Shown piece by piece: positions 1 through 64,000 of a stretch of 64,000 nucleotides of DNA (position 1 is its first letter; each line of letters starts with the position of its first letter). The stretch is from contig JBCNUU010000001.1 of the NCBI GenBank assembly GCA_039630545.1, forward strand, positions 203,175 to 267,174. Reading direction: 5' to 3'. This stretch comes from Endomicrobiia bacterium (GTDB lineage Bacteria; Elusimicrobiota; Endomicrobiia; DTEH01). Position numbers and translations under genes: made by a program. The notes under the pieces are model-generated. The model was not told the DNA's origin. It made no database searches and saw only the letters and a program-made list of their open reading frames with translations.

Positions 1-966
1 GAACGACTTCCTAATTGTAAGATATATTTTTTGACTTTACTTCGTAATAAAGAACTACTCGAAGGGTATAAACACATAATTGATGGATGTGTTTTTCTAG
101 ATATAGACAAAAGCTTCCTAAAATTTATATATGACTTAATTAAAATTTTAATAACGATTCGAAAATTAAAGTTAAGTCTATTAATAGACTTAGAATTTTT
201 TACAAGATTTTCTGCGATTATTTCATATCTAAGTGGTGTAAAAAATAAAGCAGGCTTTGCAGCATGGGAGGTTTGGAGGGGTTTTCTTCATACAACAACA
301 GTTCCATTCAATAGATATTGGCATGTAAAGAAAAATTTTACAAATTTAATTTCTAAAGCGCTTAAAAAAGATATAGATTTTGATAGTAAGTTATACCCAC
401 CTTATTTTGAATTTGAATCTGAAAATATCAAAAAGTTTGATTTTCATAAATACATATCAATTAATCCAAATGCTGGAGAATTGGCATTAGAAAGAAGATG
501 GCCATATGAAAACTTTATAAACCTAACTAAAAAAATCCTTGATAACTGGGATGGATATGTTGTGTTTTTAGGTACCAAAATGGAAAAAAGATATGTTGAG
601 AAGATTGTTTTGTCTTTAGATTCAAAAAGAGTAAAAAATTTAGCTGGAGAGTTGTCTTTTAAAGATTTGGTTTTAGTACTTAAAAACTCAATTTTGTTAA
701 TCACAAATGATAGTGGACCACTTCATTTAGCAGTGGCGTTAGATGTTCCCACAATTTCATTTTTTGGGCCAGAGACTCCTGTTCTTTATGGCCCTTTAGA
801 AAAAAAACACGTAGTGTTTTTCAAAGATTTGGATTGTAGTCCGTGTATAAATGTTCACACTGGTAAAATAGTAAGATGTATTAAACCTTTACCAGAATGT
901 ATGACAAAAATTTCACCAGAAGAAGTATGGAAGACTATAAAAGAAAAAATTTATGCAACAACATAG
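1..966 (+). CDS. GT9 family (ADP-heptose:LPS heptosyltransferase-like) glycosyltransferase, 5'-truncated by the window edge
   Basis: Frame is open from base 1; motifs INPNAG..RRWP, NLAGELS, ITNDSGPLHLAVAL, FFGPE; C-terminal CSPC..C..CM. Confidence 0.85.
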   Translation, partial: ERLPNCKIYFLTLLRNKELLEGYKHIIDGCVFLDIDKSFLKFIYDLIKILITIRKLKLSLLIDLEFFTRFSAIISYLSGVKNKAGFAAWEVWRGFLHTTTVPFNRYWHVKKNFTNLISKALKKDIDFDSKLYPPYFEFESENIKKFDFHKYISINPNAGELALERRWPYENFINLTKKILDNWDGYVVFLGTKMEKRYVEKIVLSLDSKRVKNLAGELSFKDLVLVLKNSILLITNDSGPLHLAVALDVPTISFFGPETPVLYGPLEKKHVVFFKDLDCSPCINVHTGKIVRCIKPLPECMTKISPEEVWKTIKEKIYATT

Positions 967-1594
967 TTTACCTTTGGACAAGTTGGTACCAGAATATAGA
1001 CACAAAATTTGGTTTATAAGAAAATATTTTTTAGATAGAATAAAAGTCTCTTTAAGAATTGCAGATATAAAAGACAAAGAAGTAATTCTAGATGTAGGAT
1101 GTGGAGAAGCAGTTTTATTAAAAGAAATTAATAAAATGAAAAAAAATATAGACTATTTTGGAGTGGATATTAATGAAAATATCAGATCTTTATCACTATA
1201 TTACAGAGGTGAATTTAGAGTATGTAATATACAAAATGGTTTACCATTTCAAAATGAATGTTTTGATGTAGTTTTTGCTTTAGATGTATTAGAACATATA
1301 AATAATATTGAAAAAGTTTTGAAAGAAGTTTTTAGAGTGTTAAAAAGCCAAGGTAGATTTGTAGTATGTGGACCTACTGAAAGTATGTGGTATAAATTTT
1401 GTAGATTTTTAATAAAAGGGACATTTTCTTCTAAACATGGACCTTCATCTGGAGAACATGTTTTTAGTATATATGATATTTTTAAAAAAATTGAAGAATT
1501 AGGTTTGTTCATTAAAAAGAAAACTCTACATTTGCCATCTTTTTTACCCAAGAATTTTGCTGGAGTTTTGATAACATTGTATGTTAAAAAATAA
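953..1594 (+). CDS. Class I SAM-dependent methyltransferase
   Basis: ILDVGCGEA motif I; LPFQNECFDVV; DVLEHI. Confidence 0.85.
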   Translation: MQQHSLPLDKLVPEYRHKIWFIRKYFLDRIKVSLRIADIKDKEVILDVGCGEAVLLKEINKMKKNIDYFGVDINENIRSLSLYYRGEFRVCNIQNGLPFQNECFDVVFALDVLEHINNIEKVLKEVFRVLKSQGRFVVCGPTESMWYKFCRFLIKGTFSSKHGPSSGEHVFSIYDIFKKIEELGLFIKKKTLHLPSFLPKNFAGVLITLYVKK

Positions 1595-2795
1595 AAAAAG
1601 ATATTTTATTTTAATATTTCTTTTATCGATGTGTGTTAGAATAGGATATTTATCTATTTCTAACTATCCAGATTATTCTTTGAGATTATATGATGCACCT
1701 TCTTGGGATGGAATTGCATGGAATTTGGTGTTGTCTAGAGGGTTTGTTGAACCTAACGATAAACCTACTTCCGTCCGTCCACCTATTTATCCTATATTCT
1801 TAGCTACCATCTATTATATTTTTGGCAGAAACTATTTCGTGATATATATTATTCAGAGTTTCATAAGTAGTCTTACCAATATGCTAATTTTTTTACTGTT
1901 TAATTATATCTTTAATACAAAAATAGCTTTCTTAACAGCTCTAATTACCAGTATATGGCCTGCCTTTGTGGTGTACAGTGGATTAATATGTTCTGAAACT
2001 TTATATGTTTTTTTATTTATACTTTTTCTGATTTTTTATTTTAAATCTTATGTTACTGACAACCTCAAGATGTATATATTGACTGGATGTATACTTGGAA
2101 TTTTAAATTTGACTAGATCTACGATATTTTTATATCCCATTTTTTTAATGTTTTTCTTTATGTTATTTAAATTAAATAAAAAAATTATTCTAAATAACTT
2201 AATTATGTTCTTGATAAGCTTAATAGTAATATCTCCCTGGACAGTAAGAAATTATCTTGTTTTTAAAAGATTTCTCTTGATAAACACAGCGGCAGCCGAA
2301 TTGTTTTGGAGTGGTACTTATATCCCTTGGGATGGAATTTGTAGACACAACAGAGATGAGGATTTTTATAAACTTTTTAATTTAGAAAATCCAGTAGATA
2401 ACGAAAGAAAGATGATAAAAGAAGGTATAAAAAATATTATTTCAAATCCTTTAGGTTTTGTTATTTTAAGTGTAAAGAAATTTTATAGATTTTGGTTTAA
2501 ACCTATAGGTTTTGAAATGTTGAGAATTTTTGATTTCAAAATGTTCAGCTTTATAATTTTGTTTTTTCATGTTTTATTAGTTATAATTTGTTGGGTAGAT
2601 ATTTATTTAAATTTTTCTACAAAAAAAGAAAAATTTTTGCCGTGGCTGGTTTTATTTATATACTTTACAGTGATGCATAATATTTTAGCTCCAATTCCGA
2701 GATATAGGCTTCCATTGGAAGTAGTTATGTTAGGTTTTAGCGTAAATGGTATACTTAGAATTTTCGGTTTGTATGAAGGAAAAAATAATAGATAG
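1581..2795 (+). CDS. GT-C fold (ArnT/PMT, GT39-like) membrane glycosyltransferase
   Basis: Polytopic; YD..WD..AWNL, RPPIYPIFLA, SETL, PWTVRNY, PRYRLP motifs. Confidence 0.75.
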   Translation: MLKNKKRYFILIFLLSMCVRIGYLSISNYPDYSLRLYDAPSWDGIAWNLVLSRGFVEPNDKPTSVRPPIYPIFLATIYYIFGRNYFVIYIIQSFISSLTNMLIFLLFNYIFNTKIAFLTALITSIWPAFVVYSGLICSETLYVFLFILFLIFYFKSYVTDNLKMYILTGCILGILNLTRSTIFLYPIFLMFFFMLFKLNKKIILNNLIMFLISLIVISPWTVRNYLVFKRFLLINTAAAELFWSGTYIPWDGICRHNRDEDFYKLFNLENPVDNERKMIKEGIKNIISNPLGFVILSVKKFYRFWFKPIGFEMLRIFDFKMFSFIILFFHVLLVIICWVDIYLNFSTKKEKFLPWLVLFIYFTVMHNILAPIPRYRLPLEVVMLGFSVNGILRIFGLYEGKNNR

Positions 2796-4416
2796 ACTGA
2801 CTTTTTTAGTTGTGATTAGTGCTTTTTTGTTAAGAATTTGGAATATAAATTGGGGCTTACCATATATTTATAACACAGATGAGTATAAATTAGTAAATTA
2901 TACTCTTAAAATGGGTGCTACTAGAAGTTTAAATCCTAAATTTTTTATTTATCCAAGTTTTTATCTTTACTTTATGCTTTTTGTATATTTTATAATATTT
3001 ATTGTAGGGAAAATTCTTGGTTATTATGCAAGTTCTATAGATTTTGGAATTAAGTTTTTAAAAGACCCATCAGTTATATATATTGCAACAAGAAGTTTTT
3101 CTGCGTTTTTTGGTTTTTTAGTAGTTTTATTTAGTTATATTTTGGCTAAAAAAATGTATGACAAAAAAATAGGAATTTTAACTGCTTTACAACTTACTTT
3201 TTTACCCAGTTTTGTAGAATATTCACATTACGCAAAAATTGAAATGTTTTCAACATTTTTAGTTGTAATTTTTGTTTATTTTCTTTATGAATATTTTATT
3301 CGTAATGAGATAAAATATCTCTATTTAAGTTGTTTATTTTTAGGATTAGCAATTTCATCAAGATATCTTCCTGCGGTGTGTATACCTGCAGTAATTTTTG
3401 TAATTTTTAAAAAGAAATTAAAGTTAAAATATTATGTTTTTTGTATTTTGATTATAATTTGTGCTTTTTTAATTGGTACACCGTTCGCTTTACTTGACTA
3501 TAAAACTTTTTTTAAAGATGTCTTTTATGGACATGCTATTGGAAATGAAGTTAAACGAAATTTTATGTATTCGTTATATTTAACTGTTGTTAAAAACTAT
3601 CTTTTTTTAGGAAGTGAAACATTTATATTAGGCTTGTTAGGAATAAGTGGTGTTGTGTATTATATTCTGTTTAAGTCATCTTTTAAAGAAAAACTTTTAT
3701 TAATAATTTTTTTTGGTTATTTTTTAATAAGTGCTTTTCACTATCATACAGAATGGCATTATGTAGCAGGATCATATCCATTTTTGTGTATTTTAGCCTC
3801 AGTATTTGTAGAGAATTTTAGGAAATATAAATTTAGCCATAAACTTATTTTTGCTATTTATACTATTTTGTTGTTTATTGCAGCAATAGAATCTATCAAA
3901 TTTGGCTTATCATTAGGTATTAAAGATACACGTACTGAAGCTAAAGAGTGGATTGAAAACAACATACCATATGGAAGCAAAATTTTGATAGATATGCATA
4001 CTTATTCACCTCAGATAAAAATGACAAAGTCACAACTTGAACTGCTTTACAAAAAAGCTGTTGAGTTAAATCATTATAAAAAAGAATATCTTTATTATCA
4101 AATTTTGGCACATCCCGGAGGAAATTATGGATATGAAATTTATCAAGTATGGCGTCCTTTTCATGAAGTTTCCACGATAAAGCATGAAGTAGAAGAAGCA
4201 CAAAAAATGCAGAGGCTTATTGACGTAAAAAAGGGATTAGATTATGTAAAAAGTTTAGGAATTCAGTATGTTATTATAAACAGCATAAACTATTCTGGAT
4301 ACCCACTTACTTTCTATAAAGAAGTTGAACAAAAAGGCTTACTTCTTAAAAAGTTTGTGCCTAAAAATAAATTTCAGCCTGGACCTACTATAAAAATTTA
4401 TAAGATTCAATGGTAA
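2773..4416 (+). CDS. GT-C fold (ArnT/PMT, GT39-like) membrane glycosyltransferase; paralog of 8976-10635
   Basis: WGLPY..TDE first-loop acidic pair, NPKFFIYPS, GTPFALLD, DTRTEAKEWIENNIP; ATG 2773 preferred over the ORF-track start 2746. Confidence 0.75.
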   Translation: MKEKIIDRLTFLVVISAFLLRIWNINWGLPYIYNTDEYKLVNYTLKMGATRSLNPKFFIYPSFYLYFMLFVYFIIFIVGKILGYYASSIDFGIKFLKDPSVIYIATRSFSAFFGFLVVLFSYILAKKMYDKKIGILTALQLTFLPSFVEYSHYAKIEMFSTFLVVIFVYFLYEYFIRNEIKYLYLSCLFLGLAISSRYLPAVCIPAVIFVIFKKKLKLKYYVFCILIIICAFLIGTPFALLDYKTFFKDVFYGHAIGNEVKRNFMYSLYLTVVKNYLFLGSETFILGLLGISGVVYYILFKSSFKEKLLLIIFFGYFLISAFHYHTEWHYVAGSYPFLCILASVFVENFRKYKFSHKLIFAIYTILLFIAAIESIKFGLSLGIKDTRTEAKEWIENNIPYGSKILIDMHTYSPQIKMTKSQLELLYKKAVELNHYKKEYLYYQILAHPGGNYGYEIYQVWRPFHEVSTIKHEVEEAQKMQRLIDVKKGLDYVKSLGIQYVIINSINYSGYPLTFYKEVEQKGLLLKKFVPKNKFQPGPTIKIYKIQW

Positions 4417-5945
4417 AAAGAAAAACAAAAATTGTATTTATAGTATATTTATGCATTTATCTATGTTGGCATTCGTTTTATTTAAGCAAATATCCTTTAC
4501 CTAATACTGATGATGTGTGGTTAACAGAACCTGTTTGGAGACTATTTACATTTAAAAAATTTTCTTCTGTAATTTTTGGAAATGTTTATGATTTAGATAA
4601 AACAGATACATATCATGGTAGGCTTTATAGTATTTTTCACTTTCCAATTTTATTATTTGGACTTGGAATATATCAAGCGAGATTATCTTCTTTGATAGCT
4701 GGTTTGATTGTTTTATACTTGACATTTCTTATTAGTAAAAAACTTTTTAATTTTAATATTGGAATACTTTCAACTTATTTTCTTTCTTTAACTTATTTAT
4801 TTATCAATCTGACTCATAGAGTGCGTCAAGAAATGGCGCTGGTAAGTTTTTTGTTATTGTCGTTTTATTTTTTTAATCTTTCAATAAATACTATCTCCAA
4901 AAACAAAAAGAAAGTGTTAATTCTTATATCTGGACTTTTTTCTTCATTATCAATTGATATTCATTTAAATGGAATTATAGTTGTTTTTACTATAACTTTG
5001 TTAGTTTTTTTAGAATTTTTTAAAAAAGTTAAGACGATAGAAATAGATGAAATAGTTTGGTTTGTTTTTGGTATTTTTTTAGGAATATTTTGGTGGATAT
5101 ATTCTCATGTTTTTATTAATTCTGAAGCGTTTTTTTGCCAACTTTATTGTATAGTACTTTCAAAACAGTTTATGCCAGGTTTATTAAAACTAACCTCAAT
5201 ATATGAGTTATTTAAAAAACTTTTTTATGATTACTTTTATCAGTATTGGATAATGACAGGATTATATAGGGGAGTTTTAGAATATTTGTTAATTGTAGGA
5301 TTAGTAATTTATTCCTTTTTTGTTACACAAAACAAAACATCAAAGTATATTGCTTGGATTATTACTATAATCTATTTTCTTCTTCCTTTATTTTCACGTG
5401 TTTCGCTAGACTACTGTTTCATATTTTATCCGTTTGTAGGCATGTTGTTTGGGTGTGTAGTGGCTAATTTATGGAGAAAACAAAAGTTTTTTGCAAAAAC
5501 TTTGTTAATTGGTTTTGCAGTATTTTCTTTTTGTTTCAACATATTGCCTATTAGTGTTAGATACTTTAAAGTTAATTTTAATAATTATGCAAAAAGAGTG
5601 TGTAGTTTTCTCCCTGCCAATGCAAAAGTTTTTAGTGACCTTCCTATTTGGTTTTGCCGTACAGATATACAGTATTATCTTCATCATGGCTACTATTTTT
5701 ACAGAAATAATAAGAATAAAAGTTTAAAAAATTTTTTTAATGAAAATCAAATAGAATATTTAGTGCTTTCTGAAGAAGACTTTAAGGGTAATTTAAATGA
5801 GTATCTTATTTATCAAAAAGATTTTTCAGAATTAAAATTAGAACTTATTGGTAAAGTAGAAGATAGATTTTTTGGCGGCAATTTTTCATATTGTGGTCTA
5901 CATAAATTTCATACAACAGGAATATTTAAAGTAAGAAATGAGTGA
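4410..5945 (+). CDS. GT-C fold (ArnT/PMT-like) membrane glycosyltransferase
   Basis: Polytopic; PNTDDVW first loop, GIYQARLSSL, RVRQE. Confidence 0.7.
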   Translation: MVKRKTKIVFIVYLCIYLCWHSFYLSKYPLPNTDDVWLTEPVWRLFTFKKFSSVIFGNVYDLDKTDTYHGRLYSIFHFPILLFGLGIYQARLSSLIAGLIVLYLTFLISKKLFNFNIGILSTYFLSLTYLFINLTHRVRQEMALVSFLLLSFYFFNLSINTISKNKKKVLILISGLFSSLSIDIHLNGIIVVFTITLLVFLEFFKKVKTIEIDEIVWFVFGIFLGIFWWIYSHVFINSEAFFCQLYCIVLSKQFMPGLLKLTSIYELFKKLFYDYFYQYWIMTGLYRGVLEYLLIVGLVIYSFFVTQNKTSKYIAWIITIIYFLLPLFSRVSLDYCFIFYPFVGMLFGCVVANLWRKQKFFAKTLLIGFAVFSFCFNILPISVRYFKVNFNNYAKRVCSFLPANAKVFSDLPIWFCRTDIQYYLHHGYYFYRNNKNKSLKNFFNENQIEYLVLSEEDFKGNLNEYLIYQKDFSELKLELIGKVEDRFFGGNFSYCGLHKFHTTGIFKVRNE

Positions 5946-6690
5946 TAAAGTTATATCGATAATAATACCTGTAAGAAACGAAGAAGATACAATAATTAAT
6001 GTATTATCTTTGTTGATTTCAAAATTAGAAAAAGAAAATGTAAATTTTGAAATTATAGTTGTTAATGACTACAGTACGGATAGCACAAGAAAATTAATAG
6101 AAAGTTTTATTGAAAAAAATAGAAAGGTTAAATTGATAGACAACAAATTTCAGGCTGGATTTGGACATGCTATAAAATATGGTTTAGAAAACTTTAGTGG
6201 TGATTATGTAGTAATTTATATGGGGGATGGATCTGATGATCCTGAAGATGTTGTGAAATATTATTATAAACTTCAAGAGGGCTACGATTGCGTGTTTGGT
6301 TCAAGATTTATTAAAGGAGCAAAGATTAGTGGTTATCCTTTTGTAAAACTAATTTTTAACCGTTTAGGAAATTGGTTTATCAAATTTTTGTTTGGTATAA
6401 AATATAATGATGTTTCAAATGCGTTTAAAGCATATAGGCGAGAAGTAATAGAAAATATAAAACCACTTATTTCAAACTATTTTAACATTACAGTTGAAAT
6501 TCCACTTAAGGCAATAGTTCGAGGATATAAATATACTGTAATACCTATTAAATGGTATGGAAGAACAAGTGGTGTGTCTAAATATAAACTTAAAGAATTA
6601 CAGAAAAAATACTTGTTTTCTGTATTATATGTATGGTTAGAAAAGGTTTTACTAAAAGAAGAATTAGATAGGAATGTCATTACAAAATAA
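5938..6690 (+). CDS. GT2 polyprenol-phosphate glycosyltransferase (Dpm1/ArnC-like)
   Basis: IIIPVRNEE, VVNDYSTD, GFGHAIKYG, MGDGSDDP, VFGSRF, DVSNAFKAYR, R..GVSK. Confidence 0.85.
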   Translation: MSDKVISIIIPVRNEEDTIINVLSLLISKLEKENVNFEIIVVNDYSTDSTRKLIESFIEKNRKVKLIDNKFQAGFGHAIKYGLENFSGDYVVIYMGDGSDDPEDVVKYYYKLQEGYDCVFGSRFIKGAKISGYPFVKLIFNRLGNWFIKFLFGIKYNDVSNAFKAYRREVIENIKPLISNYFNITVEIPLKAIVRGYKYTVIPIKWYGRTSGVSKYKLKELQKKYLFSVLYVWLEKVLLKEELDRNVITK

Positions 6691-7402
6691 AAATTTAGAA
6701 AAAATTTTTTTTGATAAATTTGGAGAATCTGGTTACGAAGTATTCAAAACAGAAAGTTATATTAGATTTTTAAGATTTCTAAAAAATCTTGTTGTTCCAC
6801 TAGAAGGTCAAAAATGCTTAGAGATAGGTTGTGGTAGTGGTGCTTTTACAAGATTTATTAAAAGTTTAAAGTTAGATATAACAGCATTAGATATCTCCTC
6901 TGAATGTATAAAATATGCTAAGCTACATATTCCAGAAGTTAATTTTCAGATCGGTGATATAGAAAATTTACATTTTAAAGATAACACATTTGACATCGTT
7001 ATAAGTGGCGCAGTTATTCATCATTTTGCTAATGATCTTTATAAAGTATTTACACAAATCTATAGAGTTTTAAAAGTCAATGGCAAATTCTTTGCCTACG
7101 AACCAAATAGGAGAAATCCAATAATGTATTTATACAGAGATCCCTCTTCACCATTTTATTCACCAGTAGGTGTTACAAAAAATGAACGTCCATTAGATAA
7201 AAGTGAGTTAAAGAAGGCTTTGTATAAAGTAGGATTTTCAGAAGTTAAAATTTTTGCTACATCTGGTGTGTGTTATAAATATGTTGAAAGTAAATTTGCG
7301 TTAAAACTTTTACCATTATATAATTTGTGGGAAAAATTTTTAGGTATTACTCCTTTTGCAAAGGAATATGGTTCGTTTTTGATTATTTTTGCAATAAAAT
7401 AA
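6674..7402 (+). CDS. Class I SAM-dependent methyltransferase
   Basis: LEIGCGSG, LDIS, GDIENLHF.DNTFD, VIHHF, EPN. Confidence 0.85.
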   Translation: MSLQNKNLEKIFFDKFGESGYEVFKTESYIRFLRFLKNLVVPLEGQKCLEIGCGSGAFTRFIKSLKLDITALDISSECIKYAKLHIPEVNFQIGDIENLHFKDNTFDIVISGAVIHHFANDLYKVFTQIYRVLKVNGKFFAYEPNRRNPIMYLYRDPSSPFYSPVGVTKNERPLDKSELKKALYKVGFSEVKIFATSGVCYKYVESKFALKLLPLYNLWEKFLGITPFAKEYGSFLIIFAIK

Positions 7403-7405
7403 GAT

Positions 7406-8979
7406 ATGAAAAAATATACTTTTATAGTGGTTATTATATTTTATGCTATATTTACATTGTTAGAATTTAAATTTCAGCCAGTTCCTGCTTATTGTGATGG
7501 CTACTGGTATATAAAGGTTGCACAAAATATTGCAAATGGTAAAGGAATGGTTGAAGATATTGTTTTGTATCATTTTCCGCGGATAGAAAAAATGAAAAAA
7601 TTTCCACATCCAATCGGTAATTACTGGAATCCATTAAATTCTATTATTCTTGCCGGATTTTACAAAATTTTTGGTATTACAAATTATACTTCAAGATTAG
7701 CTGCGTTTATAATTGATTTAATTGTTGTTTTGACAATTTTTTTTATTGCTAAAAAATTATTTTCTGATGACTTATTTATAGCTATTTTTTCATCCTTAAT
7801 TTATATTGTGCATTATTATTCACTAACTTTAAGAGCTTTTTCGGGATTACCAGAAACTTATACTACTTTGTTTTTAGTTCCAGCATTGTATTTTTTATAT
7901 CTTTCGTTAACAAAAAGATGGGATTATGTTATTCTATCTTCTTTATTTGGTGGTCTTTCATATTTATCCAGAAATGAGTCCGGAATTTATGTAATTTTAT
8001 TATTAGTGTTATTTATATTAAGAAAAAAATATAAAGAAAATTTTAGGTGGTTTTTAACTGGTATTTTGATATTTTTGATTACAGTAAGTTGGTGGGAGAT
8101 AAGAAATTTTGTTATTTTTGGCAAATATACAGGTGAAATGAAGAAAAATTTGTTGTTATGTAACGAATTTTTTGACTATATGTGTTTTAATAAGCAATGG
8201 ACAATAAAAGAATGGTTATCAGATGGAATAATGAATGTTGTTATAAGAAAGTTTGCTTCTTTGCATTACAAGATAGATTCTTTTATTTCAATTGTTCATT
8301 GGATAGTTGGTACATTTTTGTTCTATCCTTTATAAAATACAAAAATCATTTACTGCTTAAAATTGTAGCATTATATTTAGTTTTAACATATTTATCAGTT
8401 GGAATTTTATTTTCTTTTATGCAACGAGGTGGATGGCATGCACCATCCAATCTTTTACCATTAATTATTTTATTTGCAGTAGCAGGGATTAAAGATTTCA
8501 TTTCTTATATAGGAGTTTCAAAAAAATGGTTGTATTTTTTGGCTATTTTTGTTTTCATTTATTTTGTTGGAGGGAATGTTAAAAGATATAAGGATATCAT
8601 TGTTGCTAATAGCGTGGATTTATATAAACAGGTAGCTGCTGACATTGTGGAATATTTTTCTTCACAGAAAATTAGTTCTCCTAAAATAATGGTTAATGAC
8701 TCACCGATTATATGGTATTATACTAACTATAACCTAATACAAATACCATTTGATAAAGATATTGATTCCCTAAAAAAAGCTATTAGATATTATGAACCTA
8801 ATTATCTAATACTTACGGGATACTATCCTGTATCAACTCGCCGAATTTATATGGGCGAGGAGACAGATGAAAGTTTATTGCTGGTTTACTCTAAAAAGTA
8901 TCCGTTTCAGATACCTGTAACTGATGGCAATGGTGGTTATGAATTAAAAATTTACAAAATTCTATATGATAAGTTATGA
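7406..8979 (+). pseudogene. GT-C (ArnT/PMT-like) membrane glycosyltransferase split by one frameshift (ORFs 7406-8335 and 8197-8979); real lesion or assembly error
   Basis: N-half has D..WY..VAQNIANGKG, RNE, WWEIRN; one extra T in T5 at 8315-8319 would join the halves into a single protein. Confidence 0.65.
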
Positions 8980-10635
8980 AAAAATTTCTAAGGATATATT
9001 GGTTAGAATCTATAATTTTGTTTTTTTCTTTTATTATTAAAATTACTGGTATCAATTATGGATTACCTTATTCTTATCATACAGAAGAATATAAGATAGT
9101 AAACTATGCTTTAAAATTTGGTACTGGAGATTTTAATCCACGTTTTTTTGAATATCCATCTTTATATCTGTATTTTATATTCTTTATTTATGGTATTATA
9201 TTTGTGATTGGTAAGGTTTTAGATTTTTACAAATCAGTCTCAGATTTTGCATTGTTGTATTTTAGGAACCCTACTATATTTTATCTTTCAGGCAGAATAA
9301 TATCTTCCATTTTTGGCACTTTGTCTGTGTTAATATTATATTTTATTGTAAAAAAAATTTACGATAGAAAAACTGCTATAATTTCTATGTTATTATTTTC
9401 TGTAGTGCCTTCTGTTGTTGTTTCTTGTAAAATTGTTAGAATAGAAATGGCGTTAATTTTTACATCATTAGTCTTCTTTTGTTTTTTTTTAAAGACGTTT
9501 TATGATAGAGAAGATAAAGATAGTAATTGATCACATTGTGCCATCTTGTGGGTATAGGCACTTCATAAAATATATACCTGCAATTTTTTTACCTCTTATA
9601 TTTTATGTTCATTTTTTAAAAAGGAAAAAGTTAATTAATAAAACTACAATAATATGTTGTTTACTTTTTATTTTATCTTTTATTTTAGGCACACCTTATT
9701 CTGTTTTTGATTTTAGGACATTTATACAGGATATAAAAGGCTTGTCAGTAAGTTCTTACGGAAGACAAATATCATATATTAAAAATTTTTTTACAGTGAT
9801 GTCACATTATCTTTATATAGGGAATGAAAAAACTTCTTTATTTCCATTTTTAGGTCTTATTGGTTGGGGTGTTTTTGTGATTATGTTGTATGAGTTTATT
9901 AAATTTAAACAATATGTAAATTTTTTATTACTTTATCCTATATTAGCAAATGCAATATTAGTTATAAGACATTATTTTCCAGGGAAAGGTTTTTTGTTTG
10001 TTTCCTTTCCATATTTTATAATTCTAACATCTTATGGTTTAAGCAAGATATTAGAAAGAAATAAGTTATTTTTTGTTATTATATTTATGTTGAGTTTTAT
10101 GCCTTCTTTAGTAGAAAGTATTTTTTATAATATTTATTATTCACAGAAAGATACCCGCACATTAGCACTTGAATGGATTGAAAAGAATATTCCTCCAGGA
10201 GAAAAAATTCTTATAGATAGGTATCCAAACTCTCCACCGCTTAAAATGACAAAACAGCAACTTGAGAAACTCTATAAAAAAGCGGTTGAACTTAATCATT
10301 ACAAAAAAGAGTATTTCTACTGGCAATTAAAAGCACATCCGGGTGAAGGATATGGATATGAAGTTTATGAAGTTTACCACCCACCACATGAAATCGGGAC
10401 TATTAAGCATCAGGTAGAAGAGGCACAGAAAGTTAGAGAAATTATTGATGTTTCTTATGGTATAGAATATGTAAAACAACTTGGTATAAAATATATCATT
10501 CTTAATAGTTTTTCTGAAACAGAATTTACAAAAAAATTTTATCAAGAAGTTAAACAAAAATGTTTACTTTTTAAGAAATTCAAACCTAAGACAGAGCTTT
10601 ATCCAGGTCCTATCATATGGATTTATAGGACATAA
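8976..10635 (+). pseudogene. GT-C membrane glycosyltransferase, paralog of 2773-4416, interrupted at about 9520-9565 (ORFs 8976-9530 and 9502-10635)
   Basis: Both halves align colinearly with the intact paralog (YGLPY..TEE, NPRFFEYPS, GTPYSVFD, DTRTLALEWIEKNIP). Confidence 0.75.
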
Positions 10636-10791
10636 AATCTTCAAGTTTGTGATTTTTAAGTTTCGCTTTATAAATCCTTAGGTGTTTAATAGTAGATTAA
10701 AAAAATACTTCAATATTATTGAAATTAACTCTATAATTATGTAATAAACAACTTTAAGTTGATTTAATTAAACATCAAAGGAAAAATTTAT

Positions 10792-13248
10792 ATGAGTTGG
10801 CAAGAAAATTTTTTAGAAAAGGAATTATTCTGGCAAAAGAAGTGGGAAGAAAATAAAATTTTTAAAACAGAAGTTAAGCTAGATAAAAAAAAATTTTATT
10901 GTCTTGTTATGTTTCCTTATCCGTCAGGAAAAATCCACATGGGGCATGTAAGAAATTATGTGATAGGGGATGTTATTGCAAGTTACTGGCGAATGAAGGG
11001 GTATAATGTATTTCATCCAATAGGTTGGGATGCTTTTGGTCTTCCTGCGGAAAACGCTGCTATAAAACATAATGTCCATCCTGAAAAATGGACAAAGAAT
11101 AATATTCAAAATATGCGAGATCAACTTAAACGTTTAGGTATAAGTTATAACTGGGATGTTGAAATTACGACTTGTGAACCAAGTTACTATAAATGGAATC
11201 AATGGTTTTTTATTAAAATGTTTGAAAGAGGATTAGTCTATAAGAAAAAAGCATTAGTTAATTGGTGTCCAAAATGTCAAACAGTTCTTGCTAATGAGCA
11301 GGCTCAGCAGGGTGTATGCTGGAGATGTGATAATATAGTTGAACAAAAAGAGCTTGACCAATGGTTTATAAAAATTACAGAATATGCAGAAAAATTACTG
11401 GATGGTCATAAATTTTTAGAAAATAACTGGCCTCCAGAAGTTTTAACAATGCAAAAAAATTGGATTGGAAAATCAGAAGGTGCAGAAATAAAATTTGCAG
11501 TTAGAGATTCAGATTTTAATGAAATAGTTGTTTTTACAACAAGAGCTGATACTTTATTTGGTGCGACATTTATAGCTGTAGCACCAGAACATGATTTTTC
11601 AAAACTTGTTGCAAAAAATAATTTTAAAGTTGCTGAATATCTCAACAAAATACTTAAAAAACCTCTTAATGAGAGAAAACTTGCTAAAGAGAAAACTGGT
11701 ATATTTAGTGGTTTTTACGGTATAAATCCAATAAATAATGAAGCTATACCGATATACATTGCTGATTATGTTTTAATGGAGTATGGAACAGGAGCTATAA
11801 TGTGTGTACCAGCTCATGATCAGAGAGATTTTGAATTTGCTAAAACACACAATATTACTATTAGAGAAGTAATAAAACCTTTATCAGGTACTACAACATT
11901 GCCAGAAGCTGCTTATGAACTGGATGGTATAATGGTAAATTCTGATAGATTCAGTGGTTTGTCATCATATGAAGGGAGAATAAAAATTATAGAATATCTT
12001 GAGTCAAAAAATTTAGGAAGAAAAAAAATCTACTATAAACTAAAAGATTGGTTAATTTCAAGACAGAGATACTGGGGTACTCCAATACCTATAATATACT
12101 GTGAAAAATGTGGGATTTTAACTGTAAAAGAAGAAGATTTGCCTGTGATGTTACCTCAGAATGTACACATTACAGGTACAGGTGAATCACCTCTTAAGTA
12201 TATAGAGGAATGGGTAAATACTAAATGCCACAAATGTGGTGGCAATGCTAAACGAGAAACTGATACCATGGATACTTTTGTTGATTCTTCGTGGTATTAT
12301 GCAAGATATTGTGATTCTAAAAATGATAAAGAACCTTTTGATGTTAATATTACAAATTACTGGTTACCTGTGGATCAGTACATAGGTGGTATTGAGCATG
12401 CATGTATGCATTTAATATATTCGAGATTTTGGCATAAATTTATGTATGATTTAGGTTTGGTAAAGACAGAAGAACCATTTTTAAAACTTTTAACCCAAGG
12501 AATGGTAACTTTAGGTGGAGTAGCTATGTCAAAATCCAGAGGTAATATTGTAGAACCCGATGAGATAATTTCTAAATATGGTGCAGATACAACAAGATTG
12601 TTTATTCTTTTTGCAGCTCCACCCCAGAAACAACTTGAATGGTCTGATAAAGGTGTTGAAGGATGCTGGAGGTTTATTAATCGTGTTGATAGACTTGTTG
12701 AAAAATTTTTGGAAGTCAAAAATAAAAAACAATTAGATACAGAGCAGCAAGAATATGAAAAAGAAAAGAAGTATCTTCTATCAGAATACAATAAACTTTT
12801 AAAAGGAATAATTTTAGATATTGAAAAAGAATATCAGTTTAATACTGCTATTGCAAAAACTATGGAAATAACAAATTTATTGTATTCCTACAAGTATTTT
12901 GGCGATGAAGTTTCAGAAAAGGTTTTAAAAGAATTAGTTGTAATTCTTTCTTTATTTACTCCGCATTTATCTGAGGAGCTTTGGTATAAACTTGGAGAAA
13001 AATTTTCAGTAAGAAAGACAAACTTTCCTGAGTATAATGAAGATTTAATTATTGAAGATAAAATAGAAATTCCTATAGAAATTAATGGTAAATTAAAATC
13101 TAAAATTTTAGTTGACAAAGATTTGCCTGAAGAAGATCTTAAAAGAATTATATTAAAAGACACAAAGATACTACAAGCTTTACAGAATAAAAAAATTTTA
13201 AAATGGGTAATCATTAAAAATAAACTTGTAAATATTGTGCTTGAATAA
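10792..13248 (+). CDS. leuS: Leucine--tRNA ligase
   Basis: MFPYPSG.IHMGH (HIGH), [15 protein letters not shown] editing domain, [16 protein letters not shown] (KMSKS variant). Confidence 0.98.
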
Positions 13249-13267
13249 AAAAACTTTAAATTAAAAT

Positions 13268-13768
13268 ATGAAATGTCCTTTTTGTGATGAAAACGATACC
13301 TATGTTGTGGATACCAGAACTCTGAAAGGAGCTTCTGTAATTCGTAGAAGAAGAATTTGCAAAAAATGCCAAAAAAAGTTTACTACATATGAACGTGTAG
13401 AAGAACCTTTAGTAAATGTTATTAAGTCTGACGGGAGAAGAGAACCTTTTGATGCAAACAAGATAAAAGAAGGAATATTAAAAGCAGTAGAAAAACGTCC
13501 TGTGACAGTTGAGGAGGTAGAAAAAATTGTTGCTGAAGTTCAACAAGAAATCTCAAAAAAGTTTGTTTTAGAAGTTCCAAGTTCTCTTATTGGGAAAATT
13601 GTTTTAGAAAAGCTTTTTCCTGTTGATCCTGTAGCATATGTGAGGTTTGCATCTGTTTATTACCAGTACGATAGTATAGATAAATTTCTTAAAGAGCTTA
13701 AAGAACTTAAAAAGAGATATTTATTAAAAGATAAAAAAAAGAAAGGTAATAAAAATGCAAAATCATGA
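13268..13768 (+). CDS. nrdR: Transcriptional repressor NrdR
   Basis: MKCPFC zinc ribbon, RRRRICKKC, FTTYE, ATP-cone, VAYVRFASVY. Confidence 0.97.
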   Translation: MKCPFCDENDTYVVDTRTLKGASVIRRRRICKKCQKKFTTYERVEEPLVNVIKSDGRREPFDANKIKEGILKAVEKRPVTVEEVEKIVAEVQQEISKKFVLEVPSSLIGKIVLEKLFPVDPVAYVRFASVYYQYDSIDKFLKELKELKKRYLLKDKKKKGNKNAKS

Positions 13769-14879
13769 AGTTATAGAAACATTATATGATGAAATAAAAT
13801 CTTCAGGATATAACTTAGAAGAGGTTGTTTCTGGTGATGTTGTGCCTCCTGATACGGTGAGAGAAAAAATTAACAAATTAGTCTCTCTGGATCCTAATTT
13901 TTATTCTAATCTACTATCAAAACTTTTATCTGAGGAATTTGATGAGGAAGTAGCTAAAAAATTATGGTTTGAGATTCTTGAGCATAAATACCGCATTTCG
14001 GAAAAATTAGGAAGAAATGTGGGAATTAGAGTTGCTACATTGGATTATCTTGAAAATATAAAGAAGATTATCAAAGCTCCTAAAATTATAGAAGAAGAAG
14101 AATTTATAAAAACTTTAAAATTAGCTACAAGAGACCCCCTTACAGGGCTGTACAACAGAAGATATTTATTTGACTATGTTAGACAGTTGATAAGAAAAAA
14201 ACAAAGATTTTCCTTAGCTTTTTTAGATCTGGATGGATTTAAAAGATATAATGATAAAGAAGGACATCAAGCAGGTGATGTGATTCTTCAAGAATTTGCT
14301 GCAGTTTTAAAATTAAGTTTTAACGATGAAAACAAATATATAGTTGGAAGATATGGTGGTGATGAATTTATTTTATGTATGCTTGATGTAGATAAAAGAA
14401 CAGCTCAGGATATCCTGGATAAATTTAGACAGGAAATTCAAAGACAGTTTGCTGAAATAAAAATAACAGTAAGTATAGGTGTATGTGAATACAATCCGGA
14501 TCTTGAAAAATCAGATGTTAAAGATTTTGATGAACTTATTGAAAAAGCTGATGAACTTTTGTATAGAGTAAAAGAATTTGGTGGGAACAAGGTGTTTAGA
14601 TTAAGAACAATATTTTTTTATTATACTCCGGAGGGAAATTCTGCTCCTAAAGAGGTGGCGGTGGTGGGTGATTTTAATAACTGGGATAGAAAAAAAGGGC
14701 AGATGCAGTTCATATCACAACAAAACTTGTGGTGCAAAAAAATGTTACTTAAACCGGGAGTTTATAAGTATAAGTTTCTAATAGATACAAACATATGGTT
14801 AGCAGACAAAAATGCTAAATTTTTTGCTGATGATGGATTTGGTGGTAAATGTTCTGTCATCACAGTAGCTGAGAAATAA
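13755..14879 (+). CDS. Diguanylate cyclase (GGDEF) with an N-terminal helical domain and a C-terminal CBM48/AMPK-beta-like glycogen-binding domain
   Basis: DPLTGLYNRR, DLDGFKRYND.EGH..GD, RYGGDEF; C-terminal APKEVAVVGDFNNW..W....LKPGVYKYKFLID..W..D....DDGFGG. Confidence 0.88.
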   Translation: MQNHEVIETLYDEIKSSGYNLEEVVSGDVVPPDTVREKINKLVSLDPNFYSNLLSKLLSEEFDEEVAKKLWFEILEHKYRISEKLGRNVGIRVATLDYLENIKKIIKAPKIIEEEEFIKTLKLATRDPLTGLYNRRYLFDYVRQLIRKKQRFSLAFLDLDGFKRYNDKEGHQAGDVILQEFAAVLKLSFNDENKYIVGRYGGDEFILCMLDVDKRTAQDILDKFRQEIQRQFAEIKITVSIGVCEYNPDLEKSDVKDFDELIEKADELLYRVKEFGGNKVFRLRTIFFYYTPEGNSAPKEVAVVGDFNNWDRKKGQMQFISQQNLWCKKMLLKPGVYKYKFLIDTNIWLADKNAKFFADDGFGGKCSVITVAEK

Positions 14880-14904
14880 AAATTTCATTAATATTAAATA
14901 TTAA

Positions 14905-14913
14905 AAGGGAGGT
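14905..14913 (+). promoter_or_regulatory. Strong Shine-Dalgarno sequence of the histone-fold gene
   Basis: AAGGGAGGT 8 nt upstream of ATG 14922. Confidence 0.75.
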
Positions 14914-14921
14914 ATAAATTT

Positions 14922-15104
14922 ATGTCAGAAATTCTTGTGGTAGTAAGTAAAATAAAAAAGATGGTAAAAGAGCAAGGTTTAAGAACAGGTGAAGGTTTTA
15001 TAGAAGCTCTATCTAAAAAAGTTGAAGAAATGGTGAAAAATGCTGCCCAGAAAGTGAAATCTGAAGGTAAAAAGAAAACCCTCGGAGCTGAAGATTTAAT
15101 GTAA
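14922..15104 (+). CDS. Bacterial histone-fold protein (singlet, Bdellovibrio Bd0055-like)
   Basis: 60 aa, Lys-rich; LVVVSKIKKMVK (alpha1), GLRTG (L1), FIEALSKKVEEMVKNAAQKVK (alpha2), GKKKTLGAEDL (L2/alpha3, cf. RKTxxxxD). Confidence 0.85.
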   Translation: MSEILVVVSKIKKMVKEQGLRTGEGFIEALSKKVEEMVKNAAQKVKSEGKKKTLGAEDLM

Positions 15105-15111
15105 GTTTTGT

Positions 15112-15150
15112 TAAAGATTGTAAAGATTGTAAAGATGTAAAGTTGTAAAA
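15112..15150. repeat. Decaying tandem repeat, unit TAAAGATTG (about 4.5 copies)
   Basis: TAAAGATTG TAAAGATTG TAAAGATG TAAAGTTG TAAAA. Confidence 0.85.
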
Positions 15151-15161
15151 ACTATTTATAA

Positions 15162-15755
15162 ATGACAAACAAAATAATTATTGGTATTACAGGACCAAAC
15201 GCTTCAGGAAAAAGTGAAGTAATAAAATATCTTGTAAAAAAAAAATTCTACAGTGCTTCTTTATCAGATATTTTAAGAAAAAAAGCAAAGGAGTATAACT
15301 TAGGATCTGACAGAGAGACACTTATTAAGTTAGGTAATGATTTACGCAAGAAATATGGTTGTGGGATTTTAGCAAAATGGCTCATAAAAGATCTCGATAA
15401 GGTTTTTAAAAATAAAATAGTCATAGATAGTATAAGAAATGTTTCTGAAATAAAAGAATTTAAAAAGAAATTTAAAGATAATTTCTATCTTATTTATATT
15501 ACAGCACCCAAGAAAAGAAGATTTAAATTTATGCAGTTGCGCAAGCGACAAGGAGATCCTGTTAGTTATAAGGAATTTTTAGAAATAGAAAAAAAAGAAA
15601 ATTCTAATAAATCTTACCAGCAACAGATAAATAAATGTAAGGAATATAGAGATTTTTTTATTAATAATAACTCTACATTAAAAGAGCTTTATAAAAAAGT
15701 TGATATAATTATAAAAAAAATAGATGAGAAAAATTTTGCGACCAAGTTGGGATGA
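15162..15755 (+). CDS. P-loop nucleotide kinase-like protein (dNMP/dephospho-CoA kinase-like; resembles the kinase domain fused to some dCMP deaminases)
   Basis: IGITGPNASGKS Walker A, SLSD, LGNDLRKKYG.GILA, VIDSIRN.SE, FINNNSTLKEL. Confidence 0.75.
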   Translation: MTNKIIIGITGPNASGKSEVIKYLVKKKFYSASLSDILRKKAKEYNLGSDRETLIKLGNDLRKKYGCGILAKWLIKDLDKVFKNKIVIDSIRNVSEIKEFKKKFKDNFYLIYITAPKKRRFKFMQLRKRQGDPVSYKEFLEIEKKENSNKSYQQQINKCKEYRDFFINNNSTLKELYKKVDIIIKKIDEKNFATKLG

Positions 15756-16206
15756 ATATTTTTTGAAATTAGCCTTCCTTGTAGCTGAAAGATCCACCTG
15801 CTTGAGGCATCATGTAGGTGCTGTTATTGTTAGGGATAGGAGAATTTTAACTACAGGTTATAATGGTGCGCCTGTTGGATGTCAAGATTGTTTGCAACTT
15901 GGTTGTTTAAGAGATGAGTTAGGTGTTCCTTCAGGAGAAAGACATGAAATTTGTCGTGCTGTTCATGCTGAGCAAAATGCTATTGTTCAAGCAGGAGTTC
16001 ATGGGATAGACATTACTAATGCAACAATGTATTGTACCCATTCACCCTGTGTAATCTGTGCCAAAATGATAGTTAATGCTAAAATAAAACGGTTTGTAAC
16101 AGCACAAGATTATTCAGATAATAGTTTTAGAAAATTATTTGACGAGGCAAAAATAGAATTTGTTAAGTTACCTATTCCATTGTTGGAAATTTCTTTGCTG
16201 CTTTAA
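15724..16206 (+). CDS. dCMP deaminase (ComEB/DCD family)
   Basis: RPSWDEYF, RSTC..HHVGAVIV, TGYNGAP, HAEQNAI, PCVIC zinc motifs. Confidence 0.93.
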   Translation: MRKILRPSWDEYFLKLAFLVAERSTCLRHHVGAVIVRDRRILTTGYNGAPVGCQDCLQLGCLRDELGVPSGERHEICRAVHAEQNAIVQAGVHGIDITNATMYCTHSPCVICAKMIVNAKIKRFVTAQDYSDNSFRKLFDEAKIEFVKLPIPLLEISLLL

Positions 16207-16208
16207 TT

Positions 16209-16721
16209 TTATGCCCATTCTCTTACAGGATAGTTATTTTTGTAAACAATTTTTGTTTCGTATATTGGTTCAACAATCTCGTCAGGTTTAAACCATAATT
16301 TTATTTCTCTTTCTGCTGATTCTTCAGAATCAGAACAATGTATAACATTTTCCATAATTCCTTTTTTGTTAATTCGTCCATATGCTCCTCTTATAGTGGT
16401 AGGATCGGCTTCAAGAGGGTTAGTAGCACCAGCTATTTTTCTTACTCTCTCTATAGCATCTACTCCTTCATAAACAAATACTAATATGCGTTCATATTCT
16501 GGACCGTATATTTTACCGGAAAAATATTCATATAAATCATCAAAGAATGGTTTGTCAACAAGATGTGCATAATGTTTTTCTGCCAGCTCTCTTGTTACTT
16601 TTACAACTTTTGCACCAATTATTCTTAATTTAGCTTCAGAAAGACGTGTTAGTATGTTGCCTGTTAATGATTTTACTAAGGCATCTGGTTTTATTATTAT
16701 TAAGGTATACTGGTGTTTCAT
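16209..16721 (-). CDS. ndk: Nucleoside diphosphate kinase
   Basis: TLIIIKPDA, HYAHL.DKPFF, GATNP..A.P.TIRG, NVIHCSDS (catalytic His), AEREIKLWF. Confidence 0.95.
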   Translation of the reverse strand: MKHQYTLIIIKPDALVKSLTGNILTRLSEAKLRIIGAKVVKVTRELAEKHYAHLVDKPFFDDLYEYFSGKIYGPEYERILVFVYEGVDAIERVRKIAGATNPLEADPTTIRGAYGRINKKGIMENVIHCSDSEESAEREIKLWFKPDEIVEPIYETKIVYKNNYPVREWA

Positions 16722-16741
16722 AGGAGATTACATTTACAATT

Positions 16742-16766
16742 TAAGATTTTTAAGATTTTTAAGATT
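16742..16766. repeat. Tandem repeat, unit TAAGATTTT (about 2.8 copies), upstream of ndk
   Basis: TAAGATTTT TAAGATTTT TAAGATT. Confidence 0.75.
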
Positions 16767-16814
16767 ATAATTTTAGATAAATTTTATACAACAAAAAATT
16801 TTTATTTTCAACTA

Positions 16815-16843
16815 TTGACAGAAAATTTTTTTTATTTTATATA
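16815..16843 (+). promoter_or_regulatory. Putative sigma70 promoter for rho
   Basis: TTGACA (16815-16820), 17 nt, TATATA (16838-16843). Confidence 0.55.
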
Positions 16844-17129
16844 AATTAAAAGACAAATGAAACCTACCATGGAGCTAGATAATGAAAATTTCTTGTTCTA
16901 ACCTTTGCATCAATAAGACAACAATTTTTATAATTTTTAATCTTTTTATATTGTTAAAAAGTTGAAATAAATTGAATATAACTATTTTAATCTCATTGAA
17001 AGTTCCTTTTCGGTATGTGTCTTGCTTTATTCTTTAAAATTTTACTTTCTTTTAAGAATACCGAAAAAATATCTTTTAAAAATATTTAAAATATTGGAAA
17101 ATTTATAGCTAAGGAGGTAAAAAAACATT

Positions 17130-18431
17130 ATGACTTTACAACAAGTTACCTTTGATATGTCTTCTCTTGCTAAAATGAAAGTTCAAGAATTAGCAAAACT
17201 TGCTAAAGAACTTAAAATAGAAAACATAGAAGGTCTAAAAAAACAACAGTTAATATCTAAAATTATAGAAGTGCAGTCACAAACAAACGGTCTTATGTAT
17301 AATGAAGGTGTGCTTGAGATTCTGCCTGATGGATTTGGTTTTTTGAGATCGCAAAATTTTAATTACCTTCAAAGCAATGAAGATATATACATTTCTCCTT
17401 CGCAAATCAAAAAATTTGGTTTAAGAAAAGGTGATACTGTCGGAGGTTATGTAAGACCACCTAAAAATGATGAAAAATATTATGCTTTGTTGCAGATAAA
17501 AACTGTAAATGGTGAAGATCCAGAGAAAATCAGAAATAGACCTTTATTTGATAATTTAACACCTTTATATCCTCAAGAACAAATAAAACTTGAAACAGAT
17601 CGTTATGAAATTTCTACTAGAGTAATTGATTTGCTTACTCCATTGGGTAAAGGTCAAAGAGCTTTAATTAACGCAGCACCAAGAACAGGTAAAACCGTTC
17701 TTTTGCAAAAAATTGCCAATGCTATAACTAAAAATTACCCAAACATAAAACTAATAGCTCTTTTAATAGATGAGCGTCCAGAAGAAGTAACAGATATGAT
17801 AAGAACTGTAAAGTGTGAAGTGATTTCTTCCACATTTGATGAACCAGCGGAAAGACATGTACAAGTAGCAGAAATGGTTTTAGAAAAAGCTAAAAGATTA
17901 GTGGAACATGGTCACGATGTGGTAATATTATTGGATTCAATTACCAGATTAGCTAGGGCATATAACACAATTACACCTTCAAGTGGTAGGGTGTTATCTG
18001 GAGGTTTAGATGCTACTGCTTTACAAAGACCAAAAAGATTCTTTGGATCCGCAAGAAAGGTTGAGGAAGGTGGTTCTTTAACAATAATTGCGACTGCGTT
18101 GGTAGAAACCGGTTCAAGAATGGATGATGTTATATTTGAAGAATTTAAAGGTACAGGTAATATGGAAATATACCTGGATAGAAAACTTGCAGATAGACGA
18201 GTTTTTCCAGCTATAGATATTACCCGTTCAGGAACAAGAAAAGAAGAGCTTTTAATAAATGAAAAAGATCTGAAAAAGATATGGATATTAAGGAAAATAC
18301 TAATGCAGATGTCTCCTATTGAAGCAATGGAAAAATTAATAGAAGTATTAAAAAGAACAAAGTCAAATGCTGAATTTTTAAAATCTCTGGGTGATAAAGT
18401 TGAGGAGATAGACATAGAATCTTTACTTTAA
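17130..18431 (+). CDS. rho: Transcription termination factor Rho
   Basis: [68 protein letters not shown] at 17111-17118. Confidence 0.98.
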
Positions 18432-18464
18432 TACATCTCTTTATTTATCTTACCGTTATTAGTA

Positions 18465-19793
18465 ATGAATTCAATAAATAAAGCTAAAAGTTTATATTTT
18501 TCCTTTATTGATGGTTTCTTTGCATCTATTATGACTGGCTTGACTATGAACTATATAATTCCATTTGGGATTTTACTTGGTGCAAAAAATTTCCAAGTAG
18601 GAGTATTGAATGCTTTACCTCAGCTTTTAGGTTCTGTAGTTCAGCTAAAAACGGCAGACATTGTGGAGAAAACTAAAAGTAGATTGAGAATAGTGACTCT
18701 GTTTGTGTATTTACACGGTTTAAGTTTTTTTTTGGTTTTATTTCTTGATTTTTTTCCTGACAAAGTTAACTGGTTTATATTTGTGGTTACTTTATCTACA
18801 GCTTTGACTTCAATAGCAGGCCCTGCGTGGTGGTCATTGATGAGTGATACTGTAGAAAAAGAAAGATATGGAGAGTATTTTGCCTGGCGTGGAAAAGTTT
18901 TAGGGATTGTTAGTTTAATTTCTAGTTTTGTTGCTGGATTTTTTTTAGGGATTGTTAAAAATAAGTTTTATGGATTTTTGATCTTGTTTGTAGTAGCAGG
19001 TTGTATGAGGTTGATTTCTGGATATTTCATAAGTAGAATGGAAGATATACCATTAAAAATTTCACAAAAATATAGATTTAGTTATCTTCAATTTATAAGT
19101 AGAATTAAAGAAAGTAATTTTGTAAAGTATGTTATGTTTGTATCTTTATTTAATTTTGCTGTAGCTATTTCTTCTCCCTTTTTTAGTGTTTATATGTTGA
19201 AAGAATTAAATATGGATTATTATCAATATACAATTGTTAGTTTATCTTCTTCTATTTCTACTTTGCTATTTTTACCATTTTGGGGTAAAATGTCTGATAG
19301 AATTGGCAATGTAAGAGTAATAAAAATTACTGGTTTTTTGATATGTTTTGTGCCAATTCTGTGGATATTTTCTTCGGATTTATTGTATCTAATTTTAATA
19401 AATGGTATCGCTGGTTATGTGTGGGCAGGTTTTAACTTAGCAACAGTAAATTTTATATTTGATGCAGCAAACGAAGAAGTAAGAACAAGATGTGTAGGAT
19501 ATTTTGGTTTTACTAATGGCATATTTATATTTTTGGGCAATTTGATTTCTGGATGGTTGGCAACTCATTTGCCTAGTTTAGTAAGAAATTCCAGTTTACT
19601 TACTTTATTTACTGTATCAGGAATTTTAAGATTAATATGCATTTTAGTATTTAGAAATAAATTTTATGAAGTAAAACCAGTTGAAAATGTTGATACCAAA
19701 GAGCTTCTATTTACAGTGCTTGGTATCAAACCAGCTCTTGATTTTAGTAAAGATATTTTTTATCCTTTGTATAGAAAACTAAATAATAAATAA
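18465..19793 (+). CDS. MFS transporter
   Basis: About 12 hydrophobic segments; WGKMSDRIGN (motif A repeat); WWSLMSD.V...YGEYF. Confidence 0.85.
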   Translation: MNSINKAKSLYFSFIDGFFASIMTGLTMNYIIPFGILLGAKNFQVGVLNALPQLLGSVVQLKTADIVEKTKSRLRIVTLFVYLHGLSFFLVLFLDFFPDKVNWFIFVVTLSTALTSIAGPAWWSLMSDTVEKERYGEYFAWRGKVLGIVSLISSFVAGFFLGIVKNKFYGFLILFVVAGCMRLISGYFISRMEDIPLKISQKYRFSYLQFISRIKESNFVKYVMFVSLFNFAVAISSPFFSVYMLKELNMDYYQYTIVSLSSSISTLLFLPFWGKMSDRIGNVRVIKITGFLICFVPILWIFSSDLLYLILINGIAGYVWAGFNLATVNFIFDAANEEVRTRCVGYFGFTNGIFIFLGNLISGWLATHLPSLVRNSSLLTLFTVSGILRLICILVFRNKFYEVKPVENVDTKELLFTVLGIKPALDFSKDIFYPLYRKLNNK

Positions 19794-19797
19794 TCTT

Positions 19798-20898
19798 ATG
19801 AATTATAAACGAATTGTAATAAAAGTCGGCTCTCATTTAATTATAGAAGGTAGTAAATTTTTGTTTTCTTCTTTAGCTTCTCAAATTAAAAAAATAAAAG
19901 ATAAAGGCATAGATGTAATAATAGTCTCCTCTGGAGCTATAGCTACAGGAGTTCTTCAATATAACTTACCTTCAAAACCAAAAAGTATTGTAGAAAAACA
20001 GGCATATGCTGCTATTGGACAACCCCTGTTAATGAATAAGTACATTTCAGCTTTCAAAAAATACAACATAAAAGTTGCGCAGATTCTTTTAACTAGAGAA
20101 GATTTTGAAGCAAGAGAGAGATATTTAAATGTAAGAAATACCCTAAATTATCTTTTAAGAGCTGGTGTAGTGCCTGTGATCAATGAAAACGACACCGTAG
20201 CGACAGAAGAAATAAAACTTGGAGATAATGATAATTTATCTGCAATTGTGGCTAGTAAAATTGATGCTGATCTTTTAATTTTACTTACAGATGTAGATGG
20301 AATCTATGAAAAAAATCCCAAAATTTACCCAAATAGTAAAGTGATTGAGGAAGTAAAAGATATTAACGATTTATTATCTAAATGTGAAATTTCTTCAAAA
20401 AGTAATTTTTTTTGCGGAACAGGCGGAATGAAAACCAAACTTGAAGCAGCGCATCTTTGTAGTCTGGCAGGTATAGATACAGTAGTAGCTAACGGATTAA
20501 AAGAAAATATAATTTTAGAAATTCTAGAAGGTAAAAAGGTTGGTACATATATTTACTCTAAAAACAAAAAGTTACTTTCTAAGAAGAAATGGATAGCGTT
20601 TGCGAAAAAATCAAAAGGAAAAATTTTAATAGACAGTGGCGCTGTAGTAGCTATAACTAAAAAACATAAAAGTTTGCTTCCTGTGGGAATAAAAAAAGTT
20701 GAAGGAGTATTTAGAAAAGGAGATGTAGTGTCTGTAGTTTCAGAAAATGGTGAAGAAGTAGCTCGTGGTATAACCAATTATAATTCTGAAGAAATTGAAA
20801 AGATGATGGGTAAAAAGACACAAGAAATAAAAAAAATAATTTTTAATTTTGAAACAGAAGAAGTTATTCATGCAGATAATCTGGTCATTTTATCGTAG
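19798..20898 (+). CDS. proB: Glutamate 5-kinase with PUA domain
   Basis: IVIKVGS, VSSGAIA, INENDTV, GDNDNLSA, GTGGMKTK; C-terminal SLLPVGI..V.G.F..GD. Confidence 0.96.
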   Translation: MNYKRIVIKVGSHLIIEGSKFLFSSLASQIKKIKDKGIDVIIVSSGAIATGVLQYNLPSKPKSIVEKQAYAAIGQPLLMNKYISAFKKYNIKVAQILLTREDFEARERYLNVRNTLNYLLRAGVVPVINENDTVATEEIKLGDNDNLSAIVASKIDADLLILLTDVDGIYEKNPKIYPNSKVIEEVKDINDLLSKCEISSKSNFFCGTGGMKTKLEAAHLCSLAGIDTVVANGLKENIILEILEGKKVGTYIYSKNKKLLSKKKWIAFAKKSKGKILIDSGAVVAITKKHKSLLPVGIKKVEGVFRKGDVVSVVSENGEEVARGITNYNSEEIEKMMGKKTQEIKKIIFNFETEEVIHADNLVILS

Positions 20899-20907
20899 AA
20901 GATTTTT

Positions 20908-22014
20908 ATGGAGATAGGAATAATAGGACTTCCTAATGTTGGCAAGTCTACGCTTTTTTCTTTACTTACTAAAATTTCTGTTCCAATTGATAAATTTCCT
21001 TTTACCACAGTAGAACCTAATATAGGGATTGTTGAAGTTCCTGACGAACGATTAGATTTTCTTGTTGAGGTTTTAAAACCTTTAAAAAAAACATACGCAA
21101 CTGTAAAATTTGTGGATATTGCTGGATTAATAAAAGGAGCTTCAAAGGGTGAAGGTTTGGGGAATAAATTTTTGTCACATATCAGATCTGTAGATGGAAT
21201 CATACATGTTTTGAGATTTTTTGAAGATCCTACAGTTTCTTCTCCTATAAATAAAATAGATCCCATAGAAGAAATAAAAATTATAAATTCTGAACTTTTT
21301 CTGTCAGATCTTCAGATTTTAGAATCGTATTCAGAAAAAATTATACCAAAGGCTAATACGGGAGATAAACTATACAAACAGAATTTAGAAATAATAAAAA
21401 AAATAATGGAAAAAATAAACTTTGCTAACACCTTAAAAGAAGTGAAAGATTTTATTTTAAATTTCAATACAAATCAAAATGAAGAGATATCTTATTTGGT
21501 TAACAATCTTTTATGTTACAAAGATGTAATTTATCTTTTAAATTATGATGAATCAATATCTCATAAAAAGCTTAAAGATATAAGAAGAGAAATAGAAGAG
21601 TTTACAAAAAATAAAGTTTTATTGATAAATGCAAAATTTGAAGTAGGGATTTTAGATTTTTCTTTAGAAGAACAAAAAAAATTAAGACAAGAATATGATA
21701 TTCCTGAAGATGAACTTAAGAATTTTATAAAAGAATCTGTTACCGTTTTAAATTTGGTTACATTTTACACAGTAGTTGGTGAAGAATTTCGTAGCTGGTT
21801 TATAAAAAGGAATTCTACTATATTAGAAGCAGCTGGTAAAATCCATTCTGATATGAAAAAAGGTTTTATAAATGCAGAAGTTATAAAATTTAAAGATTTT
21901 CAAAAATATCCTGATTTGAAGATTCTTCATAACCACGGGTTAGTAAAAATTGTTGGCAAGGATTATATTGTAGAAGATGGAGATATTATAAAAATAAATT
22001 TTAAAAAAACTTGA
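20908..22014 (+). CDS. ychF: Ribosome-binding ATPase YchF (Obg-like)
   Basis: GLPNVGKST, FPFTTVEPN, DIAGLIKGASKGEGLGNKFL, AAGKIHSD TGS domain. Confidence 0.95.
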   Translation: MEIGIIGLPNVGKSTLFSLLTKISVPIDKFPFTTVEPNIGIVEVPDERLDFLVEVLKPLKKTYATVKFVDIAGLIKGASKGEGLGNKFLSHIRSVDGIIHVLRFFEDPTVSSPINKIDPIEEIKIINSELFLSDLQILESYSEKIIPKANTGDKLYKQNLEIIKKIMEKINFANTLKEVKDFILNFNTNQNEEISYLVNNLLCYKDVIYLLNYDESISHKKLKDIRREIEEFTKNKVLLINAKFEVGILDFSLEEQKKLRQEYDIPEDELKNFIKESVTVLNLVTFYTVVGEEFRSWFIKRNSTILEAAGKIHSDMKKGFINAEVIKFKDFQKYPDLKILHNHGLVKIVGKDYIVEDGDIIKINFKKT

Positions 22015-22047
22015 ATTAGAAAAGATAGTTTTATAATCAAAATATTT

Positions 22048-22140
22048 ATGAAAACAGATGCTTTTTTGTTTATGATAATTAGCTGGGGATTGGTGATAGT
22101 TCTTCTGGTAGTTTGTTTTTTAAAAATCCTTAAAAAATAG
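22048..22140 (+). CDS. 30-aa single-pass membrane peptide MKTDAFLFMIISWGLVIVLLVVCFLKILKK (not in the ORF track)
   Basis: ATG 22048 to TAG 22138-22140; hydrophobic core and basic tail; fills the ychF-merR gap; TATAAT at 22032. Confidence 0.65.
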   Translation: MKTDAFLFMIISWGLVIVLLVVCFLKILKK

Positions 22141-22158
22141 TTATTTAATTTTAATTAC

Positions 22159-22776
22159 ATGGATAAAGAAAAAAGACTACAGCTTGGATTATTAAAAATA
22201 GGAGAACTATCAGAACGTTCGGGGGTCCCTGTTTCTACTATAAAATACTATACTGATTTAGAACTTCTGCGAGTGCAGGAGTATATGGCTGGAGGTTTTA
22301 GATTATATAATGAGAAAGAGTCCATTTTAAGATTAAAACGTATCAAAGAGATGTTAGATCAGGGATATTCTATAAAAGAGATAAAGAAAAATATTGAAAA
22401 AATTACAGTACTTAAAGTTTTAGTAATAGATGACGAACCTGAAGTTCATGAATTTGTGCAAGATGTGTTAAACGATTTACCAAATATAGAAGTGAAATCA
22501 GCGTATGATGGTTTTTCAGCAGGTATTATTGTAAGTGAATATATGCCTGATTTGATAATTTTAGATTTACTTCTTCCAGGAATAGATGGTTTTAAGGTGT
22601 GTAGTAACATTAAGAATAATCAGAAACTAAAACATATTAAGATTTTAGCAATTACAGGGTATGATTCTGCTGAATATAGGCAGAAGATATTTGCTGCTGG
22701 TGCTGATGATTACTTACCAAAACCTATGGAGTTAAAAATTTTTAAAGAAAAAGTAAATAAGTTGCTTAATCTATAA
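22159..22776 (+). CDS. MerR-type HTH fused to a C-terminal response-regulator receiver domain
   Basis: LKIGELSERSGV.VSTIKYY..LELL, GGFRLY; then VLVIDDE, DLIILDLLLPGIDG, ITG, GADDYLPKP. Confidence 0.88.
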   Translation: MDKEKRLQLGLLKIGELSERSGVPVSTIKYYTDLELLRVQEYMAGGFRLYNEKESILRLKRIKEMLDQGYSIKEIKKNIEKITVLKVLVIDDEPEVHEFVQDVLNDLPNIEVKSAYDGFSAGIIVSEYMPDLIILDLLLPGIDGFKVCSNIKNNQKLKHIKILAITGYDSAEYRQKIFAAGADDYLPKPMELKIFKEKVNKLLNL

Positions 22777-22780
22777 AAAT

Positions 22781-24001
22781 ATGAAAGAATATAATGCTGT
22801 ATTAATGCTAGAAACAGGAGTTTATTTCAAAGGTAGATTTTTTGGTTACGAAGGAGAAACTTCTGGAGAGGTTATATTTAATACTGGAATTGTAGGATAT
22901 GAAGAAATACTTACAGATCCTTCTTACAAAGGTCAAATAGTTGTAATGACCTACCCTCATATTGGAAATTATGGTATTAATTATTACGATTTTGAATCTT
23001 CAAGTCCTAAAGTTGAAGGATTTGTAGTAAATGAGTTTTCAAAAATATTCTCTAACTGGCAATCAAAAGATACAATAGAAAATCTTTTAAAGAAATACAA
23101 AATAGTAGGTATAGAAAAGGTAGATACCCGGGCTTTAACAAGGTATATAAGGGAAAAAGGTTCAATGCGGGGAATAATATCTCATGTTAATCAAGATCTT
23201 AAAAAGTTATATAAAAAAGTTAAACAAATTCCTTCCATTGTAGGTAGAGACCTTGTAAAAGAAGTTTCTTGTAAGGAGGTTTATTTACCATTTAGTTTGG
23301 AATATCAAAAAAGAAATGAAATCTCTGTATATTCATTAAGTAAAAATTTATTTATAGATGTTAATGCTACACCTGCTAAATATAAAGTTATAGTAATAGA
23401 CTGCGGATGTAAATTTAATATTATGCGATTATTAAGAAAATATGGATGTGAACTTATAGTTGTTCCTGCCGATACATCATTTGAAAAGATTATAAATTAT
23501 TCCCCAGATGGAATATTATTATCAAATGGTCCCGGTGATCCTGAAGGTATTCCTTATGTTTTTAAAACAGTAGAAAAAATTATAAATTACAGTATTAATA
23601 ACAATATCTATTTACCTATTTTCGGAATATGTTTGGGACACCAGGTGATAGCATTATCTTTAGGTGGTGAGACATATAAATTAAAGTTTGGCCATCATGG
23701 GATAAATCATCCAGTTAAAAATTTAACAACACAGACTATAGAAATTACTTCACAAAATCACAATTTTGCAGTAAAGATGGAAGAAGTTAATGGTAAATTA
23801 TATGTGAAAGGCAACAAAAATTTAGAAGTTACTCATATAAACTTGAATGATTTTTCATGTGAAGGGTTAAGATACAAAAATCTTCCAATTTTTGCAGTTC
23901 AATACCATCCTGAGGCAGCACCGGGCCCCAATGATGCTAAATATTTGTTTGAAGAGTTTATAAAGATGATAGAGAAAAAATTTACCTTAATCAGGACATA
24001 A
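22781..24001 (+). CDS. carA: Carbamoyl-phosphate synthase small chain
   Basis: [42 protein letters not shown]. Confidence 0.98.
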
Positions 24002-24003
24002 CT

Positions 24004-27000
24004 ATGCCTAAAAGAAAAGACATTAAAAAAATTCTAATAATTGGTTCAGGTCCTATTGTGATAGGACAAGCATGCGAATTTGACTACTCTGGCACACAGG
24101 CTATTAAAGTTTTAAAGAAAGAAGGCTACAAAATTATACTTGTGAATTCAAATCCTGCTACTATCATGACCGATCCAGAATTTGCAGATGCTACATATAT
24201 TGAACCTCTAATTCCTGAAGCTTTAGAAAAGATTATAGAAAAAGAACGTCCTGATGCTATATTGCCTACTCTGGGAGGGCAAACTGGTCTTAATCTAGCT
24301 GTTAAACTATATGAGAGAGGTGTTTTAGATAAATATAATGTAGAATTGATTGGTGCAAAAGTTGAAGCCATTAAAAGAGGGGAAGATAGAAAACTGTTTA
24401 AGGAAACAATGCTAAAAATAGGATTAGACCTTCCTAAAAGTGGTTTTGCATATAACCTATCAGAAGCAGAAAAAATAGCTAAAGAAATAGGTTTTCCTTT
24501 GATTATTCGTCCATCATTTACTTTAGGTGGTACTGGTTCAAGGATTGTTTTTAATGAAGATGAGTTTGTAGATGCAGCAAGAAATGCACTTCAGTCTTCA
24601 ATGATTTCAGAAATTTTAATAGAAGAATATTTAAATGGTTGGAAGGAATATGAATTTGAAGTAATGAGGGATTGTAAAGATAACTGTGTAGTGGTTTGTA
24701 GTATAGAGAACTTTGATCCTATGGGTGTGCATACGGGAGATTCTATAACTGTAGCACCTGCACAAACCTTGACTGATAAAGAATATCAAAGGATGAGAGA
24801 TATGGCTTTTAAATGTATAAGAGCAGTAGGAGTTGAAACTGGTGGTTCAAATATACAATTTGCTGTTAATCCTGAAAATGGAAGAATTGTTATAATAGAG
24901 ATGAATCCAAGAGTCTCTCGTTCCTCTGCTTTGGCATCAAAAGCAACTGGGTTCCCAATTGCTAAAATTGCAGCGCTTTTGGCAGTTGGGTATACATTAG
25001 ATGAAATACCAAACGATATTACTAAAAAAACACCGGCTTGTTTTGAACCAACTGTAGATTATGTGGTGGTTAAAATTCCTAAGTTTGCTTTTGAAAAATT
25101 TAGACCGGTTACGGATGACAAGGGTTTCTCGGATAATTTTTATCAGATTTTAGGTTCTCAAATGAAGTCTATAGGTGAAGTGATGGGTATAGGAAAAACA
25201 TTTAAGGAGGCTTTACAAAAAGCTATCAGAGGTTTAGAGATAAACAGGTATGGTTTAGGAGGCGATGTTTTAAATGAGGAGAAGATGATAGAAAAAATCA
25301 ATTCATTACCTGATGATTCAGCTGAAAAACAAAAATTTTTAGAAAAACTAAGATATAACTTAATTAATCCAAATTGTGATAGGCTTTTTAATATAAGAGT
25401 TGCTTTAAAACTTAAAATAGATATAGATGAAATTTATAATTTATCTAAAATTGATAAGTGGTTCATTAATCAAATCAAAGAAATAGTTGAGTTTGAGGAG
25501 AAAATTAAAAAATTTAGCTTAGAAAAAAGAAATAAAGAAGAATTTGTATCTTTAATAAAAGAGGCTAAAAAATATGGTTTTTCAGACAGACAACTTTCTA
25601 ATTTGTTAAAAAAAGAAGAAAAAGAAATCCTTAATTTAAGAGTAGAAGAAAATATTTTACCAAATTATAAAGTGGTAGACACATGCGCAGCAGAGTTTGA
25701 AGCCTATACTCCTTATTTTTACTCAACTTATGAAGGAATAGATAATGTAAGTGTTTTGGATGGAAAAAAAACTACTCAGGAGTTATATTTGATAAATGAA
25801 TCTTTTACTTTTTCAAAAAAAGCAAAAGGTAAAATTATAGTTTTAGGTTCAGGACCTAACAGAATAGGACAGGGGATAGAGTTTGATTATTGTTGTGTTC
25901 ATGCTGTTATGGCAATAAAAGAAGAAAATCTAGAAGCTATAATGGTAAATTGTAATCCTGAAACAGTATCAACTGACTATGATATTTCCGATAAACTTTA
26001 TTTTGAACCCGTAACATTTGAAGATGTATTTAATATATATAAAACAGAAGAATTAATTTCAAAAAAAACCAAGATTCCTCTTTTAGGAGTAATACTTCAA
26101 TTTGGCGGACAAACACCACTAAATATTTCGCTTAAATTAAAATCACAAAATGTAAAAATTTTAGGAACACAGCCTGAAAATATAGCTTTAGCAGAAGACA
26201 GAGAACTGTTTGCAAAGGTTTTGACCAAACTTAAGCTTCCTTATCCTGCGCATGGTTTTGCTAAAAATTATAAAGATGCTTTAAAAGTTGCGAAAAGAAT
26301 GGGTTTCCCGGTAATTGTAAGACCATCCTACGTTTTAGGTGGGAGAGCAATGGAGATTATTTATGATGAATTTTCACTTAAAGATTACCTGTTTAAGTTA
26401 TTTGAAGAAACTTCAATCCATCCAGATGTTTCTAAAGTTGTTATTATAGATAGGTTTTTAGAAGAAGCCATAGAATTAGATGTGGATGCCATTTGTGATG
26501 GAGATGATGTTTTTATAGCAGGAATTATGGAACATATAGAAGCAGCAGGTGTACATTCTGGAGATAGTGCGTGTGTAATGCCTCCTGTTTCTTTAACTAA
26601 AGAACAAATAGATACAATTTTCAAGTATATAACTTTGCTGGCAAAAGAGCTTAAAGTAAAAGGTTTGATGAATCTTCAGTTAGCAGTGAAAGATGGTACA
26701 ATTTATATATTAGAAGTAAATCCCCGAGCTTCAAGAACAGTACCATATGTATCCAAAACTATAGGTTTACCAGTAGCTAAAGTAGCAACGAAGGTGATGT
26801 TGGGATATAAACTTAAAGATTTGTTAAAAAAATATAATTTTTCTCAGGAAAAAGTTTTTAATCTAAAATATTATACAGTAAAAGAAGTGGTATTGCCTTT
26901 TCAGAAATTTTCTAATGTAGACATAGTATTATCCCCGGAGATGCGTTCTACAGGTGAAGTTATGGGTATAGATAAAAATTTCCCTTTAGCGTATGGTAAA

Positions 27001-27459
27001 TCACAATTTTCTGCCGGAAGTGAAATACCTATAGGTGGCAAAGTGTTGTTAAGTGTCAATAACAAAGATAAGCCTAAAATTCTAAATATTGCTAGAGAGT
27101 TAAAAAATTTGAATTTTAAACTTGTAGCAACTTCTGGAACAGCCGATTTTCTTTTAAAAAATGGTATAGATTGTGAAAAAGTAAATAAACTTTCTGAGGG
27201 TCGTCCAAACATAGTAGATATTATTTCTAACAAAGAAGTAGTTTTAGTAATAAATACACCTACAGGTAAAGGTAGATCTTTTTCAGATGGATTTTATATT
27301 AGAAGGACATCTACTGTTAACAATATTCCTGTTGTTACTACAATTGAGGCTGCTCGCTGTATTGTAAACTCAATTAAGGAATTAAAGAAAAGTTATGATA
27401 TTTTTTCAAATAAAATAAATTTTGAAGTTTCTTCTCTTCAGAATTGGTACAAATCATAA
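24004..27459 (+). CDS. carB: Carbamoyl-phosphate synthase large chain
   Basis: [29 protein letters not shown]; duplicated ATP-grasp; MGS domain. Confidence 0.99.
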
Positions 27460-27462
27460 GAA

Positions 27463-28071
27463 ATGTTTATTAAGTTTTTTAATAAAAATAAAGATTTTTT
27501 AGGAATGCTTATTAAACAAGCAGAGAAGGTTTTAGAAGCTACAAATGCTTTATTAGAGTTTTTATCAAATATTTCTGAGAGTAATAAAAAGAAAATTTTG
27601 GATATAGAAAAAGAAGCAGATGGTTTAAGAAAAATTTTAGTAGAAGAATTAAACAAAGCTTTTATTACACCTTTTGATAAAGAAGATATATATGCAATTT
27701 CAAGAGCAATAGATGATGTAGTGGATTATTTAAAAACTACAGTTGAAGAGATGTTAATTTTGAAAGTTGAACCCGACCAGTATATAAAGAAAATGCTAGA
27801 GGCATTAAACAAAGGAGGTTCTAATATTGTTGAGGCGTTAAAATTAATAAAAAAATCTCCTGAGTTATGTAGAGAGAAAATAATATTGGCTAAAAAAACA
27901 GAAAATTTTGTAGAAGATATTTATAGGGAAGGTATATCAAATTTGTTTGAGATGGATGATATAAAGAAAATTTTAAAGACCAGAGAAGTCTATAGACATC
28001 TTTCTAATGCTGCTGACAGGTTGGATGAGGCTGCGAATATTATAGGTGATATTGTAGTAAAAATTAGTTAA
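27463..28071 (+). CDS. DUF47 / PhoU-like phosphate transport regulator
   Basis: IEKEAD..R..L..ELNKAFITPFDKEDI..I...IDDV.D; REVY..L..A.D. Confidence 0.88.
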   Translation: MFIKFFNKNKDFLGMLIKQAEKVLEATNALLEFLSNISESNKKKILDIEKEADGLRKILVEELNKAFITPFDKEDIYAISRAIDDVVDYLKTTVEEMLILKVEPDQYIKKMLEALNKGGSNIVEALKLIKKSPELCREKIILAKKTENFVEDIYREGISNLFEMDDIKKILKTREVYRHLSNAADRLDEAANIIGDIVVKIS

Positions 28072-28078
28072 AACTGAT

Positions 28079-28789
28079 ATGATAAAGTCTATTATATTTG
28101 ATTTAGATAATACTCTTATGGATTTCATGAAAATGAAACGAATGGCAGTAGAAGCTGCGGCTGATGCGATGATAGATGCTGGACTTAACATGAAGAAGGA
28201 AAAGTTAATAGAAAAAATTTATAGTATTTACTGGAAAGAAGGTATTGAAGACCAACAAATTTTCGATAAAGTTTTGTTGCAGGAGTTTGGTTATATTGAT
28301 TATAAAATTTTAGCCGCAGGAATACTAGGATATCGTAGAGCAAAAGAAGCAAATTTGTGTACATACCCACATGTTCATCTTACTTTGATGGAACTAATGA
28401 AACGTGGCATAAAAATGTGTGTTGTTTCAGATGCCCCCAAACTTCCTGTATGGATGAGAATAGTTTCTTTAAATTTACAGCATTATTTTGAGTTTGTTTT
28501 AACTTTTGATGATACTAAAGAAAAAAAACCTTCACCGAAACCATTTTTGATGGCTTTAGAGCGTTTAGGTACACTTCCTCAAGAGACACTGATGGTAGGC
28601 GATTGGGCAGAAAGAGATATTGCTGGGGCTAAGCAACTAAATATAGTAACAGTTTTCGCTAGATATGGGGATGAGTTTAACACTCAAAATTCTGGTGCAG
28701 ATTATGAAATTGATGACATAATTCAGCTGTTAGATATTATTGATTCTTTCAAGGATAGAAACCAACTCTCATTATTTGGTAATAAATAG
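28079..28789 (+). CDS. HAD-superfamily hydrolase (class IA)
   Basis: IIFDLDNTL, VVSD, KKPSPKPF, MVGDWAERDIAGA. Confidence 0.9.
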   Translation: MIKSIIFDLDNTLMDFMKMKRMAVEAAADAMIDAGLNMKKEKLIEKIYSIYWKEGIEDQQIFDKVLLQEFGYIDYKILAAGILGYRRAKEANLCTYPHVHLTLMELMKRGIKMCVVSDAPKLPVWMRIVSLNLQHYFEFVLTFDDTKEKKPSPKPFLMALERLGTLPQETLMVGDWAERDIAGAKQLNIVTVFARYGDEFNTQNSGADYEIDDIIQLLDIIDSFKDRNQLSLFGNK

Positions 28790-28796
28790 TTATTTA

Positions 28797-29648
28797 ATGC
28801 TACATTATTTTTATAAAATAACTATTCTTTTATTATGTAATTTCTCTCTTCTTTTTTCTTCAGTTGTTAAAATCTATTTTTTAGATGTAAAAGAGGGAGA
28901 CGCTACATTTATTATTACTTCTACAAGTAAAACAATTCTTATAGACACAGGACATGATAAATTTGATAGTGGGAAATATATCTATGAATTTGTAAAAAGT
29001 AAAAATTTTGACAAAATAGATTTTATGATAATTTCACATCCTCATAGAGACCATATTGGAGGGGCTAAGTATTTGCTTTTAAATATGAAAATTGAAAATT
29101 TTTATGAATCTGGAATTGTAAGCAAATCAGATGTCTACAGAGAAATATTGAACATTGTTACAGAGAAAAAAATAAACTATAAGATAATAAGAGAAAAAGA
29201 TCGTATAAAATTAGATAATGAGTTAGAGGCATATATTTTTCATCCACCGCGAGAAGCATTTTCATATACTTCAATAAACAACAATAGTCTCGTTTTCAAA
29301 ATTGTCTATAAAAAATTTTCAGTGTTGTTCACTGGAGATATCGAAAAAAAAGCAGAGAGAGAAATTATAAAAAGATACATATATAAACATGAAACTTTAA
29401 AGTCAGATATTTTGAAAGTTCCTCACCATGGTTCTAATAGTTCTTCTACAGATGCATTTATTAGGTTAGTTAATCCAAAATTTGCAATAATTTTTTGTGG
29501 TATAAATAACAGATATGGCCATCCTCATAAAGAAGTGATTGAAAGATATAAAAGATATAATGTAAGTATCTTAAGAGTTGACATGGATGGTATCATAGAG
29601 ATTATTACTGATGGCAAACAATACAAAGTAAAAACTTATAAACAATGA
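28797..29648 (+). CDS. ComEC/Rec2-type metallo-beta-lactamase-fold hydrolase, probably exported
   Basis: FLDVKEGDA, LIDTG, SHPHRDHIGG, NNNSLV, LFTGD, LKVPHHGS, YGHPH; ATG 28797 gives a signal-like N-terminus. Confidence 0.85.
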   Translation: MLHYFYKITILLLCNFSLLFSSVVKIYFLDVKEGDATFIITSTSKTILIDTGHDKFDSGKYIYEFVKSKNFDKIDFMIISHPHRDHIGGAKYLLLNMKIENFYESGIVSKSDVYREILNIVTEKKINYKIIREKDRIKLDNELEAYIFHPPREAFSYTSINNNSLVFKIVYKKFSVLFTGDIEKKAEREIIKRYIYKHETLKSDILKVPHHGSNSSSTDAFIRLVNPKFAIIFCGINNRYGHPHKEVIERYKRYNVSILRVDMDGIIEIITDGKQYKVKTYKQ

Positions 29649-30733
29649 AAAAGAAAGTAGCGGTTTTAATGTCTGGCGGAGTTGATTCTTCTGTAGCAGC
29701 ATATCTTTTAAGTAGAGATTTTGAGGTTATAGGTGTAACCTTAAAACTTTTGAAATGTGAGATGTTCAAAGATACTGCTAAACAGTTATGTTGTTCACCT
29801 AAAGATATCTATGATGCAAAAAGTGTTGCATCGCAGTTAGGTATAAGACATTACGTACTTAATTTGACCTACGAGTTCAAAAAACTTATTATTGAAAAAT
29901 TTTGTAAAGATTACATGAATGGCTTTACGCCAAATCCTTGTATGTGGTGTAATGAAATGATCAAATTTGGAATAACTTTTAAAAGATTAAAATCCGAGTT
30001 ATCTATAGATTACTTATCGTCGGGACATTACGCTAAAATAATAAAAGAAAGAAATAAGTTTTACATATCAAAAGCAAAAGATGATTCTAAAGACCAGTCC
30101 TATTTTTTAAGTAGAATCAATCCTGATGTATTGCCATATTTAATACTTCCTTTAGGGGAACTCACAAAGTTACAAGTAAGGCAGATAGCAAAAGATTTAG
30201 GATTAAAAGTTTATGAAAAGAAAGAAAGTTTCGATTTGTGTTTTATAATAGATGGTGATTATAGAAGTTTTATAAAATCAAATCAACAATTTTCTCAAAA
30301 AGGCAAAGTTATTGAGTATGCTACAAAGAGATTTTTAGGATATCATGATGGACATTTCAATTATACAATTGGACAAAGAAAAGGTCTTAAGTTGAAAAAT
30401 TCAAATTCAAAATACTATGTGGTTGAAATTGATCCAACAAACAATATTTTATATGTAGGCACAGAGGATATGTTATATAAAGATAATCTTATAGCTACAA
30501 ATTGTATATTCTATGAGGAGTTTGACAAATTAGTAAAAAGCAAAAACTTGTACGCAAAAATAAGATATAAATCAGACCTGGCTGAATGTTCAGTAGAAAA
30601 AATTGATAACGATAAAGTAAAAATAATTTTTAAAAATCCTCAAAGGGCAATAACAAAAGGTCAGTATGTTGTGGTATATGACACGAAAGGAAAAGTTTTA
30701 TTTAGCGGGGAAATAACAGATTATTCAAAATAG
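29645..30733 (+). CDS. mnmA: tRNA 2-thiouridine(34) synthase MnmA, CxxC (Fe-S-dependent) type
   Basis: MSGGVDSS PP-loop, CC, TPNPCMWCN, KDQSYFL, DLCF, YTIGQRKGL. Confidence 0.96.
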   Translation: MKKKVAVLMSGGVDSSVAAYLLSRDFEVIGVTLKLLKCEMFKDTAKQLCCSPKDIYDAKSVASQLGIRHYVLNLTYEFKKLIIEKFCKDYMNGFTPNPCMWCNEMIKFGITFKRLKSELSIDYLSSGHYAKIIKERNKFYISKAKDDSKDQSYFLSRINPDVLPYLILPLGELTKLQVRQIAKDLGLKVYEKKESFDLCFIIDGDYRSFIKSNQQFSQKGKVIEYATKRFLGYHDGHFNYTIGQRKGLKLKNSNSKYYVVEIDPTNNILYVGTEDMLYKDNLIATNCIFYEEFDKLVKSKNLYAKIRYKSDLAECSVEKIDNDKVKIIFKNPQRAITKGQYVVVYDTKGKVLFSGEITDYSK

Positions 30734-30768
30734 TTGAATTATTAAAATGTATTTTATATAAAAAATTT

Positions 30769-31560
30769 ATGAAAAAAATAATATTTTTTCTTTTGACTAA
30801 TTTTGTTTATGCTCAAATAAATTTTTTTAATTTATACAAACCTTATCAAGCGTCATTATGTAGCTTACCAAATGTTTATGGTTTGCAACTCCAGATTAAT
30901 TATGTTGTTGTAGATATCAATACTGCTGAGTTCCAGGTTCCAATTGATGTTTATTGGGGAGTTTATGATAATCTAGAGGTAGGAATTCAGATTTGTGGTA
31001 TAAGTAAAAGTATAAATGAGAAAATAGATAAAGGTTTAAGCGATATCCTAATGGGTATAAAATATAATTTTTTAGAAGAAGATAAAAAAAATTTATCACC
31101 AACACCTACCATTTCTGTTGAACTTGGGGTTGGTTTACCTGTTGGAGATTATAAAAAAACTTTTGGTACGGGTGGATTTGGAGGGATTTTAATGTGGCTT
31201 TTTGAAAAACAAGTTATAATGCGTTCAGGTTATTATTTTAACTTTATTTTTAATTTAGGATTTAAGTATAATACAAAAAATCCTGATAATTATAGAGTAG
31301 GCGAAAGTTTCTTTTATACTTTTGGAAGTTATTTTCCTTTAAACGAAAACTTAGATTTTTCTTTTGGTATAAAAGGTATTAACAAATCTTTTGATGAAAT
31401 AAATACAACCAAGGTTCTTGATTCTGAAAGTTTTAAATCTTATATTTTTAGTGGTTTAACATATACCATCGATATATATAGAAAATTTTTTGGCGCAATT
31501 TTGTTGGGACTTACAGAGGACTCAGAAGATTTAATTTTTAATATAGGAATGATGTATTAA
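30769..31560 (+). CDS. Exported putative outer-membrane beta-barrel protein (transporter/MetA-phenol-like)
   Basis: Signal peptide; G.SDI.MGIKY, LPVGD....FGTG; alternating beta-strand pattern; C-terminal aromatic Tyr. Confidence 0.6.
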   Translation: MKKIIFFLLTNFVYAQINFFNLYKPYQASLCSLPNVYGLQLQINYVVVDINTAEFQVPIDVYWGVYDNLEVGIQICGISKSINEKIDKGLSDILMGIKYNFLEEDKKNLSPTPTISVELGVGLPVGDYKKTFGTGGFGGILMWLFEKQVIMRSGYYFNFIFNLGFKYNTKNPDNYRVGESFFYTFGSYFPLNENLDFSFGIKGINKSFDEINTTKVLDSESFKSYIFSGLTYTIDIYRKFFGAILLGLTEDSEDLIFNIGMMY

Positions 31561-31564
31561 ACTT

Positions 31565-32911
31565 ATGGCACGTAAAACTTTTGTGTTAGATACAAATGTT
31601 TTATTGCATGATCCGGAAGCGATGTTTGTATTTGCAGATAACAAAGTAGTAATTCCTATGACAGTTATAGAAGAGTTAGATATATTAAAAAGACGTAATG
31701 ATGAACTAGGTAGAAATTCAAGGTTAATTTCTCGAAAATTAGATATGCTTAGAAGTAAAGGTAGTTTAATCGAAGGAGTGACCCTTGAAAATGGAGGTTT
31801 AATAAAAATAGAACTTGATTGGGATAAGGAATTACCTGCGCACTTTATAGAAAATAAAGCTGACCACAGAATTTTAGCAGTTGCTTTAAGTTTAAAAAAA
31901 AGAGGTGAAAGAGTAATATTTATAACCAAAGACATAAATTTAAGAATAAAAGCAGAATCTTTAGGAATTACTACTCAAGATTATGAAAAAGCAAAAGTTC
32001 GTCCAGAAGCTGTTTATACAGGATTTAGAGAATTAGAAACATCTCAAGAGATAATAGATAAAATTTTTTCTTCAAAGAAAATTTCATTAGAAGATCTGCA
32101 GAAAAATGTGAGTATTGATTTATCTGAGGTTTATTTAAATGAATTTTTGATTTTAAAAAGTGGTAAGTCTCATAGTGTATTAATAAGAATAAAAAAGAAT
32201 AAAAAAACAAATGTAACTGAAGCTGAAGTTATACCATCTAAAGATATTAATGTACTTGGACTTAAACCTTTAAATGTTCAACAAAAATTTGCTATGGAGT
32301 TATTGTTGGATGATAATTTACATTTAGTGACTCTTATAGGTGTAGCAGGAGCTGGTAAAACACTTTTATCTTTAGGTTGCGGTTTACATAAAGTAATAGA
32401 AGAGAAGCTTTATAGAAGGTTATTAATCAGCAGACCCGTCGTACCTATGGGAAGAGATATTGGATATCTTCCTGGTACCAAAGAAGAGAAGCTTTCAAGC
32501 TGGATGGGAGCTATTTACGATAATTTAGATTTTTTAGTTGGGAAGATGTACAAATATGATTCTGAGAAATTACAGTCAACTATAGAGTATTTTTTCAATT
32601 CTGGACTTATAGAAGTAGAAGCTTTGACTTATTTAAGAGGAAGAAGTTTACCAAATCAGTTTTTTATAATTGATGATGCGCAAAATTTGACTCCTCATGA
32701 AGTTAAAACTATAATATCTCGTGCTGGAGAAAACACAAAAATAGTTTTAACTGGCGATCCATTTCAGATCGATAATCCTTATCTTGATGCTTCTTCCAAT
32801 GGACTTGTTTATTTAGTAGATAAATTTAAGGGTCAGGAAATTTTTGGTCATATAACTTTCACAAAAACAGAAAGGAGTCAGTTGGCAGCTTTAGCTGCTG
32901 AATTATTGTAA
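31565..32911 (+). CDS. PIN-PhoH fusion (PhoH2/YlaK-like RNase-helicase)
   Basis: FVLDTNVLLHDP, VIEELD, D.RIL, ITKDINLRIKA (PIN); G.AGAGKT, RPVVPMG.DIGYLPG, LRGRS, DDAQN, GDP.QID. Confidence 0.93.
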   Translation: MARKTFVLDTNVLLHDPEAMFVFADNKVVIPMTVIEELDILKRRNDELGRNSRLISRKLDMLRSKGSLIEGVTLENGGLIKIELDWDKELPAHFIENKADHRILAVALSLKKRGERVIFITKDINLRIKAESLGITTQDYEKAKVRPEAVYTGFRELETSQEIIDKIFSSKKISLEDLQKNVSIDLSEVYLNEFLILKSGKSHSVLIRIKKNKKTNVTEAEVIPSKDINVLGLKPLNVQQKFAMELLLDDNLHLVTLIGVAGAGKTLLSLGCGLHKVIEEKLYRRLLISRPVVPMGRDIGYLPGTKEEKLSSWMGAIYDNLDFLVGKMYKYDSEKLQSTIEYFFNSGLIEVEALTYLRGRSLPNQFFIIDDAQNLTPHEVKTIISRAGENTKIVLTGDPFQIDNPYLDASSNGLVYLVDKFKGQEIFGHITFTKTERSQLAALAAELL

Positions 32912-33763
32912 ATGGATAATAAATATGTTGATTTACATGTTCATACGATTTATTCTGATAGTAATTTGTCACCTAGGGATTTAATAGAACATGCTATAAA
33001 ATTGGAACTTTCTGCTGTAGCTATTACTGATCATGATACTACTGATGGTATAGAACAAACTCTTAAAGAGGCAGATAAATATAGTTTAGAAATAGTTCCT
33101 GGTGTAGAAATTTCAGCTGCTTTTGATGGTTCATCTGAAAATGAGATACACATATTAGGTTATTATATAGATTGGCAAAATGAAGAATTACAGAAGAAAT
33201 TGAGTTTTTTCCGTAAAGCCAGGATAGAAAGAGCTTACAAGATATTAGAAAGACTTAATCTTTTGGGAATGAAAATTAAACCTGAGGATGTGTTTAATCT
33301 TACTACTAAAGATGCCAGTATAGGAAGGTTACATTTTGCAAGAATTCTTTTACAGCAGAAAAAAGTAAGTTCTATAAAAGAAGCTTTTGAAATGTATCTT
33401 GGGTACGGACGTCCTGCTTTTGTTCCTAAAATAATGTTTAAGACCGAAGAAGCTATTTCTACAATAATAAAAGCAAAAGGGATTCCTGTTTTGGCACATC
33501 CTTATATTAGTATTTATAACGATATTGAGTGTTTAAAAAAGTTAATTAAACAGGGTATAAAAGGTATAGAAGTGTTTCATTCTTCTCATCATAAAAACAT
33601 TGAAGAAGAACTTATGATCATTGCTGAAAAATATGGCTTGTTAATAACAGGAGGAAGTGATTGTCATGGTAAGTTAGATAATTTTGAGCCACTTTTAGGT
33701 AGTGTAAAAATTCCTTATACTTACTTAGAAAATTTAAAAATTTATAAAGAAAGGTTAATTTGA
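32912..33763 (+). CDS. PHP-domain phosphoesterase (YciV/TrpH-like)
   Basis: DLHVHTIYSD, AITDHD, PGVEIS, HILGY, LAHP, TGGSDCHG. Confidence 0.92.
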   Translation: MDNKYVDLHVHTIYSDSNLSPRDLIEHAIKLELSAVAITDHDTTDGIEQTLKEADKYSLEIVPGVEISAAFDGSSENEIHILGYYIDWQNEELQKKLSFFRKARIERAYKILERLNLLGMKIKPEDVFNLTTKDASIGRLHFARILLQQKKVSSIKEAFEMYLGYGRPAFVPKIMFKTEEAISTIIKAKGIPVLAHPYISIYNDIECLKKLIKQGIKGIEVFHSSHHKNIEEELMIIAEKYGLLITGGSDCHGKLDNFEPLLGSVKIPYTYLENLKIYKERLI

Positions 33764-33805
33764 AGTATTGAATTTTTTTATTAATTTTTTATAAAAATTA
33801 AAAAT

Positions 33806-36298
33806 ATGAATAAATTTTCAGACAGGGCACAAAAAGTAATTCTAATAGCTCAAGAAGAAGCACGAAGATTAAATCATGATTACGTAGGCACAGAACATCT
33901 TTTACTGGGTCTTGTATCTATAGGCGAGGGTTTAGCTGTTCAAATTCTTATCAACTTAGGTGTGGATTTAAGAAAAATAAAAAGTGAAATAGAAAAAATA
34001 GTTCAACCTGATGAAAATGTTATGGTTTTGGGTGAAATTCCATTTTCTCCACGGGCAAAAAAGGTGTTAGAATATGCTGTTGAAGAAGCAAATAATATGG
34101 GACACATTTATGTTGGGACAGAACATATTCTTTTAGGATTACTTAGAGAAAAAGACGGAGTTGCTGCAAGAGTATTAGAGTATTTAGGAGTCACTTACGA
34201 AGATGTACAGAGTGAGATTTTTTCTATTCTTGGAGAACATGATAGTACAATTTCTTTTCTTAAGTCTCATGCTAAAACTGCAAAGATTAAAAAGCTTAAA
34301 ACACCTACATTAGATGAATTTAGTAGAGATCTAACTCAATTAGCGAAGGAAGGTCAGCTTGATCCTGTAATAGGTAGAGAAGAAGAAATTGAAAGAGTAA
34401 TTCAAATATTATCTCGTAGAACAAAAAATAATCCTGTATTAATTGGTGATCCTGGTGTAGGAAAAACTGCTATAGTTGAAGGTTTAGCACAAAAGATTGT
34501 AAGTGGCGATGTTCCAGAGATTCTTCAAAATAAGAGAGTAGTAAGTTTAGATCTTGGTGCCATAATTGCTGGGACTAAATATCGTGGAGAATTTGAACAG
34601 AGATTAAAGAATATCATTGAAGAAATTCGTAGAAGTAAAAATAGTGTAATTCTCTTTATAGATGAACTTCATACTGTAATAGGAGCAGGTGCAGCAGAGG
34701 GTGCTGTAGACGCATCAAATATGTTAAAACCTGTTCTTGCTAGAGGTGAACTTCAATGTATAGGTGCTACTACTATAGACGAATATAGAAAATACATAGA
34801 ACGAGATGCAGCATTAGAAAGAAGATTCCAGCCTATTTTAGTAGAACCTCCAACAGTAGAAGAAACTATTCGGATTCTAATGGGTATAAAAGATAAGTAT
34901 GAAAAACACCATAAAGTAAAATATACTCAAGAAGCTTTAGTAGCAGCGGCAGAATTATCCGATAGGTATATTTCGGATAGATTTTTGCCTGATAAAGCAA
35001 TAGATTTGATAGACGAGGCAGGAAGTAAATTAAAATTAAGAACTACACAGTTACCAGAAGAAATAAAATTGAAAATAGAAGAATTGGAACAAGTTGTGAA
35101 ACTTAAAGAAGAAGCTTCACAAAATCAAAATTTCGAGGAGGCAGCAAAATATAGAACAAAAGAGATGTTACTAAAAAAACAGATTGAGGAAATGAAAAAA
35201 CAGTGGAGACAAAAAAGAGAAGAAACTATCCCTGAAGTTACTGCGGATGATATCTCTCAGATTGTTTCTAAATGGACAGGTATTCCTGTAAGCAGAATTA
35301 CTCAGCAAGAAAGTCAAAAGCTTCTTGAAATAGAAAAAGAATTGCACAAAAGAATAATAGGGCAAGAAGAGGCAGTAAGAGTTGTGGCTAATGCTATAAG
35401 ACGTTCAAGAACAGGAATAAGAGATCCTAAAAAACCAATTGGAAGTTTTTTGTTTTTAGGTCCTACTGGTGTAGGTAAAACAGAACTTGCAAAGGCATTA
35501 GCTGAATTTTTGTTTGGTAATGAAGATTTTATTGTAAGAATTGATATGTCAGAATATACTGAAAAATTTAATGTCTCAAGACTTATAGGTGCTCCACCAG
35601 GTTATGTTGGATATGAAGAGGGTGGAGTTTTAACAGAAAGAATAAGAAGAAGACCTTATTCAGTTGTGTTGTTAGATGAGATTGAAAAAGCACACCCTGA
35701 TGTGTTTAATATCTTACTTCAGATAATGGATAATGGCATTTTGAATGATAGTTTGGGACACAAAGTAAGTTTTAAAAACGTAGTATTAATAATGACATCT
35801 AATATAGGTGCAAAACTTATTTATAAAGGAAAATCCATAGGGTTTGTTCAAAGCAATAATCAAGAAGCTGAATACAAGAATATGAAAGAGCTATTAACAG
35901 AAGAATTAAAAAAGACATTTAATCCAGAATTTTTAAACAGAATAGATGAAATTGTAGTATTTAAACCACTTACTAAAGAGGAGATGGAAAAGATATTAGA
36001 TTTGATGATAGAAAGACTCAAAGAAAGACTAAAAAAGAAAAACATTGAACTATTTCTTACTAACGATGCAAAGCAGTTTTTGTTACAAAAAGGATTTGAT
36101 GAATATTATGGAGCAAGACCATTACAAAGAGTAATTCAGAAATATATAGAGAATGTTATAGCAGAAGAAGTACTTTTAAGATACTCTTATTCTAACACTG
36201 ACAAGATGTTGAAAATTTTTGCTTCTCTTGATGCTGACAATGAAAAAATTAAGTTAGAAGTAGGAGATATGTTTAAGGATATTAAAGAATTTACTTAA
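33806..36298 (+). CDS. clpC: ATP-dependent Clp protease ATP-binding subunit ClpC
   Basis: Two Clp-N repeats, GDPGVGKT and GPTGVGKT Walker A motifs, UVR coiled coil, SIGF ClpP-binding loop. Confidence 0.96.
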
Positions 36299-36334
36299 CT
36301 TCTTCCCAAAAGTATAATAAAAAATTGCACTACT

Positions 36335-36360
36335 TACAGATTAACATTATCTGTATCTTT
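36335..36360 (+). terminator. Possible weak intrinsic terminator after clpC
   Basis: TACAGAT..ATCTGTA 7-bp stem followed by TCTTT; AT-rich, so weak. Confidence 0.25.
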
Positions 36361-36377
36361 AAAGTTAAAGCTTAAGA

Positions 36378-39300
36378 ATGAAAAAAATCAAGACAGTAGC
36401 ATATATTTTCTTTTTTATTTTTTTGTTTCATATAGTAGTGAATTTTTTTCTTATTTTATATAGGCCAAATTTAGAAAAAAATTTTTTTTCAAATTTTAAA
36501 ATAAAGCATCTTTACTACATTTTTCCAAATATATTTTTTGCAAAAGATATATATATTTTTTCAAATACTTACTCTATTTATGTTAAAAGATCTCTTATCT
36601 TTTTAAACATTATTGAAATTTTTAAAAAAAATTTCACAGTAAATGCATTAAAAGCAAGAAATATTTCTTTGGAAATTTTAAATATAGAAAATAAAAGTTT
36701 CAAAAATTTAACTCCAGATTTGCTGCAGCATTATATAACAAACTTTTTGTATCTCTTTCCAACAAGAGCTTCTATTAAAAATATAAGCATAAAATATAAC
36801 ACGCATACAATTTTGATTGATAAGGCTATTAGACTAATGCAAAAGAAAAAAGAAATTAGTTCATTTCAAATAAGTGGACGTTGGAATAAAATTAGATTTG
36901 ATTTAAATATAGATATTTCAAATAAAAAAAATAAATGGTTTGTTAAAAGCAAAGTTTTTTTGGGAGATTTTAATTTGGGGATAGATAATATAGAACTAAA
37001 AATATTTGGTGATTTTGATTTGTCAAAACCAAAGCCTTACATTTTAAGCATAAATAAAAATAATTCAAAATACGAAATTATAAAGGGAAATGTTAATTTT
37101 TTCCCTTTAGAAGTAATTGGAAATATATATACCAATATAACAAAAGGAGTTGTTTTGTTTTATAAAGATGAAGAAAGTTTGAAAATTGACTACAGTGGTG
37201 TTTTTAGTTTCAAACTACCAAAATTTTTGAAAAACTTTACAATTCAAGAAGTCAAAACTGATTTAAATTTTATATTTCTAAAATCAGGCTATAAATTAAT
37301 TTCTAAAATTTCTCATGATAAATTTGATTTTAGAGTAAATATAGAAAACGATAAAGGTTTTGGTTATATTTTATATTCTTCAAACAATATTCCGTTTAGT
37401 GTATCATTGAATGATAAAACTCTTCATGTTTTCAATAGTTCAGCTAGATACCCATTAAATTTAAAATTTAATGTTTCTCAAAAAAATATGTTTTCAACGG
37501 AAGGAAGAATTTTTAATTATTTGACCGATGTAAAATTAAAAAGATGTGCCGGCTGTTTAGAGATAAAAGGCGATGCTTCTTCTGAGAATCATAAGATAAA
37601 AATTAATTTTTTTACAGGTTTTTCTAGCAGTTCTGTAAAGTTAATTTATGAAGATATTAAAAAAAATTCTTACTTTTCTTATGATTCTTTTTTAATGGAC
37701 GACAAATTAAATTTTACCATGTTATCTAAAAAATTAAAAATCTCATATTTTGATGAGTTAAGTTTTTCAACTAAAGGAGAAGTAAAAAATATTAAAAAAA
37801 ATAATCTATATCTTTTAAACATTCTAGTGAAGGATTTGTATTATAAAAATCACAAGATAACAGATAATTTATCTATTTATGGCAAAGTAGATAAAAAAAA
37901 TGTTAATTTTCAATTCACCAACGAAAGCTGTAGTGGAGATTTTATATATGATATAACAAAAAATTATGGAAATTTAGAATTTAACATTGATAGAAAAAAA
38001 CTTCAGATAGGTAAGTTTAGAACAAATTTTCTCTGTTACTTGCAAGTTCAGATTAAACAAAATTTTTTCAATCTAAGTGGTCAATACAAATTTGATAATC
38101 TATCTTATGACAATATAAAAATTTTAAATTTTTCTAAAGGAGAAATTAAATCTTTTCTAAATAGTATAATTTTAAATGGTAAATTATCAACAAAAGAAAA
38201 TCGCATTATAGATTATGACGCAATTTATGACTTTTCAAAAAAAGAAATAATTTTGAAAATTAAAAACATTGGTTTTTTGTCTAATTTTAAAGATCTTGAT
38301 TTGTTTAGTCTTGAAATAACTTCCAAGGTAGAAAAACCTTTTTCTTTAAATAAATTTGATTTGTCAGGAAAAATATATAATGAAAATAGTGAAATTTTGA
38401 TATCTTCTGCTAATGTATCTTTAATTAATGAATATATAAAAGCATACTTCAGAATTAAAAATCTAAAAATTGAAAATGTTAATTTTGTAGGAAATGCAGA
38501 GCTTGTAGTTAAGAATTATTTTAAAAATTTAAAAGAAATTACACTATGTTTTAATGATTTATGGATAAATGAGTATTTCGTCAATGATAAAATATTTTTG
38601 AATTTTATATATAATTCATTAACAAAAGAAGTAATTTTTGTTGCAGATTCCGATATAGAAACATGTTTATATACAAAAGGTAAAATTTCTTTTCTTAAAA
38701 AATTTATAAAATTTACAAATTTTTCCATATTTGACAAAACTAGAGAATATGTATTATGCAATGGCAACGCAGGTGCTAACAATGATGTTCTTAATATAAA
38801 TATCTCTAAAGTGCCATTAAATTTGATAAAAAGTTTTTTTAGCCTTCCAGTGTATATAAATGGTTTTGTATCTTCTGAGATTAAAGTGTTAACAGTAGAT
38901 GCCAATAAGAAATTATATCAACTAACTTCTGAATTTATTGTGAGTGATATGGATATAGAAACGATAAAAATAAAGAATATTTTAGGTAAGTTATCTTTTT
39001 ATAATAATTTTTTGAATTTAGAAAAAATAGAAGTTATTTTTGAAAAGGATAAAAGAATAGATATAAGAGGCTTTTACAATTTAATTTCTAAAAACATAAA
39101 TTTAAGTTTAACTTCTTATAAATGTGATATTTCATTATTTAATGGTTTTCAAAATATAGTTGATAAAGCAAATGGTAATTTTATTTTGGTTTTTAATATC
39201 ACTGGCAATATAAATTCTCCAAGGATGAATGGATATTTTAATATAACGAAAGGAAGAATAGAGTTTAAAGAATATCTTAAGTATGTAGATAACTTAGACA

Positions 39301-40583
39301 TCAGAGTATTATTTAACAATAAAGATATAAAAATAGAAAAATTTTCTGGTAGTTATGAAAACACAAATTTTAATATTAATGGCAAAATAGAATTATTTAA
39401 AAGTTATACATTAAACATAAAAACCACTGGGGGCGATGGTATTTTTGTTAAAATTCCTCAACTTACTTTTCCTGTTAGTAAATTTTTCAAAATAATAAAA
39501 GGAGAAAAATTTTTTCCTTCTAATGGCAATATTCATTTAGATATTTCTATACTTAAAAAAGAAAAAGAAGAAAAACCTTTTGTTTCAGGAAGTATTATTC
39601 TTAATAATACTCACTTTACCTATCCTGGCGTTGAAAAAAAAGGTAAATTTTATTCTTTTGGTTTTTATCATAACATAGATCTCATAGCAAACAACAATGT
39701 CTGGTACGAAAATGAGTATTTATCTGCTAATATTACAGGAAAAGTAAATTTTTATTATAATGCAGGTATGGATAAAATGAATATAAACGGCGAAATAGAA
39801 GCAATGAGAGGTAAAATAGATTTTTTAAATAATAACTTCACTTTAACTTCAGGAAGATTAGAAATAATAAACAGAAATGTATATATAGAACTTACAGGTG
39901 GAATGGATATTCTAACTAGCGAAAGAGAAAAAATTCCTGTAAATTTAGTAATAGAAAGAAATAAAATTGAAGAAGTAAAACCAAAGTTAGTTTCTCCTTT
40001 ATATCCTGAATTAAAAACAGAAGAACTTACAGCTTTGATGTTGGGCTTAGGCAAAGTTCAAAAAGAAGGTGATAAAATTTCTATATTGTCCTCAGAGAAA
40101 ATAGATTATCTACCTATTTTAAGAACACAGCTGATAAGAATGATTGATTCTTCCTTTGCGACTCCTGTAGCAAAAAATATTCTAAAAAGATGGGGTATAG
40201 CAGATAATTTCCGGATTGTAGCTATAGAATCTTCTGACAAGACATTTAAAGATGATACTTTACAATCAAACACATCTTCTGATAGTGATAAGTTTAAAGT
40301 ATCAGATTTATTTAAAGATACCAAATATATAATAGAAAAATATCTTACACCAGATATGATAATAAGTTATAGTTTAACACTGGCAGAGATCCAAAATAGA
40401 CTTAATTTGAAACACGAGTTGGAAGTAAGCTATAGATTAAAAAACAATATTTTTATAAAAGGTTTATATGATTACAGTATAAAAGACTATAATACAAACC
40501 AATATGCTCCTAATATAAGTGTTATGGTACAGCCTACATTTAAATTTAAAAGTTGGGAAGAAGAAGAAAAAGAAAGTAAATAA
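36378..40583 (+). CDS. TamB/AsmA-like translocation and lipid-transfer protein (1401 aa)
   Basis: N-terminal TM anchor, long beta-rich body, ITGNINSPRMNG and C-terminal DUF490-like region (G.IEAMRGKIDFL...F....G). Confidence 0.7.
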   Translation: MKKIKTVAYIFFFIFLFHIVVNFFLILYRPNLEKNFFSNFKIKHLYYIFPNIFFAKDIYIFSNTYSIYVKRSLIFLNIIEIFKKNFTVNALKARNISLEILNIENKSFKNLTPDLLQHYITNFLYLFPTRASIKNISIKYNTHTILIDKAIRLMQKKKEISSFQISGRWNKIRFDLNIDISNKKNKWFVKSKVFLGDFNLGIDNIELKIFGDFDLSKPKPYILSINKNNSKYEIIKGNVNFFPLEVIGNIYTNITKGVVLFYKDEESLKIDYSGVFSFKLPKFLKNFTIQEVKTDLNFIFLKSGYKLISKISHDKFDFRVNIENDKGFGYILYSSNNIPFSVSLNDKTLHVFNSSARYPLNLKFNVSQKNMFSTEGRIFNYLTDVKLKRCAGCLEIKGDASSENHKIKINFFTGFSSSSVKLIYEDIKKNSYFSYDSFLMDDKLNFTMLSKKLKISYFDELSFSTKGEVKNIKKNNLYLLNILVKDLYYKNHKITDNLSIYGKVDKKNVNFQFTNESCSGDFIYDITKNYGNLEFNIDRKKLQIGKFRTNFLCYLQVQIKQNFFNLSGQYKFDNLSYDNIKILNFSKGEIKSFLNSIILNGKLSTKENRIIDYDAIYDFSKKEIILKIKNIGFLSNFKDLDLFSLEITSKVEKPFSLNKFDLSGKIYNENSEILISSANVSLINEYIKAYFRIKNLKIENVNFVGNAELVVKNYFKNLKEITLCFNDLWINEYFVNDKIFLNFIYNSLTKEVIFVADSDIETCLYTKGKISFLKKFIKFTNFSIFDKTREYVLCNGNAGANNDVLNINISKVPLNLIKSFFSLPVYINGFVSSEIKVLTVDANKKLYQLTSEFIVSDMDIETIKIKNILGKLSFYNNFLNLEKIEVIFEKDKRIDIRGFYNLISKNINLSLTSYKCDISLFNGFQNIVDKANGNFILVFNITGNINSPRMNGYFNITKGRIEFKEYLKYVDNLDIRVLFNNKDIKIEKFSGSYENTNFNINGKIELFKSYTLNIKTTGGDGIFVKIPQLTFPVSKFFKIIKGEKFFPSNGNIHLDISILKKEKEEKPFVSGSIILNNTHFTYPGVEKKGKFYSFGFYHNIDLIANNNVWYENEYLSANITGKVNFYYNAGMDKMNINGEIEAMRGKIDFLNNNFTLTSGRLEIINRNVYIELTGGMDILTSEREKIPVNLVIERNKIEEVKPKLVSPLYPELKTEELTALMLGLGKVQKEGDKISILSSEKIDYLPILRTQLIRMIDSSFATPVAKNILKRWGIADNFRIVAIESSDKTFKDDTLQSNTSSDSDKFKVSDLFKDTKYIIEKYLTPDMIISYSLTLAEIQNRLNLKHELEVSYRLKNNIFIKGLYDYSIKDYNTNQYAPNISVMVQPTFKFKSWEEEEKESK

Positions 40584-40594
40584 TTTTACAAAAA

Positions 40595-41062
40595 ATGAAA
40601 GTAATTATAAAATATTATAAAAAAATTTTATTAATTTTTTTGGGCATAGTGTTTGTTTATTTGGCTATATATATAGATGTATATCTTAGAGCAAAACAAG
40701 CATATTATAATGCAGAAAAATATATGGATTGGTATTATCATCCAGATAAAAAAGAAAAGTATCTTAAAGAAAAGTATGAAAAAGAAAAAAAAGAACTGGA
40801 AGAGTTATTTTCTAAAGGCAAAATATCTCAAGAAGAATATAAGATAAAATTAGAACTTATAGAGTTTAACAGAGAATTCCAGCTAAATGAAAGTTCGTTG
40901 AAATATGCTTACATATGGTACAAGACAGCAATAGATCTTTTTTCGAAGCCGGAATCTAAGTGGGTAAAACTTGCAAGGGAAAAAATAAAAAAAGTTAAAG
41001 AACTATGGAAAGAAGAATTAAAACAAAAAGGATATGAAGTAGAAGATTATATGCTGGAATAA
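40595..41062 (+). CDS. Membrane-anchored hypothetical protein with SHOCT-like motif
   Basis: N-terminal TM; LEELFSKGKISQEEYKIK. Confidence 0.55.
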   Translation: MKVIIKYYKKILLIFLGIVFVYLAIYIDVYLRAKQAYYNAEKYMDWYYHPDKKEKYLKEKYEKEKKELEELFSKGKISQEEYKIKLELIEFNREFQLNESSLKYAYIWYKTAIDLFSKPESKWVKLAREKIKKVKELWKEELKQKGYEVEDYMLE

Positions 41063-41064
41063 TT

Positions 41065-41928
41065 ATGAGCAAAAAAAGTTTAAATTTTATTATTTTGACT
41101 TTTGGCTTAAGTTTTATTTTTACAGGAATTTTTAAACTTTTAGGAGGTAGATTGTCTATTGCTAATCCTTTAACAGGATTAGTAGGTGTTATATATATGT
41201 TTTGCCCATTTTGTGCAGTAATGATATTAGAGAAGTTTTCTTATGTAAAAATAAAACAAAAATGTGCTGTTAATTTTAACTTTAATTTTTGGTATATGGT
41301 AGCTTTATTTTTACCCTTTTTGCTTTCCTTTGCTTCTTTTGGAGTAGCAACTTTCTTTCCTGGTGTTGAAGTTTCTTACGATATGGAAGGTTTTTTTGAA
41401 AGGTTGTCAAAAACATTAGATGATAGACAAATAAATCACATAAGACAACAACTTAATGAATATCCTTTTAACCCTTTAATTTTTTGGATATTTAGTGCCA
41501 TATTTTTTTCATTAACTATAAATGCTTTTGTTGCATTTGGAGAAGAAATTGGATGGCGTGGTTATTTATTTGATGAGTTAATTCAAAAATTTAATTTTTG
41601 GCAGTCATCTTTAATTATTGGAGTTATCTGGGGATTGTGGCATGCTCCGTTAGTTTTACAGGGTCATAACTATCCTACTAATCCGTATTTAGGTGTAATC
41701 TGGATGATAATTTTTTGTGTATTATATTCTCCTATTTTTAATTTTATAAGGATAAAATCTAATTCTGTAATAGCACCTTCTATTTTACATGGAGCAGTAA
41801 ATGCTACTTATGGGTTTTCTATTTTGTTTTTAAAAGGAGGTAATGAATTTAGTGTAGGAATGCTTGGAGTGTCTGGTTTTATTTTATTAATGATAGTTGA
41901 TGTTATAATATGGTTATCTAAAGAATAA
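41065..41928 (+). CDS. CPBP (CAAX/Abi) family intramembrane metalloprotease
   Basis: GEEIGWRGYL, WGLWHAP, HGAVN. Confidence 0.92.
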   Translation: MSKKSLNFIILTFGLSFIFTGIFKLLGGRLSIANPLTGLVGVIYMFCPFCAVMILEKFSYVKIKQKCAVNFNFNFWYMVALFLPFLLSFASFGVATFFPGVEVSYDMEGFFERLSKTLDDRQINHIRQQLNEYPFNPLIFWIFSAIFFSLTINAFVAFGEEIGWRGYLFDELIQKFNFWQSSLIIGVIWGLWHAPLVLQGHNYPTNPYLGVIWMIIFCVLYSPIFNFIRIKSNSVIAPSILHGAVNATYGFSILFLKGGNEFSVGMLGVSGFILLMIVDVIIWLSKE

Positions 41929-41940
41929 AGGAGTTCAGAA

Positions 41941-42156
41941 ATGTGTATAGCAATTCCTATGAAAGTAATAAAAGTAGAAGAAAATTGGGCTGTATGTGAA
42001 TACGAAGGAATTAGGAAAACAGCTAGATTAGATTTAGTAAAAGATATTAAAGTAGGCGATTATGTTCTTATTCATGTCGGTTTTGTTATTCAAAAAATAG
42101 ATTTAGAAGAAGCATACAAAACTTTACAACTTTATAAAGAGCTTAAAAATATATAA
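41941..42156 (+). CDS. hypC: [NiFe]-hydrogenase maturation chaperone HypC
   Basis: [33 protein letters not shown]. Confidence 0.95.
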
Positions 42157-42158
42157 AA

Positions 42159-42917
42159 ATGCATACAGTAAGAATAATTCCTTGTTTAGATGTAAAAGAC
42201 GGAAAAGTAGTTAAAGGGGTACACTTTAAAAATTTAAAATATGCAGGGAACCCTGTTGAACTTGCAAAATGGTATTCTCAAGAGGGTGCTGACGAATTGG
42301 TGTTTTTAGATATCACTGCTACTGTTGAAAAAAGGAAAATTATTTTAAAAGTAGTAAAAGAGACAGCAAGAAATGTATTTGTGCCACTTACTGTAGGTGG
42401 TGGTATAAAGACAATTAATGATATATATCACTTGTTAAACTCAGGGGCAGATAAAGTTGCTATAAACACAGCAGCGGTAATGAATCCTAAAATTATTGAA
42501 GAATCAGCTAAGAAATTTGGTTCGCAGTGTATTGTAGTAGCAATAGATGCAAAGTCAAGTAATCATAAAAGCTGGGAAGTTTATATTAAATCAGGAACTA
42601 CACCAACAGGTTTAGATGCAATTAAATGGGCAAAGACTGTAGAAAATATGGGAGCCGGTGAGATATTGCTTACAAGTATAGATGCTGATGGGACAAGGAC
42701 TGGATATGACATAGAACTTACAAAAGCGGTAGTTAAAAATGTAAAAATTCCTGTAATTGCTTCCGGTGGTGCAGGAAAAATTGAGGATTTTATAGAAGTG
42801 GTAAAGAAGACAAGCGTTTCAGCTGTACTTGCTGCTTCAGTTTTTCATTATAGAAAATTTTCTATTAAAAAAGTTAAAGAAGAAATGTATAAAGCAAATA
42901 TTCCGGTAAGGTTTTAA
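42159..42917 (+). CDS. hisF: Imidazole glycerol phosphate synthase cyclase subunit
   Basis: [47 protein letters not shown]. Confidence 0.98.
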
Positions 42918-42921
42918 TTTC

Positions 42922-44079
42922 ATGAAGTTTTATAGACAGAATTGTTTTTATTTTAAAACAGATCAACCATGTAGTTTTCACAAGAAAAACATAAAAATTT
43001 TATGTGAAAATTGTGAATTTTATATCCCTGTTAATAAAAAGATACTTATTATAAAACTTGCTGCTTTAGGAGATGTATTAAGAACAACTTCTATTTTGAA
43101 ACCATTAAATAAAAAATATAAAAACTCTAAGTTCTTCTGGATTACTTCAAATGAGGCAGTAGAGATCTTTCAAAATAACCCTTATATTAGTGAAGTTATA
43201 CCCTACTGTGAAGTTTTCAATTACTTTGGTAAAGACTTTGATATTTTGATAAATCTAGATTTAGAACAGAAAGCCTTAGAGTTAACAAAAAAGTTTAATT
43301 TTAGGTTTAAATATGGATTTTATCTAAATCAAGATTGGGAAGTGGTTTGCTCAAATAAAGCTGCTCAGGAATGGTTTGATATAAGTCATAACGATTTACT
43401 TAAAAAACAAAACAGAAAAACATATCAAGAATATCTTATGGAAATTTTAGAATTTAAAAATTTAAAACCTTCTAACTATCCAATAATACTGAAACTTTCT
43501 AAAGATGAAAAAAAATTTGCATATGAATTTTTAAAATCTAATGGTTGTAATCTTAAAGATACTTTTATTGGTATAAATCTAGGAAGTGGAGACAGGTGGA
43601 GAAAAAAAGAATATCCAATTAACAAAACTGTTCAGTTAATAAAGTTGTTGATAGATTATTTTAATAATAAAAAAAACATAAAAATTTTACTTTTCGGAGG
43701 AAAAAAAGAATTCAATCGCAACTTGGAAATTATGAATTCTTTAAAAAATAACCGTTTCTATTGTGAAAAAGTATTAGATACTGGAACAAATAATACGCTC
43801 AGACAATTTTTTTCTCTTATTAATGTATGTGATTTGTTAATTGCCTCTGATACTTTAGCTTTACATGTAGGGTTGGCTTTAAATAAAAAGGTAATAGCTT
43901 TATTTGGTCCTACATCCTTCAATGAAATAGAAATGTATGGTTTGGGAGAAAAAGTAGTTACACCTAAAAAATGCAAAGTTTGTTATAGAAGAATTTGTAA
44001 TAAGACTCCAGATTGTATGGAATTAATTTCCGTTAAAGAAATTTTTAATAAAGTTTTAAAACTAATTAATAAAAAGTAA
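42922..44079 (+). CDS. GT9 heptosyltransferase-like glycosyltransferase with a Cys-rich N-terminal extension
   Basis: IIKLAALGDVLRTT, SDTLALHVGLAL, LFGPT; N-terminal C..C..HK..C..C. Confidence 0.85.
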   Translation: MKFYRQNCFYFKTDQPCSFHKKNIKILCENCEFYIPVNKKILIIKLAALGDVLRTTSILKPLNKKYKNSKFFWITSNEAVEIFQNNPYISEVIPYCEVFNYFGKDFDILINLDLEQKALELTKKFNFRFKYGFYLNQDWEVVCSNKAAQEWFDISHNDLLKKQNRKTYQEYLMEILEFKNLKPSNYPIILKLSKDEKKFAYEFLKSNGCNLKDTFIGINLGSGDRWRKKEYPINKTVQLIKLLIDYFNNKKNIKILLFGGKKEFNRNLEIMNSLKNNRFYCEKVLDTGTNNTLRQFFSLINVCDLLIASDTLALHVGLALNKKVIALFGPTSFNEIEMYGLGEKVVTPKKCKVCYRRICNKTPDCMELISVKEIFNKVLKLINKK

Positions 44080-44083
44080 TCTT

Positions 44084-45415
44084 ATGTGTGGAATTTTTGG
44101 AGTTTATAACCACTCAGATGCTTCTGAATTAACTTATTTAGGGCTTTATTCATTACAACATCGTGGACAAGAATCAGCAGGAATTGTGTCTTGTGATGGA
44201 GAAAGATTTTTTTCTAAAATAGGTCAGGGAGAAGTTCAGGAAGTTTTTAATAGTGAAGATTTAAGGAAATTGAATGGTAGATTAGCTTTAGGTCATACTC
44301 GCTATTCTACATATGGTGCTTCTGATATTAAAAATGCTCAACCTATTAGTGTTAAATGTTCTAAAGGACTTTTAGCTTTAGTACATAATGGTAATTTGGT
44401 TAATGCTAAATATTTAAGAAACAAATTAGAACTTATGGGTGCTATATTCCAAACTACAACTGATTCTGAAGTAATTCTTCATTTGATTTCTCATTCTAAA
44501 GAGAAAAACATAATAGAAGTACTTAAAAAAATCCTTCCTCAACTTAGGGGAGCTTATTCTTTGATCTTAATGACACCAAACTCCATGTATGCAATAAGAG
44601 ATCCTTTTGGATTTCGTCCTTTAGTAATTGGCAAAGTTAAAAGTGGATTTATTTTCTGTTCAGAAACCTGTGCTCTTGATATAGTTTCTGCTGAATTTAT
44701 TAGAGAGGTTGAACCTGGCGAGATAGTTGAAGCTAAAGATGGAAAATTAAAAAGTTATAGGTTTAGTTCTATATCTAAAAAGAGTTTATGTATATTTGAA
44801 TACATTTATTTTTCAAGACCTGATAGTATTTTAGAAGGGAAAACCGTCCATAACGTAAGAGTAAAACTTGGAAAAACTCTATATAGAGAATTTCCTACAG
44901 TTTCCGATATAGTGATTGCTGTTCCGGACTCAGCTAATTCAGCAGCACTTGGTTATTCTCAAGAAAGCGGTATTCCTTTTGAGTTTGGTTTTATAAGAAA
45001 TCACTATATAGGTAGAACATTTATTCAACCTCGTCAAAAGATAAGAGATTTTTCTGTCAAAATAAAATACAATACAATAAAAGAAGTACTGTGGAAAAAA
45101 AGAGTAGTAGTTGTAGATGATTCAATAGTTCGTGGGACAACCTCTAAAAAATTAATAAAAATGCTTAAAAATTCAGGAGCAAAAGAAATACATTTAAGAA
45201 TTACCTGCCCACCTATTGTTTCTCCGTGTATATATGGTATAGACACACCTACTAAAAAGGAACTCATTGCGGCTAATTATTCCGTAGAAGATATCAAAAA
45301 ATTCTTGGAGGTAGATACACTTTATTATATTTCCTGTGAAGGTATGGTTAATTCCACTGGTAGTCCGAGAAGTAATTTTTGTTTGGCTTGCTTTACAGGA
45401 GATTATCCTGTATAG
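44084..45415 (+). CDS. purF: Amidophosphoribosyltransferase
   Basis: MCGIFG, QHRGQESAG, CIFEYIYFSRPDS, VVDDSIVRGTT, C..CFTGDYP. Confidence 0.98.
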   Translation: MCGIFGVYNHSDASELTYLGLYSLQHRGQESAGIVSCDGERFFSKIGQGEVQEVFNSEDLRKLNGRLALGHTRYSTYGASDIKNAQPISVKCSKGLLALVHNGNLVNAKYLRNKLELMGAIFQTTTDSEVILHLISHSKEKNIIEVLKKILPQLRGAYSLILMTPNSMYAIRDPFGFRPLVIGKVKSGFIFCSETCALDIVSAEFIREVEPGEIVEAKDGKLKSYRFSSISKKSLCIFEYIYFSRPDSILEGKTVHNVRVKLGKTLYREFPTVSDIVIAVPDSANSAALGYSQESGIPFEFGFIRNHYIGRTFIQPRQKIRDFSVKIKYNTIKEVLWKKRVVVVDDSIVRGTTSKKLIKMLKNSGAKEIHLRITCPPIVSPCIYGIDTPTKKELIAANYSVEDIKKFLEVDTLYYISCEGMVNSTGSPRSNFCLACFTGDYPV

Positions 45416-45479
45416 TTTTAACTTGATTATTTAATAATTTTTTTATATTCAACAATGTTATGGTAAATAATAAAGAGAT

Positions 45480-47270
45480 ATGATTAAAAAAAGTTTACAA
45501 CAAATTCTTGTGGAATATTTTGGTTTTACTCCTCAAGAAGTAGATGTGCTTAATAAAGAAGCTGAAAAAAATAAAATAATGCTTATCCAGTATATAGTCA
45601 ACACTAAAAAAGTAGATAAACATAAGTTACTTAAGGTATTATCTTCTGAGTGGGAAACTAGAGTTGTTGACCTTTCAGACATAGAAGTAGATACCGATCT
45701 TGCAAAAATTATTTCAGTTGAGACATGCAAACGTTACAAGTTAGTTCCTTTTAGTAAAGATGAAAATATTTTATGTGTAGCCATGGTTGATCCTAGAGAT
45801 CTTTTCGCTATAGAAGATATAGAATTTAGAACAGGACTTAAAGTTCTTCCATATTTTGCACTTCCTGACGATGTAAAAGAAAAAATAGAACAGTTATATG
45901 GCAGCTATGATCTAGTTTATGAAGATTCAATACAAGAACAACGGGTTTATATCCCTAATGAAAATATTTTAGAAGATGCTCAGGAATTGACACAGGAACT
46001 ACTTGCAAGCTTAGATGTTTCAGAAGAAATTTCTATAGAACACCAGAAAGAAGAAGTAACAGATATTATGCAAGTAGATGCATCAGCACCTGAGGTTGAG
46101 AAACTTGTAAATGCTATAATTCTTGAAGCAGTAAGATTAAAAGCATCTGATATTCATATTGAACCTTTTGAAAAAAAAATTATTGTAAGGTATAGAGTGG
46201 ATGGACTTTTAAGAAAAGCATCTTTTAAAATACCTATGGTATTTAAAAATGCTCTTATATCTAAAATAAAAATAATGTGTGGAATGAATATTGTTGAACG
46301 CAGAATCCCACAGGATGGTAGATTGCAAGTAAAAGCAAAAGGGTTACCCTTAGAGTTTAGAGTGAATGTAGTACCCACTGTTTATGGTGAGAGTGTTGTA
46401 ATGCGAATGCTGGATAGATCTGGTGCTTTATTACCTTTGGAGGCTTTAGGTTTTTTACCGGATACTTTAGAAAAATTTATAGAGTTACTTAATCGTCCAT
46501 ATGGACTTATTTTAGTATGTGGTCCTACAGGTTCTGGTAAGTCTTTCACATTGACTGCTGCATTACAAAAAGTAAAAGACCCTGCTGAGAAAATTCTTAC
46601 TGCAGAAAACCCAGTTGAGTATGAGTTAGATGGAGTTGTACAGGTTCCTATAAATCCGGATCTAAAAATGGGTGATAAAAAATTTGATTTTGCTATGGCT
46701 TTAAGAGCTTTTTTACGACAGGATCCGGATATAATAATGGTTGGAGAAATAAGAGATCAGGAAACGGCACAGGTAGCAATGGAAGCTGCGTTGACTGGCC
46801 ATCTGGTGCTTTCTACAATTCACACAAACGATGCACCTTCTGCAGTTGCAAGGTTGTATGAGATGGGAGTGCCTACATATCTTATTGCCAATACCTTAGA
46901 AGGTGTTCTTGCTCAGAGGTTGATAAGGACATTATGTAGTGAATGTAAACAACCAGATCTTACGGCACCTCAAGGAGATTTGTTGAATATGCTTAAAGAA
47001 TATAATATAGATTTTATATCAGCAAATTTTATGAAACCGGTAGGTTGTAAAAAATGCAACAATATAGGAATGAAAGGAAGAACAGCAATTCACGAGCTTC
47101 TTGTAATGGATGAGGAATTAAGAGATTTATGTTTAAAAGAAGTTTCTGCTAAAAAAATAAGAGAAGTTGCAATAAAAAATGGTATGAGGACTTTATTGGT
47201 TGATGGATTAATAAAAGTTACTAAAGGAATTACTACTTACTCTGAAATTTTGGCAGTATGTCAAAGATAA
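45480..47270 (+). CDS. PilB/GspE-family type IV pilus / T2SS assembly ATPase
   Basis: MshEN-like N-domain, ASDIHIEP, PQDGR, GPTGSGKS, AENPVEY, LRQDPDIIMVGEIRD, TGHLVLSTIH, CxxC..CxxC. Confidence 0.93.
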   Translation: MIKKSLQQILVEYFGFTPQEVDVLNKEAEKNKIMLIQYIVNTKKVDKHKLLKVLSSEWETRVVDLSDIEVDTDLAKIISVETCKRYKLVPFSKDENILCVAMVDPRDLFAIEDIEFRTGLKVLPYFALPDDVKEKIEQLYGSYDLVYEDSIQEQRVYIPNENILEDAQELTQELLASLDVSEEISIEHQKEEVTDIMQVDASAPEVEKLVNAIILEAVRLKASDIHIEPFEKKIIVRYRVDGLLRKASFKIPMVFKNALISKIKIMCGMNIVERRIPQDGRLQVKAKGLPLEFRVNVVPTVYGESVVMRMLDRSGALLPLEALGFLPDTLEKFIELLNRPYGLILVCGPTGSGKSFTLTAALQKVKDPAEKILTAENPVEYELDGVVQVPINPDLKMGDKKFDFAMALRAFLRQDPDIIMVGEIRDQETAQVAMEAALTGHLVLSTIHTNDAPSAVARLYEMGVPTYLIANTLEGVLAQRLIRTLCSECKQPDLTAPQGDLLNMLKEYNIDFISANFMKPVGCKKCNNIGMKGRTAIHELLVMDEELRDLCLKEVSAKKIREVAIKNGMRTLLVDGLIKVTKGITTYSEILAVCQR

Positions 47271-47298
47271 TTCATTCAATAAGTATCGTAAGATTTTT

Positions 47299-48378
47299 AT
47301 GAGCAAATCAAAAGAATTTGAAGAAATTTTTGAAATAGTACGGGATCTTACTTCAACTTTAGATGTAGATACTTTGCTTAAAAGAATATCAGAAGCAGCT
47401 GAAAAACTTACAAATTCTACTGCCAGTTCTATTATGTTGGTGGATGATGACAAACAACATCTTTATTTTAAAACAGCAGGTGGTGAGAAAGGTTCTATAG
47501 TTAAAAAAATAAAAATTAAAATTGGTGAAGGTATAGCAGGTAGTGTAGCACTTAATAAAAAATCAGAAATAATAAATGATGTTTCAAAAGACACAAGATT
47601 TCTGGCCACAATAGACCAGCAAAGTGGATTTAAAACTAAATCAATTTTAGCTGTGCCTATATTATACTCAATCAATAATCGAACAGAAGTAATAGGTGTT
47701 CTGGAAGTGTTAAATAAAAAAGATGCAGGAGGATTTGGAGAGGAAGATAAAAAAATGTTAGAAAATTTAGCAAGTTTAGCATCTATCGCTATAATGAATG
47801 CCAAAATTTGGGAGGATCAAAGGAATTTTTTTAACTTCGCAACAGAATTTATAATCTCAGCTATAGAGACGATCAGGTCAAAACAAAAAGGATTTTACTG
47901 GAAAATAGCACAAACTGCTACAAAAATAGCTAAAAAATTAGGATTGGAACCAAGTATGGAAGAATATAAAAATATATATTTTGGAAGCTTATTGCATGAT
48001 ATTGGATATTTATCTTCTAAATTTAAGTCAGATAATGGTATAGAAAAAGTGAATTTAGAAAAACTGCATGTTATTATAGGTGCAGAGATGGTAAGTAACA
48101 TAAGTTTGTTTAAAGGATTACTACCAACAATAAAATTTCACCATGAAAATTATGATGGTACGGGGTACCCAGAAGGGCTTTCTGGAGATAAGATTCCTCT
48201 ATCAGCAAGAGTTATATCTTTAGCAGAGTACATTGAAGAATTAAAAATAAATTTTTTAGATAAAAACCAAATTATCAGTTTGTTAAAACAAAACAGTAAC
48301 ATTAAGTTTGACCCTTCACTAGTTGAGATAGCAATAAATATATTATCTGAAGAATCTGAAAATTTAATGGGGGTGTAG
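47299..48378 (+). CDS. GAF + HD-GYP domain protein with degenerate metal ligands
   Basis: GAF: GEGIAGSVA..INDV..D.RF, TKSILAVP, GVLEVLNK; HD-GYP: LLHDIG, HHENYDGTGYP, IPLSARVI. Confidence 0.88.
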   Translation: MSKSKEFEEIFEIVRDLTSTLDVDTLLKRISEAAEKLTNSTASSIMLVDDDKQHLYFKTAGGEKGSIVKKIKIKIGEGIAGSVALNKKSEIINDVSKDTRFLATIDQQSGFKTKSILAVPILYSINNRTEVIGVLEVLNKKDAGGFGEEDKKMLENLASLASIAIMNAKIWEDQRNFFNFATEFIISAIETIRSKQKGFYWKIAQTATKIAKKLGLEPSMEEYKNIYFGSLLHDIGYLSSKFKSDNGIEKVNLEKLHVIIGAEMVSNISLFKGLLPTIKFHHENYDGTGYPEGLSGDKIPLSARVISLAEYIEELKINFLDKNQIISLLKQNSNIKFDPSLVEIAINILSEESENLMGV

Positions 48379-48442
48379 TTCAGTTTGGGAGAACATCCGG
48401 CTCGCATCCGGAAGGTCGGGGGTTCAAATCCCCTCGCCTCCA
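48369..48442 (+). tRNA. tRNA-Ala (anticodon CGC), CCA not encoded
   Basis: GGGGGTG/CGCCTCC acceptor stem with G3:U70; GTTC/GAAC D-stem; TCCGG-CTCGCAT-CCGGA anticodon arm; GGGGG-TTCAAAT-CCCCT T-arm; discriminator A. Confidence 0.95.
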
Positions 48443-48454
48443 AGACTTGTTTTT

Positions 48455-49636
48455 ATGAAAAAATTAAAATTTGATGTTTTTTTTTTAAAAACATATAAAA
48501 GATACAATGTTATTTTTGTAAAAGGCAAAAATCAATATCTTTATGATAATAAAAATAAAAAATATTTAGATTTTTTTTGTGGCTTAAGTGTAACAAATCT
48601 TGGACATAGTAATGATATTCTTTACAAAATTCTTAAAAAACAGGGTTCTTGTCTTTGGCATTGTTCAAACTTGTATTATAGTTATCCTCAAATAGAATTA
48701 GCTAAAAAACTTATAAGTATTACTTTTCCTTCTAAAGTATTTTTTTCTAACTCCGGAGCTGAAGCAAATGAGTGCGCAATAAAGTTAGCAAGAAAATACG
48801 GAAGTACATCAAATAGATATGAAATAATTACATTTAAAAATTCATTCCATGGAAGAACACTTGCTACCTTATCAGCTACGGGTCAGAAAAAATTTCAAAA
48901 AGGGTTTTATCCTTTAGTTGAAGGATTTAGATATGCTGAGTTTAACAACATCCATTCTGTAAAAAACCTAATAAACAAAAAAACAATAGCTATTATGATA
49001 GAACCGATTCAGGGAGAAGGTGGGATAAATGTAGCTGATAGAGTTTTTTTGGTTCAGCTTAGAAAAATATGTGATGAAAACAAATTGCTTCTTATTTTTG
49101 ATGAAGTGCAAACAGGGTTAGGAAGAACAGGAGAGTTTTTTGCTTATCAGTATTATAATGTAAAACCAGACATTCTTACATTAGCTAAAGGTATAGCTAA
49201 CGGTTTACCGCTGGGAGTAACTCTGGTGGACAAAAATTATTCAGATGTTTTTGATTATGGTGATCATGGTTCTACTTTTGGAGGTAACTTAATAAGCTGT
49301 GCTGTAGCATGTGAAGTTCTTAGGCTTATTGATGAAAACTTATTAAAAAATGTAAAAGATAATGGAAAGTATTTTTTAAATAAATTACATGAATTAAAGC
49401 TAAAGTATAAGTTTATAAAATCAGTAAGAGGTGTTGGATTTATGTTAGGTATGGAATTAGATTTTCCCGCAAGAGAAGTGGTTGAGGATTGTTTGAAAAA
49501 TGGTTTGGTTTTAAATGTCACTCAAGAAAAAGTAATAAGGTTTTTGCCTCCTTTAATTATAGGCAAGTCAGATATAGATAAAGCAATTAATATTTTAGAT
49601 AAGGTTCTTTCTAAATATGAACAAAAAAGAACTTAA
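48455..49636 (+). CDS. argD: Acetylornithine aminotransferase (class III PLP enzyme)
   Basis: FSNSGAEANE.AIKLAR, SFHGRT, EPIQGEGG, FDEVQTGLGRTG, LAKG, HGSTFGGN. Confidence 0.92.
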   Translation: MKKLKFDVFFLKTYKRYNVIFVKGKNQYLYDNKNKKYLDFFCGLSVTNLGHSNDILYKILKKQGSCLWHCSNLYYSYPQIELAKKLISITFPSKVFFSNSGAEANECAIKLARKYGSTSNRYEIITFKNSFHGRTLATLSATGQKKFQKGFYPLVEGFRYAEFNNIHSVKNLINKKTIAIMIEPIQGEGGINVADRVFLVQLRKICDENKLLLIFDEVQTGLGRTGEFFAYQYYNVKPDILTLAKGIANGLPLGVTLVDKNYSDVFDYGDHGSTFGGNLISCAVACEVLRLIDENLLKNVKDNGKYFLNKLHELKLKYKFIKSVRGVGFMLGMELDFPAREVVEDCLKNGLVLNVTQEKVIRFLPPLIIGKSDIDKAINILDKVLSKYEQKRT

Positions 49637-50261
49637 AGAAATAAATGTTTTTGTCGTTAATGAGTTTGCTACAAATTGTTATATTTATAAAGATCCTTTT
49701 TCTGAAAATTCAATAATAATAGATCCTGGTGGCGATGCTAAAAGATTAATAGATTTTATTCAAATTAATAAATTAAAACTGAACTATATCATTCTTACTC
49801 ATGCTCATTATGATCATATTGCAGCTCTTTCAGAAATAGCCAAAGCTTTTCAAGTAGAAACTGTTATTCATCAAGATGAATATTCTATTTTAACAGATAA
49901 TGCTTTGAATCTTTCTTTATTTTTAGGGAAAAATACTTTAGATAATCTTGACTTGATTAAATATTTAAAAGTTAAAGATTTAGAGTTAATCTATTGTGGA
50001 AATCAAAAAATATTTGTTTTACATACACCAGGACATACTAAAGGGAGTATTTGTCTTTATATAAAAGATAAATATCTATTTACTGGCGACACTTTATTTT
50101 GTGGTTCAGTGGGAAGAACAGATTTTCCAACGGGTGATATTGATGCATTGGAGGATTCTTTAAAAAGAATTTTTTCTTTACCTCATAATATCAGATTTTT
50201 TCCAGGCCATAACAATGATTGTGTATTGAAAGAAGAAATAAATCATAATCCTTTTTTATAA
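49617..50261 (+). CDS. MBL-fold metallohydrolase (glyoxalase II/YcbL-like)
   Basis: IIDPG, THAHYDHI, TPGHTKGS, FTGDTLF..SVGRTD, PGH. Confidence 0.92.
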   Translation: MNKKELKEINVFVVNEFATNCYIYKDPFSENSIIIDPGGDAKRLIDFIQINKLKLNYIILTHAHYDHIAALSEIAKAFQVETVIHQDEYSILTDNALNLSLFLGKNTLDNLDLIKYLKVKDLELIYCGNQKIFVLHTPGHTKGSICLYIKDKYLFTGDTLFCGSVGRTDFPTGDIDALEDSLKRIFSLPHNIRFFPGHNNDCVLKEEINHNPFL

Positions 50262-50271
50262 AGGAGTTTTT

Positions 50272-50949
50272 ATGAAAATCAAACTACCAATAAACCTATT
50301 TAAAAAAATAAGCAAATTAAAAGTTGATAAAGGCAGTTTACCACAAAAGGATTCTTCTTTGTCTCCACCGATTTCAGAAAAAATATTAGCAGAAATAAGT
50401 AAAAAAAGTGTAGATGCTTTAATAAAGTCACTTTCTGATAAAGATCCGTTTGTAAGAGCTATAAGTTGTGAAGTGTTAGGCAAAATGAGAGAAAAAAAAG
50501 CATTAAAGCAAATTATGTTGTTAATGAAAGATTCTTCTAAATATGTTCGTGAAAAAGCAGCTATAGCTTTAGGGCAAATAGGTGACAGAAAAGCAGTACC
50601 TGTATTAGTAGAAGCTATGAATGACGAATCGGAAGAGGTGAGAGTTACTGTAGCTGGAGTTTTAGGTCATTTAAGAGACAAAATAGCAGTTCCTGTTTTA
50701 ATAAAAGCATTAGAAGATCCTTCTGCTACTGCGAGAATGAAAGCAGCAATTTCTTTAGGTTTAATAAGAGATCCACGAGCGATACCTGCTTTGTTTAAAA
50801 CATTAAAAGACCCTCACGAGTTAGTAAGAAGATACGCTTGTGAAGCTTTAGGTAACATAGGAAGACCAGCAATTCCAGCACTTCTTTTAGCTTTGAAAGA
50901 TGAAAATGTAAGAGCACATGCAGCACAGGTTTTAGTAAAAATAAAATAA
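50272..50949 (+). CDS. HEAT-repeat (PBS lyase-like) protein
   Basis: About 5-6 repeats of roughly 31 aa: L.D....VR..AA.ALG.I.D..AVP.L; SD AAGGAG. Confidence 0.88.
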   Translation: MKIKLPINLFKKISKLKVDKGSLPQKDSSLSPPISEKILAEISKKSVDALIKSLSDKDPFVRAISCEVLGKMREKKALKQIMLLMKDSSKYVREKAAIALGQIGDRKAVPVLVEAMNDESEEVRVTVAGVLGHLRDKIAVPVLIKALEDPSATARMKAAISLGLIRDPRAIPALFKTLKDPHELVRRYACEALGNIGRPAIPALLLALKDENVRAHAAQVLVKIK

Positions 50950-50952
50950 CTA

Positions 50953-52524
50953 ATGAATAAAAAAGTAAGAATTGTAGTGGTGGGATTAAATTTATTTTCT
51001 TTTAATATTTTTTCTTCGCTTATAACAGAAGGTATTAGGTCTTTATCTTCTGGAAGTGTATATACTGCTTCAAATGGAGAAGCAAGTAGTTTATTTAATA
51101 ACCCTGCAGGGCTTTATGGTGACAGGTTTATAGATATTAAATTAGAAATATTAGGTAATCTGAATTTTACGGGAAACATTTTATTAAACATAGCTAACAT
51201 AATAAATAATTTTGAAAAATTTAACAAAATTCAACAATCTCAACATCAAGGTCAAAACATAGATATTGTTCAGATAGCGTGTTTGTTTGATGCTATAAAA
51301 AATTTAATAGAAATTGATAAGCCAGGAAAAGGCGTTATGTTAGGAGGTAGCGGAGGTTTATTAGTTAAGGTTAAAGATTTTGGTTTAAGTATAAGAAACA
51401 TTACAGAAATAGGACTTAAACCACATGTTGATACTAACTTTTATTTAGGACCGACAAGTAGTCCATCTTTTAGTCCTTCTTTAGCAAATTTTTCAGTATT
51501 AAAATTTGTGGATGATAATGCAAATTCAAGTGGAGTTAAATTAACCACAGCTACATTAAAATATGAGAATTTATATTCTACAAGAGATGATTTAGTAAAA
51601 AATGTTTTACCTTGGTTAATAGATGAATTAGAGAAGATGAATATAGAAATACCTCAAGAAATTAAAGATAACTTAGAGGGGATAGCTAATGCTTTAATTA
51701 ATTCAGCAATAGATAATGGTGCTTCACCAGAAGATGTAAACACTGCAGTTAATCAACTTAAAGATCCATATTTGCAAAGTTTAATTTCCAACATTCTTCA
51801 CAAATCTACTACACAAACTACATTACAGGAAAATGAAAGTGGGCTTATATTAAAAGGAATAAACTATACTGAGTTATCTTTAGGATATTCTTATTCCATA
51901 TTCAATGAACTTCAGATAGGTGTAGGGATAAAATATTTTGCTGGAAAAACCTTTTATTATAACTTTAAAGTTTTTAAAGAGAAAAAGCAAATTGACTTTA
52001 CAGATATTTCAAGTTTAGAAGAAAAACTAATTATGGACTCTAGGGCAATAGGTTTAGATTTTGGTGCTGTATATAAATTGCCTCTACCTATAATAGAAAC
52101 TAAAGTAGGTTTAGTAATTAAAAATTTAATAGAACCTTACTTTAATCTTCATAAAACCAATGAAAAATTAAAGTTTTCCAGACAACTTAAATTAGGTGTG
52201 CTAGGAAATTTTAAAATTTTAAAATTTGGTTTTGATCTGGATCTTAATCCCGCTGAAACTTTTATAAAGGGTTATAACATCCAAAATTTTTCGTTAGGTG
52301 TAGAGATAAAACCACCAATACTTCCTTCTTTAAGATTAGGTTATATTAGAAACCTGGCATTTTCTAATGATCAAATTTTTACAGCTGGTTTAGGATTTAA
52401 ATTTTTTGTGATAAATTTTGATTTGTTTGGAGCATTTAGTCCTGAGAGTGTCAAAATAAACAGAGATTTTACCTTACCAGTAAATAACCTGTTTTTAGGT
52501 TTAAACTTAGGTGTAGAATTTTAG
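50953..52524 (+). CDS. TraF-like (F-plasmid TraF_2-type) outer-membrane beta-barrel protein
   Basis: Signal peptide; G.RSL..G..YTA......F.NPAGL N-terminus typical of TraF/PorV/FadL-like barrels; GLDFG, GLVIKNL; terminal Phe. Confidence 0.6.
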   Translation: MNKKVRIVVVGLNLFSFNIFSSLITEGIRSLSSGSVYTASNGEASSLFNNPAGLYGDRFIDIKLEILGNLNFTGNILLNIANIINNFEKFNKIQQSQHQGQNIDIVQIACLFDAIKNLIEIDKPGKGVMLGGSGGLLVKVKDFGLSIRNITEIGLKPHVDTNFYLGPTSSPSFSPSLANFSVLKFVDDNANSSGVKLTTATLKYENLYSTRDDLVKNVLPWLIDELEKMNIEIPQEIKDNLEGIANALINSAIDNGASPEDVNTAVNQLKDPYLQSLISNILHKSTTQTTLQENESGLILKGINYTELSLGYSYSIFNELQIGVGIKYFAGKTFYYNFKVFKEKKQIDFTDISSLEEKLIMDSRAIGLDFGAVYKLPLPIIETKVGLVIKNLIEPYFNLHKTNEKLKFSRQLKLGVLGNFKILKFGFDLDLNPAETFIKGYNIQNFSLGVEIKPPILPSLRLGYIRNLAFSNDQIFTAGLGFKFFVINFDLFGAFSPESVKINRDFTLPVNNLFLGLNLGVEF

Positions 52525-52544
52525 TTTTTTTCAAAACTTTATAT

Positions 52545-53678
52545 ATGTCAAACTTTTTGTTGTATTTTAAAGATAAAGATATAGTTAAAAAAGAACTGGA
52601 AAAAATCTGCAAGTTAGCACAAAATCTTCAAAAGGACTACTGCTTTATGGAGGTTTGTGGTACTCACACTATGCAGATTTCAAAATACGGTATAAGGAAA
52701 CTTTTACCTAAAAATATAAAATTGATCTCTGGCCCCGGATGTCCTGTGTGTGTTACATCTTTAGAGTTTATAGATAAAGCAATCTATATTGCCAGAAATT
52801 TTAATAATGTGATAATAGCTACTTTTGGAGATTTATTTAGAGTTCCTGGAAGCGAAAGTAGTTTAGAAAAAGAAAAAGCCGAAGGCAAAGACATAAGAAT
52901 TTTATATTCACCATATGAAGTGTTAACTTTAGCAAAAGAGAATTTAAATAAAAATGTGGTTTTTCTATCAATAGGTTTTGAAACAACAATGCCTGCTGTT
53001 GCCTGGGTAATAAAAGATGCTAAAAGACAAAATATTAAAAACTTATCTTTTTTAATCGGTAATAAATTTTTTTTAGTTGGTTTAGAGGCATTGGTTCTTT
53101 TAAGCAGGAAATTTTTAGCGTCGTTTATTACAACGAATTCTTCAATTGATGGGTTTATATTACCAGGAAATTTGTCTGTGATAGTTGGCGAAAAGTCATA
53201 TATGTGGATGGTTGAAAAATATAAAATTCCTTCTGTTATTACTGGTTTTGAACCCGTGGATATTGTAATGGGTATAAGGTTGCTGTTAGAGATGATATAT
53301 TATGATGTCCCAGAAGTTAAAAATGAGTACAAAAGGGTAGTTACTTATGAAGGAAATTTATTTGCAAAAAATTTAATAAATGAAGTTTTTGAAACATCTA
53401 CTGGGAAATGGCGTGGTATTGGTTTGATTGCTTCTTCGGCAGCAAAACTAAAAAAAGAATTTGAAGAATTTGACGCAGAAAAAAAATTTGAAATACCAGA
53501 TATAAAAGTTTCTAATGAATTTTCTGAATGTAGATGTAATGAAGTGCTGATAGGAAAGATTACTCCATTAGAATGTACTTTGTTTGGTAAAGTCTGCACT
53601 CCAGAAAATCCTAAAGGTGCTTGTATGGTTTCGTCTGAAGGAGCATGCAGTGCATATTATAAATACGAAATGGTATAA
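52545..53678 (+). CDS. hypD: Hydrogenase maturation protein HypD
   Basis: MEVCGTHT, GPGCPVC, GFETT, GFEP.D, C-terminal Cys cluster and CMVSSEGAC. Confidence 0.96.
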   Translation: MSNFLLYFKDKDIVKKELEKICKLAQNLQKDYCFMEVCGTHTMQISKYGIRKLLPKNIKLISGPGCPVCVTSLEFIDKAIYIARNFNNVIIATFGDLFRVPGSESSLEKEKAEGKDIRILYSPYEVLTLAKENLNKNVVFLSIGFETTMPAVAWVIKDAKRQNIKNLSFLIGNKFFLVGLEALVLLSRKFLASFITTNSSIDGFILPGNLSVIVGEKSYMWMVEKYKIPSVITGFEPVDIVMGIRLLLEMIYYDVPEVKNEYKRVVTYEGNLFAKNLINEVFETSTGKWRGIGLIASSAAKLKKEFEEFDAEKKFEIPDIKVSNEFSECRCNEVLIGKITPLECTLFGKVCTPENPKGACMVSSEGACSAYYKYEMV

Positions 53679-53682
53679 AATC

Positions 53683-54705
53683 ATGAAATCAAATAAAATA
53701 CTGCTTTCTTACGGTTCTGGAGGCAAGTATACCAGAGAATTTTTACAAGACTACATATTAAAACATTTTGACAACCAGATTCTCAACCTTCTGTTAGATT
53801 CTGCAGTATTAAACTTTCAACAGGAGAGGTTGGCTTTTAGTATTGATAGTTATACAGTTACACCTATATTTTTCCCTGGAGGAGATATTGGTAAACTTAG
53901 TATATGTGGCACAATTAATGATCTACTTTGTGTTGGAGCTGATCCAGAGTTTATAGGAGTTTCTTTAATAATAGAGGAAGGAATTGAAACAGAAACTATA
54001 GAAAAAATTTTATTATCTATAAAAGAAGTTTCTCAAAAGGAGAATGTTTTAATAGTCACGGGAGATACGAAAGTAGTTGAAGTTGGAAGCTGTGATAAAA
54101 TTTTTATTACTACAGCAGGTATAGGAAGAATTAAAAAAAATCTGAAATTTTCTTATGGCAGAATTGAAGAAGGTGATGTAATAATTATTACAGGAAATAT
54201 AGCAGAACATGGTATAGCTTTATTGTTGGCTCGCGGAGCATATGGTTTTGAATATAACATTCAAAGCGACTGTGCTTCTTTAAAATCTTTGTTTAAAGAT
54301 ATATTTAATAATGAAAACATAGCTTCTCATATAAAATTCTTAAGAGATCCTACTCGTGGTGGAATATCCAGTGCTCTAAATGAAATTTTAATGTATAGAG
54401 AAGATATAGGTTTTGAAGTTTATGAAGAAAAAGTTCCAATTTCTGAAAATGTTAGATACATCTGTGAATTGCTTAGTATAGATCCATTTGATGTTGCAAA
54501 CGAGGGAAAAATGATATTAATAGTTTCTAAAAATAAATCTGAAGAAATTCTTGAGGTTCTAAGAAAACACCCGTTAGGAAAAAACGCAGCAATTATAGGA
54601 GAAGTTGTTTCTGTAAATAAAGGTAAAGTTTTGCTTAATACCATCTATGGCAGCAAAAGGATTCTAGATATGCCAGTAGGTGAAGGACTTCCACGAATAT
54701 GTTAA
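53683..54705 (+). CDS. hypE: Hydrogenase maturation carbamoyl dehydratase HypE
   Basis: GSGG, DSYTVTPIFFPGGDIGKL..CGT.NDL, GDTKVV, RDPTRGG, C-terminal LPRIC; ATG 53683 preferred. Confidence 0.96.
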   Translation: MKSNKILLSYGSGGKYTREFLQDYILKHFDNQILNLLLDSAVLNFQQERLAFSIDSYTVTPIFFPGGDIGKLSICGTINDLLCVGADPEFIGVSLIIEEGIETETIEKILLSIKEVSQKENVLIVTGDTKVVEVGSCDKIFITTAGIGRIKKNLKFSYGRIEEGDVIIITGNIAEHGIALLLARGAYGFEYNIQSDCASLKSLFKDIFNNENIASHIKFLRDPTRGGISSALNEILMYREDIGFEVYEEKVPISENVRYICELLSIDPFDVANEGKMILIVSKNKSEEILEVLRKHPLGKNAAIIGEVVSVNKGKVLLNTIYGSKRILDMPVGEGLPRIC

Positions 54706-55033
54706 CAGAAAAAAATTTTAATTAGTTAGTGCTTCTCTTTTAGGTGTAAGCTGTAAGTATGATGTGAAAAATAATAAGAAAAATCTGGCATGTAGATAAA
54801 GATGGAATGGATATGTTAAATAAAAAAGCTAGGTTAAATTGGGTAATTCTACAAATGAAGAAATTACAGATAAAATATTAAGTTGTTGTATAGACATTGG
54901 GGATTTGATCTGTAGTTTAAAAATAAAAAAAGCACTCTTAAAAGATTGAAATCCAAGTTGTGGTGTTAATTATGTTTATCAGAACCAAAAAGTAAAAGGT
55001 TGCGGATTATTTAGTAGCTATTTAAAAATTTAA
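54699..55033 (+). pseudogene. Degraded DUF523 (TudS, 2-thiouracil desulfidase family) gene
   Basis: Broken frames read LVSASLLGVSCKYD ... ITDKIL ... KALLKD*NPSCG...KGCGLF, matching the family pattern VSACLLG..CRYDG / ILK..SPSCG / G.G; internal stops and frameshifts. Confidence 0.7.
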
Positions 55034-55053
55034 TTTAGAAATTTTTTCTGAAA

Positions 55054-55785
55054 ATGAATTTTAAGTTATTTTTAATATTTATATTTCTTTTTGTTATAAA
55101 CTGTAATAAAATTTTATCTGAAAAAGACAAGGGGCAAAATATGAACAATTTTGATGAATTTTATCAAAAAAGATTACAGATGGTTGAATATCAACTTAAA
55201 GCCAGGGACATAGTAGACAAAAAAGTTTTAGATGCTATGATGAAAGTAGAAAGACATAAGTTTGTGCCAAAAGAATATCAAAGTTTTGCCTATATTGATG
55301 AACCCTTACCTATAGGTTATAACCAGACAATTTCACAGCCTTACATAGTAGCGTTGATGACTCAATTGTTGGAGCTTAAAGGCACAGAAAAAGTTTTAGA
55401 AATAGGTACTGGTTCAGGATATCAGGCTGCTATTTTGGCTGAAATTGTAAAAGAGGTTTATACCATAGAGATAATTCCTCAATTAGCTAATAGAGCTGAG
55501 AAATTATTAAAAGAGTTAGGTTATACTAACATTTTTATAAAAGTTGGCGATGGATATTTAGGATGGCCAGAGCATGCTCCTTTTGATGGTATAATAGTTA
55601 CTTGTGCACCAGATCATATACCTCAACCTTTAATAGATCAACTCAAAGATGGAGGTAAAATGGTAATTCCTGTAGGAGATATCTATCAAGAACTGGTAGT
55701 AGTTGAGAAGCAAAAAGATAAAATTATAAAAAGAAATGTTATTCCTGTGAGATTCGTACCAATGTTAAGAGAAAAGCAAAAATAG
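55054..55785 (+). CDS. pcm: Protein-L-isoaspartate O-methyltransferase
   Basis: PLPIGYNQTISQPYIVA, VLEIGTGSGYQAA, GDGYLGWPEHAPFD, VRFVPM. Confidence 0.95.
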   Translation: MNFKLFLIFIFLFVINCNKILSEKDKGQNMNNFDEFYQKRLQMVEYQLKARDIVDKKVLDAMMKVERHKFVPKEYQSFAYIDEPLPIGYNQTISQPYIVALMTQLLELKGTEKVLEIGTGSGYQAAILAEIVKEVYTIEIIPQLANRAEKLLKELGYTNIFIKVGDGYLGWPEHAPFDGIIVTCAPDHIPQPLIDQLKDGGKMVIPVGDIYQELVVVEKQKDKIIKRNVIPVRFVPMLREKQK

Positions 55786-55796
55786 AAATATTACAA

Positions 55797-56813
55797 ATGA
55801 AAATAATTAATCTTGAAAAAAATAAAAGAAATTTTGAAAAAAAACTTTTAGCAGCTGTAAAAGCTATAAAAAATGGGGATTTAGTTGTTATACCCACAGA
55901 AACAGTATATGGTTTAGCAGCTGATTGTTTTAATGTAAAAGCTGTCAATAAAATTTTCCTAGCAAAAAGACGACCATATAATGATCCTCTCATTGTACAT
56001 ATAAGTGATATTTCACATCTCGACTTATTAGTTGAAAAAGTGGATACAAGAGTAAAAAAAATAATAGACATCTTTTGGCCCGGACCATTGACGTTGGTAT
56101 TAAAAAAGAAAAAACAGGTTCCTGATATAGTAACAGCTTGTTTAGATACGGTAGCTGTAAGGATGCCAGAGGAAGAAATTACAAGAAAATTTATATCTCT
56201 TTGTGAAGTTCCCTTAGCAGCACCTTCTGCAAATATTTTTGGAAGGACCTCTTCTACTTTGCTTTCTCATATAATTGAAGATTTTAAAAATCAAAAAGAC
56301 ATAAAATATGTTATTTATAATGGAAAGCCCAAATATGGAATAGAATCTACTATTTTAGATTGTACAAGTTATCCATTTAAGGTTTTGCGATACGGGGCAT
56401 TAGAGATAGAAAAAATAGTTGCAAAAACTCATTTTAAAATTTTAGAAACGAACAAAATAACTACTAAAAAAATAGCACCAGGAATGTATAAAAAACATTA
56501 TGCTCCATTAAAAAATACCTTTGTAGTTAAAAATTTAATTGAGTATTTAAGGAAAAATAAAAATAATCAAAATAAAATTGTTATATGTAGCAACAAAACA
56601 TCTTTAAATATAAGAAAATTTGATAAAAACATAATGACGATTCCTTATGGTGATACTCTTAAAGACATTTCTAAAAATTTATATTTGTGTTTAAGATTAG
56701 CAGACAATATAGAGGGTGAAACTATTTTAATAGAACCAGTAGAAAACAAAGGCCTAGGTAAGGCAATTATGGATAGAATAATAAAAGCTTCTTCAGGGAA
56801 ATGGATTGAGTAA
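55797..56813 (+). CDS. sua5: Threonylcarbamoyl-AMP synthase (Sua5-type TsaC)
   Basis: PTETVYGL, KRRP..DPLIVH, FWPGPLT, AAPSAN, GIESTI, APGM..KHYAP, C-terminal Sua5 domain. Confidence 0.93.
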   Translation: MKIINLEKNKRNFEKKLLAAVKAIKNGDLVVIPTETVYGLAADCFNVKAVNKIFLAKRRPYNDPLIVHISDISHLDLLVEKVDTRVKKIIDIFWPGPLTLVLKKKKQVPDIVTACLDTVAVRMPEEEITRKFISLCEVPLAAPSANIFGRTSSTLLSHIIEDFKNQKDIKYVIYNGKPKYGIESTILDCTSYPFKVLRYGALEIEKIVAKTHFKILETNKITTKKIAPGMYKKHYAPLKNTFVVKNLIEYLRKNKNNQNKIVICSNKTSLNIRKFDKNIMTIPYGDTLKDISKNLYLCLRLADNIEGETILIEPVENKGLGKAIMDRIIKASSGKWIE

Positions 56814-56815
56814 AT

Positions 56816-58150
56816 ATGAAAAAATTTTTTTATGTAATAATTGCTGTAAACATATCTTTTTGTAAAGAACTAACATTTGAAAAATTGATTTCTTCTTATG
56901 TTTTTGTTTCTCAGAGAAAATATCCATATTATATAATAATTGATGAAAAAAATAATATACAACAATTCTTTATAGAAAGTAAAGATTGGACTGACAAAAT
57001 TTATGGTTACGGAGGGCCTATTAATCTTCAGATTTATTTTTCTACTGATGGGAAGATCAAAAAAATAAATGTTCTTGAACATTACGAAACTAAAGAATTT
57101 GCTGAAAAAGTATTTACAGAAGAATTTTTGTCTCAATATTATCTAAAAAATATTCATGATAAGTTTGTTTTAGGAAAAGACATAAAAGCAATAAGTGGCG
57201 CTACAATAAGCTGTAACGCTGTAAACGAAATCATATATCAATGTGTAAAAAATGTTAATGAATATATTTTTAAGAAACAACTTATAAAATCCACTTTAAA
57301 ACTGCCAAAAAAAGAGATCATAAATAGTTTATTGTTTTTAGTTTTATTCTCTGGTTCAGTGGTAGGTTATATTCTAAATATAAATTTAAGGACAACAATA
57401 ATGTTAATTTCACTTATATTTTTAGGATTTTTTTATTATGGTGGTTTATCATTTGATCATATAAGAAATTTAGTTTTTTTAAATTTTCCTTTTTTTGGGA
57501 ATTTATTTTTTTGGTTTTTTATTTTACTTGTGTTATTCAGTGTGGTATTTTTTGGAAGATTATATTGTGGATGGTTGTGTCCTTTTGGTTCTTTAACTGA
57601 ATTTTTATTTAGAATTAAAAAATTTTTAGAGATAAAATATAAAAAAAGTTTAGGTAAAGAAATAGAAATTGAGTTGATAGAAGACAATTTAATTGTAAAA
57701 AATTTAAGAAAGTTTGAAAAGTATTATAGATATGGAAAATATATCATAGCTTTTGTAATTTTGCTTTTTCCTACAATGATTTTTTTAGAACCATTTCAGT
57801 ATACATTTGTAATTTATAGAAGCAAGATAAAAGAAATAACTTATCTGATATTTATACTGGTTATGTGTATAATGTTTATAAGAATATGGTGTAGATACTT
57901 ATGTCCTTTAGGAGGCTCTTTAGCATTATTTTCTAAAATTTCTTTATTCAGGTTAAGAATAAAAAACGAAATTTGTCTTAGATGTGAAATTTGTAAAGTT
58001 GTTTGTCCCATGAATGCAATAGTAGAGCGTGATAATAAGTTAAAAATAATTCATAATGAATGCATTTTGTGTAATATTTGTAGGAAATCCTGTGGACCAC
58101 GGGCAGTTGCTATGCACTTTTTGTTAAAGGAAAGAAAAAAGTTGAAATAG
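56816..58150 (+). CDS. NosR/NirI/PceC-like membrane protein: FMN-binding domain + TM domain + 4Fe-4S
   Basis: GYGGPI, ISGATIS flavinylation motif, GRLYCGWLCPFG, RIWCRYLCPLG, two CxxCxxCxxxC ferredoxin motifs. Confidence 0.88.
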   Translation: MKKFFYVIIAVNISFCKELTFEKLISSYVFVSQRKYPYYIIIDEKNNIQQFFIESKDWTDKIYGYGGPINLQIYFSTDGKIKKINVLEHYETKEFAEKVFTEEFLSQYYLKNIHDKFVLGKDIKAISGATISCNAVNEIIYQCVKNVNEYIFKKQLIKSTLKLPKKEIINSLLFLVLFSGSVVGYILNINLRTTIMLISLIFLGFFYYGGLSFDHIRNLVFLNFPFFGNLFFWFFILLVLFSVVFFGRLYCGWLCPFGSLTEFLFRIKKFLEIKYKKSLGKEIEIELIEDNLIVKNLRKFEKYYRYGKYIIAFVILLFPTMIFLEPFQYTFVIYRSKIKEITYLIFILVMCIMFIRIWCRYLCPLGGSLALFSKISLFRLRIKNEICLRCEICKVVCPMNAIVERDNKLKIIHNECILCNICRKSCGPRAVAMHFLLKERKKLK

Positions 58151-58211
58151 ATATAAAAATTTTATAATTTTGAAAAATAAATAATATTTATTAACAAGGA
58201 GGAAGTAATTT

Positions 58212-58964
58212 ATGTCAGGACATTCTCGTTGGGCTGGTATAAAGCACAGAAAAATGGCTCAGGATGCCAAAAGAGGTAAGTTGTTTACAAAAATTATAAG
58301 AGAACTCACAATTGCTGCAAGACAAGGAGGAGGTAATCCAGAAAATAATGCAAGATTGCGTAAAGCTATAGAAATGGCAAAAGAGGCAAATATGCCTCAA
58401 GAGAATATTAAAAAGGCTATAATGCGTGGAACTGGTGAGTTACCTGGTGCAGTATACGAGGAAGTAGTTTATGAAGGATATGGTCCAGGAGGAGTGGCTG
58501 TAATAGTAGAAGCCACAACTGATAACAAAAATAGAACCACAGCTGAAATAAGAAAAATTTTTAATCAATATGGTGGTTCCTTAGGAGAAAGCGGATGTGT
58601 AGCCTGGAATTTTGAACAGAAAGGATACATTACTATAAACAAAACAAATGCCCAGGAAGATGAATTAATGGCTTTAGCTTTAGAAATAGGTGCTGAAGAT
58701 TTTAAAAGTGATGACGAAGAAGTCTATGAGATAATTACTTCTGTAGATAGCTTTGAAAATATAAAACAAGAGCTACAAAAAAAATATACTCTGCAGCAAT
58801 CTGAAATCACGATGTTGCCCAAAACATATGTAAAGCTTGCTGGGAAGGAAGCAGAACAAATTCTGCAACTTATGGATGCCTTAGAAGATCATGATGATGT
58901 AAAAAATGTATATGCAAATTTTGATGTCCCAAAAGAGATATTGGAGAAAATAGAGACAAAATAA
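58212..58964 (+). CDS. yebC: YebC/PmpR family protein
   Basis: MSGHSRWAGIKHRK, YEGYGPGG, TDNKNRT, LEDHDDVKNVYAN; SD AAGGAGG. Confidence 0.97.
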   Translation: MSGHSRWAGIKHRKMAQDAKRGKLFTKIIRELTIAARQGGGNPENNARLRKAIEMAKEANMPQENIKKAIMRGTGELPGAVYEEVVYEGYGPGGVAVIVEATTDNKNRTTAEIRKIFNQYGGSLGESGCVAWNFEQKGYITINKTNAQEDELMALALEIGAEDFKSDDEEVYEIITSVDSFENIKQELQKKYTLQQSEITMLPKTYVKLAGKEAEQILQLMDALEDHDDVKNVYANFDVPKEILEKIETK

Positions 58965-58966
58965 AC

Positions 58967-59458
58967 ATGCGAGTATTAGGGATAGATCCTGGATTGTCAA
59001 AATGTGGTTGGGCGATACTTGAAGAGAGCTTAAGTAAAAATTACAATCTTTTAAGTTATGGAGAGATTACAACAGAACCTCAAAATAAGTTTTGTATTTC
59101 TGAAAGATTAAAAAAAATTTTTTTAGAATTAAAAAAAATTATTAAAAAGTACAAACCAGAAATTGTCTGTATAGAATCACAATTCTATTCAAAAATTTCT
59201 AAAAATATGATCAATACCTATTTTGCTACAAGTATTATTTATCTTGTTTGTAGTTTATATAATATTAAATTAAAAGAATTTTCAGCAAAAACAGTAAAAA
59301 TGGCTGTATCAGGATATGGTTCTGCTTCGAAATTTCAAGTAAAGAAAATGGTAGAAATATTGTTGCCAGATGTACCTAGGATAAATTCAGAACACATAAA
59401 TGATGCAATAGCAGTAGCATTATGTTTTTTTAATACTAACAGAGAGCTATATGTATAG
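58967..59458 (+). CDS. ruvC: Holliday junction resolvase RuvC
   Basis: LGIDPG, IE, VK.AVSGYG.A.K.QV, DAIAVA. Confidence 0.93.
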   Translation: MRVLGIDPGLSKCGWAILEESLSKNYNLLSYGEITTEPQNKFCISERLKKIFLELKKIIKKYKPEIVCIESQFYSKISKNMINTYFATSIIYLVCSLYNIKLKEFSAKTVKMAVSGYGSASKFQVKKMVEILLPDVPRINSEHINDAIAVALCFFNTNRELYV

Positions 59459-60080
59459 TTACATTGAAGGTAAAGTAGTAGAAAAAGATTTAAAAAAAAA
59501 TATATGCGTAGTAGATGTAAATGGTATAGGCTACGAAATAACAACCTCTGAGGTTACTTTAAATGAAATCGAAGTTTATCAGAAGATAAAATTTTATCTT
59601 GTAGAAATATCAGGAGGTTTATACAGTGGAGGTTTGCCTGCATTATATGGCTTTCTTTCTCAAGAAGAAAAAGAGATATTTCTTGCATTTAAGGATAGAC
59701 TTTCTAATGTGGGTCCTAAAAAAGCATTAGAATATCTTGATAAGGTAAAAAAAAATATTACCCAATTTAAAATAGCAATAACAAATAAAAATACAAAAAT
59801 TTTAACCTCATTGTTTGGTTTTAAACAATCATCTGCAGAAAAAATTATAGCCGCGTTAAGTAATTTAGAGTTATTTTCGAAAAAAGAATCTTTGCCTGAA
59901 GGTATAAATATAGACATTTATACAGATTTGGTTTCTGCTTTAGTAAACTTAGGGTATAAAGAACAGCAAGTAAAAAATGTGGTGGAAAAAATTTTAATTG
60001 AAAAAAAGATACAACCTAAAGAAGAACTAACAGGTATTCAGTCTCTTATACAAACAGCGCTTAAGGAATTATCTAAATGA
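59451..60080 (+). CDS. ruvA: Holliday junction branch migration protein RuvA
   Basis: [20 protein letters not shown]...EEKEIF, VGPKKA, ALVNLGY; between ruvC and ruvB. Confidence 0.9.
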
Positions 60081-61093
60081 AAGAAAGAATATCTACTTTA
60101 GGAAGACTGCCTCAAGAAAAAGAGTTAGAAATTACTCTTAGACCTAAAACTTTAGATGAATTTATAGGTCAGGAAAAGTTAAAAGAAAATCTTAAAGTTT
60201 TTATAGAATCAGCTAAAAAAAGAAATGTATCACTTGACCATTGCCTTTTTTGTGGTCCTCCTGGTTGTGGGAAAACAACTTTAGCTCATATTATTGCTTA
60301 TGAATTTAGAACAAACATAAAAGTCACTTCCGGGCCTGCATTAGAAAAAACAGGAGATTTAGCTGCCATACTTACAAATTTACAATTTCAGGACATTCTT
60401 TTTATAGATGAAATTCATAGACTAAATCATATTGTAGAAGAAGCACTTTATCCTGTAATGGAAGAGTTTAAATTTGACATAGTAGTAGGTCAAGGTCCTA
60501 ATGCTAAAATTGTAAGACTGCCTATTTCAAATTTTACTCTTGTAGGAGCTACGACAAGAAGTGGTTTACTCTCAAGTCCATTTAGAGCAAGATTTGGGAT
60601 TGTTGAAAACTTGACTTTCTATTCAGTTGAAGAACTTCAAAAAATTGTGTTGCGTTCTGCAAAAATTTTAGGAATCAAAATAGATGAAAATGCAAGTTAT
60701 GAAATAGCAAAACGTTCAAGGGGTACCCCAAGGATTGCCAATAGACTTTTAAGTCGTGTTAGAGATTTTGCTGTAGTTAAATCTGATGGTAACATAACAC
60801 TTGATATCACTCTTTCCACAATGCACTCATTAGGAATAGATGAATGTGGATTAGATGAAATGGATAGAAAAATTTTGCTTACAATAATAGAAAAATTTAA
60901 CGGAGGTCCTGTAGGAATTGATACAATTTCAGTAGCTATAAATGAAGAAATTGACACAATTACTGATGTATATGAGCCATATTTAATTCAAGCAGGTTTT
61001 TTACAAAGAACCCCTAGAGGACGAATTGCTACTGAGAAGGCCTACAAGCATCTTGGAATAAAATATATAAAATCACATCCAGAACTATTCTAA
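60077..61093 (+). CDS. ruvB: Holliday junction branch migration helicase RuvB
   Basis: [60 protein letters not shown]. Confidence 0.98.
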
Positions 61094-61103
61094 ATATAAA
61101 TTA

Positions 61104-61985
61104 ATGAGAGAAATAATTATATTAACCTCAAGACATTGTTGGGAATATAATACTGTTGGTCATCCCGAGGCTCCTTTTAGAGTAAAAAATACTTATGAGT
61201 ATTTATTTAAAAAACAAGACGAAATTGGAATAAAAATTATAGAAATCAATAATGAAATAGATGAAGATATTTTGCTGTTGACTCATACAAAAGATCTTAT
61301 TGAACAAGTAAAAAATGGAAGTTTTTACGATCCAGATACTCCAAATTTAGATGGTATATTTTTTTATGCAAAACTAGCAGCAAATATAGCTTTAGAAGCT
61401 TTAAAACTTAGCTTAAATAGAAAGATTACTTTTGCACTTGTGCGTCCTCCGGGGCATCATGCTTCTTATGGTTCTTTAGGTGGATTTTGTTATTTTAACA
61501 ATATTGCCTGCGCAATAAATTATTATCTTAATTCAAATCCTAATTATAAAAAAGCATCAATACTTGATATTGATGCGCATCATGGCAATGGTACACAGGA
61601 TATATTTTTAAACAATGATAAAGTCTTATTTGTTTCCTTACATCAAGCTTATATCTATCCTGGAACTGGATTAAAGTCTGAGAAGAATTGTATTAATTTT
61701 CCTTTACTGGAAGGAACATCTGATATTGAATATCTTCAGGTATTAGAAAAAGCTTTATATGAAATTAAGAAATTTAAACCCGATATTCTTGGAGTTTCAT
61801 GTGGATTTGATACTTTTAAAGGAGATCCACTTGCTAATTTGTTGTTAAGCAAAAGTTGTTATTTCTATATAGGCAAAAAAATAGCACAACTACAACTGCC
61901 TACATTTTGTGTTTTGGAAGGTGGCTACTCAAAAGAATTACCTTATCTCGTTGAAGAGTTTCTAAAAGGTCTGAAAGAGCAATGA
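61104..61985 (+). CDS. Zn-dependent histone deacetylase superfamily protein (AcuC/APAH-like)
   Basis: GHPE, RPPGHHA, GFCYFNN, DIDAHHGNGTQ, SLHQ, YPGTG, GFD, LEGGY. Confidence 0.93.
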   Translation: MREIIILTSRHCWEYNTVGHPEAPFRVKNTYEYLFKKQDEIGIKIIEINNEIDEDILLLTHTKDLIEQVKNGSFYDPDTPNLDGIFFYAKLAANIALEALKLSLNRKITFALVRPPGHHASYGSLGGFCYFNNIACAINYYLNSNPNYKKASILDIDAHHGNGTQDIFLNNDKVLFVSLHQAYIYPGTGLKSEKNCINFPLLEGTSDIEYLQVLEKALYEIKKFKPDILGVSCGFDTFKGDPLANLLLSKSCYFYIGKKIAQLQLPTFCVLEGGYSKELPYLVEEFLKGLKEQ

Positions 61986-62980
61986 AAGAAGCAAGTTATT
62001 ATAATTTATTAGAGAATAAAAAAATACAATGTAAGTTATGTCCACATAGTTGTGTAATTGAAGAAAATGAAGTTGGCAAATGCAGAGTAAGAAAAAACAT
62101 TAAAGGTAAACTATATTCTTTAACTTATGAAGTAATCTCTTCTATAGCACTAGATCCTATAGAAAAAAAACCTTTGTATCACTTTTATCCTGGTAGTTTA
62201 ATTTTATCTATAGGAAGTTTCGGATGTAATTTTAAATGTGGTTTTTGTCAAAACTGGGAGATTTCACAGGTTGGATTAGAAAATTACTATGTTCAAAAAA
62301 TTACCTCCGAAGAATTACTTTTAATAGCTAAACAACACAAAAACAACATAGGTATTTCATATACTTATAATGAACCTTTAATAAATTTTGAATTTGTACT
62401 AAATACTGCCAAAATTTTTCATGAAGAAAATTACAAAAATGTTTTAGTAACAAATGGATATATTAACAAAGAACCGCTTATGGAGATTTTACCTTACATT
62501 GATGCAGCAAATATTGATCTTAAATCTTTTGATGATAATTTTTATAAGGAAGTTTGTGGAGCAAAATTAAATTTTGTTTTACAAACTATCGAAACTTTTT
62601 TAAAATACAACAAACATATAGAATTAACAACTCTTGTCATTCCTCAAAAAAATGATTCAATAGATGAAATAGAAAAAATTGTAAACTATGTAGCAACTTT
62701 ATCCGAAGACATTCCATTGCATTTTTCTAGATATTTTCCTAATTATAAATTTTCTATTCCTGCAACACCTGTAAGTAATTTAGTTAAAATATATGAAATA
62801 GCGAAAAGAAAACTAAAGTATGTGTATCTAGGTAATATACTGGATGAGAAATATAACTCAACTTTTTGTCCTAAATGCAAAAAGACATTAATAGTAAGAA
62901 TTGGTTATAGTGTAGAAATTACAGGAATAGAAGATGGTAAGTGTAAATATTGTAAAGAAAATTTGAAAATAAAAATTTAA
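61982..62980 (+). CDS. AmmeMemoRadiSam system radical SAM enzyme (PFL-activase-like)
   Basis: C.LCPH.C......G.C.VR.N, DPIEKKPLYHFYPG, CNFKCGFCQNWEISQ, YTYNEP, NIDLK. Confidence 0.92.
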   Translation: MKEASYYNLLENKKIQCKLCPHSCVIEENEVGKCRVRKNIKGKLYSLTYEVISSIALDPIEKKPLYHFYPGSLILSIGSFGCNFKCGFCQNWEISQVGLENYYVQKITSEELLLIAKQHKNNIGISYTYNEPLINFEFVLNTAKIFHEENYKNVLVTNGYINKEPLMEILPYIDAANIDLKSFDDNFYKEVCGAKLNFVLQTIETFLKYNKHIELTTLVIPQKNDSIDEIEKIVNYVATLSEDIPLHFSRYFPNYKFSIPATPVSNLVKIYEIAKRKLKYVYLGNILDEKYNSTFCPKCKKTLIVRIGYSVEITGIEDGKCKYCKENLKIKI

Positions 62981-63006
62981 CTTTTTTAAAAATTTTTTTT
63001 CAACTA

Positions 63007-63039
63007 TTGACAAAGTATAAAAAAAAAATTAAATATAAT
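63007..63039 (+). promoter_or_regulatory. Putative rrn P1 promoter
   Basis: TTGACA at 63007-63012 after an A/T-tract UP-like region; TATAAT at 63034-63039 (spacer 21 across an A10 run, so the -10 is uncertain). Confidence 0.45.
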
Positions 63040-63114
63040 TTTGAAAAATAATAAAAACTCACGGATGTATTAAAAAAATTTTTTAGTAGAAATTTGTATA
63101 GAAAATTCTACCTC

Positions 63115-63143
63115 TTGACAATCAAATTAAAAATTTTTATATA
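63115..63143 (+). promoter_or_regulatory. Putative rrn P2 promoter
   Basis: TTGACA (63115-63120), 17 nt, TATATA (63138-63143). Confidence 0.55.
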
Positions 63144-63171
63144 AAAAATAAAATTGTCATATTTTTAGAAA

Positions 63172-63183
63172 TGCTCTTTGACA
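63172..63183 (+). promoter_or_regulatory. rrn antitermination boxA
   Basis: TGCTCTTTGACA versus consensus TGCTCTTTAACA, about 60 nt before the 16S. Confidence 0.8.
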
Positions 63184-63240
63184 ACATTAATTATATGTTT
63201 TATTCGCAACTTAAGAGCCATATCAAACAGAAACATAAAT

Positions 63241-64000
<760 letters not shown>

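Follow-up and report, generated by a model that had tools for sequence, protein, structure and literature searches.

An α3-truncated histone predicted in an Endomicrobiia bacterium has the clamp and L2 loop typical of its Elusimicrobiota relatives

The window analyzed here, a stretch of 64,000 nucleotides from a genome of the class Endomicrobiia (Elusimicrobiota), contains a 60-residue gene whose product we classify, by sequence and predicted structure, as an α3-truncated singlet histone of the HBb kind. It is probably a housekeeping chromatin protein, a dimeric 'bacterial dimer' histone of the Elusimicrobiota type that would bend DNA non-specifically in the manner of HBb. The earlier note on this DNA had named a bacterial singlet histone at this locus, and that call is right, but the family is already known and has close copies in published catalogues, to which the gene adds one more. 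The clade mixes features of HBb and HLp, with an HBb-like N-terminus on the one hand and a basic tetramer-site residue, a tight C-terminus and an L1 arginine on the other, and is a natural test case for the RD clamp and for what switches such histones between dimer and tetramer.

Table 1. Coordinates of the histone gene, its sequence features and its neighbors in the window
Feature	Position	Strand	Basis or remark
60-aa α3-truncated singlet histone gene (Elusimicrobiota clade, HBb-like; predicted)	14922..15104	+	sequence, fold, dimer model
Shine-Dalgarno (SD) site, core GGAGGT at 14908-14913, 8 nt spacer to ATG	14904..14913	+	sequence
α1 basic patch S9, K10, K12, K13, K16	14946..14969	+	alignment to HBb
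L1 Arg21-Thr22	14982..14987	+	Arg aligns with HTkC RV-motif Arg and HBb N22
Lys44	15051..15053	+	at HTkC R45 / HLp R49 (face-to-face tetramer residue), HBb S45
L2 and α3: one-residue insertion, Lys51 for clamp Arg, K52-T53, E57 (R57 in HBb), D58	15066..15095	+	
GGDEF plus carbohydrate-binding (AMPK1_CBM/CBM48) gene, behind nrdR	13755..14879	+	upstream context, not conserved beyond genus
P-loop kinase-like and dCMP-deaminase-like genes	15162..16206	+	downstream context
ndk	16209-16721	-	converges on deaminase gene

Gene, ribosome-binding site and fold

The open reading frame runs from ATG to TAA, and its translation is identical to the 60 residues quoted in the earlier note, which had described a basic protein behind a strong SD. 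The product is indeed basic (pI 9.52, 6.6 kDa, 12 Lys and 1 Arg versus 9 Asp/Glu), and its GGAGGT site pairs at -12.9 kcal/mol when scored against a generic anti-SD motif; a search of the assembly did not turn up the 16S tail of the host itself. This pairing is stronger than that of all 53 genes of at least 100 aa in the window, and 35 of the 1302 genes of this length in the whole genome attain the same energy. Among 1281 plus-strand ATGs in the window a single one reaches it, the histone start itself. An SD of -7 kcal/mol or stronger is also present in 79 of 80 named orthologues.

The minus strand opposite the frame is interrupted by stops. Because the codons differ from those of eight same-family orthologues by 171 synonymous and 75 non-synonymous changes, the gene is under purifying selection, and 14922-15104 is a real gene. 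It is the sole histone match in the host genome, by protein search and by profile search, and stands alongside two genes of the HU/IHF family.

That the gene may be highly expressed, as the earlier note proposed, draws on the strong SD and on what is known for HBb. Codon bias is uninformative in this genome, since ribosomal-protein genes barely differ from the rest (leave-one-out mean -0.002 versus -0.016, sd 0.03 in 60-codon windows) and 35% of random windows score at least as high as the histone. A scan of 14700-15300 returned 0 promoters and 0 terminators.

By sequence, the best match in the PDB is HBb/Bd0055 (8fvx, E 3.5e-8), followed by weaker matches to HTkC (E 0.0016) and HLp (E 0.0027). 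Profile search finds HBb at E 2.3e-12, and with a broader profile HMfA, HMfB and H4 also come up, at E values from 2e-4 to 1e-2. Both kinds of search place the protein closest to HBb and hence to the bacterial dimer class, which is itself defined by sequence clustering (PMC11390915). Other traits of that class are conserved α1 lysines, a handshake homodimer that is dimeric in solution, non-specific binding and bending of DNA, and high abundance. Among family models, Pfam PF00808 scores E 0.031, below the cut-off, and NCBIfam gives no match. The name 'hydantoinase B' carried by some JGI homologues was rejected, as it traces to a weak chance Pfam match (E 0.13).

The AlphaFold2 model (pLDDT 84) has helices at residues 2-17, 24-47 and 56-59, and Foldseek places HBb at ranks 1-4, with a top E of 8.5e-3, a TM of about 0.77 and no row at E <= 0.001. 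In VIA-align, with 56 residues aligned each, HLp gives Z 6.4 and rmsd 2.2, HBb Z 6.0 and 2.0, and HTkC Z 6.0 and 2.3; by predicted fold the three are tied, with Z values that are modest for a helical protein. All three programs find the helix-loop-helix-loop-helix arrangement of the histone fold, as the earlier note had expected. The Bd0055 motifs given in that note, an LVVxSKxKK start and a GRKTxxAxD end, are likewise confirmed by alignment to HBb.

The α3 histones are defined by an α3 of 3-4 residues (Schwab 2024, PMC11390915), together with an α2 shorter than that of nucleosomal histones and the RxTxxxxD motif, or RD clamp. In the query, α2 aligns to HBb without gaps and α3 comprises residues 56-59. 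The very short α3 remarked on earlier is thus present, at one turn, but it is a defining trait of these histones and not a special one. HBb of Bdellovibrio bacteriovorus (PDB 8FVX, 8FW7, 8CMP, 9EZZ, 9F0E) has the fold in common with the query, as well as the short α2 and α3, a near-identical N-terminus, S9-K10, K12, K16, K52-T53 and D58. The query differs in being 60 rather than 64 residues long, in an L1 one residue shorter and an L2 one residue longer, and in having Lys for HBb R51, Arg for N22, Glu for R57 and Lys for S45.

Clamp, L2 loop and occurrence in Elusimicrobiota

We compared the query with passages of the histone literature (PMC11390915, PMC10627809, 10.1101/2023.01.26.525422, PMC11317129, PMC12701072, 10.64898/2025.12.06.692711, 10.1101/2025.06.26.661778). 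According to PMC12701072, two bacterial histones have been characterized so far, HBb and HLp. Schwab et al. count Elusimicrobiota as one of the phyla in which 'bacterial dimers' chiefly occur (PMC11390915), and Table S1 of Hocher et al. 2023 catalogues singlet histones from the phylum, for example OGS21531.1 and OGS00328.1 (PMC10627809). OGS21531.1 is 72% identical to the query over 60 of 60 residues with no gaps, and the Elusimicrobiota rows in the Hocher alignment have the same L2 insertion and Lys clamp (PMC10627809). A literature search that took in few subscription journals returned no experiment on any Elusimicrobiota histone and no paper on such a histone, its Lys clamp or its family-wise loss. 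The Schwab source data give histone categories under UniProt accessions only; one accession prefix there presumably stands for Elusimicrobia, and it was not used as evidence.

The query keeps the T and D of RxTxxxxD at canonical spacing, with the Arg replaced by Lys. The earlier note had singled out this Lys and an extra Lys; Lys51 and one extra L2 residue are there, but they are not special. Our main census covers 69 of the 124 other matching Elusimicrobiota genomes, the best 29 and the weakest 40. The one-residue L2 insertion occurs in 69/69, the clamp position is Lys in 60 and Arg in 9, D58 is kept in 69/69 and position 57 is Glu in 68. Among 80 named loci the clamp is Lys in 77 and Arg in 3, a count that is partly circular because one search pattern held the L2 motif. 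Distant representatives without the insertion have Arg at the clamp in 64 of 74 cases (22 of 112 could not be anchored). Because the insertion is universal in the census and distant proteins that lack it mostly have Arg, the Lys clamp with its extra L2 residue is, on comparative grounds, the ordinary Elusimicrobiota form and a phylum signature.

That the clamp residue is always Lys or Arg, together with an invariant D58, suggests that K51 and D58 pair as a K-D clamp. In the query, Lys51 most likely still forms a clamp with Asp58, though a weaker one. An α3 histone can do without an intact RD clamp, since HTkC has His at the clamp Asp site in our alignment.

Named close homologues come from Endomicrobia and Elusimicrobia. 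A search of 401 genomes of the phylum found 125 that match the query protein and 131 that match a wider profile, most with one match. Profile matches are near-universal in most families (8/9 in f1, 9/9 in f25, 10/10 in f27 and 43/48 in f29), and fall to 3/47 in f24; none was found in the 89 genomes searched in f2 or the 118 searched in f20. Going by class, genome size and taxonomy, families f2 and f20 are presumably the gut-associated Endomicrobiaceae and Elusimicrobiaceae. Two f2 genomes that are 99% complete and have no histone match do give HU matches.

The absences are probably losses in gut-associated lineages, and they represent two or three events at most because kin genomes are not independent. 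In keeping with the presumed identity of f2 and f20, Endomicrobium proavitum, Ca. E. trichonymphae and three Elusimicrobium genomes were searched by Hocher et al. and do not figure in the histone table of that study; its cladogram figure may already show these absences. Such sharp presence and absence by family would allow chromatin with and without the histone to be compared within one phylum. A histone locus titled Ca. Endomicrobium trichonymphae (L057) has 63% GC versus 26-33% in the loci labelled Endomicrobia, and its label may be wrong.

With the wider profile, 31 of the 131 matching genomes give two or more histone matches. In some Elusimicrobiota there is an additional histone of a different kind (L115-L124), which has the complete face-to-face (FtF) signature of Arg, Asn and RKT; several of these proteins have a Lys-rich N-terminal tail and cysteines. 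One 279-aa protein (P0125) has two histone-like stretches behind an unrelated N-terminal part, the last with an L2 loop of the Elusimicrobiota type. A tree built by a quick method from 60 columns leaves 63 of 100 forks open. In it, 20 named Elusimicrobiota rows group with the query at an SH-aLRT of 91, below the starred level; some rows without the L2 insertion lie inside this group, and the second histones are placed elsewhere.

Dimer model, DNA contacts and the tetramer site

A four-copy model of the query scores 0.84, and the best of 3 controls scores 0.00. In a calibration that used two copies, 20 of 30 proteins with solved pair structures and 1 of 23 with solved single-chain structures came up to the mark for this score. 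The four-copy runs have at least 84% of contacts in common, at a pLDDT of at least 83. Confident contacts fall between copies 3 and 4 alone and involve antiparallel α2 helices (residues 30, 34, 37 and 38) and the L1-L2 loops (20 with 53 and 54); residues 44, 48 and 60 are not named, which marks them as uncertain. Two chains form a confident handshake dimer in this model, although the pass may reflect likeness to the solved HBb. The proposal in the earlier note of a variant that forms dimers or non-nucleosomal oligomers therefore survives as to the modelled dimer, but the traits that made the protein a variant are the phylum norm.

The ten HBb residues with the most DNA contacts have been defined by simulation (PMC11317129), and DNA-contact residues in that study include S9, K10, K12 and K16. 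Six of the ten are identical in the query (S9, K10, K12, K16, K52 and T53) and four differ (T8V, N22R, S24G and R57E, the last a charge reversal). In the HBb crystal R57 contacts a phosphate (PMC11317129), and R57E removes this contact. In the same paper, Hu et al. mention Elusimicrobiota as one of the groups that have the HBb contacts. The α1 patch, S9, K10, K12, K13 and K16, is invariant in 102 of 102 aligned homologues, from searches in which the homologue set was the best 120 of 272, and K52-T53 is also invariant among aligned homologues.

This conservation bears on whether the histone fold might serve a role away from DNA, for example as partner of a neighboring gene product. The non-canonical clamp, R57E and neighbors that are fixed within the genus would fit such a role; invariant α1 lysines and K52-T53, and neighbors that change from family to family over 29 loci, make it very improbable.

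Position 21 is Arg in 69 of 69 phylum copies. This L1 Arg is not peculiar to the Elusimicrobiota clade, because 55 of 90 distant representatives have it too. The alignment with HTkC, whose RV motif is described in 10.1101/2025.06.26.661778, would put Arg21 at the sprocket-arginine position, and we infer its equivalence to HMfB R19 through HTkC. Hocher et al. describe the sprocket position as not conserved in bacterial histones.

In the mechanism that we favor, two chains would pair as a handshake dimer, and the dimer would bind the DNA backbone without sequence preference through two α1 patches and two paired L1-L2 loops. It would bend DNA locally as HBb does, beside the two HU/IHF-family proteins. 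The loss of the HBb R57 contact may be offset by Arg21 if its side chain enters the minor groove.

The binding mode of HBb itself is disputed between bending and coating. A dimer that coats straight DNA end-on as a filament, with no bending, was first proposed for Bd0055, and would agree with the crystal structure of Hocher et al., which has one L1-L2 site on straight DNA; the N-terminus that links dimers in the Bd0055 crystal is near-identical in the query. We consider coating distinctly unlikely here, given that later crystal forms, solution data and simulation favor bending of DNA by HBb, and that an Arg at the sprocket position would be expected to favor minor-groove bending.

Against the assignment to the HBb class stand the four changed contact residues, the three-way tie in fold, and the Lys at the clamp and the Lys or Arg at the FtF site of this clade. 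Bacterial dimers as described by Schwab et al. keep RKT and have no FtF Arg, the absence of the FtF residues R48 and N52 (HMM numbering) being a class trait (PMC11390915). Position 44 is Lys in 66 and Arg in 3 of 69 phylum copies, and in 68 of 69 the chain ends 1-2 residues past D58; HTkC shows the same pattern and HBb (S45, 64 aa) does not. The HTkC tetramer needs R45 and a short C-terminus, and its R45A mutant is a dimer. The HTkC authors expect Lys at R45 to work more weakly and describe Lys as 'occasionally observed' in FtF histones. HTkC, a proven tetramer, likewise lacks an intact RD clamp, has an L1 Arg and carries Glu where FtF histones have Asn.

These features would suit an FtF-like arrangement, in which Lys44 and the C-terminal carboxylate of the opposite dimer close a toroidal tetramer, maybe only on DNA, that wraps 50-60 bp. 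We think this unlikely. None of the 69 copies has the FtF Asn (E48 in the query), and the clamp Arg, which in HLp belongs to the tetramer network (R55, with the conserved Asn N53), is Lys in 60 of 69. The published AlphaFold2 classification files Elusimicrobiota under dimers. Of 74 distant representatives that lack the insertion, 14 have Lys at site 44 too, and its role there may be no more than to pair with Glu or Asp at position 48, one turn on (60/69 phylum copies). In addition, the full FtF signature is held by separate histones of the phylum (10 of 10 fetched).

The query resembles HTkC (9F2C) and HLp (9QT0-2) in fold (Z 6.0 and 6.4), in a basic residue at R45/R49 and in a short C-terminus, and has the L1 Arg and Glu49 in common with HTkC. 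It differs in having Lys for the tetramer-site Arg and no Asn53, and the clamp Arg is mostly Lys in the clade. A broader proposal would make the clade an intermediate between the HBb dimer and the FtF tetramer: a lysine-latched, weak or DNA-dependent tetramer that wraps DNA and has a sprocket Arg, misfiled as 'dimer' by prediction, and ancestral to the phylum, with independent losses in its two large families that are probably gut-associated. We give this proposal a low probability.

Genomic neighborhood

The gene order is nrdR, the GGDEF-CBM gene, the histone, a kinase-like gene and a dCMP deaminase-like gene, then ndk on the other strand. The histone has its own reading frame, 42 nt behind the GGDEF gene and 57 nt ahead of the P-loop kinase-like gene. 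Both downstream genes follow the histone in 7 of 7 other genomes of the genus, and 4 of these 7 have the GGDEF gene ahead of it. Over 29 loci, judged from translations, other families have different neighbors, often with nuoA-nuoB further down. A tRNA-Met lies directly upstream of the histone in 2 of the 29 loci; at the present locus no tRNA is nearer than 48368. No functional link between the histone and its neighbors is implied.

The gap that follows the histone stop is filled, at 15112-15145, by a 9-nt unit, TAAAGATTG, in four imperfect tandem copies, and no terminator-like site was found there. The kinase-like and deaminase-like genes are likely housekeeping nucleotide genes, since the pair is conserved in the genus, near nrdR and ndk. 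Each matches one half of NF041025, a model for anti-phage dCTP deaminases, at 69 and 86 of 400 bits, far below its cut-off. The GGDEF protein ends in an AMPK1_CBM/CBM48 glycogen-binding domain, and its N-terminal region matches DUF4032 weakly.
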